Assembly: GCA_964514565.1 (NCBI GenBank)
Contig: CAZERA010000001.1
Span: forward strand, 552,080-592,079
Source: an uncultured Candidatus Peribacteria bacterium
GTDB lineage: Bacteria; Patescibacteriota; Gracilibacteria; RBG-16-42-10
Length of the DNA stretch: 40,000 bases
Reading direction: 5' to 3'
In this document: one piece after another, positions 1 through 40,000 of the stretch
Layout of the letters: every line of letters starts with the position of its first letter
Numbering within the stretch: the stretch's first letter is position 1
Notes under the pieces: generated by a model
Databases searched by the model: none
Told to the model about the DNA's origin: nothing
Seen by the model: only the letters and a program-made list of their open reading frames with translations
Made by a program: the position numbers and the translations under genes

Positions 1-567
1 TCCGACTATAGCTCCTACGATTAAGAAAATGAAATTGATTACTTGAACTGTCTCCACTGTGGCAATGTGGTCAATGATATATTTATAGATAGTGATTGCT
101 AGTACAGTCATGATCGTATTGAGCATGAGCCATTTTGTGCTTGATTTATGCCATGCATCACGTTTCATCAGCGTAATAATGGTAAGTACAATTACTCCAA
201 CACCAAGAATTTGTACTGGAGAAATATCATAGCCAAGGTAATAATCAACTATAGCTAGTAAGGGGACAGTGAGCATTCTGAATATACCGGCTATGCTTCT
301 TGAGGCTTTTAGTGTTGCCATATTACTAACGAAACATGCTGCTAAATTGACCAGTGCTGCCAGTACTAAAATGGGCCATGATTGGACAAAGAAGTTTAAT
401 GTCCCTCGGTAGATACCTACTGCTATATAAATCAGTAAAGTAACAAAACTATTGAGAAAGATAGCTCCCCATACATCTTCACCATGTTTGTTGTGTTCAT
501 GTTTTGCGACGCTACAGCCAATTTCTACAAAAAAGGCGGCGATTACTACTAGTAAAATACCAAACAT
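1..567 (-). CDS. Multi-pass membrane protein, 3' end cut by the window edge; family not recognised
   Basis: The minus-strand frame is open from the ATG (complement of 565-567) to position 1. Hand translation MFGILLVVIAAFFVEIGCSVAKHEHNKHGEDVWGAIFLNSFVTLLIYIAVGIY... is mostly hydrophobic helices. It is absent from the ORF track because there is no stop inside the window. Confidence 0.5.
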   Translation of the reverse strand, partial: MFGILLVVIAAFFVEIGCSVAKHEHNKHGEDVWGAIFLNSFVTLLIYIAVGIYRGTLNFFVQSWPILVLAALVNLAACFVSNMATLKASRSIAGIFRMLTVPLLAIVDYYLGYDISPVQILGVGVIVLTIITLMKRDAWHKSSTKWLMLNTIMTVLAITIYKYIIDHIATVETVQVINFIFLIVGAIVG

Positions 568-625
568 GAGAAAAAGTTATCTTCTCATTGTATCTTTTTC
601 GCTCTAGCAAAACAACTATTGCAGG

Positions 626-1399
626 TTAATTTGTGCCAACAATAGTCTCGATTTTGAGCTGAGGATGTTTGAGCAAAATACTATATTTCTCAATTGGATT
701 TTTTCCAGTCAAGAATAATTTGCCTGTTTTGAGCTGACCTTCCGTACCTTCAAATATTAAAGTGTCTTCAGCACCGTCCCATTCAAATTGCTGGAGGATT
801 TGATTCGTTTTTTGTTTAGAAGCGATTGGTACAGCTCCTGCTTGTAGTTTGAACATCGCTAAACCGATACTGGCATTTTGACCAAAACAATTGAGTCCCA
901 AGCCATGATAAACAAATGATTTCTTCTGCATCAATGCATATTTGTAAAAATAGTATTCTGCTACAAAGGTGATATTGATTGGCAATGGAATATCTAATTC
1001 TTTGGGGAAGACTTTGTAAGCGGTACTGAGACAATCCTCTCGTAAACCAAAAATGAACCCGCCCTGGTACTTGGTACCATTGTGTAAAGAGATGGCTTGA
1101 TAAGGCGTGTCGTGTGGAGACTTTAGTACCTTTTCTTTGACATTGAAAAACTGAGGATGATCTTTGGTAGCAATATTGGCATGATATAAAGGCAAAAAAC
1201 GGTCAATGTATGCTTCATCGACGTCATCAATCGAAAATGCCCAGTTGGTTGTCTCTAATCTAGTACAGGCTGATCTAATTCTTTGTGCTGTTTTCTTGCC
1301 AAATACTTGATATGCATCTGCTTTGTCTGCCAATTCTACGCGCCATGCTACCTGAAGTGGGTAGGTACAATCGAATGACTTACTCATAAAAGACAACAT
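626..1399 (-). CDS. Hypothetical protein; weak resemblance to FemAB/GNAT-fold acyltransferases
   Basis: 257-aa ORF filling the gap between its neighbours. The C-terminal segment GLGLNCFGQNASIGLAMFKLQAGAVP recalls the G..GL..FK..G motif of FemAB/BioF2-like acyltransferases. This functional call is weak. Confidence 0.5.
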   Translation of the reverse strand: MLSFMSKSFDCTYPLQVAWRVELADKADAYQVFGKKTAQRIRSACTRLETTNWAFSIDDVDEAYIDRFLPLYHANIATKDHPQFFNVKEKVLKSPHDTPYQAISLHNGTKYQGGFIFGLREDCLSTAYKVFPKELDIPLPINITFVAEYYFYKYALMQKKSFVYHGLGLNCFGQNASIGLAMFKLQAGAVPIASKQKTNQILQQFEWDGAEDTLIFEGTEGQLKTGKLFLTGKNPIEKYSILLKHPQLKIETIVGTN

Positions 1400-1488
1400 A
1401 CATTATTGCGCCTCAATCCTAACAGAAATTGTAACTGCACTAAAGTAAAATGCTGTGATATACTTGTTAAGATTTATTAATATTTTCT

Positions 1489-2739
1489 GTGTTAGATTCC
1501 CAACTGTTTGCTCGCTTACAAAACTATTCCATCGTAGCCCAATTTGCTTTTGAGCCTATTAATTATCAAGCTCAAAAAGTAGCATTCATGAGTGGCAATA
1601 TTCGCAACCCTCATTTTACTTATCTAACTCCTACTGACCCACATTATTTTGCTACTAGCCGTTTTGAATTAACAACATTGGCAGAGGAAATTGCTGCCGA
1701 CAAAAAACATAGTAAAGCTCTAAAAGACCTGTATCTGAAAAGGATTGAAAATGATCTTGCTCGGGTGAACATCTATGAAGCTAGTCATAATGCAGATAGT
1801 GATCAGTTTTGGTTAAGTGCTCAAAAACTGCATGGTGCTGTATCTACTGATTGGTGGGCAGAACTAGTTGGTCACTTAGATAGCTCTGTACAGACTAAAT
1901 TGGATACTGGTGATTGGCAATCTTTGGCAAGTAAGCATGAGTTGGTAATAGACAAGAAATTAAAAGCAAATGTGGCTGAACATTTATTGGCTCTTTATCC
2001 ATATTTGGCTGAGGTCGCCAAATGGCCCCATGAAAGTGTAGATGCACCCTTGATCGAGCAAGCTTGTAAAGAGTTTTTATTGTCATTAGATATTACCGAT
2101 TGGCAGGTAAAAGTGATTGAGTCTCATGCCAAAGGAATGTCTGTAAATAGTAAGAATAAAGTGATCACGATACCGTCTACTCGCAAGATGCCTGTGAATA
2201 AATTGCAACAGCTCCTTGCTCATGAGATTGGTACGCATGTCATGCGATCTATCAATGGAGCCAATAGTTCATTGGTTTTGCTGTCTGCAGGCTTAGCCCA
2301 TTATTTACCTGGCGAAGAGGGACTAGCTACGATGTGTGCCCAGTCACTGAGCAAATATAAGTGGCAAGCATTTGCTGGTCAGGATAAATACTTTGCGATT
2401 GGTTTAGTCATGGGTGTCGATGGTAAAGAACGAGATTTTCGAGATGTGTTTGAAATAATGAAATTGTATTATGCAGCAGAATCCAAAAAGTTTGATCAGT
2501 ATTCTTTAAAAATTCAAGAAAAAGCATGGAGTACTTGTGTGCGTATCTTCCGTGGTACCACCGGATTAGTAAAAGGCCAATGTTATACCAAAGATTTAGC
2601 GTACTACAAAGGAAATAGATTGATGTGGGAGCTCAATATCAAAGATCCCGCTTTCTTCCCCCAGCTTTTTAAAGGCAAATTTTCACCATTCGAACCAGGC
2701 CAGGTAGAAAGCCTCAAAGAATTGGGAATACTTAAGTAA
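1489..2739 (+). CDS. DUF1704 / MATCAP-like zinc metallocarboxypeptidase (QEGLA-motif family)
   Basis: LLAHEIGTHVMRS (HExxH) is followed by GLAHYLPGEEGLATMCAQ. This matches the HEIGxH...QEGLA signature of the DUF1704 'flavohemoglobin expression-modulating QEGLA motif' family. The track start is GTG, so the exact start is uncertain. Confidence 0.75.
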   Translation: MLDSQLFARLQNYSIVAQFAFEPINYQAQKVAFMSGNIRNPHFTYLTPTDPHYFATSRFELTTLAEEIAADKKHSKALKDLYLKRIENDLARVNIYEASHNADSDQFWLSAQKLHGAVSTDWWAELVGHLDSSVQTKLDTGDWQSLASKHELVIDKKLKANVAEHLLALYPYLAEVAKWPHESVDAPLIEQACKEFLLSLDITDWQVKVIESHAKGMSVNSKNKVITIPSTRKMPVNKLQQLLAHEIGTHVMRSINGANSSLVLLSAGLAHYLPGEEGLATMCAQSLSKYKWQAFAGQDKYFAIGLVMGVDGKERDFRDVFEIMKLYYAAESKKFDQYSLKIQEKAWSTCVRIFRGTTGLVKGQCYTKDLAYYKGNRLMWELNIKDPAFFPQLFKGKFSPFEPGQVESLKELGILK

Positions 2740-2750
2740 ACCCAGGCAAC

Positions 2751-2778
2751 TTGCCAAGTAGTAAATATTTGTTATAGT
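2751..2778 (+). promoter_or_regulatory. Sigma70-type promoter for the aspS leader
   Basis: -35 TTGCCA (2751-2756), a 16-nt spacer, then an extended -10 TGtTATAGT (2770-2778). It lies about 210 nt upstream of the leader terminator, which is a typical T-box leader length. Confidence 0.4.
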
Positions 2779-2784
2779 TTTGTC

Positions 2785-2992
2785 AAAGCACTGAAGCTGC
2801 AAACACAGCTGAGCTGATAGCAGAAATCTGGCCCTGCCAGAAAGTAGACCTACTCCGGGGAGTCCCGTCACAGACTAAGTCCTTGATAGAGGATAAAGGT
2901 TGATCTTGGTAACAAGATCGAAAGTAAGGTGGCACCGTGAAGATATATACTCACCCTTACAAGCATGCTTGCAAGGTTTGTTTTATTTATTT
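2785..2992 (+). promoter_or_regulatory. T-box riboswitch leader (tRNA-sensing transcription attenuator) of aspS
   Basis: The antiterminator reads AAGG(2926-2929)[UGGCACC 2930-2936]GUGA(2937-2940), loop 2941-2950, UCAC(2951-2954), CCUU(2955-2958). That gives helix A1, the 7-nt UGGNACC bulge and helix A2 of the canonical structure. The T-box core AGGUGGCACCGUG compares with consensus GGGUGGNACCGCG. A Stem III-like hairpin GAUCUUG-GUAA-CAAGAUC sits at 2902-2919. The A1 3' strand is shared with the terminator 5' strand. The element lies directly upstream of an aminoacyl-tRNA synthetase gene. Confidence 0.75.
2955..2992 (+). terminator. Intrinsic terminator of the T-box leader
   Basis: CCUUACAAGC (2955-2964) pairs with GCUUGCAAGG (2967-2976) with one internal mismatch. 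It is followed by UUUGUUUUAUUUAUUU (2977-2992). Confidence 0.75.
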
Positions 2993-3004
2993 ACTCCATC
3001 TTTT

Positions 3005-4312
3005 ATGATGTCACGTTTATTGATAGGTGAATTGGGCAAAAAAACAGGTCAGATAGTCAGAATTGCTGGTTGGTTACACAACTATCGCGATTTAGGAAAA
3101 ATTGCTTTTGCGGTGGTGCGTGATCGTACTGGTACTATTCAATGTGTCTTGGATAAAGAAGTGAAAGATGTATTGGCTCATCATCAATTGGAGACCGTAT
3201 TGGGTATCGAGGGTCTACTAGTAGAAGATACCAAAAGCCATGCACTAGAAATCCAAGTGCATTCTGTGGAAATAATTGCGGCCGTGGATCAGGTACTGCC
3301 ATTTGAGATTCACAAGCCAGAGCTAGATGTACGATTGGATACTATGTTGGATCATCGTTTGGTATCACTTCGAAATTTAAAAACGCGATCAATCTTTCAA
3401 GCCCAAGCTCAACTACTACGCTATATGCGTGAGTATTTTGATCAACAAGCTTTTACCGAAATCAACACACCAAAGCTGATTGCTTTTCCAACCGAGGGCG
3501 GCTCTGAGATCTTTCCTGTGAAGTACTACGACCGTACTGCCTATTTGGCCCAGTCACCACAGTTTTATAAACAAATGATGGTGAGTGTTTTTGAAAGAGT
3601 ATACGAAATAGGTCATGCCTATCGAGCAGAGAACAGCAACACTAGTAGGCATCTTTCTGAGGTGATCATGGTGGATGCCGAGATGGGATTTATTGATTCT
3701 TGGCGTGATGTCGGCGCGGTTGCTGTCGGATTATTGCGCTATGCTATCGACAGTTTATGGCAGCATGATCAAGTTATCCTTGAGCTTTGGCCAGAGCTTA
3801 AAAAACCAATTATTCCTGAAAAGATTCCGGAGGTGACTGTAGAAGAATTACATCAATTGGTATTTGAACATACCAAGGAAGACTTCCGTAAAGAACCTGA
3901 TCCCTCACCTCAGGAAGAGAGATTTATTTGTGAATACTTCAAGAAGCAAACTGGCAGTGACGCTGTTTTGATCACAGAGTTTCCTTCATCAGATGCTAAG
4001 TTTTATCACTATATCAATCCTGACAAACCAGAGGTAGCTGATCGCGCCGATTTGCTATTTAAAGGCGTGGAGATTGCCACATTGTCTCGTCGAATCCATA
4101 GTTACCAACAACTGATTGCAACTGCAAAGGCAAAAGGAATTGATGTAAATAACCCAGGCCTTACTGATTACTTGCAAGCTTTCGCCTACGGTATGCCTCC
4201 AGAAGGAGGCTTCGGCATGGGGGTAGAAAGAATCACCCAAAAAATCTTCGACCTAGCTAACGTCAAAGAAGCATGTTTATTTCCTAGAGATGTACAGAGA
4301 CTAGCACCGTAA
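3005..4312 (+). CDS. aspS: Aspartyl-tRNA synthetase, archaeal/eukaryal-type (class IIb, ~435 aa)
   Basis: N-terminal OB-fold signature VRIAGWLHNYRDLGKIAFAVVRDRTGTIQCV. AspRS-specific LAQSPQFYKQMM. Motif 2 GHAYRAENSNTSRHLSE. Motif 3 GGFGMGVERI. I place the start at ATG 3005 because the track's TTG at 2900 lies inside the T-box leader. Confidence 0.9.
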   Translation: MMSRLLIGELGKKTGQIVRIAGWLHNYRDLGKIAFAVVRDRTGTIQCVLDKEVKDVLAHHQLETVLGIEGLLVEDTKSHALEIQVHSVEIIAAVDQVLPFEIHKPELDVRLDTMLDHRLVSLRNLKTRSIFQAQAQLLRYMREYFDQQAFTEINTPKLIAFPTEGGSEIFPVKYYDRTAYLAQSPQFYKQMMVSVFERVYEIGHAYRAENSNTSRHLSEVIMVDAEMGFIDSWRDVGAVAVGLLRYAIDSLWQHDQVILELWPELKKPIIPEKIPEVTVEELHQLVFEHTKEDFRKEPDPSPQEERFICEYFKKQTGSDAVLITEFPSSDAKFYHYINPDKPEVADRADLLFKGVEIATLSRRIHSYQQLIATAKAKGIDVNNPGLTDYLQAFAYGMPPEGGFGMGVERITQKIFDLANVKEACLFPRDVQRLAP

Positions 4313-4314
4313 AG

Positions 4315-4396
4315 TTAGGTCAGAGGTACGAGTTCAGAGGGCAGAGGTAGGAATTCAATCCACAACCTTTGCCCTCGCACCTCTGCCCTTTGACCT
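4315..4396. repeat. Composite palindrome 'D': inverted arrays of degenerate heptamers (CAGAGGT-like) between convergent genes
   Basis: Left arm: GGT CAGAGGT ACGAGTT CAGAGGG CAGAGGT AGG (4318-4351). Right arm 4366-4395 reverse-complements to GGTCAAAGGGCAGAGGTGCGAGGGCAAAGG. The element fills the whole gap between the aspS stop (4312) and the stop of 4402..6831. Its first 17 nt recur at 35013-35029. Confidence 0.6.
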
Positions 4397-4401
4397 ATTT
4401 A

Positions 4402-6831
4402 TTAGCGTCTTCTTCCTCGCCGATTGTTCACCCTTCTATGCAAGATTGGTGTGCGACGAGCTGGGACTCTAGTCGTGTGTACTTCTGGATGTCTACCTCG
4501 TCCTGGTAATGGCCTAAGCCCAGGTCTAGTTGGATTAATTCTTAAATTTGGGTGACGCAATTGCGGTCTCAGTCGGCCATTGGGAAATCTTGGACGTCTT
4601 AAACCTGAAGCTGTCGGATGGCTAGTAGTTTGCGGTCTGTTGTTGGCTGTTGGTGGTCTTCTTGGAGCAACAGGGACATGGTTTACATGCTGTTCTTCAG
4701 GCCCGTGACTTCTGATCACCATATGGAAATGTTTTGGTGGGCCGTGGAAGCGCACGAAGATGTCGCCTTGTTGGACTGTGCCTGCATCGCGATCTCTCAC
4801 TGGCTGAGCTAGTCTAGCGCTTGCTTGTACTAATCCTCGGAAGAACATGCCGATATTGGCGTCAGTGACAAAGCGTTCATAACTACCATCTGCTTTGCGG
4901 TGGATGACAGCGTATTGTCTACAGCTAAAATCAACTGCGGCAAACATAGGATGGGCACTGTGATTACTGTGGCCACGTAAGCGTCCATTGTCAGCATGGC
5001 TGCGAACTGTACTATTGATAATAGGAATGATTATGTAGTCATGACTCAGACCACTGGCGTACATCCGGGCATTGAGCTCCGTGATCAATTTATTGATAGT
5101 GCCAATGTGATCTGTTCTAACTACTCGACGCCAAGGCTGAGCAATATTCTCGCTGTCGAATATCAATTCTGGATGATTTCCCGTATTTTCTCTTACTAGG
5201 TTTCCAGCTGTTACTTCGCGATCGATAGTACTCGCCAAGGCTACATTTGTAGCGAAACCATTTCTATATCTAGCAGCGAATTGATCATGCTGTAATAACC
5301 ATGGATAGACATTCACATTGTTTTGAGACGGTGCTGAGGTGACAAATTGCCAAGCATCAGCACTACGAGGAATCGCTACAGTATCTAAGTTGAAGCTAGT
5401 ATTTCGTACGCGACTAATATTCCTATCGTTTCTTTGATGCAGATTATCTAAAAAACTTCGTGCTTGAGTTCTGCCGCCAGCCAAAGTAGGTGTGTCTGTT
5501 TCGTTAGCCACTACTTCATTATCTTCACCCGGGATGTCGTGTTCAAAAAGAGCGTGGTAGGCGAGCACTTTGGGATAATAACCCAGTGATGCTGTGCCAT
5601 AATCTGATCGTGGATGACGCAAAAAGTAATTAGTAGATGCTGTGATGTATGCTTCGTTTTGGATTCGTTCTGGGTCGTTGCTGGCTAAAATTGCTTGTAC
5701 CGCAGGATCATTGAGTTCCTCGGTAATCATTCTTTCTATTGCTCCTTGGCCAGGATTATAGCCGCCAATGAGAGCCGGAATCAGTAACGCTTCAGGATGC
5801 TGGAAAACAGGATGGCTATCTGCCCATACCGATTTATAGTGTCTAAAGATATTATTGAAAATAAGAGCCACTACTCTTGATTCATCTGCAATACTACTTC
5901 GGTTTGGTACCCTGTTGCCGAAGATTTCTCTCCAAGCTCGTTGGTTATATGTGTGAGCATCTCTACGAGTTGGTGGTTCAATCTGCCAAATTCCTTCTGC
6001 ACCAGTGCTACTTGTTTCAATATTGTGACCATATTCAGTCTCGAGAGCAGGCATGCCATCACAAACTAGATTTACAAATTGTTCAGCTAAGTCTGGTGAA
6101 TAATTATTGAGATACTGATAGAGCTCGGTGTGTCTTGCTGCGTCTAGAAATGCTCTGCGAATTTGGGTGCGACGATTGATGCGCTCACCTGCATGCATTG
6201 GTTGTCGAGCATTGTGACGAATAGCGCTGAACATTTGCTCAGCACGCCATGGCATCCCGAGCGGTAATTGGCCGCGGACATCTACTGTACCGCATTGTTC
6301 AGGATTGAGTTGGCTGCGAGCCTGATCCCACCAGCTTTGGTCACCGGCACGATTGCTCGGCATAGTAATTTGTGCACAACGTTTCCAGCCGTTGCTAGTA
6401 TTGAAAAATACGACTGGAATGCCGTCTCCAGTAGGATTGATCTGCATTGCTTGCGTGATACTACGAAGAGTAGCTCCCATGCCAGCAGTTGGTTCTAGGT
6501 CCAAAATATTCACTTCATCGTCAAGATTGGATGTCGGTGGTCGAGTAACTGCGGCGTCTTCATCATCATCAACCGGATCTTCGATCTCAGGTAATTGGAC
6601 GCCAGTATCTACTGGTCTGTCCTTATCACTACATCCTTGCAAAGCGGGTTGAGCCAAAGCCGTTCCCAACATGAATAAGCTCATGGCACGTCGAGCGCGT
6701 TCACGCCAAGCCAACTGTTGCATGAGATCATTGCCAGCATTTCTGCTCAAAAGGCTCTTTAATCTTTGTCGTAAACCAACTACAGGATTTTCTGATCCAG
6801 GTGCAGCAGAATCTAATTTATTTAGGCGCAT
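4402..6831 (-). CDS. Predicted lipoprotein cell-wall hydrolase: SLT lytic transglycosylase domain, M15/hedgehog-type zinc D,D-peptidase-like domain and Arg/Pro-rich basic tail
   Basis: Twin-arginine-like signal plus lipobox: RERARRAMSLFMLGTALAQPALQGC. SLT signature: LETEYGHNIETSSTGAEGIWQIEPPT (residues ~263-287). M15-like signature: NSTVRSHADN...SNHSAHPMFAAVDF...HFHMVI (residues ~605-706; compare S.RS...SxHxxGxAxD...H). The last ~100 aa are R/P/N/H-rich. Confidence 0.7.
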   Translation of the reverse strand: MRLNKLDSAAPGSENPVVGLRQRLKSLLSRNAGNDLMQQLAWRERARRAMSLFMLGTALAQPALQGCSDKDRPVDTGVQLPEIEDPVDDDEDAAVTRPPTSNLDDEVNILDLEPTAGMGATLRSITQAMQINPTGDGIPVVFFNTSNGWKRCAQITMPSNRAGDQSWWDQARSQLNPEQCGTVDVRGQLPLGMPWRAEQMFSAIRHNARQPMHAGERINRRTQIRRAFLDAARHTELYQYLNNYSPDLAEQFVNLVCDGMPALETEYGHNIETSSTGAEGIWQIEPPTRRDAHTYNQRAWREIFGNRVPNRSSIADESRVVALIFNNIFRHYKSVWADSHPVFQHPEALLIPALIGGYNPGQGAIERMITEELNDPAVQAILASNDPERIQNEAYITASTNYFLRHPRSDYGTASLGYYPKVLAYHALFEHDIPGEDNEVVANETDTPTLAGGRTQARSFLDNLHQRNDRNISRVRNTSFNLDTVAIPRSADAWQFVTSAPSQNNVNVYPWLLQHDQFAARYRNGFATNVALASTIDREVTAGNLVRENTGNHPELIFDSENIAQPWRRVVRTDHIGTINKLITELNARMYASGLSHDYIIIPIINSTVRSHADNGRLRGHSNHSAHPMFAAVDFSCRQYAVIHRKADGSYERFVTDANIGMFFRGLVQASARLAQPVRDRDAGTVQQGDIFVRFHGPPKHFHMVIRSHGPEEQHVNHVPVAPRRPPTANNRPQTTSHPTASGLRRPRFPNGRLRPQLRHPNLRINPTRPGLRPLPGRGRHPEVHTTRVPARRTPILHRRVNNRRGRRR

Positions 6832-6938
6832 CGTTTTATACTACTTAAAGTATTATGCTGGATGTAGCGCACAGTGTCAATTATGCGTGATCCAGCAAAT
6901 ATAGTATCCAGAAAAATCTCCAATCTCTGGCCTCTGCT

Positions 6939-7832
6939 CTATTCTAGCATTTCTTCCAATATTTCATTCACAACCGCCAGACTGCCATCATTGGTCACTA
7001 CGACATCATAGCTATCACTATAGATCTCAATATTCTTTTCCACTTCTTGATTGAGAAAACCGACCTTGATAATTTCTTTGTAATCAAAACCATCGGCCAT
7101 CCCTACGTCACCCATGCTGTCACCTAGCAATAAAATATTTTTGCGCTCTTTGATCGTTTCAAAAACTGGGAAATTCTTCACGACAACTTCGTGTTTATTG
7201 AGTGAGTGGATAATCGGTTCGTTTATTTTTACCGCATTGCCTTCAGCATCGAACTGATAAAGATTGGCGATTACATGCACGTTGTTACGTAATAATCCTT
7301 CGTGCCGGAGATGTTCGATCAACATATCACCAGGCGCAGCCGACATGATGATTAAAGGAATCTGATGTTTTTCTAGTAGATCAATAAACTCTTTCACTTG
7401 GTCACGAAATTGCAGTGTGCTATTGAGTACCACATCATTGATTACATCACGGTTGAAGCCAGATTGCTCAAGTAAAGCAAAATGCTTTTGCCACCAAGTC
7501 AGCATATCCAAATTACGTTCAGCCAAAGAAAGCGTATTGTCGCGTTCGATTGGAGCATAATGATCAAATAAAGCTTGTGCGGCAGCTGGGTAATCAGGTG
7601 TCAGATATTTCCCTTTGCGTAGCTGTCCAATAATTGATGGAGCTTTCTCACCATTCACATATGCTCGAGTCAAAGTATTATCAAAATCAGCAATCACATG
7701 AAACTGACTAGCCCCATCTCGTCTAATACTTAGTTTGCTGACCTCTAATCGCTCTGGATGAGGAGTAACTATTGCTGAATTAGCCGGGATATTTTGATCG
7801 CTCATAGGGAGATTTACTGCTAAAAGTAGCAT
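6939..7832 (-). CDS. HAD-superfamily pyrimidine 5'-nucleotidase, cN-III/UMPH-1 type
   Basis: DFDNTLT nucleophile motif. IPLIIMSAAPGDMLIEHL, FDAEGNAVKINEPIIHSLNKHE and LLGDSMGDVGMADG parallel the human NT5C3 motifs as I recall them. ATG 7805 (MSDQN...) is an alternative start. Confidence 0.7.
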   Translation of the reverse strand: MLLLAVNLPMSDQNIPANSAIVTPHPERLEVSKLSIRRDGASQFHVIADFDNTLTRAYVNGEKAPSIIGQLRKGKYLTPDYPAAAQALFDHYAPIERDNTLSLAERNLDMLTWWQKHFALLEQSGFNRDVINDVVLNSTLQFRDQVKEFIDLLEKHQIPLIIMSAAPGDMLIEHLRHEGLLRNNVHVIANLYQFDAEGNAVKINEPIIHSLNKHEVVVKNFPVFETIKERKNILLLGDSMGDVGMADGFDYKEIIKVGFLNQEVEKNIEIYSDSYDVVVTNDGSLAVVNEILEEMLE

Positions 7833-7872
7833 ACTAATCTACCTAGGAGTATGCAAAACTTTTAGTTACTGA

Positions 7873-8763
7873 TCAGCCATAGTATTGACCTTTCTCAACC
7901 ATCAAACTGGCCTTTTCTAATTGCAGTTCTCTTTTTCTTCGTCCAGCGCTATCCCAGTGGTTCTTTCCCCGTTCCCAACGCACAAAAGCTAAATATTGCT
8001 TCATGCCTTTCTCTGTCTTCAAAGCAGAAATAATATAGCTTTGACCATCACGTTTTCTTTTAGCTGCAGCAAAAACAGTCAGTCCCTCATCCGGTAAATT
8101 TTCAGCCCCACCTTCATGCCAATCTAATCGTTCCAAGGCTGCTCGGATTTGAGCTATATGCTGTTCACCAATTGCTACCACCTCTCCTCGGAATAAAGCA
8201 TTGGTTAACAATTTATTGGTAAGTTCCAAATCCTCTTTTCCCATTGGACCACCATGAACAAGGTCATTGAGCAGTTGTGCTTTTGCTGCATCCTCCATTA
8301 CGGCATCCATCTCCTGTATCTCTTTATCAATTTCGCCGACACGACGATCAATATAATTCAAACGAGCGCTGATGATTTTTATTTCATCATGTTCCGGTAT
8401 CAATGTTGCTTCTCCAGCATCAGCTCCGTTTGTATTAACTAATGTCTTTTTTCGTAATACTTCAGCCATGTCTGCTCGAAATTGTTCTACAATTAGTTTC
8501 AATTCTGGTACTAATCCAATCAAATATCGAGCAACTGTACGGTTGATACCATCACCAACTTGGCAATGATCCATTGTTTCTGGATCCTCTGGTTGATCAT
8601 AATCGCCAGCATACTGCAAAATCTGGGCAATATCTGGAGCTTGTAAATCTTGCGGTGACATTTGGACTACTCTTCGCCAAAAAATCCTGTTACTGCCCCC
8701 AGTTTCCATGATTAGCGGTATTGATTGGTCTGTTACTTCCACTCCAAATAATTTAAACCCCAT
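7873..8763 (-). CDS. Hypothetical protein (296 aa), probably co-transcribed with the 5'-nucleotidase
   Basis: Long ORF, 40 nt upstream of 6939..7832 on the same strand. It has a central coiled-coil-like acidic segment. No motif recognised. Confidence 0.55.
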   Translation of the reverse strand: MGFKLFGVEVTDQSIPLIMETGGSNRIFWRRVVQMSPQDLQAPDIAQILQYAGDYDQPEDPETMDHCQVGDGINRTVARYLIGLVPELKLIVEQFRADMAEVLRKKTLVNTNGADAGEATLIPEHDEIKIISARLNYIDRRVGEIDKEIQEMDAVMEDAAKAQLLNDLVHGGPMGKEDLELTNKLLTNALFRGEVVAIGEQHIAQIRAALERLDWHEGGAENLPDEGLTVFAAAKRKRDGQSYIISALKTEKGMKQYLAFVRWERGKNHWDSAGRRKRELQLEKASLMVEKGQYYG

Positions 8764-8797
8764 ACTATTTTTTGAAAATTAGAAATAATTATAGCAT

Positions 8798-8810
8798 AGA
8801 TGAATCATCT
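8798..8810. promoter_or_regulatory. 13-bp perfect palindrome in a divergent promoter region (candidate operator)
   Basis: AGATGA-A-TCATCT, lying between the starts of 7873..8763 (-) and 8904..9497 (+). Confidence 0.25.
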
Positions 8811-8903
8811 GCTCTAGATACGATAGACGCTAGCCTTTAAAATCCTGCTGACTGTTGTTTCTTCAACCTGAGCTGGTATATTCGAGGCAACTAAAATATT
8901 GAA

Positions 8904-9497
8904 ATGGAAGTAAAGACTGAAATTGAGGCCAAGTTTATTGAGTTACCAAGTGATATACGTGAACGTTTACTCAAAGCTGGCGCGATCTGTGTCAAAGAAG
9001 AACGAATCATGCGTCGTCGCAATTTTGATACACCTGATCGCCAACTACTCAAGGTGAATGGTTGGATTCGCGTGCGGGATGAAGGTGGGAAAATTACCAT
9101 GAGTTATAAACAAATGCAGGATCGCACCCTCACCGGTACCAAAGAAGTGAATGTCACGGTCAATAGTTTTGATGAAACTTGTCATTTCTTGGAGACTGTT
9201 GGTTTCGCATCTTATACTTATCAAGAAACTAAAAGAGAAAGTTGGAAACTGGGTGAGACAGAAATTGAGATCGATACTTGGCCTTGGGTACCGTCTTTTT
9301 TAGAGATTGAAGCTGACAATGAAAATGAATTGTGGGCAGTAATTGAGAAATTGGGTTTAAACAAAGAAGAAGCTAAATTTGGTAGTGTCGAGATTGTTTA
9401 CCAACATTATTATAATGTGACAGAAGAGGAAGTAGATGGTTGGAAAGAAATGCTCTTTTCTGAAGTGCCTGAGTGGTTGGCTCTAAAAAAACGTTGA
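8904..9497 (+). CDS. CYTH-domain protein (CyaB/thiamine-triphosphatase-like)
   Basis: N-terminal EIEAKF matches the CYTH ExExK signature. Size is ~190 aa, and the later acidic strands ETEIEIDTW and FLEIEA are typical of the triphosphate-tunnel fold. Confidence 0.7.
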   Translation: MEVKTEIEAKFIELPSDIRERLLKAGAICVKEERIMRRRNFDTPDRQLLKVNGWIRVRDEGGKITMSYKQMQDRTLTGTKEVNVTVNSFDETCHFLETVGFASYTYQETKRESWKLGETEIEIDTWPWVPSFLEIEADNENELWAVIEKLGLNKEEAKFGSVEIVYQHYYNVTEEEVDGWKEMLFSEVPEWLALKKR

Positions 9498-9550
9498 TTT
9501 GATTTGGCAAAGAGAGGAGGTGTATAAAGGAAGCTCTTACTAAGTGTTCT

Positions 9551-9964
9551 ATGGATCTAGAAAAAGGCCTTTCCCTCCTTGTTGAATCAAATCTCCTACC
9601 ATCATCACCTGCACGTAAAGTAGATTTGGAACAGTCATTTGAGCGATCTTTGGCTATTTGTATGGAATGCCTGGTAGCAGCTAAGCGACAATTTGCCGAG
9701 AAGCTTTATGAGTTTAGGAATTATGAGAAGAGTTTTTTTGCTCAAAAAGCAGCAGCGTTGCAGCTGCAGTTTGAAGCAATGCCTGAATACAAAGTCATTA
9801 TGTTGTATGGTGATGAGCAGCAACGGAGTTGGGCAGAGACGCTTAGATTAAGCATAGCTAATGTTCCTCCCAGCAGGCTGGCTGGTGAAGTAGTTTTAGC
9901 ATTGCCGACAATCAAAGTATGGAGAGCGCGTCTCAGAGCCTGTTTTGAGTTGGCAGCAAGTTAA
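9551..9964 (+). CDS. Hypothetical protein (137 aa)
   Basis: ORF 53 nt downstream of the CYTH gene on the same strand. Predicted helical. No motif recognised. Confidence 0.45.
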   Translation: MDLEKGLSLLVESNLLPSSPARKVDLEQSFERSLAICMECLVAAKRQFAEKLYEFRNYEKSFFAQKAAALQLQFEAMPEYKVIMLYGDEQQRSWAETLRLSIANVPPSRLAGEVVLALPTIKVWRARLRACFELAAS

Positions 9965-10305
9965 TTATTGGAGAGCGCTTTACCAATATATTCCATCATT
10001 GCGGGAGTTGGGCCACCGCTAAATCCTTTGTGTTCTTGATAGGCATCTTTGAGCTTTGCAGTAATACTGGGGCTGCCACCAGTAAATTGATTGACCAGTG
10101 ATTGGCATTCTTGGGCTAGCTTTTGCACATGACTACTTTTGGGATCAAGTTTTTGATCCATTGCTTTTTGTACTGCAGCAATAAGTACTGGCCATGCTTG
10201 TTCCACGGCTTTGATTGGGGCCTGACCAAGTTTTTGTCCTTGGGTTTGGATCTTAGCTTTATCAACATCGTTAAAAGCAGGTTGTGGGTAATTCATAAGT
10301 GGCAT
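9961..10305 (-). CDS. TipAS-like effector-binding domain ORF (C-terminal half of a MerR/TipA-type regulator)
   Basis: WPVLIAAVQKAMDQKLDPKSSHVQKLAQECQSLVNQFTGGSPSI matches the W..L....dP.s...q.La.....l...FTGGdp pattern of TipAS-type C-terminal domains. Its ATG overlaps the stop of the upstream HTH ORF (TAATG). Confidence 0.55.
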   Translation of the reverse strand: MPLMNYPQPAFNDVDKAKIQTQGQKLGQAPIKAVEQAWPVLIAAVQKAMDQKLDPKSSHVQKLAQECQSLVNQFTGGSPSITAKLKDAYQEHKGFSGGPTPAMMEYIGKALSNN

Positions 10306-10577
10306 TAAGTTAATAAAATCTTGTGCTGATCTAGTTGTTTAACAGTTGATTCTAATAAATCACAGAGCTTACTCTGCTGTTGAAGAGATTGCTGTAATCT
10401 ATCTATTTGCCACTGAGCTACATGGGACAAAGAGGCTATCTTGTTCTGCATAATAGTTTTGATTTCTCCTAGCAATAAACCAATCTTGTGGTAATGGCGT
10501 AAAGCCCTGATCGATACCTGCGTGTGCTTAGCCAATGTACCAATAGACCAGAGTGGATCTTGCGTAATATCAGACAT
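10305..10577 (-). CDS. MerR-family HTH ORF, apparently internally deleted
   Basis: WSIGTLAKHTQVSIRALRHYHKIGLL is the MerR helix-turn-helix. The wing segment (P....GYR.Y...dl..L..I..lr..GfsL) expected before EIK is missing. A coiled coil follows. Start taken at ATG 10577; the track start at 10613 is GTG. Confidence 0.5.
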   Translation of the reverse strand: MSDITQDPLWSIGTLAKHTQVSIRALRHYHKIGLLLGEIKTIMQNKIASLSHVAQWQIDRLQQSLQQQSKLCDLLESTVKQLDQHKILLT

Positions 10578-10685
10578 AAATTTTTTGTTTGCAGTTGCAA
10601 TGTACACTCTCACCTTGGATGAGAGTCAAAAGCTTGACTACTCACCATCCCGTTTTGTTATTTTATAATCAACTTACTATCCACT

Positions 10686-11009
10686 ATGTCTCAACTCCAT
10701 TTACCCGCTAGCCCAACTTTGGCTGATTATCAAAAATATGTACGTGAATTAGTGATAGAAAGAGGATTTGAGACCAACTTGTCAGGTGCATTTCAGCTCT
10801 TGATGGAAGAATGTGGTGAGCTGGCAAAGGCAGCTCGCAAACAAAGCAAAATAAAAACTGATGTTAGCAAAGGAAGCGATCAGAATGCAGCATTTGAAGC
10901 AGCTGATGTCTTTATCTTTTTACTCGATATTTGTAACCAACTTGGAGTTAATCTCGAAGAGGCTTTTCGGGCTAAAGAAGAGATCAATAAAACGCGAGTT
11001 TGGAAATAG
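10686..11009 (+). CDS. MazG-like nucleotide pyrophosphohydrolase (single domain)
   Basis: LMEECGELAKAARK and EAADVFIFLLDICNQLGVNLEEAF give the ExxE...ExxD pattern of the all-alpha NTP-PPase/MazG fold, in a protein of ~107 aa. Confidence 0.7.
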   Translation: MSQLHLPASPTLADYQKYVRELVIERGFETNLSGAFQLLMEECGELAKAARKQSKIKTDVSKGSDQNAAFEAADVFIFLLDICNQLGVNLEEAFRAKEEINKTRVWK

Positions 11010-11025
11010 GAAGGAAGTTTAATTA

Positions 11026-11121
11026 ACAAGTGACAATTTACAATTAACAGTTTTGAAGAGAAGAATTCTTCGCTCCAATCAATTTAAAACTTACGATTTA
11101 GCATTTAGGATTTACAATTAA
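11026..11121. repeat. Element 'G': two direct arrays of four heptamers (CAATTTA-like) flanking a 12-bp palindrome
   Basis: Left array: CAAGTGA CAATTTA CAATTAA CAGTTTT (11027-11054). Centre: GAAGAATTCTTC (11060-11071). Right array: CGATTTA GCATTTA GGATTTA CAATTAA (11094-11121). Confidence 0.45.
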
Positions 11122-11187
11122 ATATCTCCATCAACTGTACATCGTGAACTGAGATTGGCATACTAGGAGTTGCTTAGCTGGTTGCTT

Positions 11188-11781
11188 ATGAACAATACTT
11201 TTGCCATCGGATTGGTGGTCGTTTTCTTTGTCGCTGTGGGGGCTCTTGTGGTCCAGATTTCTGACCACATGCCTGATCTCAGCGCTATCCTTCAGTCACA
11301 GACCAGTATTAGTCCTAGTTTGATGAAGGAGACTCCTGCCACTGTAAAAAGAGTAGTAGATGGAGATACTATTGAGCTCGCTAGTGGCGACAAGGTACGC
11401 TACATCGGCGTCGACACACCTGAAAAAAACTCACCGACAGTCAGTAAGCAATGTTTCGCTGAAGAAGCATCTGCCTACAATCAAAATATTGTGGAAGGCA
11501 AAAATGTGAAACTGACCCAAGATACATCCGCCAGAGATCGATACGGTCGCTTACTCGCGTATGTTTACTTAGAAGACGGTACCTTTCTCAATGCTGATTT
11601 AGTAAAAAAAGGCTATGCTTTTGCTTCCGAGTACCCACCCGATACTGCGAAACAAGGTGTGCTTGATCAGGCCCAAGAATCAGCTCGCTCCCAAGGTCTC
11701 GGTCTTTGGAAAAAGTGTGAAATCTTGATAGACAAAAATGGACGGTATCATACCAATGTTTTGGTTCCAGCTAATAGTTAA
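11188..11781 (+). CDS. Membrane-anchored thermonuclease (staphylococcal nuclease/SNase family)
   Basis: N-terminal TM helix, then VKRVVDGDTIEL, VRYIGVDTPE, RDRYGRLLAYVY and ADLVKKGYA, which are the hallmark SNase motifs. The track start is TTG 11170; I prefer ATG 11188. Confidence 0.8.
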   Translation: MNNTFAIGLVVVFFVAVGALVVQISDHMPDLSAILQSQTSISPSLMKETPATVKRVVDGDTIELASGDKVRYIGVDTPEKNSPTVSKQCFAEEASAYNQNIVEGKNVKLTQDTSARDRYGRLLAYVYLEDGTFLNADLVKKGYAFASEYPPDTAKQGVLDQAQESARSQGLGLWKKCEILIDKNGRYHTNVLVPANS

Positions 11782-11852
11782 GAAGGCTTTCTGTAGCCTT
11801 GTTGACAATACTCAGTATGTTGTTATATTGATATGTAATTAATTGAGAGCAC

Positions 11853-13334
11853 ATGCAATTAGGAATGCAAATGAGACAGCAAATAGAGTTGAGTCAGAGA
11901 ACTGAATTGAATGATCCTGATAAAGGGCGACTTGAAGCTGCTTTTGAGTTATGGGAAGCTGGAACGAAGATCGACTTTTCAGTGCCAGTGGAGACTTTGA
12001 AAACAATTTTTGGTGGAGGCGATTCAGCTAAAACTGGGCAACCAAAAGATCCGAATGAATCACTCATTGATTCAGAATGGCGTGAGCAGTTTGTGATGAT
12101 TAGTCCGGCTGATATGGCTAGAATAAGTGATGGCGAGAAATTCGCAGTTTTGTTAGGCCACTGTATCTTTGTATCAACTGAAACTCCTGCTGATTATATA
12201 CCACTAGGAGTTTTGAATCTGGCAGCTGCACGTCGGGCTCGAGACCATAGTGCTTTTGCTCAGCTTTTAAAAGAGCGGGGACTAAGTGCAGATTATGCTA
12301 GGCATTACACTGCTACACTAACTGATGTTTTAGCTGCGCAATATTTATTTAGAGACAAACCAGCTCAGTTAGCTGAATTTTTGCATTGGAGAAAGTCAGT
12401 AGAAAGAACTGATTTTTTTAATGATGAGACTGTTGGGAAGATTCTTTCTGAAAGATTGCAAACACGAGCAAGAGCTCGTCAGCTTCACCCTACTGAACGT
12501 GGGAAGTATGCAAAGCGATCATTTACTTTGGCAGTGGCTGTTGATGTGACGATGACGCGAGGAGAGATTGATCAGGTCGTCAAAGACTTTGGAATTACTA
12601 AAGCAGATATTATTATGGGTAGGCTAAAAGATGAACCTACCTTTGATGTGTCATTAATGGTGGAGGCTATTGATGCTATTGTAAGAAAGATACGAGAAAT
12701 GTTAGTTACTCAAAGAAATATGGCAAAGAACAAGAAGATTATCACACTCACTAGTAGTCAGAGTGTTCAAGCATACCTTTTGACCAGTGATATTTGTGGA
12801 GCTTCCAATATTCTGGAAGCAACCTCTAGTTCAAATGCTTTCTTAGCAAAATCAAATGCTATTTCTTCACTCACAGCTTTGAAAGACAGACTACTATATT
12901 TAAGCAGGCAAGCTCTAGCAAGGATAGTCCCAGAGAGCAACGATATGGCGTTATTGCGAGCATTAGTAATTGGCACAAAACAACTTGAGCCATTACCAGA
13001 GTTAGAGAAAACAGTTCCAGCTGATGAATCTACAGGCAATACCACATTGGCAAAGATTGGGACCAAGCGTGACGAGCTCAATCGCCGCATGAGTGAAGCC
13101 GAAGCGCTATTGGGTCAATACGCTCAGGTAGAAAAAGCTTTTGCTGATTTAGGTGCCAAGGAAGCAGTACCTGGTGTGCTAGCTCAGGATCGCCAAAGAA
13201 TTCAAGCTCATTTGGAAGCAATAAAAGCACAATTTGCTGATTTGGAACGTTACGAAGGAGCATTGGGCAGCTTAGCGGAAGTAAGAACAAGGTTTAGTAG
13301 CCTATTTGCTCAACTTGATCGTCCGGCTGATTAA
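11853..13334 (+). CDS. Hypothetical protein (493 aa), coiled-coil C-terminus
   Basis: Long uninterrupted ORF. No motif recognised. The C-terminal ~90 aa are heptad-like (EAEALLGQYAQVEKAFADL...). Confidence 0.55.
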   Translation: MQLGMQMRQQIELSQRTELNDPDKGRLEAAFELWEAGTKIDFSVPVETLKTIFGGGDSAKTGQPKDPNESLIDSEWREQFVMISPADMARISDGEKFAVLLGHCIFVSTETPADYIPLGVLNLAAARRARDHSAFAQLLKERGLSADYARHYTATLTDVLAAQYLFRDKPAQLAEFLHWRKSVERTDFFNDETVGKILSERLQTRARARQLHPTERGKYAKRSFTLAVAVDVTMTRGEIDQVVKDFGITKADIIMGRLKDEPTFDVSLMVEAIDAIVRKIREMLVTQRNMAKNKKIITLTSSQSVQAYLLTSDICGASNILEATSSSNAFLAKSNAISSLTALKDRLLYLSRQALARIVPESNDMALLRALVIGTKQLEPLPELEKTVPADESTGNTTLAKIGTKRDELNRRMSEAEALLGQYAQVEKAFADLGAKEAVPGVLAQDRQRIQAHLEAIKAQFADLERYEGALGSLAEVRTRFSSLFAQLDRPAD

Positions 13335-13380
13335 TGGTGAGTCCACTGTTGATTGGGTACCACTGATAGCCTTACGTTAC

Positions 13381-13470
13381 CCTTCAGCCGAGCATCCTGA
13401 CCCCGCACAGCGGGCGGAAGGATCCTGCCCCATCTCTCGTTCCTTCTCCCTTCTTCCTCCTCCCTCACGC
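13381..13470. repeat. Left inverted repeat of the GIY-YIG cassette
   Basis: Contains the hairpin ATCCT-GA-CCCGC-ACA-GCGGG-CGGA-AGGAT (13394-13423) followed by a polypyrimidine tract (13427-13467). Its reverse complement aligns with 13946-14028. Confidence 0.7.
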
Positions 13471-13524
13471 AAGCCAATAGCCCAAAGAAACAAGCATGTT
13501 GTACCATGTATGTGGGCCTACTCT

Positions 13525-13854
13525 TCAAAGCCCCATACTTTCTTTGTATTCCACGAAGTCAGTTTGCTCAACATATCCTAGGTCATACCACTTAGGATTC
13601 TCTTCTTCAATCAGTGCTACTTTTCTGGATCGTCGCCATCCTTTCAATTGCCGTTCGCGAGTGAATGCTTCTTTGCGGGTCTCATAAATCTCAAAGTAGA
13701 CTAGTTTAGTCACATGGTACCTATGACTGAAGCCTTTATTGCGATGTGCTTTGTGTTCTAAAGTCCGTCTACTCAAGCTATTAGTATGGCCGATATAAAT
13801 TACTTTGGATTGGCTAGCCATCATATAGACATAGAACTCTTGGTTGTTTTTCAT
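13525..13854 (-). CDS. GIY-YIG nuclease family protein (COG2827 / YhbQ-like, stand-alone)
   Basis: FYVYMMASQSKVIYIGHTNSLSRRTLEHK...RYHVTKLVYFEIYETRKEAFTRERQLKGWRRSRKVALIEEENPKW carries the GIY...YIG, R, E and KGW.R.KK motifs of this family. The C-terminal ~20 aa probably read through into flanking sequence. Confidence 0.85.
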   Translation of the reverse strand: MKNNQEFYVYMMASQSKVIYIGHTNSLSRRTLEHKAHRNKGFSHRYHVTKLVYFEIYETRKEAFTRERQLKGWRRSRKVALIEEENPKWYDLGYVEQTDFVEYKESMGL

Positions 13855-13945
13855 TGGTATAATTACTTGCTTTATATGCTAGCGGGGTAATTATGAAATA
13901 GTGAGTGAACTGAAAGGGGGACAAAAAAGAGGGGCGAGGGATGGG

Positions 13946-14028
13946 GCGTGGGAAAGGAATAAGGAGGGAAGGAGAGGGGCATGATCCTTCTCCCGCTTGT
14001 GCGGGATCAGGATGGCTCAGGGGAAGGA
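13946..14028. repeat. Right inverted repeat of the GIY-YIG cassette
   Basis: A polypurine tract (13946-13979) is followed by the hairpin ATCCT-TCT-CCCGC-TTGT-GCGGG-ATC-AGGAT (13984-14013). A further purine-rich module lies just outside, at 14029-14050. Confidence 0.7.
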
Positions 14029-14099
14029 GGGAGAAGGAATGAGGTGTTGCGTTTGGGGAGGCATACGCTAGGATAGGAATCGATTGTAATCGTATCACT

Positions 14100-14606
14100 A
14101 TGGATTTGGAGATTGAACGGAAATGGTTTGTGGCTGCTTTACCAGATTTGAGTCTGCTCAAACCTTGGCATGATGAAAGATACTATTTGTATAGTGATGA
14201 AGAGCGTTCGATTCGTTTTCAAAAACGGGAGACGTTCTTTGAGATTGAACGGATGGAAAGTATTTCTAGTCTTTCACGCAAACAAGAAAAGGTGTTGATT
14301 ACCGAGATGGAATTTGAAGCTTTGAAAAAGATTGCCAAAGGCCCGCTAGATCGGGATAGCTATTTGTTACAAAATGAACCACAGCTCACACTCAAGCTCT
14401 ACCATGGACCCTTTCATGGTTTGATTCGGGCAGAGGTAGAATTTACTAGTGAAGCACAAGCTAAAGCTTTTATCCCATTGCCTTGGTTTTCCCATGAAAT
14501 AGATGGTCAGTGTCCGCTCGGACGCGACTCAGTATTGGTAAATCTATCTCACGAACAATTCACTGCATTGCTACTTAAATATCAGGTACCCCAGCTAGGT
14601 TATTAG
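14100..14606 (+). CDS. CYTH-domain protein (second copy, 168 aa)
   Basis: N-terminal LEIERKW matches the ExExK signature. The later FEIERME and RAEVEF acidic strands fit the fold. Confidence 0.6.
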   Translation: MDLEIERKWFVAALPDLSLLKPWHDERYYLYSDEERSIRFQKRETFFEIERMESISSLSRKQEKVLITEMEFEALKKIAKGPLDRDSYLLQNEPQLTLKLYHGPFHGLIRAEVEFTSEAQAKAFIPLPWFSHEIDGQCPLGRDSVLVNLSHEQFTALLLKYQVPQLGY

Positions 14607-14920
14607 CTATTCTTGATAGCTTCATCAATCCACTCCTGGACGCCAGCAGATACTTTCAAAACGGGGTAAGCCTGCAATACGAAAGTTTTGTAACTGTGCA
14701 GTGCTTTTACTGCTTGCTCAATCTCTTCAAATTTCTCCAAGTCGCTTTCCATTGTTACTAATACTTCTTGAGCCTGTTCAACCTTTTCCTGCCAATAAAA
14801 AGTAGAATTTACTGTACTCGTTTTAGCACAGGCAATTAGGCGTTTGGCTAGCAATGACTGAATAATAGTCTCGGCTTCGCTGCTGTCTTTGCATGTTAGT
14901 TTGAGAGAAATTAAGGGCAT
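14603..14920 (-). CDS. cutA: CutA1 divalent-cation tolerance protein
   Basis: 105 aa. The pattern ...LIACAKTS.VNSTFYWQEKVEQAQEVLVTMES...HSY..F.. matches the CutA1 ferredoxin-like consensus (..AC.n......S.Y.W.g.i......l..K). Confidence 0.8.
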   Translation of the reverse strand: MPLISLKLTCKDSSEAETIIQSLLAKRLIACAKTSTVNSTFYWQEKVEQAQEVLVTMESDLEKFEEIEQAVKALHSYKTFVLQAYPVLKVSAGVQEWIDEAIKNS

Positions 14921-14924
14921 AGAT

Positions 14925-15521
14925 TTAAATCAGTTGTTCGTTTTCTCCCTGATGAATGAGTGCTTGGCTATCACTCAGTGTGCGTACTTTGGGGAAATTT
15001 TGTTCAAGCATGCTCAATTGCTCTGTATCTTTTTCAGTGTAGTGAACCAATAAAATATAAGGCACAATTCGTAACCCGGTGAGATCAGTCAGATTTACAT
15101 TATTATCATCGTGACCAACAGCTGAAGCAATTGATTGTCCAACAATCAAACTACCAGCACTGACGCCCACATAAATACCACTACTATGTTCGCAAAAGTC
15201 TCGCAGGATTTGATCAGCTCTTGAATCTTTCAAGGCTTTGAGTAGCCTAAAGGTGTTTCCTCCGCCCACATAAATAATTTCTGCCGTTTTGAGACTCTCA
15301 ATCGTATCAGTGAGTAAGTCAAAGCAGCTAACATTGGTGAATCCTAAAGCTGTAAGCTCTTGAGCGGCTTTTTGAATATAAGGATTAGCTGAACCTTGTT
15401 TGGACGCTGTGGTGATAATGATTACTTTGGCAGATCGTTCGAATGATTTGCTTTCCTGTACAAACGCTTCGTGAACAGCCGGACTAGAGAACCCCGTACT
15501 GGTAAGAAAAATAGTAGCCAT
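14925..15521 (-). CDS. Peptidase S51 (peptidase E / type-1 glutamine-amidotransferase-like)
   Basis: IIYVGGGNTFRLLKALKDS and IYVGVSAGSLI, with the nucleophile Ser in the SAGS context, match S51 dipeptidase E motifs. Confidence 0.75.
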   Translation of the reverse strand: MATIFLTSTGFSSPAVHEAFVQESKSFERSAKVIIITTASKQGSANPYIQKAAQELTALGFTNVSCFDLLTDTIESLKTAEIIYVGGGNTFRLLKALKDSRADQILRDFCEHSSGIYVGVSAGSLIVGQSIASAVGHDDNNVNLTDLTGLRIVPYILLVHYTEKDTEQLSMLEQNFPKVRTLSDSQALIHQGENEQLI

Positions 15522-15598
15522 AAAATAAAGTGTTAGCGATCAGACAATCGATAACTTCACTATTAGCTCAGATCATGTGGTGCGTCAAATCTTTACTT

Positions 15599-16780
15599 TC
15601 AACCTTGGTGGGCGATTCGTCGTACTGCGCGATCAATATTATTCATGGCAGCCACTGGATGATAGTGGCCCACGTTGTCCTCAGGAAAAGCGATTGGTAA
15701 TAGTCCGTGGGTTTGCGCTTGTAAAAGTGTTTGGCTTACTTGATGGCGGCTGGTGTCCATTCTTACCAACTGAGGTGATTTGTTCAAAACACTGCCTACT
15801 ATTTTTCTGACGGATGATCCGACACCTAGGATCTGATCTATTTTTGCCCAGTCCAACTCGTTAAAAAGCATTACCAAGGTCAACAAAGCCTCGCCATTGT
15901 CCGTTTTGGTATCCGCAGCAATTACTTTGCTGCTTTTAATTTTCTCAGTCATTTCTTGAGGGCCAAAAGTAGCCAAAGCTCCCCATAAATAAGGCTCAAG
16001 TCTATCAATTACTGCTTTTTGTACTAAATATGAAATTGCTTCTTGGTCAAAATCGGTGCGGTAAAAAAGTTTTCCTAGCAGTAACAGATCATTTTCTATT
16101 TGTTCTCTGGTAGCAGTATCCAAGAAAGTATCCAACACAAGCTGTAGTGGATCCGTGATTTTAGCTCCAGCCCTCTGCATCTTTTGATAGATCTCTTCTC
16201 TGAGATTAGTTGGTACTATACTTTCTAAATAACGCCTCCAAAGCATAAAGGCAATGGTAACACCAGGCACTCCTTGCTCAAGCAAAATATTGCCGTGCCA
16301 AAATCGATGAAAGGGAGAGAATGCCGGAGTATCCAAGCGGTCCTTGTCTGGTGCATGCAGCACATCAGCAAATAAGAGTCTACCGCTATAGTGCAGGCAA
16401 TCACTGAGCTCACGGGGCAGGTTGGTAGCTAGTAGGCGTATCCCTTGCTTGTGGGTCTCTGAACTTTTGCCAGCAAAGATCAGACTAGCTGCTTGTTCTA
16501 CAAAAGCAGTTTTCCCTTTGGGGACGCGGGGTATCTTGAGGTATTCAGAGTCGTGCCACTCGTTTTCGATAGTGCTACTAATCGCAAAAGGTGTATCAGT
16601 AGCAAGTACTCGCGCCTTTATGTGGGCAGCAGGAAAAGGCCTCCATTGTTTCTTGATGCCACGAGCAAGAGGTCTAATTCGTTCACGCATCAGTCTTTGA
16701 ATAGGCTCGAAATCGGTGATGATCGTATCCACCAAATCAGTTATTTCAACAACATCATCGATGTCAGCTAGACGAATCAT
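15599..16780 (-). CDS. Hypothetical protein (393 aa from ATG 16780)
   Basis: Long ORF. The track's GTG start at 16936 would translate palindromic element B, so I trimmed it to MIRLADIDD.... No motif recognised. Confidence 0.55.
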   Translation of the reverse strand: MIRLADIDDVVEITDLVDTIITDFEPIQRLMRERIRPLARGIKKQWRPFPAAHIKARVLATDTPFAISSTIENEWHDSEYLKIPRVPKGKTAFVEQAASLIFAGKSSETHKQGIRLLATNLPRELSDCLHYSGRLLFADVLHAPDKDRLDTPAFSPFHRFWHGNILLEQGVPGVTIAFMLWRRYLESIVPTNLREEIYQKMQRAGAKITDPLQLVLDTFLDTATREQIENDLLLLGKLFYRTDFDQEAISYLVQKAVIDRLEPYLWGALATFGPQEMTEKIKSSKVIAADTKTDNGEALLTLVMLFNELDWAKIDQILGVGSSVRKIVGSVLNKSPQLVRMDTSRHQVSQTLLQAQTHGLLPIAFPEDNVGHYHPVAAMNNIDRAVRRIAHQG

Positions 16781-16849
16781 GTGCGGAAGAAATTGTTGAT
16801 AAGTTGGGATAGTAGTTTTTTTAGTGAGAGAATACAAGTTTGAGCTTGT

Positions 16850-16970
16850 GAGGTAAAAAGTAAGAAGTAAGAGATAAAAAGTTTGTGAGCTGGGGGAGCG
16901 GTCACATCGACACTTGTCGAGACTTAGCCCATACACTTCTTACCTCTTCCATTTTACCTCTTACCCCTCT
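16850..16970. repeat. Composite palindrome 'B': GARGTAA heptamer array, GC hairpin core, inverted pyrimidine array
   Basis: Left arm: GAGGTAA AAAGTAA GAAGTAA GAGATAA (16850-16877). Core hairpin: TCGACA-CT-TGTCGA (16907-16920). Right arm: CTTCTTACCTCTTCCATTTTACCTCTTACCCCTC (16936-16969). It shares a 17-mer and an 11-mer with element C. Confidence 0.6.
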
Positions 16971-17026
16971 GTAATATTTCCCAAAACCATATTGTAGTAC
17001 TAGTATCAACGCATCTCTCCTATTCG

Positions 17027-17596
17027 ATGATCAATCCCTCTCCGCTCAGTGATGAAGCACTGTGTAAATATGTGCAAAAAGGTGATAAAGAAATGTTTGG
17101 CGAGCTAGTCGATCGTTATCAAAAAAAACTTTCACGCTACGGCCGTAAGTTTTTGTTTAGTACCGAAAATATTGAGGATTTGGTCCAAGACGTCTTTATT
17201 AAAGCATACCAAAACATGCAGAGCTTTGATCTGGGGCAAAAGTTTTCACCTTGGATTTATCGTATTGCTCACAACACCTTTATCAATGCTCTCAAAAAAC
17301 ATGCTCGGGCACCATTGTCTTTGTTTGATTTTGATACATTGATCCCTCATTTGGCTTACGATGATCCCTCTACTCGGGAACGTGAACAAAAAGAAATGCG
17401 TATCCTGATCGACCAGAGTTTAGAGAAATTGGCGCCCAAGTATCGGGAAATTATTGTGCTGTACTTTCTAGAAGAGCTCAATTACAAAGAAATTGCTGAA
17501 ATCTTGCATATCCCGACTGGTACCGTGGGCATCCGTCTCACGCGAGCCAAGAAACAATTAAAAAAGTTTTTACCTTCTGACGCCTTGTCTTTATGA
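17027..17596 (+). CDS. ECF-type RNA polymerase sigma factor (sigma-70 regions 2 and 4)
   Basis: Region 2: DLVQDVFIKAYQNMQSFD...FSPWIYRIAHNTFINALKK. Region 4 HTH: LNYKEIAEILHIPTGTVGIRLTRAKKQLKK. Confidence 0.85.
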   Translation: MINPSPLSDEALCKYVQKGDKEMFGELVDRYQKKLSRYGRKFLFSTENIEDLVQDVFIKAYQNMQSFDLGQKFSPWIYRIAHNTFINALKKHARAPLSLFDFDTLIPHLAYDDPSTREREQKEMRILIDQSLEKLAPKYREIIVLYFLEELNYKEIAEILHIPTGTVGIRLTRAKKQLKKFLPSDALSL

Positions 17597-18327
17597 CTAC
17601 ACCCACTTCTCATGACCTCAAAGATGAGGTTCTCCACAAAATTCGTACGGGGGATGTTCACATGAAACCAAAATCTTACTTTGCCCTCAAGATTATCTTG
17701 CTGGCATTCGTGGCTGCTTTAGTAGTAATTGTGGCAGCTTGGCTCGTAAGTTTTATTATATTTAGTTTGAATATCAGTGAGCGTTCTACTCTGCTTGGCT
17801 TTGGCTGGCGTGGGATTCAAACATTTCTTTGGCTTTTTCCTTGGAGACTCCTACTTGTAGAGGTCATACTGATCGCTTTGCTCGGGAGGCTGACTCGTCA
17901 TTTTCGCTTTAGTTATCGTAGTCCGATGTTGTACTCATTGGTGGGCGGGATGGCTTTGAGTGGCATACTGGCGTTAGTAATGAATAGTGGAGCTGTACAA
18001 GAAGCACTCCTGCAGCAGCACCATCAAAGTAATCTACCATTGATTGGATCGATGTATGAGCGAGTGGAGCGACCAGAGCGTCCGGATGACCGACCAGAAG
18101 TAATTCGTGGGGTGATTATGAATATGGAACAAAATAAGCTGGTAGTGAAGAATGCTGATGAAGAAACTGTATTGATTAATGTACTACTGCCTGAGTCTGC
18201 GTTTCTTGGCCCAGCCTTTATGATTGGTGACGAAGTGTTTGTAGCTGGAGACTTGGTTGGTGACACTTTGCAAGCATATGGGATCAAAAAGGTGACCCAC
18301 TTTAGACCAATCTGGCCTCGTCCATAA
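17593..18327 (+). CDS. Multi-pass membrane protein, putative cognate anti-sigma factor
   Basis: The ATGA overlap with the sigma gene implies translational coupling. It has a short cytoplasmic N-terminus followed by several TM helices. There is no zinc-binding anti-sigma motif, so the role is inferred from position only. Confidence 0.45.
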   Translation: MTTPTSHDLKDEVLHKIRTGDVHMKPKSYFALKIILLAFVAALVVIVAAWLVSFIIFSLNISERSTLLGFGWRGIQTFLWLFPWRLLLVEVILIALLGRLTRHFRFSYRSPMLYSLVGGMALSGILALVMNSGAVQEALLQQHHQSNLPLIGSMYERVERPERPDDRPEVIRGVIMNMEQNKLVVKNADEETVLINVLLPESAFLGPAFMIGDEVFVAGDLVGDTLQAYGIKKVTHFRPIWPRP

Positions 18328-18415
18328 GCTATTTCTTTGCAAGGTGTAATAAATCTTTTTGAGAGGTGTAATAATGGATGTCGCGACACTTATTCTACTT
18401 TTAAGATTTATATTT

Positions 18416-19186
18416 ATGTATAAGAATGTAAAAAATGTATTGGTTACTGGAGGTATCGTGTCATCATTATTACTTACCGGCGCAGCTACTACCTTTGCTC
18501 AGACCAGTACAGCTGATCAAGTCAGAAATGTGAAGCCAATGGAACGAGTGCTTCGTGCCGACCATTTGGCGGAGATGGCTACTAAACTAGGTCTCAATAC
18601 TGACGAAATCAAACAAGAACTCGACGCTGGTAAGAAGTGGCCAGATATTTTGAAGGAACACAACGTCACCCAAGCACAGATGGAGTCTCTGTTTGGTAAG
18701 CGTGACCGCCCACCATTGAGTAATGATCAGATTGCAGACTTAGCTACCAAGCTCAATCTCAATGTAGAAGAAATCAAAGGAGAAATTGCTGCTGGTAAAG
18801 AACTCCCTGCCATTTTGAAGGAACATAATATTACTCAGGAAAAAATGAAGACTGCGTTTGGTGGTATGCGAATGGGTAAGGGAATGGGTATGTGGAAAGG
18901 ACGAGGTGGACCTCGTATGGAAATGTCACCACAACTGCTCGAAGTACAAGCAAATATTCTCGGTATCTCTACTGATGAGCTCAGGACTACTATGAAGAAT
19001 CGCGAGACACTCAAGACGATAATTACCGGCAAGGGACTGACTATGGAGACCTTTCATCAAAAAGTAAATGCACAGATTTTGCAGATGATAACTGACGGTA
19101 AGATTACTGGTACTCAGGCTGAACTTTTACAACACATGATCAATCACAAGGTAGGAAACAAGACTGAAGTACAAGTGCAAAAGTAG
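18416..19186 (+). CDS. Secreted protein with three ~50-aa internal repeats (LTxxQ-like motifs)
   Basis: Signal peptide MYKNVKNVLVTGGIVSSLLLTGAATTFAQ. Repeats: LATKLGLNTDEIKQELDAGKKWPDILKEHNVTQAQMESLFG, LATKLNLNVEEIKGEIAAGKELPAILKEHNITQEKMKTAFG and a degenerate ANILGISTDELRTTMKNRETLKTIITGKGLTMETFHQKV. The track ORF begins at TTG 18359. Confidence 0.6.
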   Translation: MYKNVKNVLVTGGIVSSLLLTGAATTFAQTSTADQVRNVKPMERVLRADHLAEMATKLGLNTDEIKQELDAGKKWPDILKEHNVTQAQMESLFGKRDRPPLSNDQIADLATKLNLNVEEIKGEIAAGKELPAILKEHNITQEKMKTAFGGMRMGKGMGMWKGRGGPRMEMSPQLLEVQANILGISTDELRTTMKNRETLKTIITGKGLTMETFHQKVNAQILQMITDGKITGTQAELLQHMINHKVGNKTEVQVQK

Positions 19187-19201
19187 TTTTATTTTCCAAC
19201 T

Positions 19202-19254
19202 GGGGATAGGAGTGGAATAGCAGAATAGGACATGCGTAGGAGGCTCCTATCCCC
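19202..19254 (+). other. Long-stem hairpin downstream of the ECF operon
   Basis: GGGGATAGGAG (19202-19212) pairs perfectly with CTCCTATCCCC (19244-19254) around a 31-nt purine-rich loop. No U-run follows. Confidence 0.4.
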
Positions 19255-19271
19255 ATATCAAACCAATCGCG

Positions 19272-19306
19272 ATGCAGAACTCATGGAGGTGGGTTCTGCA
19301 TTTTTT
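19272..19306 (+). terminator. Intrinsic terminator of the ECF operon
   Basis: ATGCAGAAC (19272-19280) pairs with GTTCTGCAT (19293-19301) and is followed by TTTTTT. Confidence 0.65.
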
Positions 19307-19397
19307 GTAGCTGTTCTATAAAGAACTATATGCCATCTGTATCGTTTACTTTTCTGGTTAATTACGTTACCTTAAGCAACCCTAAGCAATATATATT

Positions 19398-20483
19398 ATG
19401 AAAACAATCAAGGACCCTTTAGCGGGGATTGGAAGACAAGCAGGTAAATTATTGGATGCACAACGTACTGGTAAATTTCCCAAGGTGACTCCAGGTGTGT
19501 TGGCACGGAACGAGATCGAAGGTTTGTTGCGAGATCCTGATGCTGAACAAAAATGGATAGAACATGCTTTGCATTTACAATTGCCCCATGCTCGCGAGGA
19601 TATGCTTCCTGATGAAATTACTACTAATCTTTTAGGCGGAGCTTCATTCCCATCGACGAAAAGGCATTACCTGCCTTTGGTTTGTGATCTTGTTGCCGCT
19701 ACTTTAAGTGCTCACCCCGAATTAGATATCCCAGCATCTGAGATGCCAGGTAATAACTTGAATGCAATAATAGCATTGTATAAATCTAATAAAGACTTTA
19801 GCACGGCTTTGCACCATATGGTTAATGCCAAATATTTAGATAGCTATGTAGCCAAGCGTCGGTATGGTCCTGGTCTAGCATCACTCCCTGTCCGGGGCGA
19901 AGATGTGATCACTCTGATTTCTAGTCTTGACCCCGAGGCAAGTGCTGATGGTCTTTTACAATTTGGCAGCATTATTCGCGTCCAAAAAGCAATGCCTGAT
20001 CCACGGCATTTTGCTGAAAAGTTGCTTTTAGCAGCAGCCCAAAGAGATTTAGCGTGCAGTATCGGTGACGCAGTGTCTGTTGCTTATATATTGTACCAAA
20101 AGCGTTTTGAATACATGCAAGCTGTTCTTGATTTGCGTCAGCGTATCGGCGCGATTACTGGTCAGGCTAGAGAGAGTACACCAGTAGAGAAAGCGATAGT
20201 GGCTACAGAGTTCTCTTCACTTCAAAAAAATATTCTTGTATATGGCAAAGCAAAAGTGGAGCAAGCAATCAGCACCGCCCGCAGGTTGGGTATGTTGATG
20301 GAGCAAACTGTGTATATCGATCCTCCGCAAGCAAACCGTCGGGCAGGCACAATTACTAGTTTACGTCCTGGCAACGAGGAAAATAAATTTGTAGTAGAGG
20401 TGACTGCAGGTGGTGAAGTACTTTATTTTGACTTGTATCGGCTGAAAAATCTTCAAGTCAGAAGTACTGATGGAGCAAGGTGA
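19398..20483 (+). CDS. Hypothetical protein (361 aa)
   Basis: Long ORF, first of four same-strand genes spanning 19398-23079. No motif recognised. Confidence 0.55.
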   Translation: MKTIKDPLAGIGRQAGKLLDAQRTGKFPKVTPGVLARNEIEGLLRDPDAEQKWIEHALHLQLPHAREDMLPDEITTNLLGGASFPSTKRHYLPLVCDLVAATLSAHPELDIPASEMPGNNLNAIIALYKSNKDFSTALHHMVNAKYLDSYVAKRRYGPGLASLPVRGEDVITLISSLDPEASADGLLQFGSIIRVQKAMPDPRHFAEKLLLAAAQRDLACSIGDAVSVAYILYQKRFEYMQAVLDLRQRIGAITGQARESTPVEKAIVATEFSSLQKNILVYGKAKVEQAISTARRLGMLMEQTVYIDPPQANRRAGTITSLRPGNEENKFVVEVTAGGEVLYFDLYRLKNLQVRSTDGAR

Positions 20484-20537
20484 TATATTTGACTTGGTTT
20501 CGGTGTAGTAGTCATATGGATATGCTTATTTTCGCTT

Positions 20538-21167
20538 ATGACTATTTTCCGAAACTTTTTCCTGTACTTCAAAAATCCTCGCCATTTGAGTCTCGCTTTG
20601 GTTGGCTTGGCATTTTTAGGGTTTAGTGTGTGGCTCAACTTTACTGCTGGTACATATGCTTACAATCATATGAGCAATGGTGTGGCTGATCTATTGCTAG
20701 ATAATCTACCGACTTACGATGTGTCGCTACTTTTTATTGAAGGTGCAGCGGTGATGGTACTGGGTATATTTGTGATGTGTGTAGTCTATCCTCAACGATT
20801 TTTTGATGTCACTGCCACGATTGCTTTGATGTACCTATTCCGAGCTGGTGCCATTAGCCTGACTCATTTAGGCCCACCATTGGCGATGGGTGATATGGGT
20901 TTGGCCAATACAATAACTGGTAGATTTGTCCAAGGTGCCGATTATTTCTTTTCTGGTCATACAGCATTACCTTTCTTGGCTGCATTACTCTTTTGGGAAA
21001 AAACATGGGTGCGCAATATCTACTTGGCCTGCACTCTTATATTCGGAGTGGCTGCGATTTTAGGTCATTTGCACTACAGCATTGATGTCTTCGCCGCCCC
21101 GTTTATTGCGTATGGTATTTACGCCATTAGAAGACACTTGTGGAAGGTTGATTCAGCTGTTGCTTAG
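20538..21167 (+). CDS. PAP2_C / sphingomyelin-synthase-like integral membrane protein
   Basis: GADYFFSGHTALPF and GHLHYSIDVFAAPFIAYGIYAI correspond to the D3 (SGHT) and D4 (HYxxDV...Y) motifs of the sphingomyelin synthase / PAP2_C family. There are about 5-6 TM helices. Confidence 0.65.
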   Translation: MTIFRNFFLYFKNPRHLSLALVGLAFLGFSVWLNFTAGTYAYNHMSNGVADLLLDNLPTYDVSLLFIEGAAVMVLGIFVMCVVYPQRFFDVTATIALMYLFRAGAISLTHLGPPLAMGDMGLANTITGRFVQGADYFFSGHTALPFLAALLFWEKTWVRNIYLACTLIFGVAAILGHLHYSIDVFAAPFIAYGIYAIRRHLWKVDSAVA

Positions 21168-21270
21168 TTTCGTAAATACTATAAATCCGATTTCATTCTA
21201 GTTATTAGACTTTTCTATTAATTGTTGTGTTCTAATAGATATGCTAAGCTAAATTGAAACCTATTTTACC

Positions 21271-21927
21271 ATGCTCGATCACAGAATTCTCCTTCCAGAC
21301 ACACCATCAGACAGTGTTGATATGCTGCTCTTTTTGCCTGGCTATCGTCAGAGTATTGCTGATGTTGAGCAATTAGTCAGTCAGATTTGTCGCGATATGG
21401 TACGCGTTATTGTTGAGCCGCCTTTAGCTACTTCAGCTCAGGGCAAATACAGTTGGGCTAAGTTTGATCCGAAGGTTCGTCCTCTGCAATTTAATCCAGA
21501 ACATATTCAAGCTGGTGTAGATGCAGTTGTATCACTTACTAGAGATGTGCAAATTGCTAGCAATGTCGGGCAAGTATATTTAGCAGGCTTCAGCCAAGGT
21601 GGGGTAGTTGCTGCTCATACTGTAGACCAATATCCTTCTCATTTTGCTGGGATGGTGGCATCACATCTGATTTTAGTGCCTGAGTTGGTTGCTAAACCAC
21701 GGTATGAACCTTCTCCGCCCATTCATCCAATTTTTTCTGATCCTGGTTTGGATGATATGGTGACAGAAGATGATCGTCAGCGAGTATTGGGATGGTTGGT
21801 ACAAAAAAACATGCCAGAATATGCAAGAACAGATTTACCCAGTAAACATGATTTCAATCTAGCGGTTGCTCAAACCATGCAAGCAGTAGTGCAGCGATGG
21901 CAGCGAATTGGTAAACTTAACCGTTAA
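21271..21927 (+). CDS. Alpha/beta hydrolase, phospholipase/carboxylesterase-like
   Basis: Nucleophile elbow YLAGFSQGG (GxSxG), size ~218 aa, and late Asp/His candidates (DDMV...; SKHDF) as in the PF02230-type esterases. Confidence 0.65.
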   Translation: MLDHRILLPDTPSDSVDMLLFLPGYRQSIADVEQLVSQICRDMVRVIVEPPLATSAQGKYSWAKFDPKVRPLQFNPEHIQAGVDAVVSLTRDVQIASNVGQVYLAGFSQGGVVAAHTVDQYPSHFAGMVASHLILVPELVAKPRYEPSPPIHPIFSDPGLDDMVTEDDRQRVLGWLVQKNMPEYARTDLPSKHDFNLAVAQTMQAVVQRWQRIGKLNR

Positions 21928-21930
21928 TAT

Positions 21931-23079
21931 ATGAAAACTAGTATAGATGCTTCAGGTGCGGATCGCGGTGTTGATAAGCTGTCAGAGGGACCTAATAGTT
22001 ATGCGTTGATTGCGACTAAGTTGGGTATTCCAACTACTGCAGTAGTTTATTATCCTTGTTGTGGTAATGATACCTATCCTCAAGCTGGCCTTTCTCACAA
22101 TCGGTTCATCTATGCCGATGGAGATTTGAATGCTATTGCTGCACTGCAAAGTACTGGGAGAGAGGCTTACTGCCAAGACGTAAAAACTTTTGATCCAGTA
22201 CCAGGCGGTGTTGATATTGTGGTTGTGCAAAATCCCATGATGTCTTCTTTAGAATTTGTAGACCGTGTAAAAACTGCTGGTATGATCATTTGTAATGATT
22301 ATCATGCTTCCGCTAAGACTTTGGTTCGAGAGCCCAGTATGGAATTAGTTGCTGTTGTCCATAATCCTAGATCTGCAGCACCGGAGTGGAATGAGTCTCG
22401 AGCTCAAGACTGTTTTGAAAAAGCTGATACCACAGCAGATTTACTAGTAGCAGGTCGGCTAGCTTACTGTGAAAAGATGGTTGCTCGTTATGGAGCAGAT
22501 ATTGAAGGTGACAATGTAGCTTTGAAATACCAAATACTTTATAAGCGTCATTTCGATTCTGAGTCTGGTTTCGCAATAATAGGTGATCCAGCTGATGGCG
22601 GAATATTTTTGCCTGATCCACCGACAAAGCATGCGTTTGCTCCCGATGATATCGCTATTTTCCGTAAGAGATTAGTCACTCCTGAGCAAAAAGAAGCGCG
22701 TATTGAAGCCGTAATTGAAGATTTTGCTGTAGTATTACCTGAACCACTCGAGCCTTGGATTACTAGATCGTTGCAACGCGCCCTAGGGATTAATCTAGTT
22801 GCTGATTCTGTGGATTCTCTGCTAGCGATGTTGCGTCAGAATGCTTTAACCCTTATACAACTACAAGCTTTGCAGGGACTGACTAAGTATTTTAGTTTGC
22901 GTGAATACTGGAAGTTAAAGTTCCAAAATTTAACTAACGATCAACGTTTGAGTTTTAGTTTTTTACTCAGGAGTGAATCAGCTGTACTCGGCGATCCTGC
23001 TTTTGAAGTTACTTTGCCTGAAGCTCATACTTTGGGTGAAGACTTCTTTGGATCAGATGATATTGCTCAAACAGAGTAA
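21931..23079 (+). CDS. Hypothetical protein; N-terminal Rossmann/methyltransferase-like pattern
   Basis: VVYYPCCGNDTYP, FIYADGD and DIVVVQNP resemble motifs I, II and post-III of class I SAM methyltransferase folds, but they are degenerate. The C-terminal 200 aa are unassigned. It starts 3 nt after the hydrolase gene. Confidence 0.45.
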   Translation: MKTSIDASGADRGVDKLSEGPNSYALIATKLGIPTTAVVYYPCCGNDTYPQAGLSHNRFIYADGDLNAIAALQSTGREAYCQDVKTFDPVPGGVDIVVVQNPMMSSLEFVDRVKTAGMIICNDYHASAKTLVREPSMELVAVVHNPRSAAPEWNESRAQDCFEKADTTADLLVAGRLAYCEKMVARYGADIEGDNVALKYQILYKRHFDSESGFAIIGDPADGGIFLPDPPTKHAFAPDDIAIFRKRLVTPEQKEARIEAVIEDFAVVLPEPLEPWITRSLQRALGINLVADSVDSLLAMLRQNALTLIQLQALQGLTKYFSLREYWKLKFQNLTNDQRLSFSFLLRSESAVLGDPAFEVTLPEAHTLGEDFFGSDDIAQTE

Positions 23080-24234
23080 TTAAGACACATTATCAATAAT
23101 GGCTTGAGCCACTGTTTTAGCGATACGGGTATCCAAGACACTAGGAATAATAAATTCTGGGTTGAGTTCAGCATCGCTGACACAGCTAGCAATTGCTTTT
23201 GCTGCGGCTAGTTTGATGCGGTCATCTACTTTCTTGGTACGAGTAGCTAGTAACCCCTTGAATACACCAGGAAATACCAAGACATTGTTGATTTGATTGG
23301 GGAAATCACTGCGGCCTGTACCCACTATATACGCGCCAGCTGCTTTTGCTTCCTCAGGCATAATTTCTGGTACAGGATTGGCCATGGCAATAATAGCTGG
23401 TTTTGGAGCCATCATCTTTACTTGTTCTGGTTTGAGCGCACCAGCGACTGACAAACCAATAAATATGTTTGCTCCTTTCAATGCATCACTGAGAGTACCT
23501 GCACGCTTCTCTGGATTGGTTCGTTCTGCTACTTCTCGTTTTTCGTCATTGAGATCAGTGCGATCCAGACTAATGATACCTTTGGAATCACAGACAATAA
23601 TATCTTTGAAACCATAGCTAAGCAGTAATCTCGTAGTGCCCAGTCCGGCTGCACCGGCTCCATTTACTACAATCTTGATTTGGTCTGCTTTTTGACCAGT
23701 AATGCGGAGGATGTTAATTAGTCCAGCTAGCGTGACGATTGCCGTAGCATGTTGATCATCATGAAAGACGGGGATATCGAGACTCTCACTCAAGCGACGC
23801 TCGATTTCAAAACATTGTGGAGCTGCAATATCTTCTAAATTGATGCCACCAAAAGTAGGTGCAATCGCCATTACAGCTTGAATGATGCCCTCGGTGTCTT
23901 GGGTACTGAGCACAATAGGATATGCATCTACGCCGCCCAGTTCTTTGAACAAAATTGCTTTGCCTTCCATGACTGGTAGTGCACCATAAGGTCCGATATT
24001 ACCCAGTCCGAGCACGGCTGAACCATCTGATACCACCGCAATAGTATTGCCCTTGATGGTATAGTCGTAAGCTTCTTCAGGGTGATTGCCTAGATGAGAA
24101 GATACTGTGCCCACACCAGGAGTATAAGCAATACTGAGATCATTGCGCGTAAGCATAGGCCCCACTTTGCTATAAACGCCTAATTTCCCCTGGGCTTTTT
24201 TATGTTTCAAAAGTGACTCTTCGCCGTAGTTCAT
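23080..24234 (-). CDS. NAD(P)-dependent malic enzyme, short (~385 aa) form
   Basis: [47 protein letters not shown] and the dinucleotide-binding VVNGAGAAG are diagnostic of the short prokaryotic malic enzymes. Confidence 0.9.
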
Positions 24235-24269
24235 AGTTTTTTTCTTAGTGACGTTATTCTATACGCTTT

Positions 24270-24392
24270 GGAGGGAAAAAGTAAGAAGTAAGTGGTAAGA
24301 AATGTAAATGCTTGTTGTCCACTTGCGTGGAGGGCATGGTATTTCTCCCGCTAAAAGACTTTTTACCTCTTCCCTCTTACTTTTTACCTCCC
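24270..24392. repeat. Composite palindrome 'C', sister of element B, with a core related to the GIY-YIG inverted repeat
   Basis: Left arm 24270-24304 contains AAAAAGTAAGAAGTAAG, identical to 16855-16871. Core hairpin: TCCAC-TTGC-GTGGA (24318-24331). GGAGGGCATGGTATTTCTCCCGC (24329-24351) resembles 13971-13996. Right arm 24359-24392 contains TTACCTCTTCC, identical to 16940-16950. Confidence 0.6.
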
Positions 24393-24427
24393 ATCTAAGC
24401 TATGTTGTTGTCATCAACAACATCTCT

Positions 24428-25381
24428 ATGATTGATGTATTAACTGGTTCTGAGTTTGTGATGAATCGTGCTCAATCAGTAAGGATTGATCATGAGCGCT
24501 TAGCGCAAATAGCTGCTCAGTACAAAAGTGTGGAGAGTAAACATTGGTTATTAGAAGCACCTTTCAATCTTCAACAGCTTTCAGAGCCGGAAATTGTAAA
24601 CTTTTTGTTGCTCTTTTATGCTTTAATCTTTTGTTTTTGGGGAGAACCCAAATGGACGGTTGATTATCAGGATCAAAAATACGATGGATCATTTGGTTTA
24701 TTGATAGCACTTCGCAAAGCATATGAAAATGGCATTCCAATTTTGGACTGGGCCTACTGGCAAGGCATCTCTCAGGAGGAATTTAGCAGTGTACTGAGGG
24801 GAAATGTAATCATTCCGCTATTTGATGAACGCTTGGCTATTGTCCATGAAGTGGGCAGAATACTGATGGCAAAATATCAGGGGCAAGCAGCGCAGCTAAT
24901 TCAATCTTGTGGAAAAGATGCGCGTAAATTGTTGGAATGTCTCAGTAGTGATTTCCCTTCCTTTCGTGATACCGCACACTATGATGATCAAGAAATTGCT
25001 TTCTATAAAAGAGCGCAGCTATTCGTCGTAGATGTCTATCACTTTTTTGCTGGGAAAGGTCTGGGTGACCTCAGTCATATTGATAGTATTACTGCTCTGG
25101 CAGACTACAAAGTACCGCAAATTTTGAGGCATCTAGGCATTTTGGTTTATGCTGAAGACTTGGCTCACTTAGTAGATACGAAGCAGGAGATTGCTCATGA
25201 TTCACAACCAGAGATTGAGATCCGGGTAGCTAATATCTGGGCAGTAGAGCTGATGCGTCGTATTGTTTCTCAAAAACTCCCTATGGTTACTAGCACCGAG
25301 ATCAATGACTACTTTTGGTTACAAAGCCAAACTGCTCAAAATATGAGACCATATCATCGTAGTCGCACTATTTTTTACTAA
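24428..25381 (+). CDS. Queuosine salvage protein family (DUF2419 / QNG1-like)
   Basis: FCFWGEPKW, the AFYKRAQLFV context and ADYKVPQILRHLGILVY match the family's conserved ADY(R/K)VPQ.LR..G.L.Y block. Start taken at ATG 24428, because the track ATG at 24308 would translate element C. Confidence 0.7.
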   Translation: MIDVLTGSEFVMNRAQSVRIDHERLAQIAAQYKSVESKHWLLEAPFNLQQLSEPEIVNFLLLFYALIFCFWGEPKWTVDYQDQKYDGSFGLLIALRKAYENGIPILDWAYWQGISQEEFSSVLRGNVIIPLFDERLAIVHEVGRILMAKYQGQAAQLIQSCGKDARKLLECLSSDFPSFRDTAHYDDQEIAFYKRAQLFVVDVYHFFAGKGLGDLSHIDSITALADYKVPQILRHLGILVYAEDLAHLVDTKQEIAHDSQPEIEIRVANIWAVELMRRIVSQKLPMVTSTEINDYFWLQSQTAQNMRPYHRSRTIFY

Positions 25382-25391
25382 TTACTTGTGT

Positions 25392-27242
25392 ATGTTTTTT
25401 AGTCCTAAACGTCTCGCAATAATTGTTTCGTTGGCTACTATCAGTTTTTTTGCGCAAACAACGCAAGCTTCTTATAAGATGTATCCAGCTGGCCAAGCTC
25501 CAGTAGTGATTCCTACTAAACCAGTTTCTTCGACTCCAGTGCTAGCACCGAAATTAGTTCCAACACCAGTGTCGTCTAGTCCTACTCTTAGTGGCCGCTT
25601 GGTGATCTCAGATATTTATTTTAGGAGTTATGAAGCTGACTTTACGGTCTATCCTGATGCACATATGGATGTGACGGAAAAAATTGTTGCTGATGTGGGA
25701 AATCTGACCAACCGGCATGGCATTTTTCAAGTCACTTCTGAGCGTTATCAAGGAGAAAACAATGTTATGCTCGATACGCCGATTAAACTCCAATCAATCA
25801 CGAACTTTGCTGGTCAGTCGATTCCCTTTGAGGAAAATCGTAGTAGCTGGGAACATACGGTTAGTTGGAAAATTGGTGATGCTGATCAACTGATTCATGG
25901 TGCTAATCAATATCAGATCAAGTATCAAGTGGGCAATGTGATCGACACTAACAATTCCCAGTACGACGTCTGGCACTTCGATGTGTTGGGATCATTTTGG
26001 CAGCTTGAAACAGATCGTTTTGCTGCTTATGTGAATTTCCCAGCCAATGCCCAGATAAAAAATATCACGGCAAGTACTATTAAAGCAGGTACCAAGACCA
26101 CTACCCCAGTACAGACTACTTGGGTAACTCCTACTCGCTTGTTGGTACAGACTACTAAAACCGCAGGTAAGGAGGAGGGCGTGACTGTGACTGCTCAGAT
26201 AGCCAGAAATGCTGATGGAAGCAGTATATTCTCTGCTTATCATTTGCCTTGGACTTATACATTGATGCCCATCATAAGCTACAGTCTGCCATTACTGGTT
26301 TTTTTAATAGTTTTTGTACTTTGGTATCGTCATGGTCGTGATGCCAAAACCCATCGTACTATTATTGCTGAATACACCCCTCCAGAAAATTTGTCAGCAA
26401 TGGAAATGGCTTTATTGCTCCGACATGGCCGTTGGCACAATAAGATTATTAGTGTGGGTGTGATGAATCTAGCTGTGAAAGGATTTGTTAAAATTCATAT
26501 TGTTAAGAAACTATGGGGGCTCAGTAAAGAAGTGATGATTGAGAGTATGCTGGATACTGAAAAAAGTGCCAAGATTACTATGGCCGAGTTAGCTCTTTTG
26601 CAAGATTTGATGAGCTGTAGAGGCATCGCAAGTCCCGACGGTATGGTCACCAAATCAGATTTGCAGCTCAGCTTTCGTTATAAAGTAAGTGCTATTGAAG
26701 AACGTACTCGATTGGTTTTAGAAACTAAAAACTATCTAACCAACTCTAGCTGGGATTGGTCTACCACCCTCTATGTAGCTGGCGTTGTCCTGCTGATTGC
26801 TGCTGGTGTCGTATCATCAAACGTCAACTTGTGGCTGGGTATTGCTCTGGGTGTCAGTGCTCTCATTTGTTTTCTCTTCGCGCCATTTATGTATCAAATA
26901 ACACCTATGGGGGCTGAAATGATTGATCGTATCGATGGCTTTAAACTTTTTATGAAAAAAGTAGAACAATATCGCCAAGTCTTTTTTGAAAAAGAAGGAG
27001 ATTTGTTGGATTTGCTACCTTATGCGATGGCTTTTGGTTTTACCAAACTCTGGCTAGCCAAGCTTAAAAATATTGTTTCACCAGAACAATGGCAGCGTTT
27101 TAATATGACTGTTTTAGCTGGTACTGGCAGTATTGGTGATGTTACTTCTTCAATTAGCTCAATCAGTAGCGCTATCTCTAGCAGTGTTTCTTCTAGCGGA
27201 GGAGGTAGTGGTGGTGGTAGTAGTGGGGGAGGGGGATGGTAG
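25392..27242 (+). CDS. DUF2207-family membrane protein
   Basis: Signal peptide, large extracytoplasmic domain, TM helices around WYRHGRD, and the characteristic C-terminal Ser/Gly tail SSGGGSGGGSSGGGGW. Confidence 0.7.
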   Translation: MFFSPKRLAIIVSLATISFFAQTTQASYKMYPAGQAPVVIPTKPVSSTPVLAPKLVPTPVSSSPTLSGRLVISDIYFRSYEADFTVYPDAHMDVTEKIVADVGNLTNRHGIFQVTSERYQGENNVMLDTPIKLQSITNFAGQSIPFEENRSSWEHTVSWKIGDADQLIHGANQYQIKYQVGNVIDTNNSQYDVWHFDVLGSFWQLETDRFAAYVNFPANAQIKNITASTIKAGTKTTTPVQTTWVTPTRLLVQTTKTAGKEEGVTVTAQIARNADGSSIFSAYHLPWTYTLMPIISYSLPLLVFLIVFVLWYRHGRDAKTHRTIIAEYTPPENLSAMEMALLLRHGRWHNKIISVGVMNLAVKGFVKIHIVKKLWGLSKEVMIESMLDTEKSAKITMAELALLQDLMSCRGIASPDGMVTKSDLQLSFRYKVSAIEERTRLVLETKNYLTNSSWDWSTTLYVAGVVLLIAAGVVSSNVNLWLGIALGVSALICFLFAPFMYQITPMGAEMIDRIDGFKLFMKKVEQYRQVFFEKEGDLLDLLPYAMAFGFTKLWLAKLKNIVSPEQWQRFNMTVLAGTGSIGDVTSSISSISSAISSSVSSSGGGSGGGSSGGGGW

Positions 27243-27278
27243 AAGAAGAGGTCCGAGGTTTTTTTGGGGGGGGCTGCT

Positions 27279-27827
27279 CTATACTTTGATGATGCCGCGT
27301 GCTTCAATTGCTTCTTTGATCATGTGGGGGCGACTGATATTGGCTAAGTAGACTTGATTGTTGTCCGGTGTAAATTGGACCACCAAGGTGCCATAGCCAA
27401 ATAATTTGCCCCAGAGGGTTTGTTGTAGAGTGACTGAACGGATTTGATTGAGGGAATAATCTTTTTCAGTAGTGATGCTTTTTCTCGCCACATAGCTCAG
27501 TTTGTCCGGGCTCAAAATATAATAGACTCTACCTCGGCTGATCAGATAATACAGCAATCCAATCGCAACTGAGAGTATTGCCAGCATAAAAACATCTGTA
27601 CCGGTCCATTCAGTTAGAAAACCTAAAATCACTACTACAAAGTAAATTACTAAGAGAATACCAAAGGTTACTAGTACTACTAGCAAGGTATTTAGAATCC
27701 TAAATATAGCTGCTTGGCGGATAATAAAAGGAGGAGCATCTGGTGGTGGGGGAGATGACGGTGGTGTTTGCTGTGGTTCTGGAATGGTAGTTTGTGCAGC
27801 AGGAATGGTAGTTTTGATCTCGTCCAT
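27279..27827 (-). CDS. Membrane protein with bacterial PH (bPH_2 / YdbS-like) domain and Pro-rich N-terminus
   Basis: Two TM helices are followed by YYILSPDKLSYVARKSITTEKDYSLNQIRSVTLQQTLWGKLFGYGTLVV, the typical bPH_2 pattern. ATG 27827 preferred; ATG 27860 is possible. Confidence 0.6.
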   Translation of the reverse strand: MDEIKTTIPAAQTTIPEPQQTPPSSPPPPDAPPFIIRQAAIFRILNTLLVVLVTFGILLVIYFVVVILGFLTEWTGTDVFMLAILSVAIGLLYYLISRGRVYYILSPDKLSYVARKSITTEKDYSLNQIRSVTLQQTLWGKLFGYGTLVVQFTPDNNQVYLANISRPHMIKEAIEARGIIKV

Positions 27828-27948
27828 ACAAGTTTTGATAATGAAGCAGAATGACTTCAATACTACTAGGCATTGGCGAGCATGACAATGGCAACAAGAT
27901 AGGCTTAAAACTGCTAATGCTTAATGTGTCTAAAGGGTTTTGTAAAAA

Positions 27949-27977
27949 TTGACTTCGTGCGCTTATAGCACTAGTAT
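27949..27977 (+). promoter_or_regulatory. Sigma70-type promoter of the MarR gene with an embedded partial palindrome
   Basis: -35 TTGACT (27949-27954), a 17-nt spacer containing GTGCGCTTATAGCAC, and -10 TAGTAT (27972-27977), 27 nt before the ATG. Confidence 0.4.
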
Positions 27978-28004
27978 TTTAAATCCCAAGTAACTTGAAT
28001 ATTT

Positions 28005-28448
28005 ATGCAAAAACGTGAGAAAACAATTCAAGGGATTATGGACTCCTTTCATACTGTCAGAAGATCTTTCAACACCAATCACCTCGGTATTCGCAATAAA
28101 GGAGAAATTACCCCTGCTCAATGGCCTATTGTTTCTAGTCTCAAAGACCGCCCTACTATCGCGCTCAAAGAACTAACTAGCATGCTACATATTAGTAGTA
28201 GTGCTATCACCCAACTCGTCGATGCCTTGGTCAAAAAAGGTTATATCGTCCGCAAAGAATCATCAGTAGATCGTCGTGTGATTTTGATCGAGCTAACTAA
28301 GAAAGCAAAAGATTCTTTAGCTATCATGCGTGAAAAAGCAGTAGCACATTTGATTACCGCTTTCTCCAATCTCACTGATGAAGAGCTAGTTACCTTTCAA
28401 GCCCTGAGTGAAAAAGTAGCTACAAATATTAAGAGCCAGGAGGGGTAG
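28005..28448 (+). CDS. MarR-family transcriptional regulator
   Basis: 147 aa. Winged-helix block ITPAQWPIVSSLKDRPTIALKELTSMLHISSSAITQLVDALVKKGYIVRKESSVDRRVILIELT. Confidence 0.85.
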   Translation: MQKREKTIQGIMDSFHTVRRSFNTNHLGIRNKGEITPAQWPIVSSLKDRPTIALKELTSMLHISSSAITQLVDALVKKGYIVRKESSVDRRVILIELTKKAKDSLAIMREKAVAHLITAFSNLTDEELVTFQALSEKVATNIKSQEG

Positions 28449-28571
28449 TCTGATATAGTGAATAATGAATGATGAAAAACTAATAGTTTAGCGATATGCA
28501 GTCCGTCAAGCGGAGACGGCAGTCACTAAACTTTTCACTACTCATTATTAATTATTCACTCCCTTTCTCAT
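28438..28571 (+). repeat. Element 'F' copy 1: ~134-bp internally palindromic repeat
   Basis: Aligns without gaps to 29032-29153 with about 15 mismatches in ~122 nt by hand count. The 5' arm AGTGAATAATGAATGATGAAAA pairs imperfectly with the 3' arm TTTTCACTACTCATTATTAATTATTCACT. Inner half-sites are AGTTTAGCG / CACTAAACT, and the central hairpin is CCGTC-AAGCGGA-GACGG. It overlaps the MarR stop and the DUF1801 ATG. Confidence 0.75.
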
Positions 28572-29022
28572 GAATAGCTCCGCCAAAACAGTAATTGCCT
28601 ACCTAGAATCTTTGCCCGTCGATCGCAAAGTGGCAATCAGTGAAGTTCGAGATATTATTCTTGCTCACTTACCTGTAGGCTACGAAGAAGTGATGCAGTA
28701 TGGCATGATCTCCTATGTCGTTCCCTTTTCTCGCTATCCCAAGACATACAACAATCAGCCACTTACAATGATCTCTCTTGCTTCCCAGAAAAATCACATG
28801 GCGGTTTATTTGATGTGTGTTTATGGTGATCGCAAAACCCGTGATAAATTTATTGCTGATTATCAAGCTACTGGTAAAAAACTAGAGATTGGCAAGTCGT
28901 GCCTTCGTTTCAAAAAAACGGCTGACTTGGCATTGGCTGTAATTGGCGACTTGGTAGCACAGATATCGGTCGATCAGTTTATTCAGTATTATGAAAAAAG
29001 CAGATCGCTTGTTAAGAACTAG
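28570..29022 (+). CDS. DUF1801 (YdhG-like) domain protein
   Basis: 150 aa. VIAYLESLP...R.AISEVRDIIL...EEVMQYGMISY...HMAVYL...GKSCLRFKK fits the YdhG/DUF1801 pattern. Confidence 0.65.
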   Translation: MNSSAKTVIAYLESLPVDRKVAISEVRDIILAHLPVGYEEVMQYGMISYVVPFSRYPKTYNNQPLTMISLASQKNHMAVYLMCVYGDRKTRDKFIADYQATGKKLEIGKSCLRFKKTADLALAVIGDLVAQISVDQFIQYYEKSRSLVKN

Positions 29023-29153
29023 GAGGAGGGGCTGATGGAGTGAACAATGAATGATGAAAAACTAATAGTTTAGCGACATGCAGTCGGCCAAGCGGAGACT
29101 ATAGCCGCTAAACTTTTCACTATTCATTATTAGTTATTAACTCGCTTTCTCAT
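29021..29153 (+). repeat. Element 'F' copy 2
   Basis: Same orientation as copy 1. Inner half-sites AGTTTAGCG / CGCTAAACT are perfectly complementary here, while the central hairpin and outer stem are more degraded. Confidence 0.75.
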
Positions 29154-29195
29154 AGCCTCCAGCCCTGCTTTTGGCATTACCCCAAATTAGTTGGT

Positions 29196-30920
29196 TTAAC
29201 CGAAAGTGAAGGCAAATGCTTTGATGCCTATGGTTTCAAATTGAATAGTGAGGACATGGGCAGCAGTATCTTTGGTATTGTGGACCAAGTGGTAGAGTCG
29301 GTCACTATCCAAAAGCACGGCGCCATTTTTGACGTCATTGCCAGCTTGATCGTCCTTGATAGGTTTGCCATCAAGCAGAATTTTTAATAGGCCGGATCCG
29401 GCTGGTGGGTTGAGTACCAAGTACACATTTTGCCCGGTAAAACGGAAGCTCAAAGTATTGCCAGCTGCACTAGTAATAAATTGTTTGTCTTGTACCCACT
29501 GGCCTGTCAGTGTCCACTGGTCATTTTTGAGCTCATCAACTGTTGATGCTGCTCGATAGTTTGAGCGGCGATCTGTGCCCAAATAAGTTTCTGGTGATTG
29601 GTCTTGATTTGGTGTTGTATCCACTGCTGTAGGCGCCATGGTTGGTAGGCTTAGGTCTTGTTTCGCTTCCTTGAGTAGGGCTCGGATGTTTGCTTCAGTT
29701 TCTTCATAATGACCTTCACCAAAATGGGTAGCTCGGAGATTACCTTGCGCATCGATTAAATATTCAGCTGGCCAGTATTGGTTGTTGTAGGCACTCCAAG
29801 TTGCAAAGTCATTGTCTTGCGCGACAGGGTAATGAATCTTAAAGTTCTCAATTGCTTTGGCTACATTGTCAGTATTTTTTTCGAACGCAAACTCAGGTGA
29901 ATGTACTCCTAGTACCACCAAGCCTTGATCTTTGTATGTATCATACCAGCTTGTGACATGCGGCAATGTACGAATACAATTGATACAAGAATAAGTCCAA
30001 AAGTCGATTAGTACGACTTTACCTTTGAGCTGAGCTAAAGTGAGTGGATCACTATTGAGCCAATGAGTAATTCCTTGTAATTCAGGTGCCTTACCTAATA
30101 CTGGCAGACCACTGAGCGCACCACCGATGACAGTAGCAGCAGTAGGTGCCACACTTTGTTCCGGAGCACCATGCAGCGCCTGTAATTGTTTTTGAACAAT
30201 GTCGCTTTGTTCTAACTGTTGGGTGAGACCAGTGCTAATAGAGCTAGGTAACTTTGATAATACGTTGTTTTGAATTACTTGATCCAAGCCAAATAACATC
30301 GCTAAAGCTGTGACAATCATAATCACACCAAAACCGATTTGTAGTTTGGGGGCAATTTTGTTGAGGCTTTTGATTCGTTTAATTAAAGTCTGACCACCAT
30401 ATATCAGTGCCAGAAGTGGGATACTAGTACCCAATGCATAGGCGATGATGATTAGTACTGATACCAGATTGAGACTACTAGTAGCAGCTAAAGCAATTAC
30501 TGAACCAACAATCGGACCGACACAAGGTGTCCACACTAGTCCCAAACTAATACCGACTAAGATACCACCTAAGAAGTCTTTGCGTTGTGAGTTATTGCCA
30601 GTTTTTGGCATCAGTCTACTCACCATACTTTCGAATGCCACTAGGAGTTTAGGTATAAGCAGCAGCACACCAAAAGCCAACAAAATGACCACCGCAACTG
30701 TGCGTAATACTGTCGGATCCAAACCTAAGTACTTAGTTAAATAACTAAGAGCTAAAGTGAAAAAAGTAAAACTAGCTACCAATCCAACCACAATACCCAA
30801 AGGACGTTGTTTGCCACCAGTCACACCAGCAGAAAGCACCAATGGCAAAATCGGCAAGATACAAGGAGCAAGAATCGTAGCAATACCAGCCAGAAACGCG
30901 AATAAAACAAGGATATACAT
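29196..30920 (-). CDS. Thiol:disulfide interchange fusion: CcdA/DsbD-like membrane domain, TlpA/ResA-like thioredoxin domain and a C-terminal beta-rich domain
   Basis: N-terminal FLAGIATILAPCILPILP and VWTPCVGPI are the two Cys-containing CcdA helices. VLIDFWTYSCINCIRTLPH is the thioredoxin CxxC. YPVAQDN and YWPAEYLID are TlpA-like. Confidence 0.8.
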   Translation of the reverse strand: MYILVLFAFLAGIATILAPCILPILPLVLSAGVTGGKQRPLGIVVGLVASFTFFTLALSYLTKYLGLDPTVLRTVAVVILLAFGVLLLIPKLLVAFESMVSRLMPKTGNNSQRKDFLGGILVGISLGLVWTPCVGPIVGSVIALAATSSLNLVSVLIIIAYALGTSIPLLALIYGGQTLIKRIKSLNKIAPKLQIGFGVIMIVTALAMLFGLDQVIQNNVLSKLPSSISTGLTQQLEQSDIVQKQLQALHGAPEQSVAPTAATVIGGALSGLPVLGKAPELQGITHWLNSDPLTLAQLKGKVVLIDFWTYSCINCIRTLPHVTSWYDTYKDQGLVVLGVHSPEFAFEKNTDNVAKAIENFKIHYPVAQDNDFATWSAYNNQYWPAEYLIDAQGNLRATHFGEGHYEETEANIRALLKEAKQDLSLPTMAPTAVDTTPNQDQSPETYLGTDRRSNYRAASTVDELKNDQWTLTGQWVQDKQFITSAAGNTLSFRFTGQNVYLVLNPPAGSGLLKILLDGKPIKDDQAGNDVKNGAVLLDSDRLYHLVHNTKDTAAHVLTIQFETIGIKAFAFTFG

Positions 30921-30932
30921 AAAGAATTATAA

Positions 30933-30945
30933 TTTAGCCGCTAAA
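30933..30945. promoter_or_regulatory. 6-1-6 palindrome TTTAGC-C-GCTAAA abutting a -10 box just upstream of the CcdA-thioredoxin gene (candidate operator)
   Basis: On the minus strand the order is AGTTTAGCGGCTAAA, then T, then TATAAT (30931-30926), then 5 nt, then the ATG at 30920. The half-sites are the same words as the inner half-sites of the F repeats. Confidence 0.3.
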
Positions 30946-31096
30946 CTCTTTGCTTCTTACCTTCGTGACTAATTTCCTGAAGGATTAATAATCCCAATGT
31001 ATAACCTAATCGGATTCGAAGCAAAACCGTGTTGATGATGCTAAACACTAGCAATACTGCTTACTTTACAGTATTATCTACTCTTCGTAATTTATT

Positions 31097-32125
31097 ATGA
31101 CTATTGAATCGATTGGTGAAGATATTCCTCAGAAAGTTTTGGACCTCATTGTGGACGTGTTTGGTTCAACTGCAAGGGTAATTTCTATGGATGCCGATCA
31201 TTTATGGTTGCAAGTACATTTTACTGTGCATGATCAGCCAGTAGTTCTTGATGTTGGCGTTTCTAATCCTGATGAGATTACTGGCAATTTAGAATACAAG
31301 CTTATCAAATTGGCTGTACCTGATTGTAAAAATCTTTTTGTCCAAGCAGATTGGAAGGAACGTTTTTGTGATTGGGGAATGGAATTTGAAAGAGGTAGGT
31401 TGCTGCTGTTGCGTATTCGTTTGGAAGGTTTGTTAGCTAGTCCATTACCACAGTTAGTAGCTCCCGCTCAGAATTATGATCTCGGTCAGAGTGTGGGGGC
31501 ACATGCTGAAGGAGTAGCTGCCTCTGGATATATACTTCAAGAACCTGAGGCAACCGACACGATAGCCCAGAATCCAATGCCTAGGTTGAAGGAGAATAGT
31601 TTGGTAGTTCGAGGTGCTATACTGGTATGTTTCTCTTTAGCTGGAGCAGCAACTTCACTCCAGTTTTTTAAGAGACCAGTGGCACCTATGCCCGTATCAA
31701 CTTCAATGCCAGTATCGAGACCATCAATTGTGGCTCCAGTGGCCGTTCCCTCTGCAGTCTTTGCTTCACCAGAGCCTTTAGTTCCTACGAACTGTCTTAC
31801 TATTAGCACAATCGCCACTGTGAATGATCGTGGTTTGTTGCCTTGGTTGCGAACTATCAAAGCTGCAAATCCAGTGTTTTTTACTCGTTTCCATGTCACT
31901 CCTCAGGATTTAGTGACTGCCAGTATCCGTCCTCGCCATCGTGCTGAGTCTGCAGCCCATGACACTACCAATCCTGCGCATGCTCTGGGTGAGGCTCATG
32001 CATATCACTTTGGTCAGGTGCAAGCAGGCGACCGAATTTTCTTGCAAGCTTGTCCTCATGCTCCTGTGATGTTGTCATATAGTCGTGGAGCTACGCATCT
32101 CTATAATGTGCAGATCGATCGTTAG
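31097..32125 (+). CDS. Hypothetical single-pass membrane protein (342 aa)
   Basis: Long ORF with a central TM helix (VVRGAILVCFSLAGAATSLQFF) followed by a Pro/Val/Ser-rich linker. No motif recognised. Confidence 0.5.
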   Translation: MTIESIGEDIPQKVLDLIVDVFGSTARVISMDADHLWLQVHFTVHDQPVVLDVGVSNPDEITGNLEYKLIKLAVPDCKNLFVQADWKERFCDWGMEFERGRLLLLRIRLEGLLASPLPQLVAPAQNYDLGQSVGAHAEGVAASGYILQEPEATDTIAQNPMPRLKENSLVVRGAILVCFSLAGAATSLQFFKRPVAPMPVSTSMPVSRPSIVAPVAVPSAVFASPEPLVPTNCLTISTIATVNDRGLLPWLRTIKAANPVFFTRFHVTPQDLVTASIRPRHRAESAAHDTTNPAHALGEAHAYHFGQVQAGDRIFLQACPHAPVMLSYSRGATHLYNVQIDR

Positions 32126-32135
32126 TTGCAACTTA

Positions 32136-33053
32136 TTATGCCGCTTCAGCTAGCTTCTGATGTCTGGTGCATAACTCGGCATCAAGGTGAAAGACTAAAT
32201 CGCCTAATGCTTCCGATGCTAACAAGTCATGTTCGCAGGCTTGAGCAATCATACTAGCCAGTGGAAGTGTGAGGGTTTTATTTGGTGGAAGACCACTGCG
32301 ATGCTTCTTCCAATAATGTAGATCACAGATCACTACATCATCAGCAGCTATTGTAGTAATGATTCGGTCTTTATGGAGCGAAGCTCTGATTCCTGCTGTC
32401 TGTACCGCTTCTGCTATTTTTGTTGCTATTAATTCTTCTACTTGATCGCATGCGAGTTTAGTGACTGGATTAGCCCGGTCAGGTGGAAATATATCTGGCG
32501 CTTTTGCTTGGGCCAGGGCAGTGAGGAGAGTAAACAAGTATGGTTGATGTTCACCCAGTCCGTTTTGTATTATGTGACATTCTTTTAAAGATCTATTTTT
32601 GCTACCAATCATTGCAATCAAGGTAGTAATCGCCTCCGATGTATCATCAATCATACTATTCATGTGAGCTCCTGGGGCTGGTGGGCTGCTCAAACGAGCA
32701 AAAAGCGATTTGATAGCTGCGGAACTGGTCAGCGTATCCAAGTGGTCAAATGGAAAGCGTAGATGTTCAAACTCACGATGATTCTGGATAGCCTGCCAGC
32801 ATGTATGGTCTGGTAGTACCAAAGCATGACTGCTATCCTTGCATACAATTCTACGTGCTTTTTCGCGAATGACTTGGCTATCTGCGTGTTCATTGAGGCG
32901 AAGGCATTCCACTACGTATCCCAGGTGATTCAAAATGCCAATGAGATCTTTTTCAATCGCCCTATAGAGTGAGTTTTTGCGATACATCAGCGTGATTTCT
33001 CCACCGGCCAAAATCGGATACCTACCGCTTATTTCATTTTTATTCAGGCTCAT
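32136..33053 (-). CDS. Hypothetical protein (305 aa)
   Basis: Long ORF, convergent with 31097..32125. No motif recognised. Confidence 0.5.
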   Translation of the reverse strand: MSLNKNEISGRYPILAGGEITLMYRKNSLYRAIEKDLIGILNHLGYVVECLRLNEHADSQVIREKARRIVCKDSSHALVLPDHTCWQAIQNHREFEHLRFPFDHLDTLTSSAAIKSLFARLSSPPAPGAHMNSMIDDTSEAITTLIAMIGSKNRSLKECHIIQNGLGEHQPYLFTLLTALAQAKAPDIFPPDRANPVTKLACDQVEELIATKIAEAVQTAGIRASLHKDRIITTIAADDVVICDLHYWKKHRSGLPPNKTLTLPLASMIAQACEHDLLASEALGDLVFHLDAELCTRHQKLAEAA

Positions 33054-33130
33054 ATTTCCTTGTTAGCGTTGGACTCTAATCCTGGTTGCTTTTTGATTCA
33101 AGTACAAAAAGATCATTAGGAAATAAAATA

Positions 33131-33161
33131 CAAAAAAGCAGTAGTCCAAATGAACTACTGC
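33131..33161 (-). terminator. Intrinsic terminator of dps
   Basis: On the minus strand, GCAGTAGT-TCATTTGG-ACTACTGC is followed by TTTTTTG, starting about 24 nt after the dps stop. Confidence 0.65.
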
Positions 33162-33184
33162 CTTTCTTTAAGCTATTAAAGCAT

Positions 33185-33640
33185 TTATTCTCCTAAACTA
33201 GTTTTGATCATCCAGCGCATTTTTTGATGCTCCTCAAGCATTGCAGTCAATAGATCAGCCGTGCCGACATCACCTTGTTTGTCAGTGCTGTCGATGAGCT
33301 CTTCCAAGAAACTAATTACTGTTTCATGGAGATCAAACAATGTCTTGAGTCTTTTATCGAGATCCTTTTCATTGACGTCATTGGTCTCTACGACTTTGAG
33401 CTTACTCATTTTAGGATATTCACCGAAGCGGCCTTCAGTCACACCATCGAGCTGGCGGATACGCTCTGCTACTTCGTCGATGTTGTCATAGATCATTTCC
33501 GCATGCGCATCAAACAGCGCGTGGTACTGACTAAATAGTCTACCACGATAGTTCCAGTGATAACCTTTGTAAACGGTATAGCTATGGAAAAAGGTAGCTA
33601 CTAGTTCGTTGAGTGATTTGATAGTGAGATTTTCTTTCAT
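33185..33640 (-). CDS. dps: Dps-family DNA-protecting ferritin-like protein
   Basis: LNELVATFFHSYTVYKGYHWNYRG..F...H..FD.......DEVAERIRQLDG...DL are Dps ferroxidase-centre motifs (H...HW...G..F..LH..fde...D.iAER). The protein is 151 aa. Confidence 0.85.
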   Translation of the reverse strand: MKENLTIKSLNELVATFFHSYTVYKGYHWNYRGRLFSQYHALFDAHAEMIYDNIDEVAERIRQLDGVTEGRFGEYPKMSKLKVVETNDVNEKDLDKRLKTLFDLHETVISFLEELIDSTDKQGDVGTADLLTAMLEEHQKMRWMIKTSLGE

Positions 33641-33673
33641 AAAAATATAGGTAAAATGTTGGGAGCACTTTTT

Positions 33674-33702
33674 AATGTATTCTCTTTGAGAATAATTCTC
33701 AA
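33674..33702 (-). promoter_or_regulatory. Candidate dps promoter
   Basis: On the minus strand: -35 TTGAGA (33702-33697), a 17-nt spacer, and -10 TACATT (33679-33674). dps is separated from the upstream gene by 98 bp. Confidence 0.4.
33687..33701. promoter_or_regulatory. Fur-family (Fur/PerR-like) 7-1-7 inverted repeat
   Basis: TGAGAAT-A-ATTCTCA is a perfect palindrome. It differs at one position per half-site from the Bacillus Fur 7-1-7 box TGATAAT-N-ATTATCA, and it overlaps the -35/spacer of the dps promoter. Confidence 0.5.
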
Positions 33703-33738
33703 GTTCCTATTCTTGCTTAATCACAAGATCTATTTCTT

Positions 33739-34173
33739 TTACTCTTTACTTGTTTGCGCACCAAAAAGTAAGCTGGAATGAAGCTCTTCAGGCTTGAATG
33801 GTTGAAGAATGACGATGCTTGTAGTGAAGTTGAATTGGAGCACTGCCAACTCCAAGGCGTCTTTGAGTCGAGCTTGATCATAACCAAGTGCTATCACTGC
33901 CGGCTGATGGCTTTGTAACACCTGCCACATCTTTATATCAGCGTCTCCTGGAACTACAGCATCAGCTATTCCCAAAGCTTCAATATCAGCGATTCTCTTG
34001 GTTAGTGGCAGACGGGGAGGATGGTTCTTGAGCTTTTGTACTACTTGATCCTGGGTCAGGGCAACAACGAGTTCGTCACCGAGCGCTTTTGCCTCCTGCA
34101 GCATCCGAATATGCCCATCATGAATCCCATCAAACACCCCAAAACAAAATACTTTTTTTGCGTGTGAAACCAT
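33739..34173 (-). CDS. Cytidylyltransferase-like (HxGH) nucleotidyltransferase
   Basis: KKVFCFGVFDGIHDGHIRMLQEAKALGDELVVALTQD contains the GxFDxxHxGH signature of the nucleotidylyl-transferase superfamily (FAD synthetase / glycerol-3-P cytidylyltransferase-like). Start placed at ATG 34173. Confidence 0.65.
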   Translation of the reverse strand: MVSHAKKVFCFGVFDGIHDGHIRMLQEAKALGDELVVALTQDQVVQKLKNHPPRLPLTKRIADIEALGIADAVVPGDADIKMWQVLQSHQPAVIALGYDQARLKDALELAVLQFNFTTSIVILQPFKPEELHSSLLFGAQTSKE

Positions 34174-34227
34174 AAAATTGATTTTGTAGAAAGAATATAG
34201 CACAGTGCCTTCGTATTAATCGACCGT

Positions 34228-35016
34228 ATGTATTTCGAGCAGCTAAGAGAGCATCTGTTTGCCAACGTGGACTATCCAGAGTCTATGCGCGAAGTGATGG
34301 GCAAGATAACAGCTTGGCATCAATTTTGTGCTTTACCGAGTGAGACCAAAATGCTTTTTACCTATCCTGATGATCAAGGTGTTTGGGATGCTGGTTATAA
34401 GAATCGTCGCAAGGCTGAGGGGCGAGAAGACAAAGAGTACATGCATTTCCATGGCAATTATCGCGATTTGCTTCAAAAATACGGCTTAGCAGAGTTGGTG
34501 GAAAAAGATCCTACCCTCAAAGCGATGTGGGATTTAGTTAGTGGCATCAGAACAGAAGCGGGTAAACTGATCACAGTTATTGCCACTGATCTTGACCAAC
34601 ATATACCCGGTTTAGCTAAGAATGTGGCTGATAGCACTGACCTAATGACGTTGCGATTTCTTCACTATACTCCAGAGGACGATCAGGATGATAATCTTGC
34701 TGCTGCTCATTTTGACCGGAGTGGTTTTACACTGCACTTATACGAAAATAAAAACGGTCTTCAACATCTTACGCTTGCTCATCAATGGGAAGATAGTCCA
34801 ATCGACAGCAACAACACTGTCGTATTTGCTGGCTACCAATTACAAGCAGAGAGTCGCGGTGAAATCAAAAATACTTGGCATCGTGTTATTCGAAAACATG
34901 ACACCCAAGTACAAGGTGATCGGTATTCATTAGTAGCATTTGTACCTTTCAAACACACACCTACGTATGATGCTAGCGCTCGTTCGCAAGATCTCAAGCC
35001 GGGATACCAAAATTAG
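34228..35016 (+). CDS. 2-oxoglutarate/Fe(II)-dependent oxygenase (isopenicillin-N-synthase-like)
   Basis: The HxD...H facial triad candidates are AAHFDRSGFTLHL and NTWHRV. RYSLVAFV supplies the 2OG-binding Arg-x-Ser. Confidence 0.65.
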   Translation: MYFEQLREHLFANVDYPESMREVMGKITAWHQFCALPSETKMLFTYPDDQGVWDAGYKNRRKAEGREDKEYMHFHGNYRDLLQKYGLAELVEKDPTLKAMWDLVSGIRTEAGKLITVIATDLDQHIPGLAKNVADSTDLMTLRFLHYTPEDDQDDNLAAAHFDRSGFTLHLYENKNGLQHLTLAHQWEDSPIDSNNTVVFAGYQLQAESRGEIKNTWHRVIRKHDTQVQGDRYSLVAFVPFKHTPTYDASARSQDLKPGYQN

Positions 35017-35170
35017 GTCAGAGGTACGATCCCGCCTCTGCGGGAAGAGATCAGAGATTTTTGGTGAGACCTGTTTTGGACTGCCCGTAAGGGCGTCATT
35101 CCAGCCCTGCACCAGCAGGGAGATGAATCTCAGTCAAACTGCAGCTGGGCCAAAAACGTCAGCCAATTAA
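35013..35170. repeat. Composite element 'E': shared 17-mer plus three GC hairpins between convergent genes
   Basis: TTAGGTCAGAGGTACGA (35013-35029) is identical to 4315-4331 and overlaps the TAG stop. Hairpins: TCCCGC-CTCT-GCGGGA (35030-35045), GCCC-GTAA-GGGC (35083-35094) and CCCTGC-ACCA-GCAGGG (35105-35120). Confidence 0.5.
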
Positions 35171-35194
35171 TGATCATGAACAATTTAGTTTGCT

Positions 35195-35878
35195 CTACTC
35201 CTTTACCGGACCGTGACTAGCGATTTTCATCAATCCTAAATCCACAATGACCAAACCAATCCATAGCCAATCAAAATAGGGGATTATGGTGAAAATTCTG
35301 ATCAGATTGAGCAAAGTAAAAATACTAGTAATTACCAAAACTGACTGGGTACTCCACTGAGTAGTCATAGTAGCCTTCAGCCTGCTATAAGTACTCCATA
35401 GTGCAATCGTCAAAAAGACCAAGATAATAGTGAAATTTTGTTCGGCTACCCCTGCAAATATTCTTTCTTGAATACTGGGAGTAGGATCAAGTGAACCTGA
35501 GCCATTGATACGAACGTATAGATTGGGTTGATAGAGATAGAGCTTGATAATAATCGTACGGGCGATTGTCCAGATGAGAGCAGCCACAGCACTGCCATAC
35601 GTAGCGCTATACCAGAAATCGGGACCAGTTTTCCACTGTAAATTGATCAACACTACTACGGCCAAAGCATCTAGACCAAGCAAGATATCGAATGTACTCA
35701 GACTGCCAAGCCATGGTGCTATAGTGCCGAAAGGTTGTAACTCATAAAGTCCAGTACAGATCGTTAAAACCGTCAGCAATGCAATACTCACTAGTACTAT
35801 CCAGTACATAGCTTTCTTCTCATGTTGCAAAACCTGGGTTAAGTCATTGCGTTTGATCGTTGGTAGAGACTTAGACAT
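35195..35878 (-). CDS. Hypothetical polytopic membrane protein (227 aa)
   Basis: Six or so hydrophobic helices. No motif recognised. Confidence 0.55.
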   Translation of the reverse strand: MSKSLPTIKRNDLTQVLQHEKKAMYWIVLVSIALLTVLTICTGLYELQPFGTIAPWLGSLSTFDILLGLDALAVVVLINLQWKTGPDFWYSATYGSAVAALIWTIARTIIIKLYLYQPNLYVRINGSGSLDPTPSIQERIFAGVAEQNFTIILVFLTIALWSTYSRLKATMTTQWSTQSVLVITSIFTLLNLIRIFTIIPYFDWLWIGLVIVDLGLMKIASHGPVKE

Positions 35879-35943
35879 AGCAAATTTTATATTGCCATGA
35901 TGCTAACACAAAAGTAGTGGAGGTGGATATGATGCTTAATTGA

Positions 35944-36879
35944 CTACTTTTTCACCTTCTTAAGCCATTTAGCATTGGAAGCTTTTGCTGCATATGCTAT
36001 TGCCGAAGGGAGATTTGCTGCTTCGGCAATGATGATTTTGCCACCACCGATTTCACGATGGCGTTGTGCCAATAAAGTGCCTTCTACCGTGCGCTTGATA
36101 AAGTGAGGATTGGTTTTATCTTCAGCAATCTGTCGGAGAGACAATGCTCTTATAAGGGTGCTGGCATCAATTGGTACAGTAAAGTCAGCACAACCACTCA
36201 CCACAGCACTATTCCTATTGCTGACGGCGTTATGTAAAACACGTAATCCAAGTTCAAGCGTGAAGCTTATAGCTTCGGCTCCATCTAGTCCTGCTAAAGT
36301 ATTTGGTGCCAGTATGCCTGTATAAGATGGTGCATGAGGAGCATAGCCACTCTGGCCATTGAAAGCTGAATGGATTCCCGGAATGATGCAAGTAGTGGCA
36401 GCCTCCTCGCGCTCTTTATATCCGTACCAATGGCCACCATGTATTGGTTGGTCTAGCGGTGTTGCCACCACCTCAATCAACTGATCACTCACTGTACTAC
36501 AGCGTACTATTACTGCGGCACCATCGATGCGTTGTTCAGGTTCTTTTCGAGGTATTATCCGTGCTTTTAGGCTGAGTTCAGATTGTACTAATTGAAGTAT
36601 CTTGGCTCGGTGAAGATGCTTGATGTCATTATTACCAAGTTTTGCAGCCAATTTTAGCATTGGCAAAAGGATCTCTGGACTATGTACAATTTCTTTACTC
36701 CAATCAGTCAATAAAAGCCTTGTTTCAGCTCGTGCTTGATTGCCACTAATAGTAGTGGCATCTAGACAATCTTTGGCATAATCTCTTTGGCAGCTACTTT
36801 CAATTTTAGTTACCAACTCTTTATCTGCCCCAGCGAAAGCAGTCGCTAAGTTTTTTATGAGTTCTAGATATTTGAGCAT
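35944..36879 (-). CDS. Hypothetical protein, paralog A of a tandem pair (311 aa)
   Basis: Shares blocks with 36935..37867: ARAETRLLLTDWSK..VH..E.LLPML.LA, GA.VI..C.T, IEVVA.PL..PI.GG.W.G, LAPNT, LELGL, GC..F..P and IGGGKI. No signal peptide and no known motif. Confidence 0.55.
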   Translation of the reverse strand: MLKYLELIKNLATAFAGADKELVTKIESSCQRDYAKDCLDATTISGNQARAETRLLLTDWSKEIVHSPEILLPMLKLAAKLGNNDIKHLHRAKILQLVQSELSLKARIIPRKEPEQRIDGAAVIVRCSTVSDQLIEVVATPLDQPIHGGHWYGYKEREEAATTCIIPGIHSAFNGQSGYAPHAPSYTGILAPNTLAGLDGAEAISFTLELGLRVLHNAVSNRNSAVVSGCADFTVPIDASTLIRALSLRQIAEDKTNPHFIKRTVEGTLLAQRHREIGGGKIIIAEAANLPSAIAYAAKASNAKWLKKVKK

Positions 36880-36934
36880 GCGTGTTTTTATTGAAGTAGC
36901 AAAATACTAAGATCCTTTATGCTTGTCAAAGTAG

Positions 36935-37867
36935 CTACTTTGTCCATTTGCCTCGATAGAGTCCGGCAGTAAATTTGATAGTATCTCGAGCTGTCATTAT
37001 GGTACCCATAGTAATAGTACCTCCACCAATACTATTGTTAGCTGGGTCTGAAATATTTAGGCTAAATGATGTTTTTTGTAAGGCTGGACTCACCCGGGCA
37101 GTATGAACCGCATTGCAACTAATTTCGCCTATACCAGTCCATTCAGCCCTGGGTAGCGAAAACTGCTTACATCCCAAAAACAATGACTCACTGTCACGTG
37201 GTAGTAAACGTCCAATAATGCCCAATCCTAGGTCAAGACTAATAACAGCTGTTGTTGGTGCTAGTAGAGTATGTAGCTGATTTGTTGCTGCTAATGGTGC
37301 CCGCAAGCCTCGTATTATTCCTGCTTGTCTACTTCCATCAATAGATTCTGCCGATTGTAAATCTGGGTAAAGTGTACCTTTCAAAGAGCTATCTATCAGC
37401 TCTTCATGTCCTGTCCAGGTACCTCCGGCAATGGGCTTTTTTAATGGTTTCGCTACTATCTCCACGCGTCTACCACTTTGAGTAACACAGAGCATTATCA
37501 CTTTTGCACCAGATTTGTGCATACGTATTTCCTCCGGCGCTAAGAACTTTGCTTCTAACTCTAGTTCGCACTGAACAGGACTAATAAATTTTGTATCTTC
37601 GATACCAACAATACTTTCTCCACTATATCTTTCAGCCAACTGCAGCATTGGCAGCATAGTTTCACTACCATGAACGAAAAGTTTGCTCCAACTTGTGAGT
37701 AGTAACCTTGTTTCTGCACGGGCTGATTGTTCCGTGATTACCAAATCAGTTAAACAATCTTCTTCAAAATCACGCGGGGTGTCTTTTTCTTGTACAGTTT
37801 TTAAACGTGTTTTTTTACGATATTTAAATGTGAAGACATCCCACCCGAATGCAAATAGATTGTCCAT
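36935..37867 (-). CDS. Hypothetical protein, paralog B of a tandem pair (310 aa)
   Basis: See paralog A. Corresponding blocks: ARAETRLLLTSWSK, MLPMLQLA, VEIVAKPLKKPIAGGTWTG, LAPTT, LDLGLG, GCKQFSLP and IGGGTI. Confidence 0.55.
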   Translation of the reverse strand: MDNLFAFGWDVFTFKYRKKTRLKTVQEKDTPRDFEEDCLTDLVITEQSARAETRLLLTSWSKLFVHGSETMLPMLQLAERYSGESIVGIEDTKFISPVQCELELEAKFLAPEEIRMHKSGAKVIMLCVTQSGRRVEIVAKPLKKPIAGGTWTGHEELIDSSLKGTLYPDLQSAESIDGSRQAGIIRGLRAPLAATNQLHTLLAPTTAVISLDLGLGIIGRLLPRDSESLFLGCKQFSLPRAEWTGIGEISCNAVHTARVSPALQKTSFSLNISDPANNSIGGGTITMGTIMTARDTIKFTAGLYRGKWTK

Positions 37868-37883
37868 TGTCTAAAATAGCGAA

Positions 37884-37957
37884 ATGGTAAATTAGTTTGT
37901 TTTGGTATTTGTGTCAATATATACGTTTACCATAAGCCATTAGGGCTATTTACCATA
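37884..37957. promoter_or_regulatory. Three copies of the 8-9-mer TTTACCAT(A) (one inverted, two direct) in a divergent promoter region
   Basis: ATGGTAAA at 37884-37891 is the inverted copy. TTTACCATA occurs at 37926-37934 and 37949-37957, with 23-bp spacing. A TATAAT at 37989-37994 precedes the 38018 gene. Confidence 0.35.
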
Positions 37958-38017
37958 CCTGACAATAGATTTGGGATAGTATTTTTGCTATAATTAAATG
38001 TTAACTAATACAAAAAC

Positions 38018-38629
38018 ATGCAAAACATGCCTGCTCATTTGGATAGTATGTGCCGATCATATGTGGATAGCTTACCGGGCCATCCTAGTGCTAGAAGGTT
38101 GGAAAGAGAATTGCGTGAAGTGCGCTCATTTGTGGCTCATGTTTTGAGCTCAAGAGGTGTTAATCCTGGTAAGGGTTTATTAGACCTCACTCACTGGACC
38201 AGCGCCAAAGAAGAGGCCTTGATTGAAGCATGTCCGGCTGATGAGAAAAAAGCAGAACCTTATAATGCTGCAATCAATGCCGTTGCCAATCTCAATGCTT
38301 TAGTGGCAGCTGAGCTGACTGATGTAATGGTCCCTGGTACTAAATTTGCTTCCGTAGAGACTATTGGTGTGACGTTAAACGTTGATGAAGAACGAATGGT
38401 TTCTGCTTTGGGACTGCCCAAGGATCAATCAGAAAGATTGCGAATCAAAATGCAACTGATTAAATCAGGAAAGTGGGAAGGACTCCGTATTCGTAGTGTG
38501 ATGAACCAACCACAAGTTCGAGCTGTGGCGGTTGGCAAGATCCGTATCTTGTTCAAACACCATACTGGTGAGATTCTTTCTGTAGGTCAACGCAAAGAGG
38601 TTTATGATCATCCTGCAGCTCGCAACTAG
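38018..38629 (+). CDS. Hypothetical protein with a RelE/ParE-like C-terminal pattern
   Basis: 203 aa. The C-terminus GKWEGLRIRSV...VRAVAVGKIRILFKHHTGEILSVGQRKEVYD resembles the RelE/ParE consensus (G..r.RvGdyRiiY......i.vl.vghRkevY). The N-terminal ~140 aa are unassigned. Confidence 0.5.
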   Translation: MQNMPAHLDSMCRSYVDSLPGHPSARRLERELREVRSFVAHVLSSRGVNPGKGLLDLTHWTSAKEEALIEACPADEKKAEPYNAAINAVANLNALVAAELTDVMVPGTKFASVETIGVTLNVDEERMVSALGLPKDQSERLRIKMQLIKSGKWEGLRIRSVMNQPQVRAVAVGKIRILFKHHTGEILSVGQRKEVYDHPAARN

Positions 38630-39396
38630 GCTCCCCTGATAGCTAGCTCTAGCACCATAGGACAGTGATCTGAGCCTTTTATTTGGGGGAGGGTGTAAGC
38701 ATTCTTTAATTGTGATAGGAGTGACTTGCTCGCAAAAATATAATCTAATCGCCACCCAACATTGCGGGCTCTAGCTTCAAAAGCTTGTGTCCACCAGGTA
38801 TATATTTCTCCCTCGGCATGAAAGTGCCGCAAGGTGTCTATGTAGCCGAGCTCTAGCAATTTACTAATTTGTTGGCGTTCTCCCGGGCTAAACATGATGT
38901 TGTTTTTATTCCCTTTGGGACGAGCCAAGTCAATTTCTGTATGGGCAATATTAAAGTCGCCACAGAGAATAATATTTTGGGTCGGGTCAGTGGGGAGCGC
39001 AGCGAATAGGTTCTGATAACTCATCAGCTTATAAGGCAGTTGTTCTTTTCCTCTGCCCCCATGTGGTAAGTACAAGTTGATAATAGTGAGCTCAGGAAAG
39101 GTGATGGTTTGGATGCGGCCTTCACTACTAAATCGTTCGTCACTGAAACCAATGTTAGTGGAACTTGGCGCTGTTCGGGTAAAAGTAGCAGTCCCTGCAT
39201 AGCCTTTCTTTTGAGCTGAGTTGATATGGACGTCGTAGCCTACAATTCCCAACAGCTCTGCAGGAAAATCGCTACTTTGACATTTGATCTCTTGCAGACA
39301 AAGTATGTCGGGCTTTTCGGTTTCTATGAGTTGTCGAAATCCTTTAGCTAAGCATGAACGAATGCCGTTTACATTCCAGGTGATTATTTTCATCAA
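38626..39396 (-). CDS. xth: Exodeoxyribonuclease III (ExoIII/APE1 family AP endonuclease)
   Basis: KIITWNVNGIRS, DILCLQEIK, GYAGTATF, LCGDFNIAH, WRLDYIF and GSDHCP are the conserved EEP-fold catalytic blocks. Confidence 0.9.
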   Translation of the reverse strand: MMKIITWNVNGIRSCLAKGFRQLIETEKPDILCLQEIKCQSSDFPAELLGIVGYDVHINSAQKKGYAGTATFTRTAPSSTNIGFSDERFSSEGRIQTITFPELTIINLYLPHGGRGKEQLPYKLMSYQNLFAALPTDPTQNIILCGDFNIAHTEIDLARPKGNKNNIMFSPGERQQISKLLELGYIDTLRHFHAEGEIYTWWTQAFEARARNVGWRLDYIFASKSLLSQLKNAYTLPQIKGSDHCPMVLELAIRGA

Positions 39397-39474
39397 CTCT
39401 TATTAGGTAATAAGTTTTGCTGTCATTGGTCTTTTCGCTAGGATATGCTATGGTTCCGCTTCATTTTTGTAAAT

Positions 39475-40000
39475 ATGAAAACACCTTCATTAGCTAGTTT
39501 CGCATTCGTCAGTACGCTCAATCTGTTGGGTGGTTGTCAGACATCGCAAGCAGTGGCACCCAATAGATCAGTTGTCTGTCCTACTAATCCAACTCCCACT
39601 GCACCTAATCCTGCAGTAGCTGTAGTACAGCCAACTTGTGCTGGAAGCGTTAGTGCTGAGACTTTTTTACGTAATCAAATCGCGGCCATGCGTCCCACTA
39701 CACCTCGAGGGATCAGGTATGATATGCGCAAGATTCTGATGCTGGCTGTCTCTGAAGATGAAGGTACAGATGAGCCTGTACTTCAAGCTGAAATAGCTCG
39801 ACAACAACCTTGTAGTCAAGGCGAAGCTAATATTGGGATCATTCGTACACAAATCTATGGAGGGCTAGGGGATGGATATAGACCATCGGAGATTACTGAA
39901 CGCTTAGTATTTACTGACCTGCATGGTGCTGACTTTGCTATTCATTCAACTTTGACACCAAATCTACCTGGTCAAGTACATACTTGTTTACCAGATCGTA
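39475..40000 (+). CDS. Predicted lipoprotein, 3' end cut by the window edge
   Basis: The frame is open from ATG 39475 to the window end. Hand translation begins MKTPSLASFAFVSTLNLLGGCQTSQAVAPN..., a signal peptide with the lipobox LLGGC. It is absent from the ORF track because there is no stop in the window. Confidence 0.55.
   Translation, partial: MKTPSLASFAFVSTLNLLGGCQTSQAVAPNRSVVCPTNPTPTAPNPAVAVVQPTCAGSVSAETFLRNQIAAMRPTTPRGIRYDMRKILMLAVSEDEGTDEPVLQAEIARQQPCSQGEANIGIIRTQIYGGLGDGYRPSEITERLVFTDLHGADFAIHSTLTPNLPGQVHTCLPDR

Follow-up and report, generated by a model that had tools for sequence, protein, structure and literature searches.

A small GIY-YIG nuclease gene bracketed by inverted recognition-type hairpins in a Peribacteria bacterium: probably a resident ssn locus

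A short gene for a stand-alone GIY-YIG nuclease that lies inside an inverted repeat raises the question of what its repeats are for—do they make the gene a mobile unit, or do they belong to a resident locus in which nuclease and repeats work together? Such an arrangement occurs in a stretch of 40,000 nucleotides from an uncultured Candidatus Peribacteria bacterium, which we refer to in full as the window. A first-pass annotation had read it as an undescribed, selfish mobile cassette whose terminal hairpins are the substrate of the nuclease. The reading that we consider probable is a resident ssn locus in a bacterium of the candidate phyla radiation (CPR), in which the gene of a small GIY-YIG endonuclease lies between two inverted copies of the hairpin that its product would recognise, an Ssn-related motif (SRM). 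Judged by AspRS, the named lineage nearest to the host is Candidatus Abawacabacteria. The features of the locus are as follows:

13388..13429, plus strand: downstream SRM hairpin, in the left arm (covariance model R1, 39.5 bits, E ~1e-7; also from the inverted repeat and the fold)
13432..13466, no strand: inner polypyrimidine tract, a weak partner of 13946-13975
13525..13854, minus strand: ssn gene, encoding a 109-aa single-domain GIY-YIG nuclease (Pfam PF01541, E = 4e-15)
13855..13915, minus strand: 5' region of ssn, likely promoter and leader, inside the upstream hairpin (~80% identity to the relative L004)
13915..13975, no strand: inner polypurine tract, of low complexity (read directly; 83% pairing with 13427-13444)
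13978..14019, minus strand: upstream SRM hairpin, in the right arm (covariance model R1, 49 bits, E ~4e-10; also from the fold)
14015..14050, plus strand: outer purine tract (retained at the empty sites of L128 and L130)

The ssn open reading frame is intact and is the only one between the arms that bears a domain, as the first-pass annotation had stated. PF01541, which covers residues 7-78, is the sole Pfam match of the protein even at E <= 5, and the protein has the build of the Ssn family (single-domain, ~90-110 aa, without an extra DNA-binding domain). This family (CDD model cd10448) consists of hairpin-guided, site-specific ssDNA endonucleases, with SsnA of Neisseria meningitidis as the founding member (Chenal et al., Nat Commun 2025, PMC11893778). 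A tblastn search with the window protein matched the N. gonorrhoeae chromosome (E = 5e-17) at a 94-aa gene with 10 canonical NTS repeats within 900 bp, and these repeats identify the gene as ssnA. In a pairwise comparison the two proteins are 46% identical over 87 aa at E = 6e-27, where the published description of the family uses E < 1e-10; the N. gonorrhoeae orthologue here takes the place of N. meningitidis SsnA. The catalytic residues are present—Y10, Y20, and E67 align with Y6, Y17, and E64 of the meningococcal enzyme, and in an alignment of 13 sequences (A2) neither Y20 nor E67 varies, while the conservation of Y10 is 90% or more. The window protein also carries a C-terminal extension of ~15 aa, common to the Peribacteria homologues. 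On this homology we assign it to the Ssn family as an SsnA homologue; with that family described in 2025, neither the label "undescribed" nor the earlier statement that small stand-alone COG2827 proteins have no defined role can be kept (PMC11893778). The first label of the protein, YhbQ-type, is right as to GIY-YIG and imprecise as to YhbQ, for structures of UPF0213 match only at E = 2e-3 to 2e-2, against 6e-27 for SsnA. An exact look-up of the protein sequence returned no record, and 50,697 phage records held no homologue. A promoter scan of the ssn 5' region gave no sigma-70 consensus, so the promoter placed there is putative; outside this region (13855..13915), the non-coding part of the cassette can barely be aligned with that of L004.

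The inverted repeat that encloses the gene holds up well under alignment. Segment 13381-13470 and the reverse complement of 13946-14028 are identical at 71 of 93 positions (score 40, z = 8.3; 500 dinucleotide shuffles gave -5.5 +/- 5.5), and a repeat search returns a core of 39 nt, 13393-13431 / 13976-14014, with a complementarity of 82%. The hairpin half of the arms has 44 of 54 positions identical (z = 7.9); the pyrimidine/purine-tract half has 27 of 39 (z = 3.5), a value matched by one of 500 shuffles. Folding bears out the nested hairpin noted in each arm, 13394-13423 and 13984-14013, in the form (((((..((((((....))))))..))))); the right-arm fold, at -10.5 kcal/mol, is better than those of shuffles (z = -2.85), whereas the left-arm fold is not (z = -0.9 to -1.5). 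The core CCCGC-N3-5-GCGGG is found three times in the 40-kb window, with 0.01 expected. Read in the manner of an NTS, the left arm is AGC-AT-CCTGA-CCCCGC-ACA-GCGGGC-GGAAGG-AT-C on the plus strand (hairpin proper 13394-13423), and the right arm is GCC-AT-CCTGA-TCCCGC-ACAA-GCGGGA-GAAGG-AT-C on the minus strand (hairpin proper 13984-14013); in both, the 5' box is directed away from the ssn gene. In published work on Ssn enzymes, the triplet ahead of the palindrome and the C behind it proved critical (PMC11893778). In the window arms this triplet is not GTC but GCC on the right and AGC on the left, so that cleavage might be weak or shifted in specificity. Rfam gave nothing at gathering score across the window, only noise at the locus at E <= 10, and nothing on four loci with canonical hairpins; the hairpin is thus not a described RNA family. 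A terminator scan made no call in the arms, the sequence shows no T-run after either of them, and the outer edges of the cassette show no target-site duplication, as had been observed at first reading.

New here is the form of the hairpin, a longer version of the NTS. It can be written as GTCATYCTGA-stem-loop-stem-GAAGRATC, in which the NTS logic of GTC-[AT...AT]-C is kept and each side is longer by five nucleotides (YCTGA / GAAGR), which form an outer stem and, within it, a tandem G.A internal loop. An alignment of 65 copies keeps the GTC, the closing AT...AT, and the following C, and it contains three covarying pairs (UA 39 / CG 24, UA 48 / CG 11, and GC 5 / AU 4); 98.6% of its cells are paired, and its covariation score was reached by none of 500 shuffles. 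The covariation is strand-asymmetric in design, with G.A on one strand and T/C on the other. The published NTS consensus and the degenerate SRM pattern match neither arm, even with two substitutions allowed, and the SRM pattern fails on 75 of 80 related loci; the pattern as implemented here works, as it recovers nine of the 10 NTS copies at the gonococcal locus. The window arms thus fall outside the published consensus of the Ssn family, while sharing the core and the GTC/AT/C logic.

The tracts beside the hairpins are a different matter. In L004, a relative described as 95%-identical, the 30 nt that correspond to the inner polypyrimidine tract are missing, and this tract is not a conserved component of the ssn/hairpin system. 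The outer purine tract, kept in the empty sites, is part of the flank—the leader of the 168-aa gene next door—and lies outside the cassette. We have accordingly rejected the polypurine and polypyrimidine tracts as parts of the element. Similar purine/pyrimidine tracts precede other genes, and purine/pyrimidine palindromes are numerous in the intergenic regions of the genome. The unit does lie antisense, as first described, in a 765-bp gap (13335-14099) between two plus-strand genes. The right-hand neighbour (14100-14606) had been labelled CYTH, a label that finds no backing in Pfam, where neither CYTH nor any other family matches even at E <= 5. The neighbours of the cassette in the window are not defence genes, and no model of NCBIfam or PADLOC matches the nuclease or the neighbours.

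Do the hairpins and the nuclease belong together? Ssn genes are known to be flanked by inverted hairpins of 20-50 nt, in an NTS-ssnA-NTS layout that was published in 2025 (PMC11893778). Inverted flanking SRMs of this size are present in the window arms and at the homologues L001, L005, L023, and L007; in L005 one SRM is nested in another. The association was assessed in 80 metagenome loci with homologues, by comparing the 5' box within 250 nt of the gene with the 5' box further away: its density is 2.57 per kb near the homologues and 0.068 per kb further off, a 38-fold difference. The longer hairpin variant borders the majority of near homologues in metagenomes. The boxes mostly face outward, lying upstream on the sense strand in 36 loci and downstream on the antisense strand in 35, and 30 of 71 metagenome loci have them on both sides. 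In many of these loci the flanking pair is near-identical, variable interiors included. The same hairpin-gene-hairpin layout is found in Peribacteria, in a gammaproteobacterial MAG, and on a Planktothrix plasmid. The proposal that hairpins and nuclease form one unit is borne out by these flanks, which recur on homologues that lie at unrelated loci or belong to other phyla. On the Planktothrix plasmid, the homologue sits between an MmeI-type restriction-modification gene and the DISARM gene drmA.

Hairpins of this kind also occur without a gene, and three candidate sites lie in the window:

24331..24351, plus strand: half-SRM remnant GGGCATGGTATTTCTCCCGC (<= 4 mismatches in 21 to the right arm)
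35028..35048, plus strand: gene-less core hairpin TCCCGC-CTCT-GCGGGA, without recognisable outer boxes (core pattern; R1, 17.9 bits, E ~0.03)
35092..35134, plus strand: gene-less SRM-like hairpin CGTCATTCCAG-CCCTGC-ACCA-GCAGGG-AGATGAATC (R1, 20.8 bits, E ~0.005)

Two of these had been pointed out as fragments of the same core. The one at 24331-24351 stands as a match to half an arm: it has the 3'-box side and half the core with no partner half, is the single such site in the window, and was equalled in none of 30 shuffles, while R1 does not detect it. The other, 35030-35045, is weak, with the score given above. The SRM-like hairpin at 35092-35134, which adjoins it and scores better, was overlooked in the first reading. 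One SRM-like hairpin, one core, and one half-site are thus the gene-less motifs of the host within 40 kb, and with so few copies a genome-wide role of the hairpins in this organism is hypothetical. Other genomes hold at least 63 canonical gene-less copies, in many phyla, and a GIY-YIG match was present in only five of 120 fetched stretches; the claim that gene-less copies exist is supported more widely and, by these candidate sites, for the window. Dispersed gene-less hairpins, and a likeness to insertion sequences and to RAYT/REP, have already been reported for the Ssn family (PMC11893778).

The history of the locus can be followed in relatives, which were found by protein search (a metagenome scan with the 493-aa neighbour gave none). 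In L004, a diverged relative, the cassette lies beside the same neighbour gene as in the window. Between the two, the ssn gene has a dN/dS of 0.036 at a dS of 0.66, a ratio that indicates strong purifying selection on the gene; the non-coding DNA of the cassette is as diverged as the outside flank, at about 66% identity or less. Together these values argue against a recent transfer, and purifying selection, together with the same position in a diverged relative, leaves mobility unsupported. The 80 metagenome loci include seven gene pairs of at least 85% nucleotide identity, and six of these have homologous flanks. Empty sites, which the first-pass annotation had proposed to look for, do exist: the ssn gene is missing from L128/L211, L129, and L130, which are syntenic relatives. 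Two independent assemblies show the empty site, and a pairwise alignment delimits the missing segment:

13410..14000, no strand: segment of ~591 bp, absent in L128 and L211

Both junctions fall in the inner hairpin cores (CCCGC-ACA/GCGGG and CCCGC-TTGT/GCGGG, the slash marking the junction) and coincide with direct repeats of 5-13 nt, and L128 has a single hybrid hairpin at the exact junction. This hybrid fits a deletion between the two palindromic cores better than an insertion. As a common insertion target it was rejected on frequency, with one further hybrid hairpin against 227 canonical copies in 1.16 Mb. The spacer is 81% identical between the window and L128 and 66% between the window and L004, a comparison from which the direction of the indel is judged on ~90 nt of spacer in a 579-bp contig. 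At synonymous sites the window has diverged about as much from L004 as from L128, so that a history of two gains is as parsimonious as one that combines a gain with a loss. The first-pass annotation had named a repeat conserved in place with no empty sites, homologues without comparable flanks, and hairpins not enriched near such genes as signs against its proposal; the sites, the flanks, and the enrichment were all found. Its central idea of a selfish mobile cassette nonetheless has the evidence leaning against it, given the low dN/dS, the homologous flanks, and the junctions inside palindromic cores.

A resident ssn locus would work as follows. Where DNA becomes single-stranded, be it during competence uptake, replication, recombination, or conjugation, the strand reading GTC-AT-YCTGA-stem-loop-stem-GAAGR-AT-C would fold into a hairpin stabilised by the tandem G.A internal loop. 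Published biochemistry describes Ssn enzymes as acting on ssDNA only, with strand-specific binding of the hairpin and cleavage a few nucleotides upstream (PMC11893778). By homology to SsnA, the window protein would bind that strand only and nick it a few nucleotides 5' of the box; the window hairpins are its predicted binding and cleavage signal, and the earlier suggestion that they are the substrate of the nuclease thus gains support from homologues, in the form of single-stranded DNA (PMC11893778). With boxes facing outward on both sides, each strand would have one cleavable site, 5' of the whole unit. Nicking may limit or shape the fate of incoming or exposed ssDNA that carries such hairpins. 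We infer the ssDNA-specific cleavage, the cut position, and this biological role by analogy with the characterised enzymes. The locus would be kept by selection and inherited at its site, and a sister lineage would have lost it by deletion between the palindromic cores, leaving one hybrid hairpin.

A mobile element is the alternative raised by the shape of the locus. In such an IS-like or homing-like element, active and site-specific, a self-cut unit would enter or leave the palindromic centre of a hairpin, with the L128 hybrid as empty target or scar and the gene-less hairpins as non-autonomous members; the Ssn authors themselves raise the likeness to insertion sequences (PMC11893778). Terminal inverted repeats with outward boxes would, given the cut position reported for the family (PMC11893778), be nicked just outside both ends on opposite strands. 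Near-identical flanking SRM pairs in many loci, the nested SRM of L005, and presence/absence polymorphism with clean junctions suit such an element, and the presence of the cassette in the window and L004, together with its absence in L128, maybe the closer relative, is compatible with two insertions at one site. However, the junctions lie in the hairpin loops, away from the cuts predicted 5' of the boxes, and their direct repeats alone explain a deletion. The unit lacks a target-site duplication and any transposase, integrase, or DNA-binding domain, and to our knowledge GIY-YIG nucleases do not rejoin DNA. Its non-coding DNA has diverged as the flank has between the window and L004, close gene pairs lie in homologous flanks in all but one of seven cases, and the supposed target form is outnumbered 227 to one. 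We regard mobility as unlikely; if the unit does mobilise itself, or did so until recently, it would represent the first bacterial IS-like element driven by a GIY-YIG nuclease and account for the spread of SRM hairpins.

The nuclease might instead be a defence module that destroys foreign ssDNA, such as that of ssDNA phages or of conjugative and rolling-circle intermediates, with hairpins that only regulate the gene or act as decoys and are not genome-wide signals. The Planktothrix homologue between two defence genes would suit this, as would the description of SsnA as an ssDNA 'restriction' on transforming DNA (PMC11893778); however, PADLOC has no match, the phage records hold no homologue, the window neighbours have no part in defence, and the recognised hairpin occurs in the host's own genome and in many others, which makes it a poor mark of an invader. 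We find this quite unlikely. That the GIY-YIG gene merely happens to lie between ordinary terminators or regulatory palindromes of its neighbours is effectively refuted: intergenic palindromes are indeed common in this genome and the outer right purine tract is the neighbour's leader, but homologues in unrelated genomes and phyla have these boxes at their sides, strongly enriched locally, neither arm has a T-run or a called terminator, no Rfam family matches, and the covariation is strand-asymmetric.

A resident ssn locus in this organism means that an Ssn nuclease, with its hairpins, is present in the candidate phyla radiation. CPR organisms are thought to depend on the uptake of foreign DNA, and editing of the incoming single strands by a nuclease could be of consequence for them. 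The variant also defines a widespread class of hairpins, GTCATYCTGA-hairpin-GAAGRATC, with an outer G.A-stabilised stem; as the published pattern misses this class, counts of Ssn-associated repeats are probably underestimates. The predicted enzyme/site pair is new for a family proposed as sequence-specific tools for cutting ssDNA, and the alleles that occur naturally, filled and empty, offer with their mapped junctions a concrete test of whether hairpin-ssn-hairpin units are mobile or domesticated, a question raised by their discoverers.

[quoted passage not shown] Free-standing GIY-YIG homing endonucleases, such as the phage T4 Seg proteins and the I-TevI family, share the catalytic domain, and homing could, in principle, leave a fixed site filled in some genomes and empty in others. 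Homing enzymes have additional DNA-binding domains and cut dsDNA, whereas the window protein is a bare domain without phage context, and its cassette, with non-coding DNA that lacks signs of recent transfer, is not more conserved than its flanks. Elements of the IS200/IS605 type also have subterminal hairpins that are recognised on one strand as ssDNA, and they make no target-site duplication; in contrast, the window unit has neither TnpA nor TnpB, its ends are symmetric inverted copies and not distinct left and right ends, and neither multiple full copies nor new insertions are in evidence. Nor does the unit fit insertion sequences and MITEs in general, with no transposase, no duplication, and common flanks in 6/7 close pairs. 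RAYTs, the domesticated HUH Y1 transposases of IS200/IS605 type that are flanked by REP hairpins (REP-REPIN), resemble the window locus in several ways—a single-copy gene with inverted hairpins, dispersed and often clustered gene-less copies, a hairpin recognised as ssDNA, and a gene that is vertically inherited and selectively maintained. The window enzyme differs in being a GIY-YIG nuclease and not an HUH tyrosine transposase; GIY-YIG is the sole domain between the repeats, and we know of no strand-transfer chemistry for a GIY-YIG nuclease of the Ssn type.

The closest system is that of Ssn and its NTS/SRM hairpins. The window hairpin differs from the NTS in its extra nucleotides, outer stem, and tandem G.A loop; its boxes are directed outward and those of the nearest N. 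gonorrhoeae NTS copies inward; the window protein has its C-terminal extension; and the host is a CPR bacterium with a low hairpin copy number in the 40-kb window. Shared by both are a single-domain GIY-YIG protein of ~100 aa with the catalytic Y, Y, and E, the core TCCCGC-N4-GCGGGA, closing A-T pairs preceded by GTC and followed by C, inverted hairpins around the gene, and, as candidates in the window, gene-less copies elsewhere.

The cassette gene lies antisense within a 765-bp gap that separates two plus-strand ORFs, as the first-pass annotation had it:

11853-13334, + strand: left neighbour ORF, 493 aa
13525-13854, - strand: GIY-YIG gene, 109 aa (Pfam GIY-YIG, E = 4e-15), the sole domain-bearing ORF between the arms
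14100-14606, + strand: right neighbour ORF, 168 aa

The CYTH label that annotation gave the right neighbour is unconfirmed, as neither CYTH nor any other Pfam family matched it, even at E <= 5. By sequence similarity, the product of the cassette gene is a member of the Ssn family and not, as first labelled, of the YhbQ type. A tblastn search of a plasmid collection matched it at 42-46% identity (E = 5e-17) to mislabelled Neisseria gonorrhoeae chromosomes; the gonococcal gene is a 94-aa ORF with ten copies of the Neisseria Transformation Sequence (NTS), CGTCATTCCCGCGMAVGCGGGAATCYRG, around it within 900 bp, and is therefore ssnA. According to Chenal et al. (Nat Commun 2025; PMC11893778), who characterised the enzyme, SsnA consists of one GIY-YIG domain in 94 aa, binds the NTS hairpin as single-stranded DNA only, and on one strand only, and cleaves a few nucleotides upstream of it; mutations of Y6, Y17 and E64 abolish Nm SsnA activity (PMC11893778). 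The remark that such small proteins have no defined role is therefore outdated. The window protein is 46% identical to gonococcal SsnA over 87 residues (E = 6e-27), with Y10, Y20 and E67 as the counterparts of those residues—in an alignment of 13 homologues (A2), Y20 and E67 do not vary, and conservation of Y10 is 90% or higher. Solved structures of the UPF0213/YhbQ type match the window protein only at E = 2e-3 to 2e-2 (4e-9 with the family profile), and the family assignment follows from this difference together with the conserved residues. Many called homologues in A2 (P0002, P0005, P0037, P0041 and others) carry C-terminal tails, such as GPSSRACGIQDDSSDR, that are translation running on into the downstream hairpin; annotated lengths of 120-150 aa hence overstate the size of these proteins.

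The arms (13381-13470 and the reverse complement of 13946-14028) do align over their whole length, with 71 of 93 positions identical and a score of 40, against -5.5 +/- 5.5 for 500 dinucleotide-preserving shuffles (z = 8.3). The hairpin halves carry most of the signal (44/54 identical, z = 7.9); the pyrimidine/purine-tract halves reach 27/39 (z = 3.5, equalled by 1/500 shuffles). A repeat search returned an inverted-repeat core of 39 nt (13393-13431 / 13976-14014; 82% complementary), and folding recovered the nested hairpin claimed for each arm, in two tiers: ATCCT-GA-(Y)CCCGC-loop-GCGGG(R)-GA-AGGAT. Folding energy is -10.5 kcal/mol (z = -2.85) for the right arm; the left arm has eroded further (fold z about -1). 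Three CCCGC-N3-5-GCGGG cores are present in the window, where 0.01 would be expected.

These arms are Ssn-family hairpins: their structure is under constraint, and they associate specifically with genes of that family. A hairpin-anchored scan of 185,579 species genomes (CCCGS-N3-4-GCGGGR-N0-1-TCAGRATG) matched at least 120 stretches. About half of the matches listed look like chance, mostly within open frames (43/59); at least 63 listed copies share sequence beyond the pattern (gAGATYCTTCT before, ACA after) and come from Terriglobia, Verrucomicrobiota, Ignavibacteria, Patescibacteria, Gammaproteobacteria and others. Among the matches listed, the Y of ATYCT and the R of AGRAT covary perfectly (40 T/A, 21 C/G, no T/G or C/A), and another box lies within 330 nt in 28 of 63. 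A 65-sequence hairpin alignment has three covarying pairs, 98.6% of cells paired and a covariation score that none of 500 shuffles reached; the five innermost pairs, fixed by the search pattern, are uninformative here. Since just 5 of the 120 stretches listed have a GIY-YIG match within 8 kb, the listed copies are mostly gene-less.

A gene-anchored profile search of metagenome contigs gave 80 loci with homologues 44-58% identical, and here the claimed link between gene and hairpin is borne out. The 5' box GTCATYCTGA occurs at 2.57 per kb within 250 nt of the gene versus 0.068 per kb further off, and it mostly faces outward—upstream on the sense strand in 36 loci and downstream on the antisense strand in 35; 30 of 71 loci have it to either side of the gene. 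The hairpin interior varies freely, at times being no more than a GCGAAGC mini-hairpin; the boxes GTCATYCTGAGCG and GAGTCGAAGGAYC are constant. Among homologues on long contigs, the closest (63% identity) belong to Candidatus Peribacteria; their gene neighbourhood is a different one, and they have the same outward-facing arms.

Several of the loci show further variation. In two close Peribacteria relatives, L005 (4832-4876) and L001 (4844-4876), the upstream arm differs inside the hairpin only: L001 has ACGAAGT, and L005 reads GTCATCCTGA-CCCTGAGCTTGCCGAAGGG-GAAGGACC, which looks like a short Ssn-related motif (SRM) nested inside another. L001 also has a 2.2-kb indel (a PMT_2 gene and a 194-aa gene) downstream of the shared downstream arm, and in alignment homology resumes about 210 nt beyond that arm in L005. 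On a Planktothrix agardhii plasmid (NZ_LR882964.1, 1245-3473), a homologue of 94 aa (48% identity) has a gene for MmeI-type restriction-modification on one side and DISARM drmA on the other; SRM hairpin arrays flank it in both directions, and four further model matches fall within the annotated MmeI coding region. A Candidatus Gracilibacteria MAG (locus L008, 5680-6700) has at least four short SRM copies, GTCATTCTGAGCGAAGCGAAGAATC or close variants, upstream of its ssn homologue; three have a d(GCGAAGC) mini-hairpin interior and lie inside repeats of about 100-190 nt.

Run over the 40-kb window, a covariance model of the 65 aligned hairpins recovered both cassette arms (49 and 39.5 bits). The gene-less candidates there are:

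35092-35134: SRM-like hairpin, CGTCATTCCAG-CCCTGC-ACCA-GCAGGG-AGATGAATC (20.8 bits, E about 0.005), absent from the first-pass annotation
35028-35048: core hairpin, TCCCGC-CTCT-GCGGGA (17.9 bits, E about 0.03)
24331-24351: half-motif, at most 4 mismatches in 21 against the right arm, a match that 0/30 shuffles gave

The visible 40 kb thus has candidate gene-less SRM relics, though few of them. Of the two fragments first proposed, the core at 35030-35045 has weak support; that at 24329-24351 is supported by the shuffles and is not detected by the covariance model. The two hairpins near 35 kb are 50 nt apart in an intergenic stretch (35017-35194) between convergent genes. Other palindromes occur as well: 24265-24393 and 16844-16965 are related (about 120-130 nt, 83-84% alike); their left arm is rich in purines (GGAGGGAAAAAGTAAGAAGTAAG...) and their right arm in pyrimidines, and the former palindrome, inside which the half-motif lies, has a folding energy of -23.3 kcal/mol (z = -4.3). 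A 21-mer, AAARTTAGGTCAGAGGTACGA, occurs at 4311-4331 and 35009-35029 (95% identical), in each case overlapping the stop codon of a plus-strand gene or coming right after it, and forms the beginning of a long purine/pyrimidine hairpin; it may represent a terminator-like repeat family.

Presence/absence comparison at the junction of the 493-aa and 168-aa genes revealed empty sites. Homologues of the 493-aa protein (86, 82 and 76% identity) lie on contigs with the window's gene order—SNase, 493-aa gene, 168-aa gene, CutA1, peptidase S51—and none of these three syntenic contigs has the GIY-YIG gene, the gap being 171, 177 and 81 bp versus 765 bp. The gap of one relative, L128, holds a single hairpin, AGCATCCTGACTCCGCACACGCGGGATCAGGATTGCT, identical in an independent assembly (L211). 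The window and L128 align collinearly to 13409 and again from about 14000, so in L128 the outer halves of the left and right arms are joined directly. Both junctions (slash) fall inside the inner cores: CCCGC-ACA/GCGGG and CCCGC-TTGT/GCGGG. Because the cores are themselves palindromic, the inverted arms also share direct repeats of 5-13 nt, and simple deletion between these would give exactly the L128 hybrid hairpin. Of the other empty sites, L130 has the right half of the hairpin only and L129 nothing clear. A second indel, which ends at the purine/pyrimidine palindrome 16844-16965, affects the neighbourhood: a 445-aa ORF (15599-16936, - strand; no Pfam, NCBIfam or PADLOC match) is present in the window and L128, whereas L129 lacks it and has an ECF sigma gene straight after peptidase S51.

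Whether the cassette was lost or gained can be weighed with a further relative, L004, whose 579-bp contig carries a 95%-identical protein and the downstream arm and ends in the stop and last codons of the same 493-aa gene, so that lineage has its cassette in the same position as the window. Compared between the window and L004, the gene gives dS = 0.66 and dN/dS = 0.036; the non-coding DNA of the cassette can barely be aligned, and the spacer outside it shows 66% identity. This divergence indicates, at the sequence level, long vertical inheritance under strong purifying selection, with no sign of recent transfer. For the window and L128 the spacer identity is 81%, which suggests L128 as the nearer relative and as a lineage that lost the cassette, although the ordering of the three rests on about 90 nt of spacer and synonymous divergence between window and L128 (0.36-0.72 by gene) does not settle it. 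The polymorphism is probably a deletion. An insertion is less likely: the canonical hairpin is the conserved unit everywhere (1 hybrid versus 227 canonical copies in 1.16 Mb of fetched loci), the L128 junctions lie away from the expected Ssn cut position, and of the seven gene pairs in the 80 metagenome loci with nucleotide identity of at least 85%, six have homologous flanks. The strong selection, shared flanks and rarity of the hybrid likewise leave the proposed selfish mobile cassette unsupported, and we regard active mobility of the hairpin-gene-hairpin unit as improbable.

The tracts, too, are present and aligned as claimed, but not as part of the element. L004 lacks the inner pyrimidine tract, the empty sites keep the outer purine tract upstream of the 168-aa gene, and similar purine runs precede other genes, for example directly before the ECF sigma gene of L129; the tracts therefore look like a feature of this lineage's intergenic DNA outside the Ssn system.

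The cassette gene is an intact, selected Ssn homologue. Going by characterised Ssn enzymes, its product would bind the GTC-strand hairpin in single-stranded DNA and nick 5' of it; as the boxes face outward, each strand would have one site, 5' of the whole unit. In Neisseria, the hairpin-gene-hairpin arrangement lowers integration of incoming DNA that carries it, and by analogy the role here is most likely control of incoming or exposed single-stranded DNA. As for the host, the window's non-discriminating AspRS is 71% identical to that of Candidatus Abawacabacteria (nearest named), with further matches in Parcubacteria, Saccharibacteria and Peribacteria, which puts the source among the candidate-phyla-radiation (CPR) bacteria. 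Two domains with eukaryote-associated names occur in this apparent CPR genome:

1489-2739: MATCAP, microtubule-associated tyrosine carboxypeptidase (E = 1e-20)
6939-7832: UMPH-1, pyrimidine 5'-nucleotidase (E = 9e-72)

A direct repeat of 122 nt (28450-28571 / 29032-29153; 88% identity, spacing 582 nt) adjoins a tandem pair of ORFs that are alike in size (147 and 150 aa) and looks like a local tandem duplication.

The architecture first called undescribed, and the main inference drawn from it, are already in print: at least one SRM lies near 71% of ssnA homologues and SRMs flank 42% on both sides, gene-less copies number up to hundreds per genome, and Chenal et al. explicitly compare the system with IS200/IS605 and REP-associated transposases (PMC11893778). 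The hairpins themselves differ from those published. Neither the NTS consensus nor the published degenerate SRM pattern matches the window arms, even with two substitutions, and the SRM pattern matches flanks at just 5 of the 80 metagenome loci; our implementation works, as it recovered 9/10 gonococcal NTS copies. Rfam has no family corresponding to the extended hairpin. The NTS reads GTC-AT-TCCCGC-loop-GCGGGA-AT-C, whereas the window-type class, a longer relative with five added nucleotides per side, reads GTC-AT-YCTGA-TCCCGC-loop-GCGGGA-GAAGR-AT-C. Common to both are the three nucleotides 5' of the palindrome, critical for cleavage of the NTS, and the C 3' of it, critical for binding (PMC11893778). 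In the window arms GTC is replaced by GCC or AGC, which may mean shifted specificity, or binding without efficient cutting, in this lineage. The added nucleotides build an outer stem, ATYCT/AGRAT, plus an internal loop that is always GA/GA. Unlike tandem sheared G.A pairs, which are stable, T/C mismatches of the kind found on the complementary strand are unstable; this asymmetry would fit recognition of one strand only. The Ssn-type hairpin-gene-hairpin system has been known since 2025—what is new here is an extended hairpin class missed by the published SRM pattern, a CPR host for the system, and a natural, probable deletion allele with mapped junctions.

Follow-up and report, generated by a model that had tools for sequence, protein, structure and literature searches.

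A dispersed hairpin-plus-heptamer repeat, possibly carrying a fragment of a nuclease-associated hairpin, in a spacer of an uncultured Candidatus Peribacteria genome

Introduction

A palindrome that carries no gene occupies the spacer between a malic enzyme gene and a queuosine-salvage gene in the 40,000-nt stretch of DNA analyzed here (the window). Part of its core resembles one end of a cassette, elsewhere in the window, that encodes a small GIY-YIG nuclease. What kind of element is this palindrome, and does the resemblance reflect a common history? A sequence-only reading of the window had proposed that it does, linking palindromes built of heptamers (7-base repeat units) to the nuclease cassette, and had offered three descriptions of the element: footprint, landing pad or non-autonomous derivative.

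Ssn proteins are small single-domain GIY-YIG nucleases that bind a hairpin in single-stranded DNA and cut upstream of it (PMC11893778). The hairpin recognized by Ssn nucleases is called the Ssn-related motif (SRM), and its Neisseria form is the SsnA target sequence, NTS (PMC11893778). Ssn genes are typically flanked by such hairpins, which are also dispersed in the genome (PMC11893778), and the authors likened them to REP/BIME repeats and RAYT transposases (Chenal et al., Nat Commun 2025, PMC11893778). By what means Ssn-type hairpins spread, and what role they have outside Neisseria, are questions raised in the same paper.

We compared the palindrome, here called element C, with the rest of its own genome (G000; 1.12 Mb, 7 contigs, 92.7% complete, GC 42%), with three genomes of the same genus (G001 to G003) and with more distant relatives. 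All of the relatives have genomes of about 1 Mb. No closer strain, of the kind that could show empty sites or an intact double hairpin, was found in the metagenome or genome collections, in which the best relative had 62% protein identity.

Results

Anatomy of element C

Element C proved to have the parts that the sequence-only reading had placed in it, namely two arms, a hairpin and a core segment (Table 1). Both arms are period-7 arrays, and they are 84% complementary over 32 nt (positions 24270 to 24301 against 24360 to 24391). The core segment, GGAGGGCATGGTATTTCTCCCGC (24329 to 24351), follows the hairpin stem. The strand that would pair with its CCCGC half-stem, reported as missing, is indeed absent, there being no GCGGG anywhere in element C. 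Taken whole (135 nt), the element folds far above shuffled sequence (z of −4.3 as DNA and −4.7 as RNA), and as single-stranded DNA or as RNA it would form a long, imperfect stem (about 35 bp) on which the core is presented.

Pfam matches bore out the identity of the two flanking genes. An open reading frame running from 24308 to 25381 traverses element C and would extend the queuosine-salvage protein by 40 N-terminal codons, an extension already suspected to be spurious. The true start is the ATG at 24428, judging from where the alignment of the orthologues begins and from a Pfam Q_salvage match that opens at residue 92. For annotation, repeats of this kind are thus a source of false N-terminal extensions. 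Rfam returned no family at gathering scores within the element, and the weak matches were long-hairpin look-alikes, so a known RNA family was rejected as its identity. No sigma-70-like promoter was found in or beside element C.

Table 1. Features of element C, its neighbors, a sister copy and the ssnA cassette (window positions; +, − and. denote forward, reverse and no assigned strand)
Feature	Position	Strand	Evidence
Malic enzyme gene, left neighbor; start 29 nt from element C	23080..24234	−	Pfam PF00390, PF03949
Element C, full family A copy	24264..24395	.	nhmmer profile from 18 copies, E 1.5e-28 at G000:C1:576343-576474
Purine-rich arm, degenerate GTAAGAA-type heptamers	24270..24304	+	complementarity, period-7 array
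Conserved left core, consensus TGTATGGGCT...TG, directly 5' of the hairpin	24303..24317	+	oriented alignment of 22 copies
Family hairpin TCCAC-TTGC-GTGGA	24318..24331	+	stem variants in other copies, TCCGC/GCGGA and TCCAT/ATGGA
21-nt segment, 18/21 identical to the inner flank and 5' half-stem of the ssnA right hairpin	24332..24352	+	alignment
Pyrimidine-rich arm, TTCTTAC-type heptamers	24359..24392	+	complementarity, period-7 array
Queuosine-salvage gene, true start	24428..25381	+	orthologue alignment, Pfam Q_salvage
Sister copy of family A (element B of the sequence-only reading), divergent spacer	16843..16969	.	nhmmer E 6.8e-30 at C1:568922-569048
Left inverted repeat of the ssnA cassette, CATCCTGA-CCCGC-ACA-GCGGG-..AAGGATC	13381..13470	+	inverted-repeat score 67 over 90 nt
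109-aa single-domain GIY-YIG gene, predicted Ssn-type nuclease	13525..13854	−	Pfam PF01541, E 4.4e-15
Right inverted repeat of the ssnA cassette; 13975-13995 is the partner of the element C 21-mer	13946..14027	+	sister-species profile, E 0.0023

A family of oriented palindromes restricted to one genome

Element C belongs to a family of GTAAGAA-heptamer palindromes, which we named family A. A profile search of G000 found 22 to 23 full-length copies and about 30 partial ones. When 22 copies were aligned and oriented by the position of the hairpin, a single polarity ran throughout: a 5' CTTGGGAGG, the purine heptamer arm, TGTATGGGCT...TG, a 5-bp hairpin, a right core of 20 to 55 nt, and a pyrimidine arm ending in CCTCCCAAG or CCTCATCAG. 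The hairpin stem varies by paired changes on its two sides (TCCGC/GCGGA, TCCAT/ATGGA and TCCAC/GTGGA), with pairing kept. At the sister copy in the window (Table 1), the usual TCCGC hairpin is replaced at the same position by a different palindrome, TCGACACTTGTCGA.

The arms are about 75 to 90% alike between copies. The right cores are unalignable between copies and unique in the genome, and the idea that they are assembled from other repeat modules was dropped for that reason, the core of element C excepted. The two arms of one element are no more complementary to each other than are the arms of different copies. The copies therefore descend from a master sequence, and for the same reason we rejected an origin by fold-back or as independently formed palindromes.

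The family appears in 67 BLAST pieces in G000. One weak piece (E of about 0.003 to 0.007) was found in each of two same-genus genomes and none in the third. Consensus patterns searched against 185,579 species genomes found no related copy, and the sole exact 20-mer match among them lay in an unrelated Dehalococcoidia MAG, at chance level. By these searches, family A is lineage specific and restricted to G000. A cyanobacterial STRR or Nezha-type element, our first guess from the heptamers, was discarded because the host is a small-genome bacterium (1.1 Mb) whose class includes TGA-recoding relatives.

Eleven family A copies lie in tandem spacers, eight in divergent spacers and one in a convergent spacer, as expected from spacer lengths, with the genes being simple open reading frame calls. 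Because of this ratio, and because sigma-70-like sites were not found, we rejected a preference for promoter regions. The element ends commonly lie 30 to 60 nt from start codons.

One pair of family A arms encloses a gene. At G000:C1:78071-78581, arms lying 414 nt apart flank a 115-aa four-helix-bundle or 23S rRNA intervening-sequence gene (locus L067:631-978, minus strand; PF05635, E 4.8e-23; TIGR02436), so family A arms can bracket a small gene. The pair encloses no transposase, and it is the only clearly cargo-bearing pair. The sequence-only reading had looked to other genomic copies for an intact double hairpin or a GIY-YIG gene. Mixed copies that carry hairpins came to light (see below), and the sole clear cargo was the four-helix-bundle gene.

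A 21-nt match to the ssnA cassette

The GIY-YIG gene, here called ssnA, lies 10.4 kb from element C between inverted repeats of about 85 nt each. A comparison by hand had counted 19 to 20 matches in 23 positions between the core of element C and the right repeat. Alignment gave much the same result, with 20 of 23 positions matching between GGAGGGCATGGTATTTCTCCCGC and GGAGAGGGGCATGATCCTTCTCCCGC (13971 to 13996) when one 3-nt gap was allowed. The best local alignment, GGGCATGGTATTTCTCCCGCT against GGGCATGATCCTTCTCCCGCT, was ungapped and matched at 18 of 21 positions (24332 to 24352 against 13975 to 13995). The matching 21-mer is located in the variable right core of family A.

The similarity might have been a chance product of low-complexity sequence, but it was better than chance both in shuffles and in a genome-wide 21-mer scan. 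None of 2,000 dinucleotide shuffles of the element C core reached the observed score against the two cassette ends (p<0.001), and 0.3% of random 261-nt genomic chunks did so. The cores of the other 17 family A copies scored at most 19, versus 27 for element C. Every 21-mer of the two cassette repeats was also scanned along both strands of the 1.12-Mb genome, and five non-self loci, element C among them, matched at 18 or more of 21 positions. Family A cores total about 1.15 kb, in which about 0.005 such matches would be expected, or about 0.06 on the assumption that every match is intergenic; with the number of comparisons allowed for, the p value of the link is about 0.005 to 0.06. The match exceeds chance but is one single short match, and we regard it as suggestive.

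The three copies closest to element C (C1:366111, C1:402725 and C2:109108; 75 to 77% identity) have in common a block after the hairpin, GGAGGGCATGAT, that also matches the cassette repeat (GGGGCATGAT), and GGGCATGAT is common to these three siblings and the ssnA repeat. Sibling copies can be aligned to the TCT.C..GCT portion of the match, which may be ordinary family sequence. The next block, TTCTCCCGCT, is specific to element C; read from the sequences, it agrees with the cassette at 10 of 10 positions and with the nearest sibling at 6 of 10. The match also takes in 7 nt (GGGCATG) that lie outside the common hairpin pool.

A hairpin profile for which sister-species copies were the sole source did not detect element C even at E 100. 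It does find the ssnA right repeat, as well as many short TCCCGC hairpins. Since it does not reach element C, this independent long-hairpin profile was set aside as support.

Ssn-type hairpins and GIY-YIG genes

The GIY-YIG cassette is a predicted member of the published Ssn/SRM system (PMC11893778). Across the class, ssnA homologues have GTCATCC...GGATC hairpin flanks, and some of these, e.g., TGTCATCCCCGCGAAGGCGGGGATCC and GTCATCCTGAATTTAGTTCAGGATC, are close to NTS (CGTCATTCCCGCGMAVGCGGGAATC). The published degenerate SRM pattern, HGTCWYN(0-2)YYVSBRHN(0-5)WNVSBRGN(0-2)RNCYNB, gave one match in G000, in a gene region unrelated to element C, and none in element C or the ssnA flanks. None of 29 ssnA-homologue loci in the class was flanked by it on both sides (0/29). 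On the NTS-like flank TGTCATCCCCGCGAAGGCGGGGATCCAAA, the pattern fails only at the last position (loci L001-L030). Since it misses flanks of ssnA homologues that are clearly NTS-like, the pattern is too strict for these genomes, and we did not retain it as a discriminator. No complete oriented hairpin was found in element C, in which the inner flank and a 5' half-stem, TCCCGC, are present without GCGGGA. SsnA does act on split NTS substrates.

In G000, the long hairpin occurs at the cassette only. Shorter TCCCGC-N3-5-GCGGGA hairpins number 33 and have CTCTGMT/AGGTCAG heptamer flanks; we named these family B. Several immediately follow tRNA genes, and the window has one family B hairpin at about 35031 to 35044 (G000:C1:587110). 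The 17 TCCGC-N3-5-GCGGA hairpins lie mostly within family A.

G000 encodes three GIY-YIG homologues, namely ssnA, a gene at C1:604570-604845 and a weak third one near C1:479108. A separate cognate hairpin for the second paralogue was rejected, since this gene lacks a flanking inverted repeat and the relatives have no distinct orthologue group for it. We consider it rather unlikely that the family A hairpin is the substrate of one of the three GIY-YIG proteins, although it is a putative candidate.

At one syntenic spacer (G000:C1:604570-604845 and G001:C5:77720-78097), the two genomes each have a GIY-YIG (Ssn-like) gene, but the genes differ and lie on opposite strands. At the ssnA locus of the window, G001 has other open reading frames. 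These GIY-YIG genes thus do move between places over time.

Mixed copies and the sister genomes

If heptamer palindromes and cassette hairpins belong together, other copies might connect the two element types, and such copies were found. At G000:C1:278925-279005, the NTS-like hairpin TTCATCCCGCATGCGCGGGA adjoins a family A pyrimidine arm. At C3:53208, a family A purine arm and hairpin are followed by purine heptamers of the AAGGAAT type, which resemble those of the cassette. Family A arms also adjoin family B arms at C1:467163 and C3:23700.

Hairpins between heptamer arms occur in the sister genomes, too. An abundant repeat in G001 to G003, AATTCATCCTGAGCG..GAAGGATCC, has a longer form with an inner CCCGC hairpin, and it adjoins species-specific arrays of heptamers (GTTGARA in both G001 and G002; GTAAAAG, among others, in G003). 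On one 90.7-kb G001 contig, GTTGARA words lay on the outer side of 7 of the 13 left-type hairpins and TCTCAAC words on the outer side of 5 of the 11 right-type hairpins. The opposite polarity was never seen on the outer side of hairpins of that contig, in which the background was 0.13 words per 100 nt.

The spacer that houses element C has its own composite in G001, where a purine arm, a 224-nt gene-less element (L043:1151-1374) and a pyrimidine arm lie between the malic enzyme and queuosine-salvage genes. The 224-nt element is bounded by AATTCATCCTGAGCG and CGCTCAGGATGAATT and has Ssn-type hairpins at both ends. Its right end, GGGGCCCGATCCTTCGACTCCTCCCGCATGCGCGGGATCC, is the same hairpin type as the right repeat of the G000 cassette, and with respect to the flanking genes it points the same way as the 21-mer of element C. 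Both the 224-nt element and the purine arm are absent from G002 (L044) and from a metagenome relative (L074), which instead have the 8 nt CAATTCTT. Because G001 and G002 are each other's nearest relatives at this locus and only G001 is filled, the G001 element is probably a separate later insertion and not an orthologue of element C. The landing-pad description draws on this single filled/empty pair, from a sister species.

Along some 90 kb of synteny (G000:C1:527000-617000 versus G001:C5; loci L069-L073), both species have repeats in several spacers, and the modules differ. At the locus of the window's sister copy, for example, G001 has GTCACCCTGAGCTCAGCCGAAGGGC with AATTCGC heptamers. This pattern suggests that fixed spacers may undergo repeated overwriting or concerted evolution.

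Discussion

The preferred reading of element C

The genus has a modular repeat system in which Ssn-type GC-rich hairpins lie between species-specific heptamer arrays and modules are exchanged between families. This wider link between Ssn-type hairpins and heptamers is better supported than element C's own 21-nt match. As for element C itself, we lean, with some reserve, toward the view that it is a non-coding copy of a lineage-specific, dispersed palindromic spacer repeat of about 135 bp that forms part of this Ssn-associated hairpin-plus-heptamer system, the 21-mer being a hairpin fragment. The 21-mer would then be a remnant or a recombined fragment of a long Ssn-type hairpin module, and either decay or the recombination of short tracts among repeat modules might have left it in the variable core. 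Since no transposase of the four families searched was found (see below), we infer that hairpin-directed single-strand processing and recombination would account for the spread and maintenance of the repeat.

The proposed connection of the heptamer palindromes to the nuclease cassette is thus supported in part. The mixed copies and the hairpin-plus-arm composites of the sister species speak for it; a simple gene-less derivative of the cassette does not fit. Nor did element C arise from the ssnA cassette by deletion, since the arm order is opposite (purine-core-pyrimidine in element C; in the cassette, pyrimidine-hairpin-pyrimidine ... purine-hairpin-purine), the two have unlike heptamer words (GTAAGAA versus AAGGAGG) and only 21 nt are shared. 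Of the descriptions offered earlier, footprint, or mosaic fragment, suits the element better than non-autonomous derivative.

Alternative explanations

A serious rival, which we rate as distinctly less likely, joins a chance resemblance to an ordinary orphan MITE. The transposase would have been lost, left unassembled or supplied in trans, and the 21-mer would come from a shared pool of GC-rich hairpin halves. Element C does look like a MITE in being small (about 135 bp) and non-coding, with complementary arms as terminal inverted repeats, and the 22 to 23 full and some 30 partial copies make up a lineage-specific set of about 50 intergenic elements. No Y1 (PF01797), DDE_Tnp_1, IS110 or rve transposase, the four families searched, was found in the 92.7% complete genome, however, nor does any family A copy enclose a transposase, the one clear cargo pair holding the four-helix-bundle gene. 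The right cores, unalignable while the arms remain about 75 to 90% alike, are also unlike those of recently transposed MITEs. As to target-site duplication, the family A ends showed no consistent direct repeat, and the nearest genomes are too diverged to give an empty site. The chance half of this explanation draws on the abundance of TCCCGC half-stems, with 33 CCCGC-N3-5-GCGGG hairpins in the genome, on the failure of the sister-species profile to reach element C and on the part of the match that aligns with sibling copies. It must contend with the GGGCATG extension past the hairpin pool, with a genome in which only five loci score as well, and with the mosaic copies in G000 and the hairpin-plus-arm composites in the sister genomes.

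Another alternative, possible and compatible with other readings, holds that the element is a selected cis-acting structure in which the hairpin fragment is incidental. It could be an RNase III stem, a transcript boundary or insulator, or an array for a protein that binds the 7-nt word. We hold this to be improbable. Since arms and hairpin were kept while the right core diverged beyond alignment, constraint or homogenization is suggested, and the predicted stems are strong and the element ends often close to start codons. RNase III-processed 23S rRNA intervening sequences offer an analogy, given the family A arms around the four-helix-bundle gene of intervening-sequence type. Yet spacer lengths alone suffice to predict the distribution over spacer types (11, 8 and 1), the element has neither a sigma-70-like promoter in or beside it nor an Rfam match, and the arms of an element do not covary with each other. 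In the sister species, moreover, other words and hairpins occupy these spacers, so a function tied to specific sequence would not be conserved.

We give similarly little weight to a bolder idea, in which the heptamer palindromes are non-autonomous partners of Ssn nucleases and hence a GIY-YIG counterpart of the RAYT/REPIN pair. The nuclease would nick the hairpin in single-stranded DNA, and repair and template switching would spread and homogenize arm-hairpin-arm units and generate the species-specific 7-nt arrays. If this were true, the same spacers would have been overwritten repeatedly in each species, and element C would be a hybrid caught between two hairpin generations.

Relation to known repeat systems

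REP/BIME repeats, neisserial mosaic elements and Correia-type palindromes have long been known. Element C, read as a copy of a spacer repeat with an Ssn-type hairpin fragment, is not a new kind of element; it is a known kind of hairpin repeat, and its likeness to each of these systems is partial. Closest in their heptamers are the cyanobacterial STRR and the Beggiatoaceae TAACTGA repeats (PMC4679880), compared here by description only. There, species-specific intergenic 7-nt words recur three to five times in direct arrays that, unlike family A, have neither a central hairpin nor an inverted partner.

The neisserial mosaic elements (dRS3/NTS plus RS blocks) resemble the present system in that spacers are filled with modules shuffled between loci, and the Correia element does so as a palindrome of about 100 to 150 bp near gene starts that folds into a long stem. 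They differ in that their sequences are not similar to the repeats here, for which neither a TA duplication nor an IHF site is evident, and the heptamer periodicity is specific to the present lineage. REP/BIME repeats and REPINs with their RAYT (Y1) transposases share with it short dispersed spacer hairpins that combine in mosaic or inverted doublets, a nuclease gene that is present once and bracketed by those hairpins, and the lack of a classical transposon structure. In G000, by contrast, no Y1 transposase (PF01797) was found and the candidate enzyme is a GIY-YIG protein; the arms are 7-nt tandem arrays rather than REP stems, and the spacer between them is unique to each copy.

The nearest relative is the Ssn and NTS/SRM system, typified by SsnA of Neisseria meningitidis. 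Both have a single-domain GIY-YIG gene of about 100 aa between inverted hairpins, and GC-rich hairpins dispersed in spacers, each oriented by a conserved 5' flank. Element C departs from this in having half of the long hairpin only, and both the family A hairpin (TCCGC-N4-GCGGA) and the ssnA flanks fail the published pattern. The heptamer-array arms and the palindromic composite layout do not feature in the published description.

New here is how family A is built, with arms of heptamers, a hairpin of fixed orientation whose stem varies by paired changes, and a right core that no two copies have in common. Also new are the confinement of family A to a single species, element C as a hybrid copy, and a composite at a filled/empty site in a sister species. 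With regard to how Ssn-type hairpins spread, this genus of roughly 1-Mb genomes is a compact natural test bed, with three Ssn-like genes and several heptamer-embedded hairpin families in G000, one filled/empty site in a sister species, and differing modules at the same spacers. Element C, as a hybrid copy, would physically join two of the module types.

Follow-up and report, generated by a model that had tools for sequence, protein, structure and literature searches.

A lineage-specific family of heptamer-armed palindromes in a Candidatus Peribacteria genome and the probable local duplication of its member at a MarR/DUF1801 junction

We analyzed a window of 40,000 nucleotides from an uncultured Candidatus Peribacteria bacterium (hereafter the study genome; GCA_964514565.1, contig CAZERA010000001.1, positions 552,080–592,079), in which a DUF1801 gene lies between two direct copies of an imperfect palindrome. 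Both copies belong to a dispersed repeat family whose sites are empty in some relatives and occupied in others, and a duplicated host flank precedes the second copy (copy 2). We consider it probable that the palindromic core constitutes a lineage-specific non-coding family and that copy 2 is a local duplication of the MarR/DUF1801 junction. As judged from sequence, such a segmental duplication, and not an integron-like cassette system, is the most likely origin of copy 2.

The locus begins with a MarR-family regulator gene (28005–28448, + strand, 147 aa, Pfam MarR E=1.4e-14), whose orthologues share 85–90% DNA identity in the relatives L067, L068 and L083 and about 75% in G001 and G002. The DUF1801 (PF08818) gene follows (28570–29022, + strand, 150 aa, Pfam E=5.2e-13). 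Its nearest homologues, 81% (L067) and 79% (L068) identical, lie at the same locus, and those of other relatives (54–61% identity) lie in unrelated contexts. Convergent with DUF1801 is a DsbD/CcdA-thioredoxin fusion gene, DsbD-Trx (29196–30920, − strand; Pfam DsbD_TM, AhpC-TSA and Thioredoxin_10).

A repeat search of the window aligned 28450–28571 with 29032–29153 over 122 nt, ungapped and at 88% identity, confirming the near-identical direct pair described in an earlier note on this DNA. The first repeat runs from 2 nt past the MarR stop to the DUF1801 ATG, while the second lies 3′ of the DUF1801 stop and carries ATA at that position; the ATG and the ATA had also been described. In a gapped local alignment the likeness widens to 28411–28571 and 28995–29153, and beyond the palindrome the copies share duplicated host sequence. 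Each repeat contains an imperfect palindrome of ~104 nt, at 28457–28560 for copy 1 and, in direct orientation to it, at 29039–29142 for copy 2 (both + strand). The inverted-repeat arms are 38 nt long and 74–76% complementary (28457–28494 and 28523–28560 in copy 1, 29038–29075 and 29106–29143 in copy 2). In copy 1 the inner stem is formed by AGTTTAGCG and a CGCTAAACT-like sequence, and the center is a degenerate TCCGC-CAA-GCGGA mini-hairpin. Folding of single-stranded DNA gave long hairpins on either strand of each copy (−16.6 to −19.2 kcal/mol, z = −2.9 to −4.7), which 0/200 shuffles equaled in stability, bearing out the imperfect hairpin of about 100 nt noticed earlier in each copy.

The palindromes are bordered by short segments, all on the + strand. 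Segment t (28411–28456), upstream of copy 1, comprises the last ~12 MarR codons, the stop and 8 nt. It is native host sequence, because the repeat-free genomes G001 and G002 have a homologous MarR C-terminus. The local alignment of the two copies begins at t, and three-way and local alignments identify a degenerate duplicate of the MarR tail, t-prime (29023–29038, GAGGAGGGGCTGATGG), upstream of copy 2. Segment h (28561–28585), downstream of copy 1, holds a short junction (CCCTTTCTC) and the first DUF1801 codons. A similar stretch, h-prime (29143–29164), follows copy 2 in the alignments and consists of CGCTTTCTCAT and then a degenerate DUF1801-start-like stretch.

Comparison with relatives reveals five structural states at the MarR locus. 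G001 has MarR, 30 nt and DsbD-Trx, with neither DUF1801 nor a repeat; in L067 copy 1 and DUF1801 are present, and a spacer of 33 nt separates DUF1801 from DsbD-Trx; the study genome and L068 have both copies and DUF1801; L083 lacks DUF1801 and carries two copies, in direct orientation and separated by 38 nt; and G002, L084 and L088 have unrelated genes after MarR. Copy 1 is at the matching position in L067 (diverged), L068 and L083 (5′-truncated), and copy 2 is present in L068 and absent from L067. Since the L067 spacer is homologous to window positions 29165–29195, where the native spacer restarts with CTGCTTTTGG, we read 29023–29164 as an inserted block that includes both flanks; t-prime is the first part of this 142-nt block, which is missing from L067, and h-prime is its end. 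The 38-nt spacer between the L083 copies gave no significant match to DUF1801, and thus two adjacent copies can exist gene-free. The repeats also touch coding ends in these relatives: the L068 DUF1801 reading frame runs 17 codons further, into the repeat, and the L083 DsbD-Trx gene ends at a stop inside the repeat.

In L068 some 40 nt of the upstream flank of copy 2 match the MarR tail of that genome, with a 13-nt stretch of exact identity (0/5000 shuffles), and in the study genome the likeness of this flank to its own MarR tail was reached by 19/5000 shuffles. For the downstream flank the likeness was reached by 50/5000 shuffles in the study genome and was not significant in L068 (3866/5000). 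Part of the downstream flank, CTTTCNCAT, is also found 3′ of the 175-kb copy of the family and may belong to an element subfamily, not to host DNA. A copy 2 with host DNA on both sides points to a local segmental duplication, and not to transposition or site-specific recombination.

Two separate insertions of a mobile palindrome into adjacent gaps, with a target preference for G-rich or SD-like sequence after a stop producing the flank likeness, would be an unlikely alternative. The family does enter many gaps, congener sites are empty, L067 has copy 1 alone, and several other copies have a G-rich run (GGGGAG) before them and CTCC after them. Copy 2 is also at least as close to distant copies as to copy 1 (92% body identity to the 596-kb or 175-kb copies, 88% to copy 1), although such identities cannot order the copies, the young ones all being 85–92% identical over about 104 nt. 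However, a target preference would not reproduce the lineage-specific coding substitutions of the neighboring gene. The long MarR match in L068, the tracking of its own MarR tail by the study-genome flank, and the DUF1801-start-like stretch 3′ of copy 2 in the study genome all speak against two insertions.

For the local duplication that we favor, we infer a single origin of copy 2 and an exact route. The TAG-T of the MarR stop is lost from the copy-2 flanks of both the study genome and L068, which argues for one origin. In each genome, the copy-2 flank resembles that genome's own MarR tail at two positions, so that gene conversion or recurrent duplication would be needed. DUF1801 identity to the study genome is 81% for L067 against 78% for L068, and if L067 is sister to the study genome, a clean loss of copy 2 in L067 is required. 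Copy 1 is the element at the MarR/DUF1801 junction in all four clade genomes, and copy 2 would be a secondary duplicate directly 3′ of the DUF1801 stop, made up of the MarR tail, the palindrome and, in the study genome, the short DUF1801-start-like stretch. The most likely route would be an unequal exchange or template switch at short A-rich microhomology, putatively AAAAGTAG in the MarR tail and a AAAAATAG-like sequence at the DUF1801 end. This exchange would yield a tandem duplication of the junction plus DUF1801, from which the second gene body would be lost; a direct copy-and-paste of the ~140–190-nt junction would be equivalent. Gene conversion between the copies and small deletions may afterwards have led to the present state. 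The earlier note had set against its cassette idea the case of only two copies, arranged alike in relatives at proportional divergence, as expected of a simple ancient duplication. Many copies exist, yet the pair does appear to be an old local duplication, common to a relative at proportional divergence.

Genome-wide searches with nhmmer and BLAST located 15 full copies and 3–4 solo arms in this 1.12-Mb candidate-phyla-radiation genome of the class Gracilibacteria. They are spread over six contigs and occur in both orientations, in tandem, convergent and divergent gene gaps. Copies away from the DUF1801 locus do not enclose ORFs. The two arms of an element each consist of four degenerate 7-nt units with the consensus AGTGAAT AATGAAT AATGAAA AACTAAT. 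Over 28 arms the lag-7 match was 0.62 versus 0.34 in shuffles (z = 18.5) and the lag-14 match 0.575 (z = 12.5). Inside the arms are a 9-bp stem (AGTTTAGCG / CGCTAAACT) and a variable center, with a small GC hairpin in younger copies. All family arms pair within 140 nt. The elements reach from one stop codon to the start codon that follows, with stop codons in all three frames at both element ends, and adjacent copies also occur at C3:102220/102325.

Left arms match other left arms (18.1) better than they complement any right arm (13.8), and within-copy arm complementarity (mean score 11.5) is no higher than between-copy complementarity (13.8). The lack of compensation that had been pointed out for the differences between copies 1 and 2 thus holds family-wide. 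Orthologous sites are empty in G001 and/or G002 at 4/6 loci examined, namely the 596-kb, C4:21-kb and C4:5-kb copies and the MarR/DUF1801 locus. Identity to the relatives with empty sites is only about 75%, too low for element boundaries, and with them any target-site duplications, to be placed to the base. At the C5:52-kb site a diverged orthologous palindrome is retained in both G001 and G002. The dispersed family, the conserved left/right arm asymmetry, the absence of compensatory changes and the empty congener sites sustain the original preference for a repeated DNA element of MITE/REP type over a selected RNA fold. From these sequence patterns, the family appears to be repeated DNA, selfish or neutral, that has spread by being copied.

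An 18-mer exact word gave 13 single matches in unrelated phyla among 185,579 species genomes, about the number that we estimate by chance; a 25-mer gave 0 matches in JGI metagenomes, and a 21-mer gave one match in public collections, inside coding sequence. Phage and plasmid collections gave no match.

We consider it improbable that the palindromes are selected cis-acting RNA or DNA structures, such as an RNase III site, an mRNA-stabilizing hairpin, a terminator or insulator, or a protein-binding platform, with copies kept by need. The stability of the hairpins, the extension of the elements from stop codon to next start, and the palindrome kept at the C5:52-kb site are all in keeping with selection. 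Against this, compensatory evolution is absent, there is no T-run, a terminator scan found no terminator-like site in either copy, copies also lie in divergent promoter gaps, and the congener gaps work element-free at the 4/6 sites noted above. No Rfam family matched; a search of window positions 27000–31000 at permissive E-values returned chance snoRNA-type matches only.

The least probable reading is a mobile cassette, in which palindrome-DUF1801-palindrome, or one palindrome plus DUF1801, moves as a unit, either integron-like, with site-specific recombination at the palindromes, or as a composite of two MITE-like ends. The locus does resemble integron attC sites of VCR type in having an ORF between imperfect palindromes of ~100–130 nt in one orientation, which had led the earlier note to a cassette-like interpretation. 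Consistent with mobility, G001 presents a clean empty site without gene or repeats, the zone downstream of MarR is variable among relatives, and the DUF1801 context differs in each of G003, G004 and G006. However, the core sites RYYYAAC / GTTRRRY (R″ / R′) were found on neither strand of either copy, flanks included. The sole PF00589 tyrosine recombinase of the genome is on another contig (C2) than the locus and scores highest with XerD/XerC (245/236 bits, compared with 151 bits for the IntI model), all below cut-offs. Instead of an attC array of promoterless ORFs there is one bracketed ORF, and the other 13 full copies are single or once paired, in all gap types. Searches for four transposase families (PF01797, PF00665, PF01609 and PF01385) gave no matches in the 92.7%-complete assembly. 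DUF1801 homologues in three relatives lack flanking repeats, and the close relatives separate the parts, DUF1801 being accompanied by a single repeat in L067 and absent from L083, where two repeats occur. Finally, the inner flank of copy 2 is host coding sequence from MarR, which is not expected on a transposed composite, and the phage and plasmid collections lend no support. The cassette interpretation is not supported.

We compared the family to known repeats. The MITE-like elements Correia/NEMIS of Neisseria, RUP/BOX of pneumococcus and the Rickettsia palindromic elements are ~100 nt long with long terminal inverted repeats. They occur in tens of dispersed copies at gene ends, with presence/absence polymorphism between close relatives. 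The present family is similar in its 38-nt terminal inverted arms, dispersed ~100-nt copies and empty sites in relatives, but its arms are internally 7-nt periodic and the 92.7%-complete assembly shows no autonomous element with the same ends; we found no gene-bearing master copy of the family in the genome, and, with the four transposase families searched, no RAYT, DDE or TnpB transposase. REP/BIME/REPIN sequences are likewise intergenic palindromic repeats in which adjacent pairs are possible, as here at C3:102220/102325 and in L083, whereas the units here are ~3x REP length and the genome has no Y1 transposase (PF01797). The STRR heptanucleotide sequences of heterocystous cyanobacteria are intergenic tandem arrays of degenerate 7-nt units with species-specific sequence that often abut stop or start codons, and their inverted arrays can form long hairpins. 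Marine Beggiatoaceae carry intergenic TAACTGA heptamer repeats, in sets that are almost all direct repeats (PMC4679880). Tandem degenerate 7-nt units in inverted arms, intergenic, often next to stop or start codons, species-specific in sequence and forming long hairpins, are likewise found here. The differences are the 1.1-Mb candidate-phyla-radiation host, the conserved 9-bp inner stem and variable center enclosed by the inverted arrays, and the whole ~104-nt unit as the repeated entity. The family is one more lineage-specific family of heptamer-armed palindromes.

Heptamer arrays also border protein genes. Six genes of PF05635, the 23S rRNA intervening-sequence protein, and three small GIY-YIG genes of the study genome are each bordered by such arrays, and palindromes of the same heptamer types that contain no gene are found elsewhere in the genome. 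In G036, a genome of the same class and a different family, AATGAAT/AATGAAA arrays lie on both sides of a PF05635 gene and have a 20-nt exact run in common with one family copy. Ssn GIY-YIG nucleases act in systems with SRM hairpins, for which a degenerate pattern has been published (PMC11893778). That pattern matched once genome-wide versus 1–5 times in shuffles, and in no family copy. With 51 sites against about 2 expected by our own estimate, a looser hairpin, YCCGC-N3-4-GCGGR, is enriched; it is intact in only two family copies. The palindromes could conceivably be non-autonomous members of a so far unnamed hairpin-element system of candidate-phyla-radiation bacteria, with heptamer arms and a YCCGC-loop-GCGGR core hairpin, served in trans by PF05635 four-helix-bundle proteins and/or Ssn-type GIY-YIG single-strand nucleases, whose copying can carry adjacent host sequence. 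We regard this as unlikely. The study genome has no gene-bearing copy of this arm type and the SRM match is at chance level, so that a protein partner is only a lead. If true, the elements would actively promote local duplications and the turnover of genes in otherwise transposase-free reduced genomes, as at MarR/DUF1801.

Mobile DNA is usually said to be scarce in the reduced genomes of the candidate phyla radiation. This 1.1-Mb genome, in which the four transposase families searched were not found, nonetheless carries a young, lineage-specific family of ~104-nt palindromes. The MarR/DUF1801 pair, for which a tempting integron-like annotation is removed as wrong, would be a concrete and dated case in which a junction bearing a repeat was duplicated along with host sequence, with gene ends reshaped in L068 and L083. 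PF05635 or Ssn-type proteins may be involved in the copying of heptamer-armed hairpins.

A TTTAGC-N-GCTAAA site upstream of DsbD-Trx (30933–30945) was considered as a MarR operator sharing the half-sites of the repeat. It is not conserved upstream of the L067 and G001 orthologues, the genome holds one site at ≤1 mismatch, and looser matches were not clearly more frequent than with a reversed-pattern control. The site is more likely a collapsed element core than a MarR operator.

The repeat pair described in the earlier note around the DUF1801 gene is real. A repeat search aligned 28450-28571 with 29032-29153 over 122 nt at 88% identity without gaps, and a gapped local alignment widened the similarity to 28411-28571 and 28995-29153, with two 1-nt gaps. 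Copy 1 (28457-28560) and copy 2 (29039-29142) each contain an imperfect palindrome with 38-nt arms, and ssDNA folding of both strands gave long hairpins (z = -2.9 to -4.7). Gene calls and domain searches agreed with the proposed layout of a MarR gene (28005-28448), a DUF1801 (PF08818) gene (28570-29022) and a convergent DsbD/CcdA-thioredoxin fusion gene (DsbD-Trx, 29196-30920). Among named homologues of the DUF1801 protein, the closest (62% identity) belongs to a Candidatus Abawacabacteria assembly. The whole-genome search proposed in that note, run as BLAST and two nhmmer rounds over the source genome (G000; 1.12 Mb, 7 contigs, 42% G+C, 92.7% complete), found 15 full-length copies, so the pair is part of a dispersed family.

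We compared the locus with congener genomes and with three closer relatives from metagenome assemblies, retrieved through protein look-ups. MarR DNA identity is 85–90% within the clade of G000 and the loci L067, L068 and L083, and ~75% for the congeners G001 and G002. In G001, MarR is followed by 30 nt and DsbD-Trx, with neither repeat nor DUF1801. L067 has MarR, a diverged copy 1, DUF1801, a 33-nt spacer and DsbD-Trx, while L068 has MarR, copy 1, DUF1801, copy 2 and a different downstream gene. In L083 (and L082), MarR is followed by a copy truncated at its 5' end, then by 38 nt, a full copy and DsbD-Trx, without DUF1801; the 38-nt spacer showed no match to DUF1801 on sequence comparison. Unrelated genes lie downstream of MarR in G002, L084-L087 and L088. 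These differing arrangements mark the zone downstream of MarR as a hot spot of change. The L067 spacer is homologous to window positions 29165-29195, so 29023-29164 in G000 is an inserted block of 142 nt, palindrome flanks included.

Two of these loci also show altered gene ends. At L083:1055-1117 (also in L082) the second repeat copy, 95% identical to the first, stands in place of the last ~20 DsbD-Trx codons, and a TGA within the repeat arm now terminates the gene. At L068:4001-4504 the DUF1801 frame has lost its stop and runs for 17 extra codons through duplicated MarR-tail sequence, up to a TGA that lies in the repeat arm (167 aa vs 150 aa).

The flanks of copy 2 bear on its origin. The ~40 nt that precede copy 2 in L068 correspond to the final codons of the L068 MarR gene itself, including a 13-nt exact run, with a score reached in 0 of 5000 shuffles. 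The G000 flank is shorter, fitting a 19-nt deletion relative to L068, and its likeness to the MarR tail is also significant (19/5000 shuffles). Downstream, the flank resembles the DUF1801 start significantly in G000 (50/5000) and not in L068 (3866/5000). Since MarR ends with homologous codons in the repeat-free G001 and G002, the MarR tail is native host sequence, and copy 2 therefore includes host DNA duplicated from the locus of copy 1. The simplest route would be tandem duplication of the MarR tail, palindrome and DUF1801 by unequal exchange at A-rich microhomology, a short stretch of which can be read directly at the L068 left junction between MarR tail and DUF1801 end; the second DUF1801 gene body would then have been lost. 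Direct copying of the MarR/DUF1801 junction would be an equivalent alternative. Transposition or attC-type recombination was rejected as the source, as neither would yield a duplicated host flank. Stop-codon bases are missing from the copy-2 flanks of both G000 and L068, which argues for a single event, and at two positions the flank follows the MarR tail of its own genome in each, which suggests later gene conversion. Palindrome-body identities are 85–92% among all young copies and do not separate the order of duplication; L067 lacks copy 2 through either loss or primary absence.

The earlier note had likened the arrangement to an integron cassette, a reading that did not hold. As that note had observed, RYYYAAC/GTTRRRY motifs are absent from both strands of both copies. 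The only tyrosine recombinase gene in G000, on contig C2, scores as XerD/XerC, and no Y1 (RAYT/IS200), rve, DDE_Tnp_1 or OrfB_IS605 domains were found in the genome. Every family arm in G000 pairs within 140 nt, hence no gene-bearing element has this arm type there. DUF1801 homologues in the congener G003 and in the relatives G004 and G006 (54–61% identity) occupy three different contexts, none with flanking repeats. The pair bracketing DUF1801 most likely arose, as judged from sequence comparison, in an old local duplication that included host flanks, and is not a cassette system.

The 15 copies lie in both orientations on contigs C1 (eight), C3 (two, adjacent), C4 (two), C5 (two) and C6 (one), with 3–4 additional solo arms. 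A crude ORF map places them in tandem, convergent and divergent gaps, often from a few bases past a stop codon to a few bases before the next start, which excludes a pure terminator role. Each arm consists of four degenerate heptamers (match fraction at lag 7 of 0.62 vs 0.34 in shuffles, z = 18.5; 0.575 at lag 14), and the consensus, read directly, shows a stop in each of the three frames within five codons at both ends. Left arms resemble left arms (mean score 18.1) and right arms right arms (17.4) more than left and right are complementary (13.8), and complementarity within copies (11.5) is not above that between copies, giving no sign of compensatory evolution in the arms. The copies therefore descend, by copying, from an asymmetric master. 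They form a new family, specific to this lineage, within a known general class of short palindromic repeats dispersed between genes; the family has heptamer arms and no recognisable transposase. A second direct pair (C3:102220-102313 and C3:102325-102422) lies in a convergent gap with no gene between.

BLAST showed the family to be nearly absent in congeners G001-G003. Exact-word scans found it in no other species-representative genome and in no JGI metagenome, and phage and plasmid collections gave no match. Of six loci compared with the congeners, four lack a copy in G001 and/or G002 (the MarR/DUF1801 locus, the 596-kb copy, C4:21 kb, where a 17-nt spacer is found, and C4:5 kb), C5:52 kb has an orthologous diverged palindrome of ~80 nt in both, and the 175-kb copy lies at a rearranged site. 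Together these show a family that is old at some sites and expanded in the G000 lineage.

Window positions 30933-30945 hold a perfect palindrome, TTTAGC-C-GCTAAA, which abuts the -10-like TATAAT of DsbD-Trx on its upstream side and is made of the family's inner half-sites. Neither the L067 nor the G001 orthologue is preceded by a conserved version of it, so a conserved operator was rejected and the palindrome resembles a collapsed element core.

Finally, we examined genes bordered by similar arrays. G000 has six PF05635 genes (C2:66335, C1:78166, C3:108065, C1:18957, C2:61158, C3:83821) and three small GIY-YIG genes (C1:479111, C1:565700, C1:604570). Most are bordered by gene-specific heptamer arrays, and all nine share a GATTTCATAAWT-like motif ~40–70 nt upstream of the start; several adjoin tRNA genes. 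The border types GARGTAA and CAGAGGT recur as gene-less palindromes, whose core is a YCCGC-N3-4-GCGGR hairpin, TCCGC/GCGGA with GARGTAA-type and CCCGC/GCGGG with CAGAGGT-type arms. This hairpin has 51 sites in G000, C1:596063 and C4:5341 among them, vs an estimated ~2 expected from base composition, and 40 of the 51 are intergenic; the window's small GIY-YIG gene lies between two of the sites, at C1:565481 and C1:566071 (window about 13402 and 13992). Of the dispersed family, two copies keep this hairpin intact, and copies 1 and 2 have a degenerate form. G036, a genome of the same class that reads TGA as sense, has one PF05635 gene with the family's heptamer type on both sides. The SRM pattern published for Ssn targets (PMC11893778) occurs in G000 at chance level. 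A protein partner for the family is therefore a lead, not a result. PF05635 matches at G036 L105, L109, L113 and L117 contain 2–5 in-frame TGA codons each, consistent with UGA as sense in a Gracilibacteria-type code; G000 itself reads well under table 11. Another heptamer family is represented at C2:109113-109231, a palindrome with GGTAAGA-type arms that matches the family model weakly and lies 21 nt upstream of the Xer-like recombinase gene.
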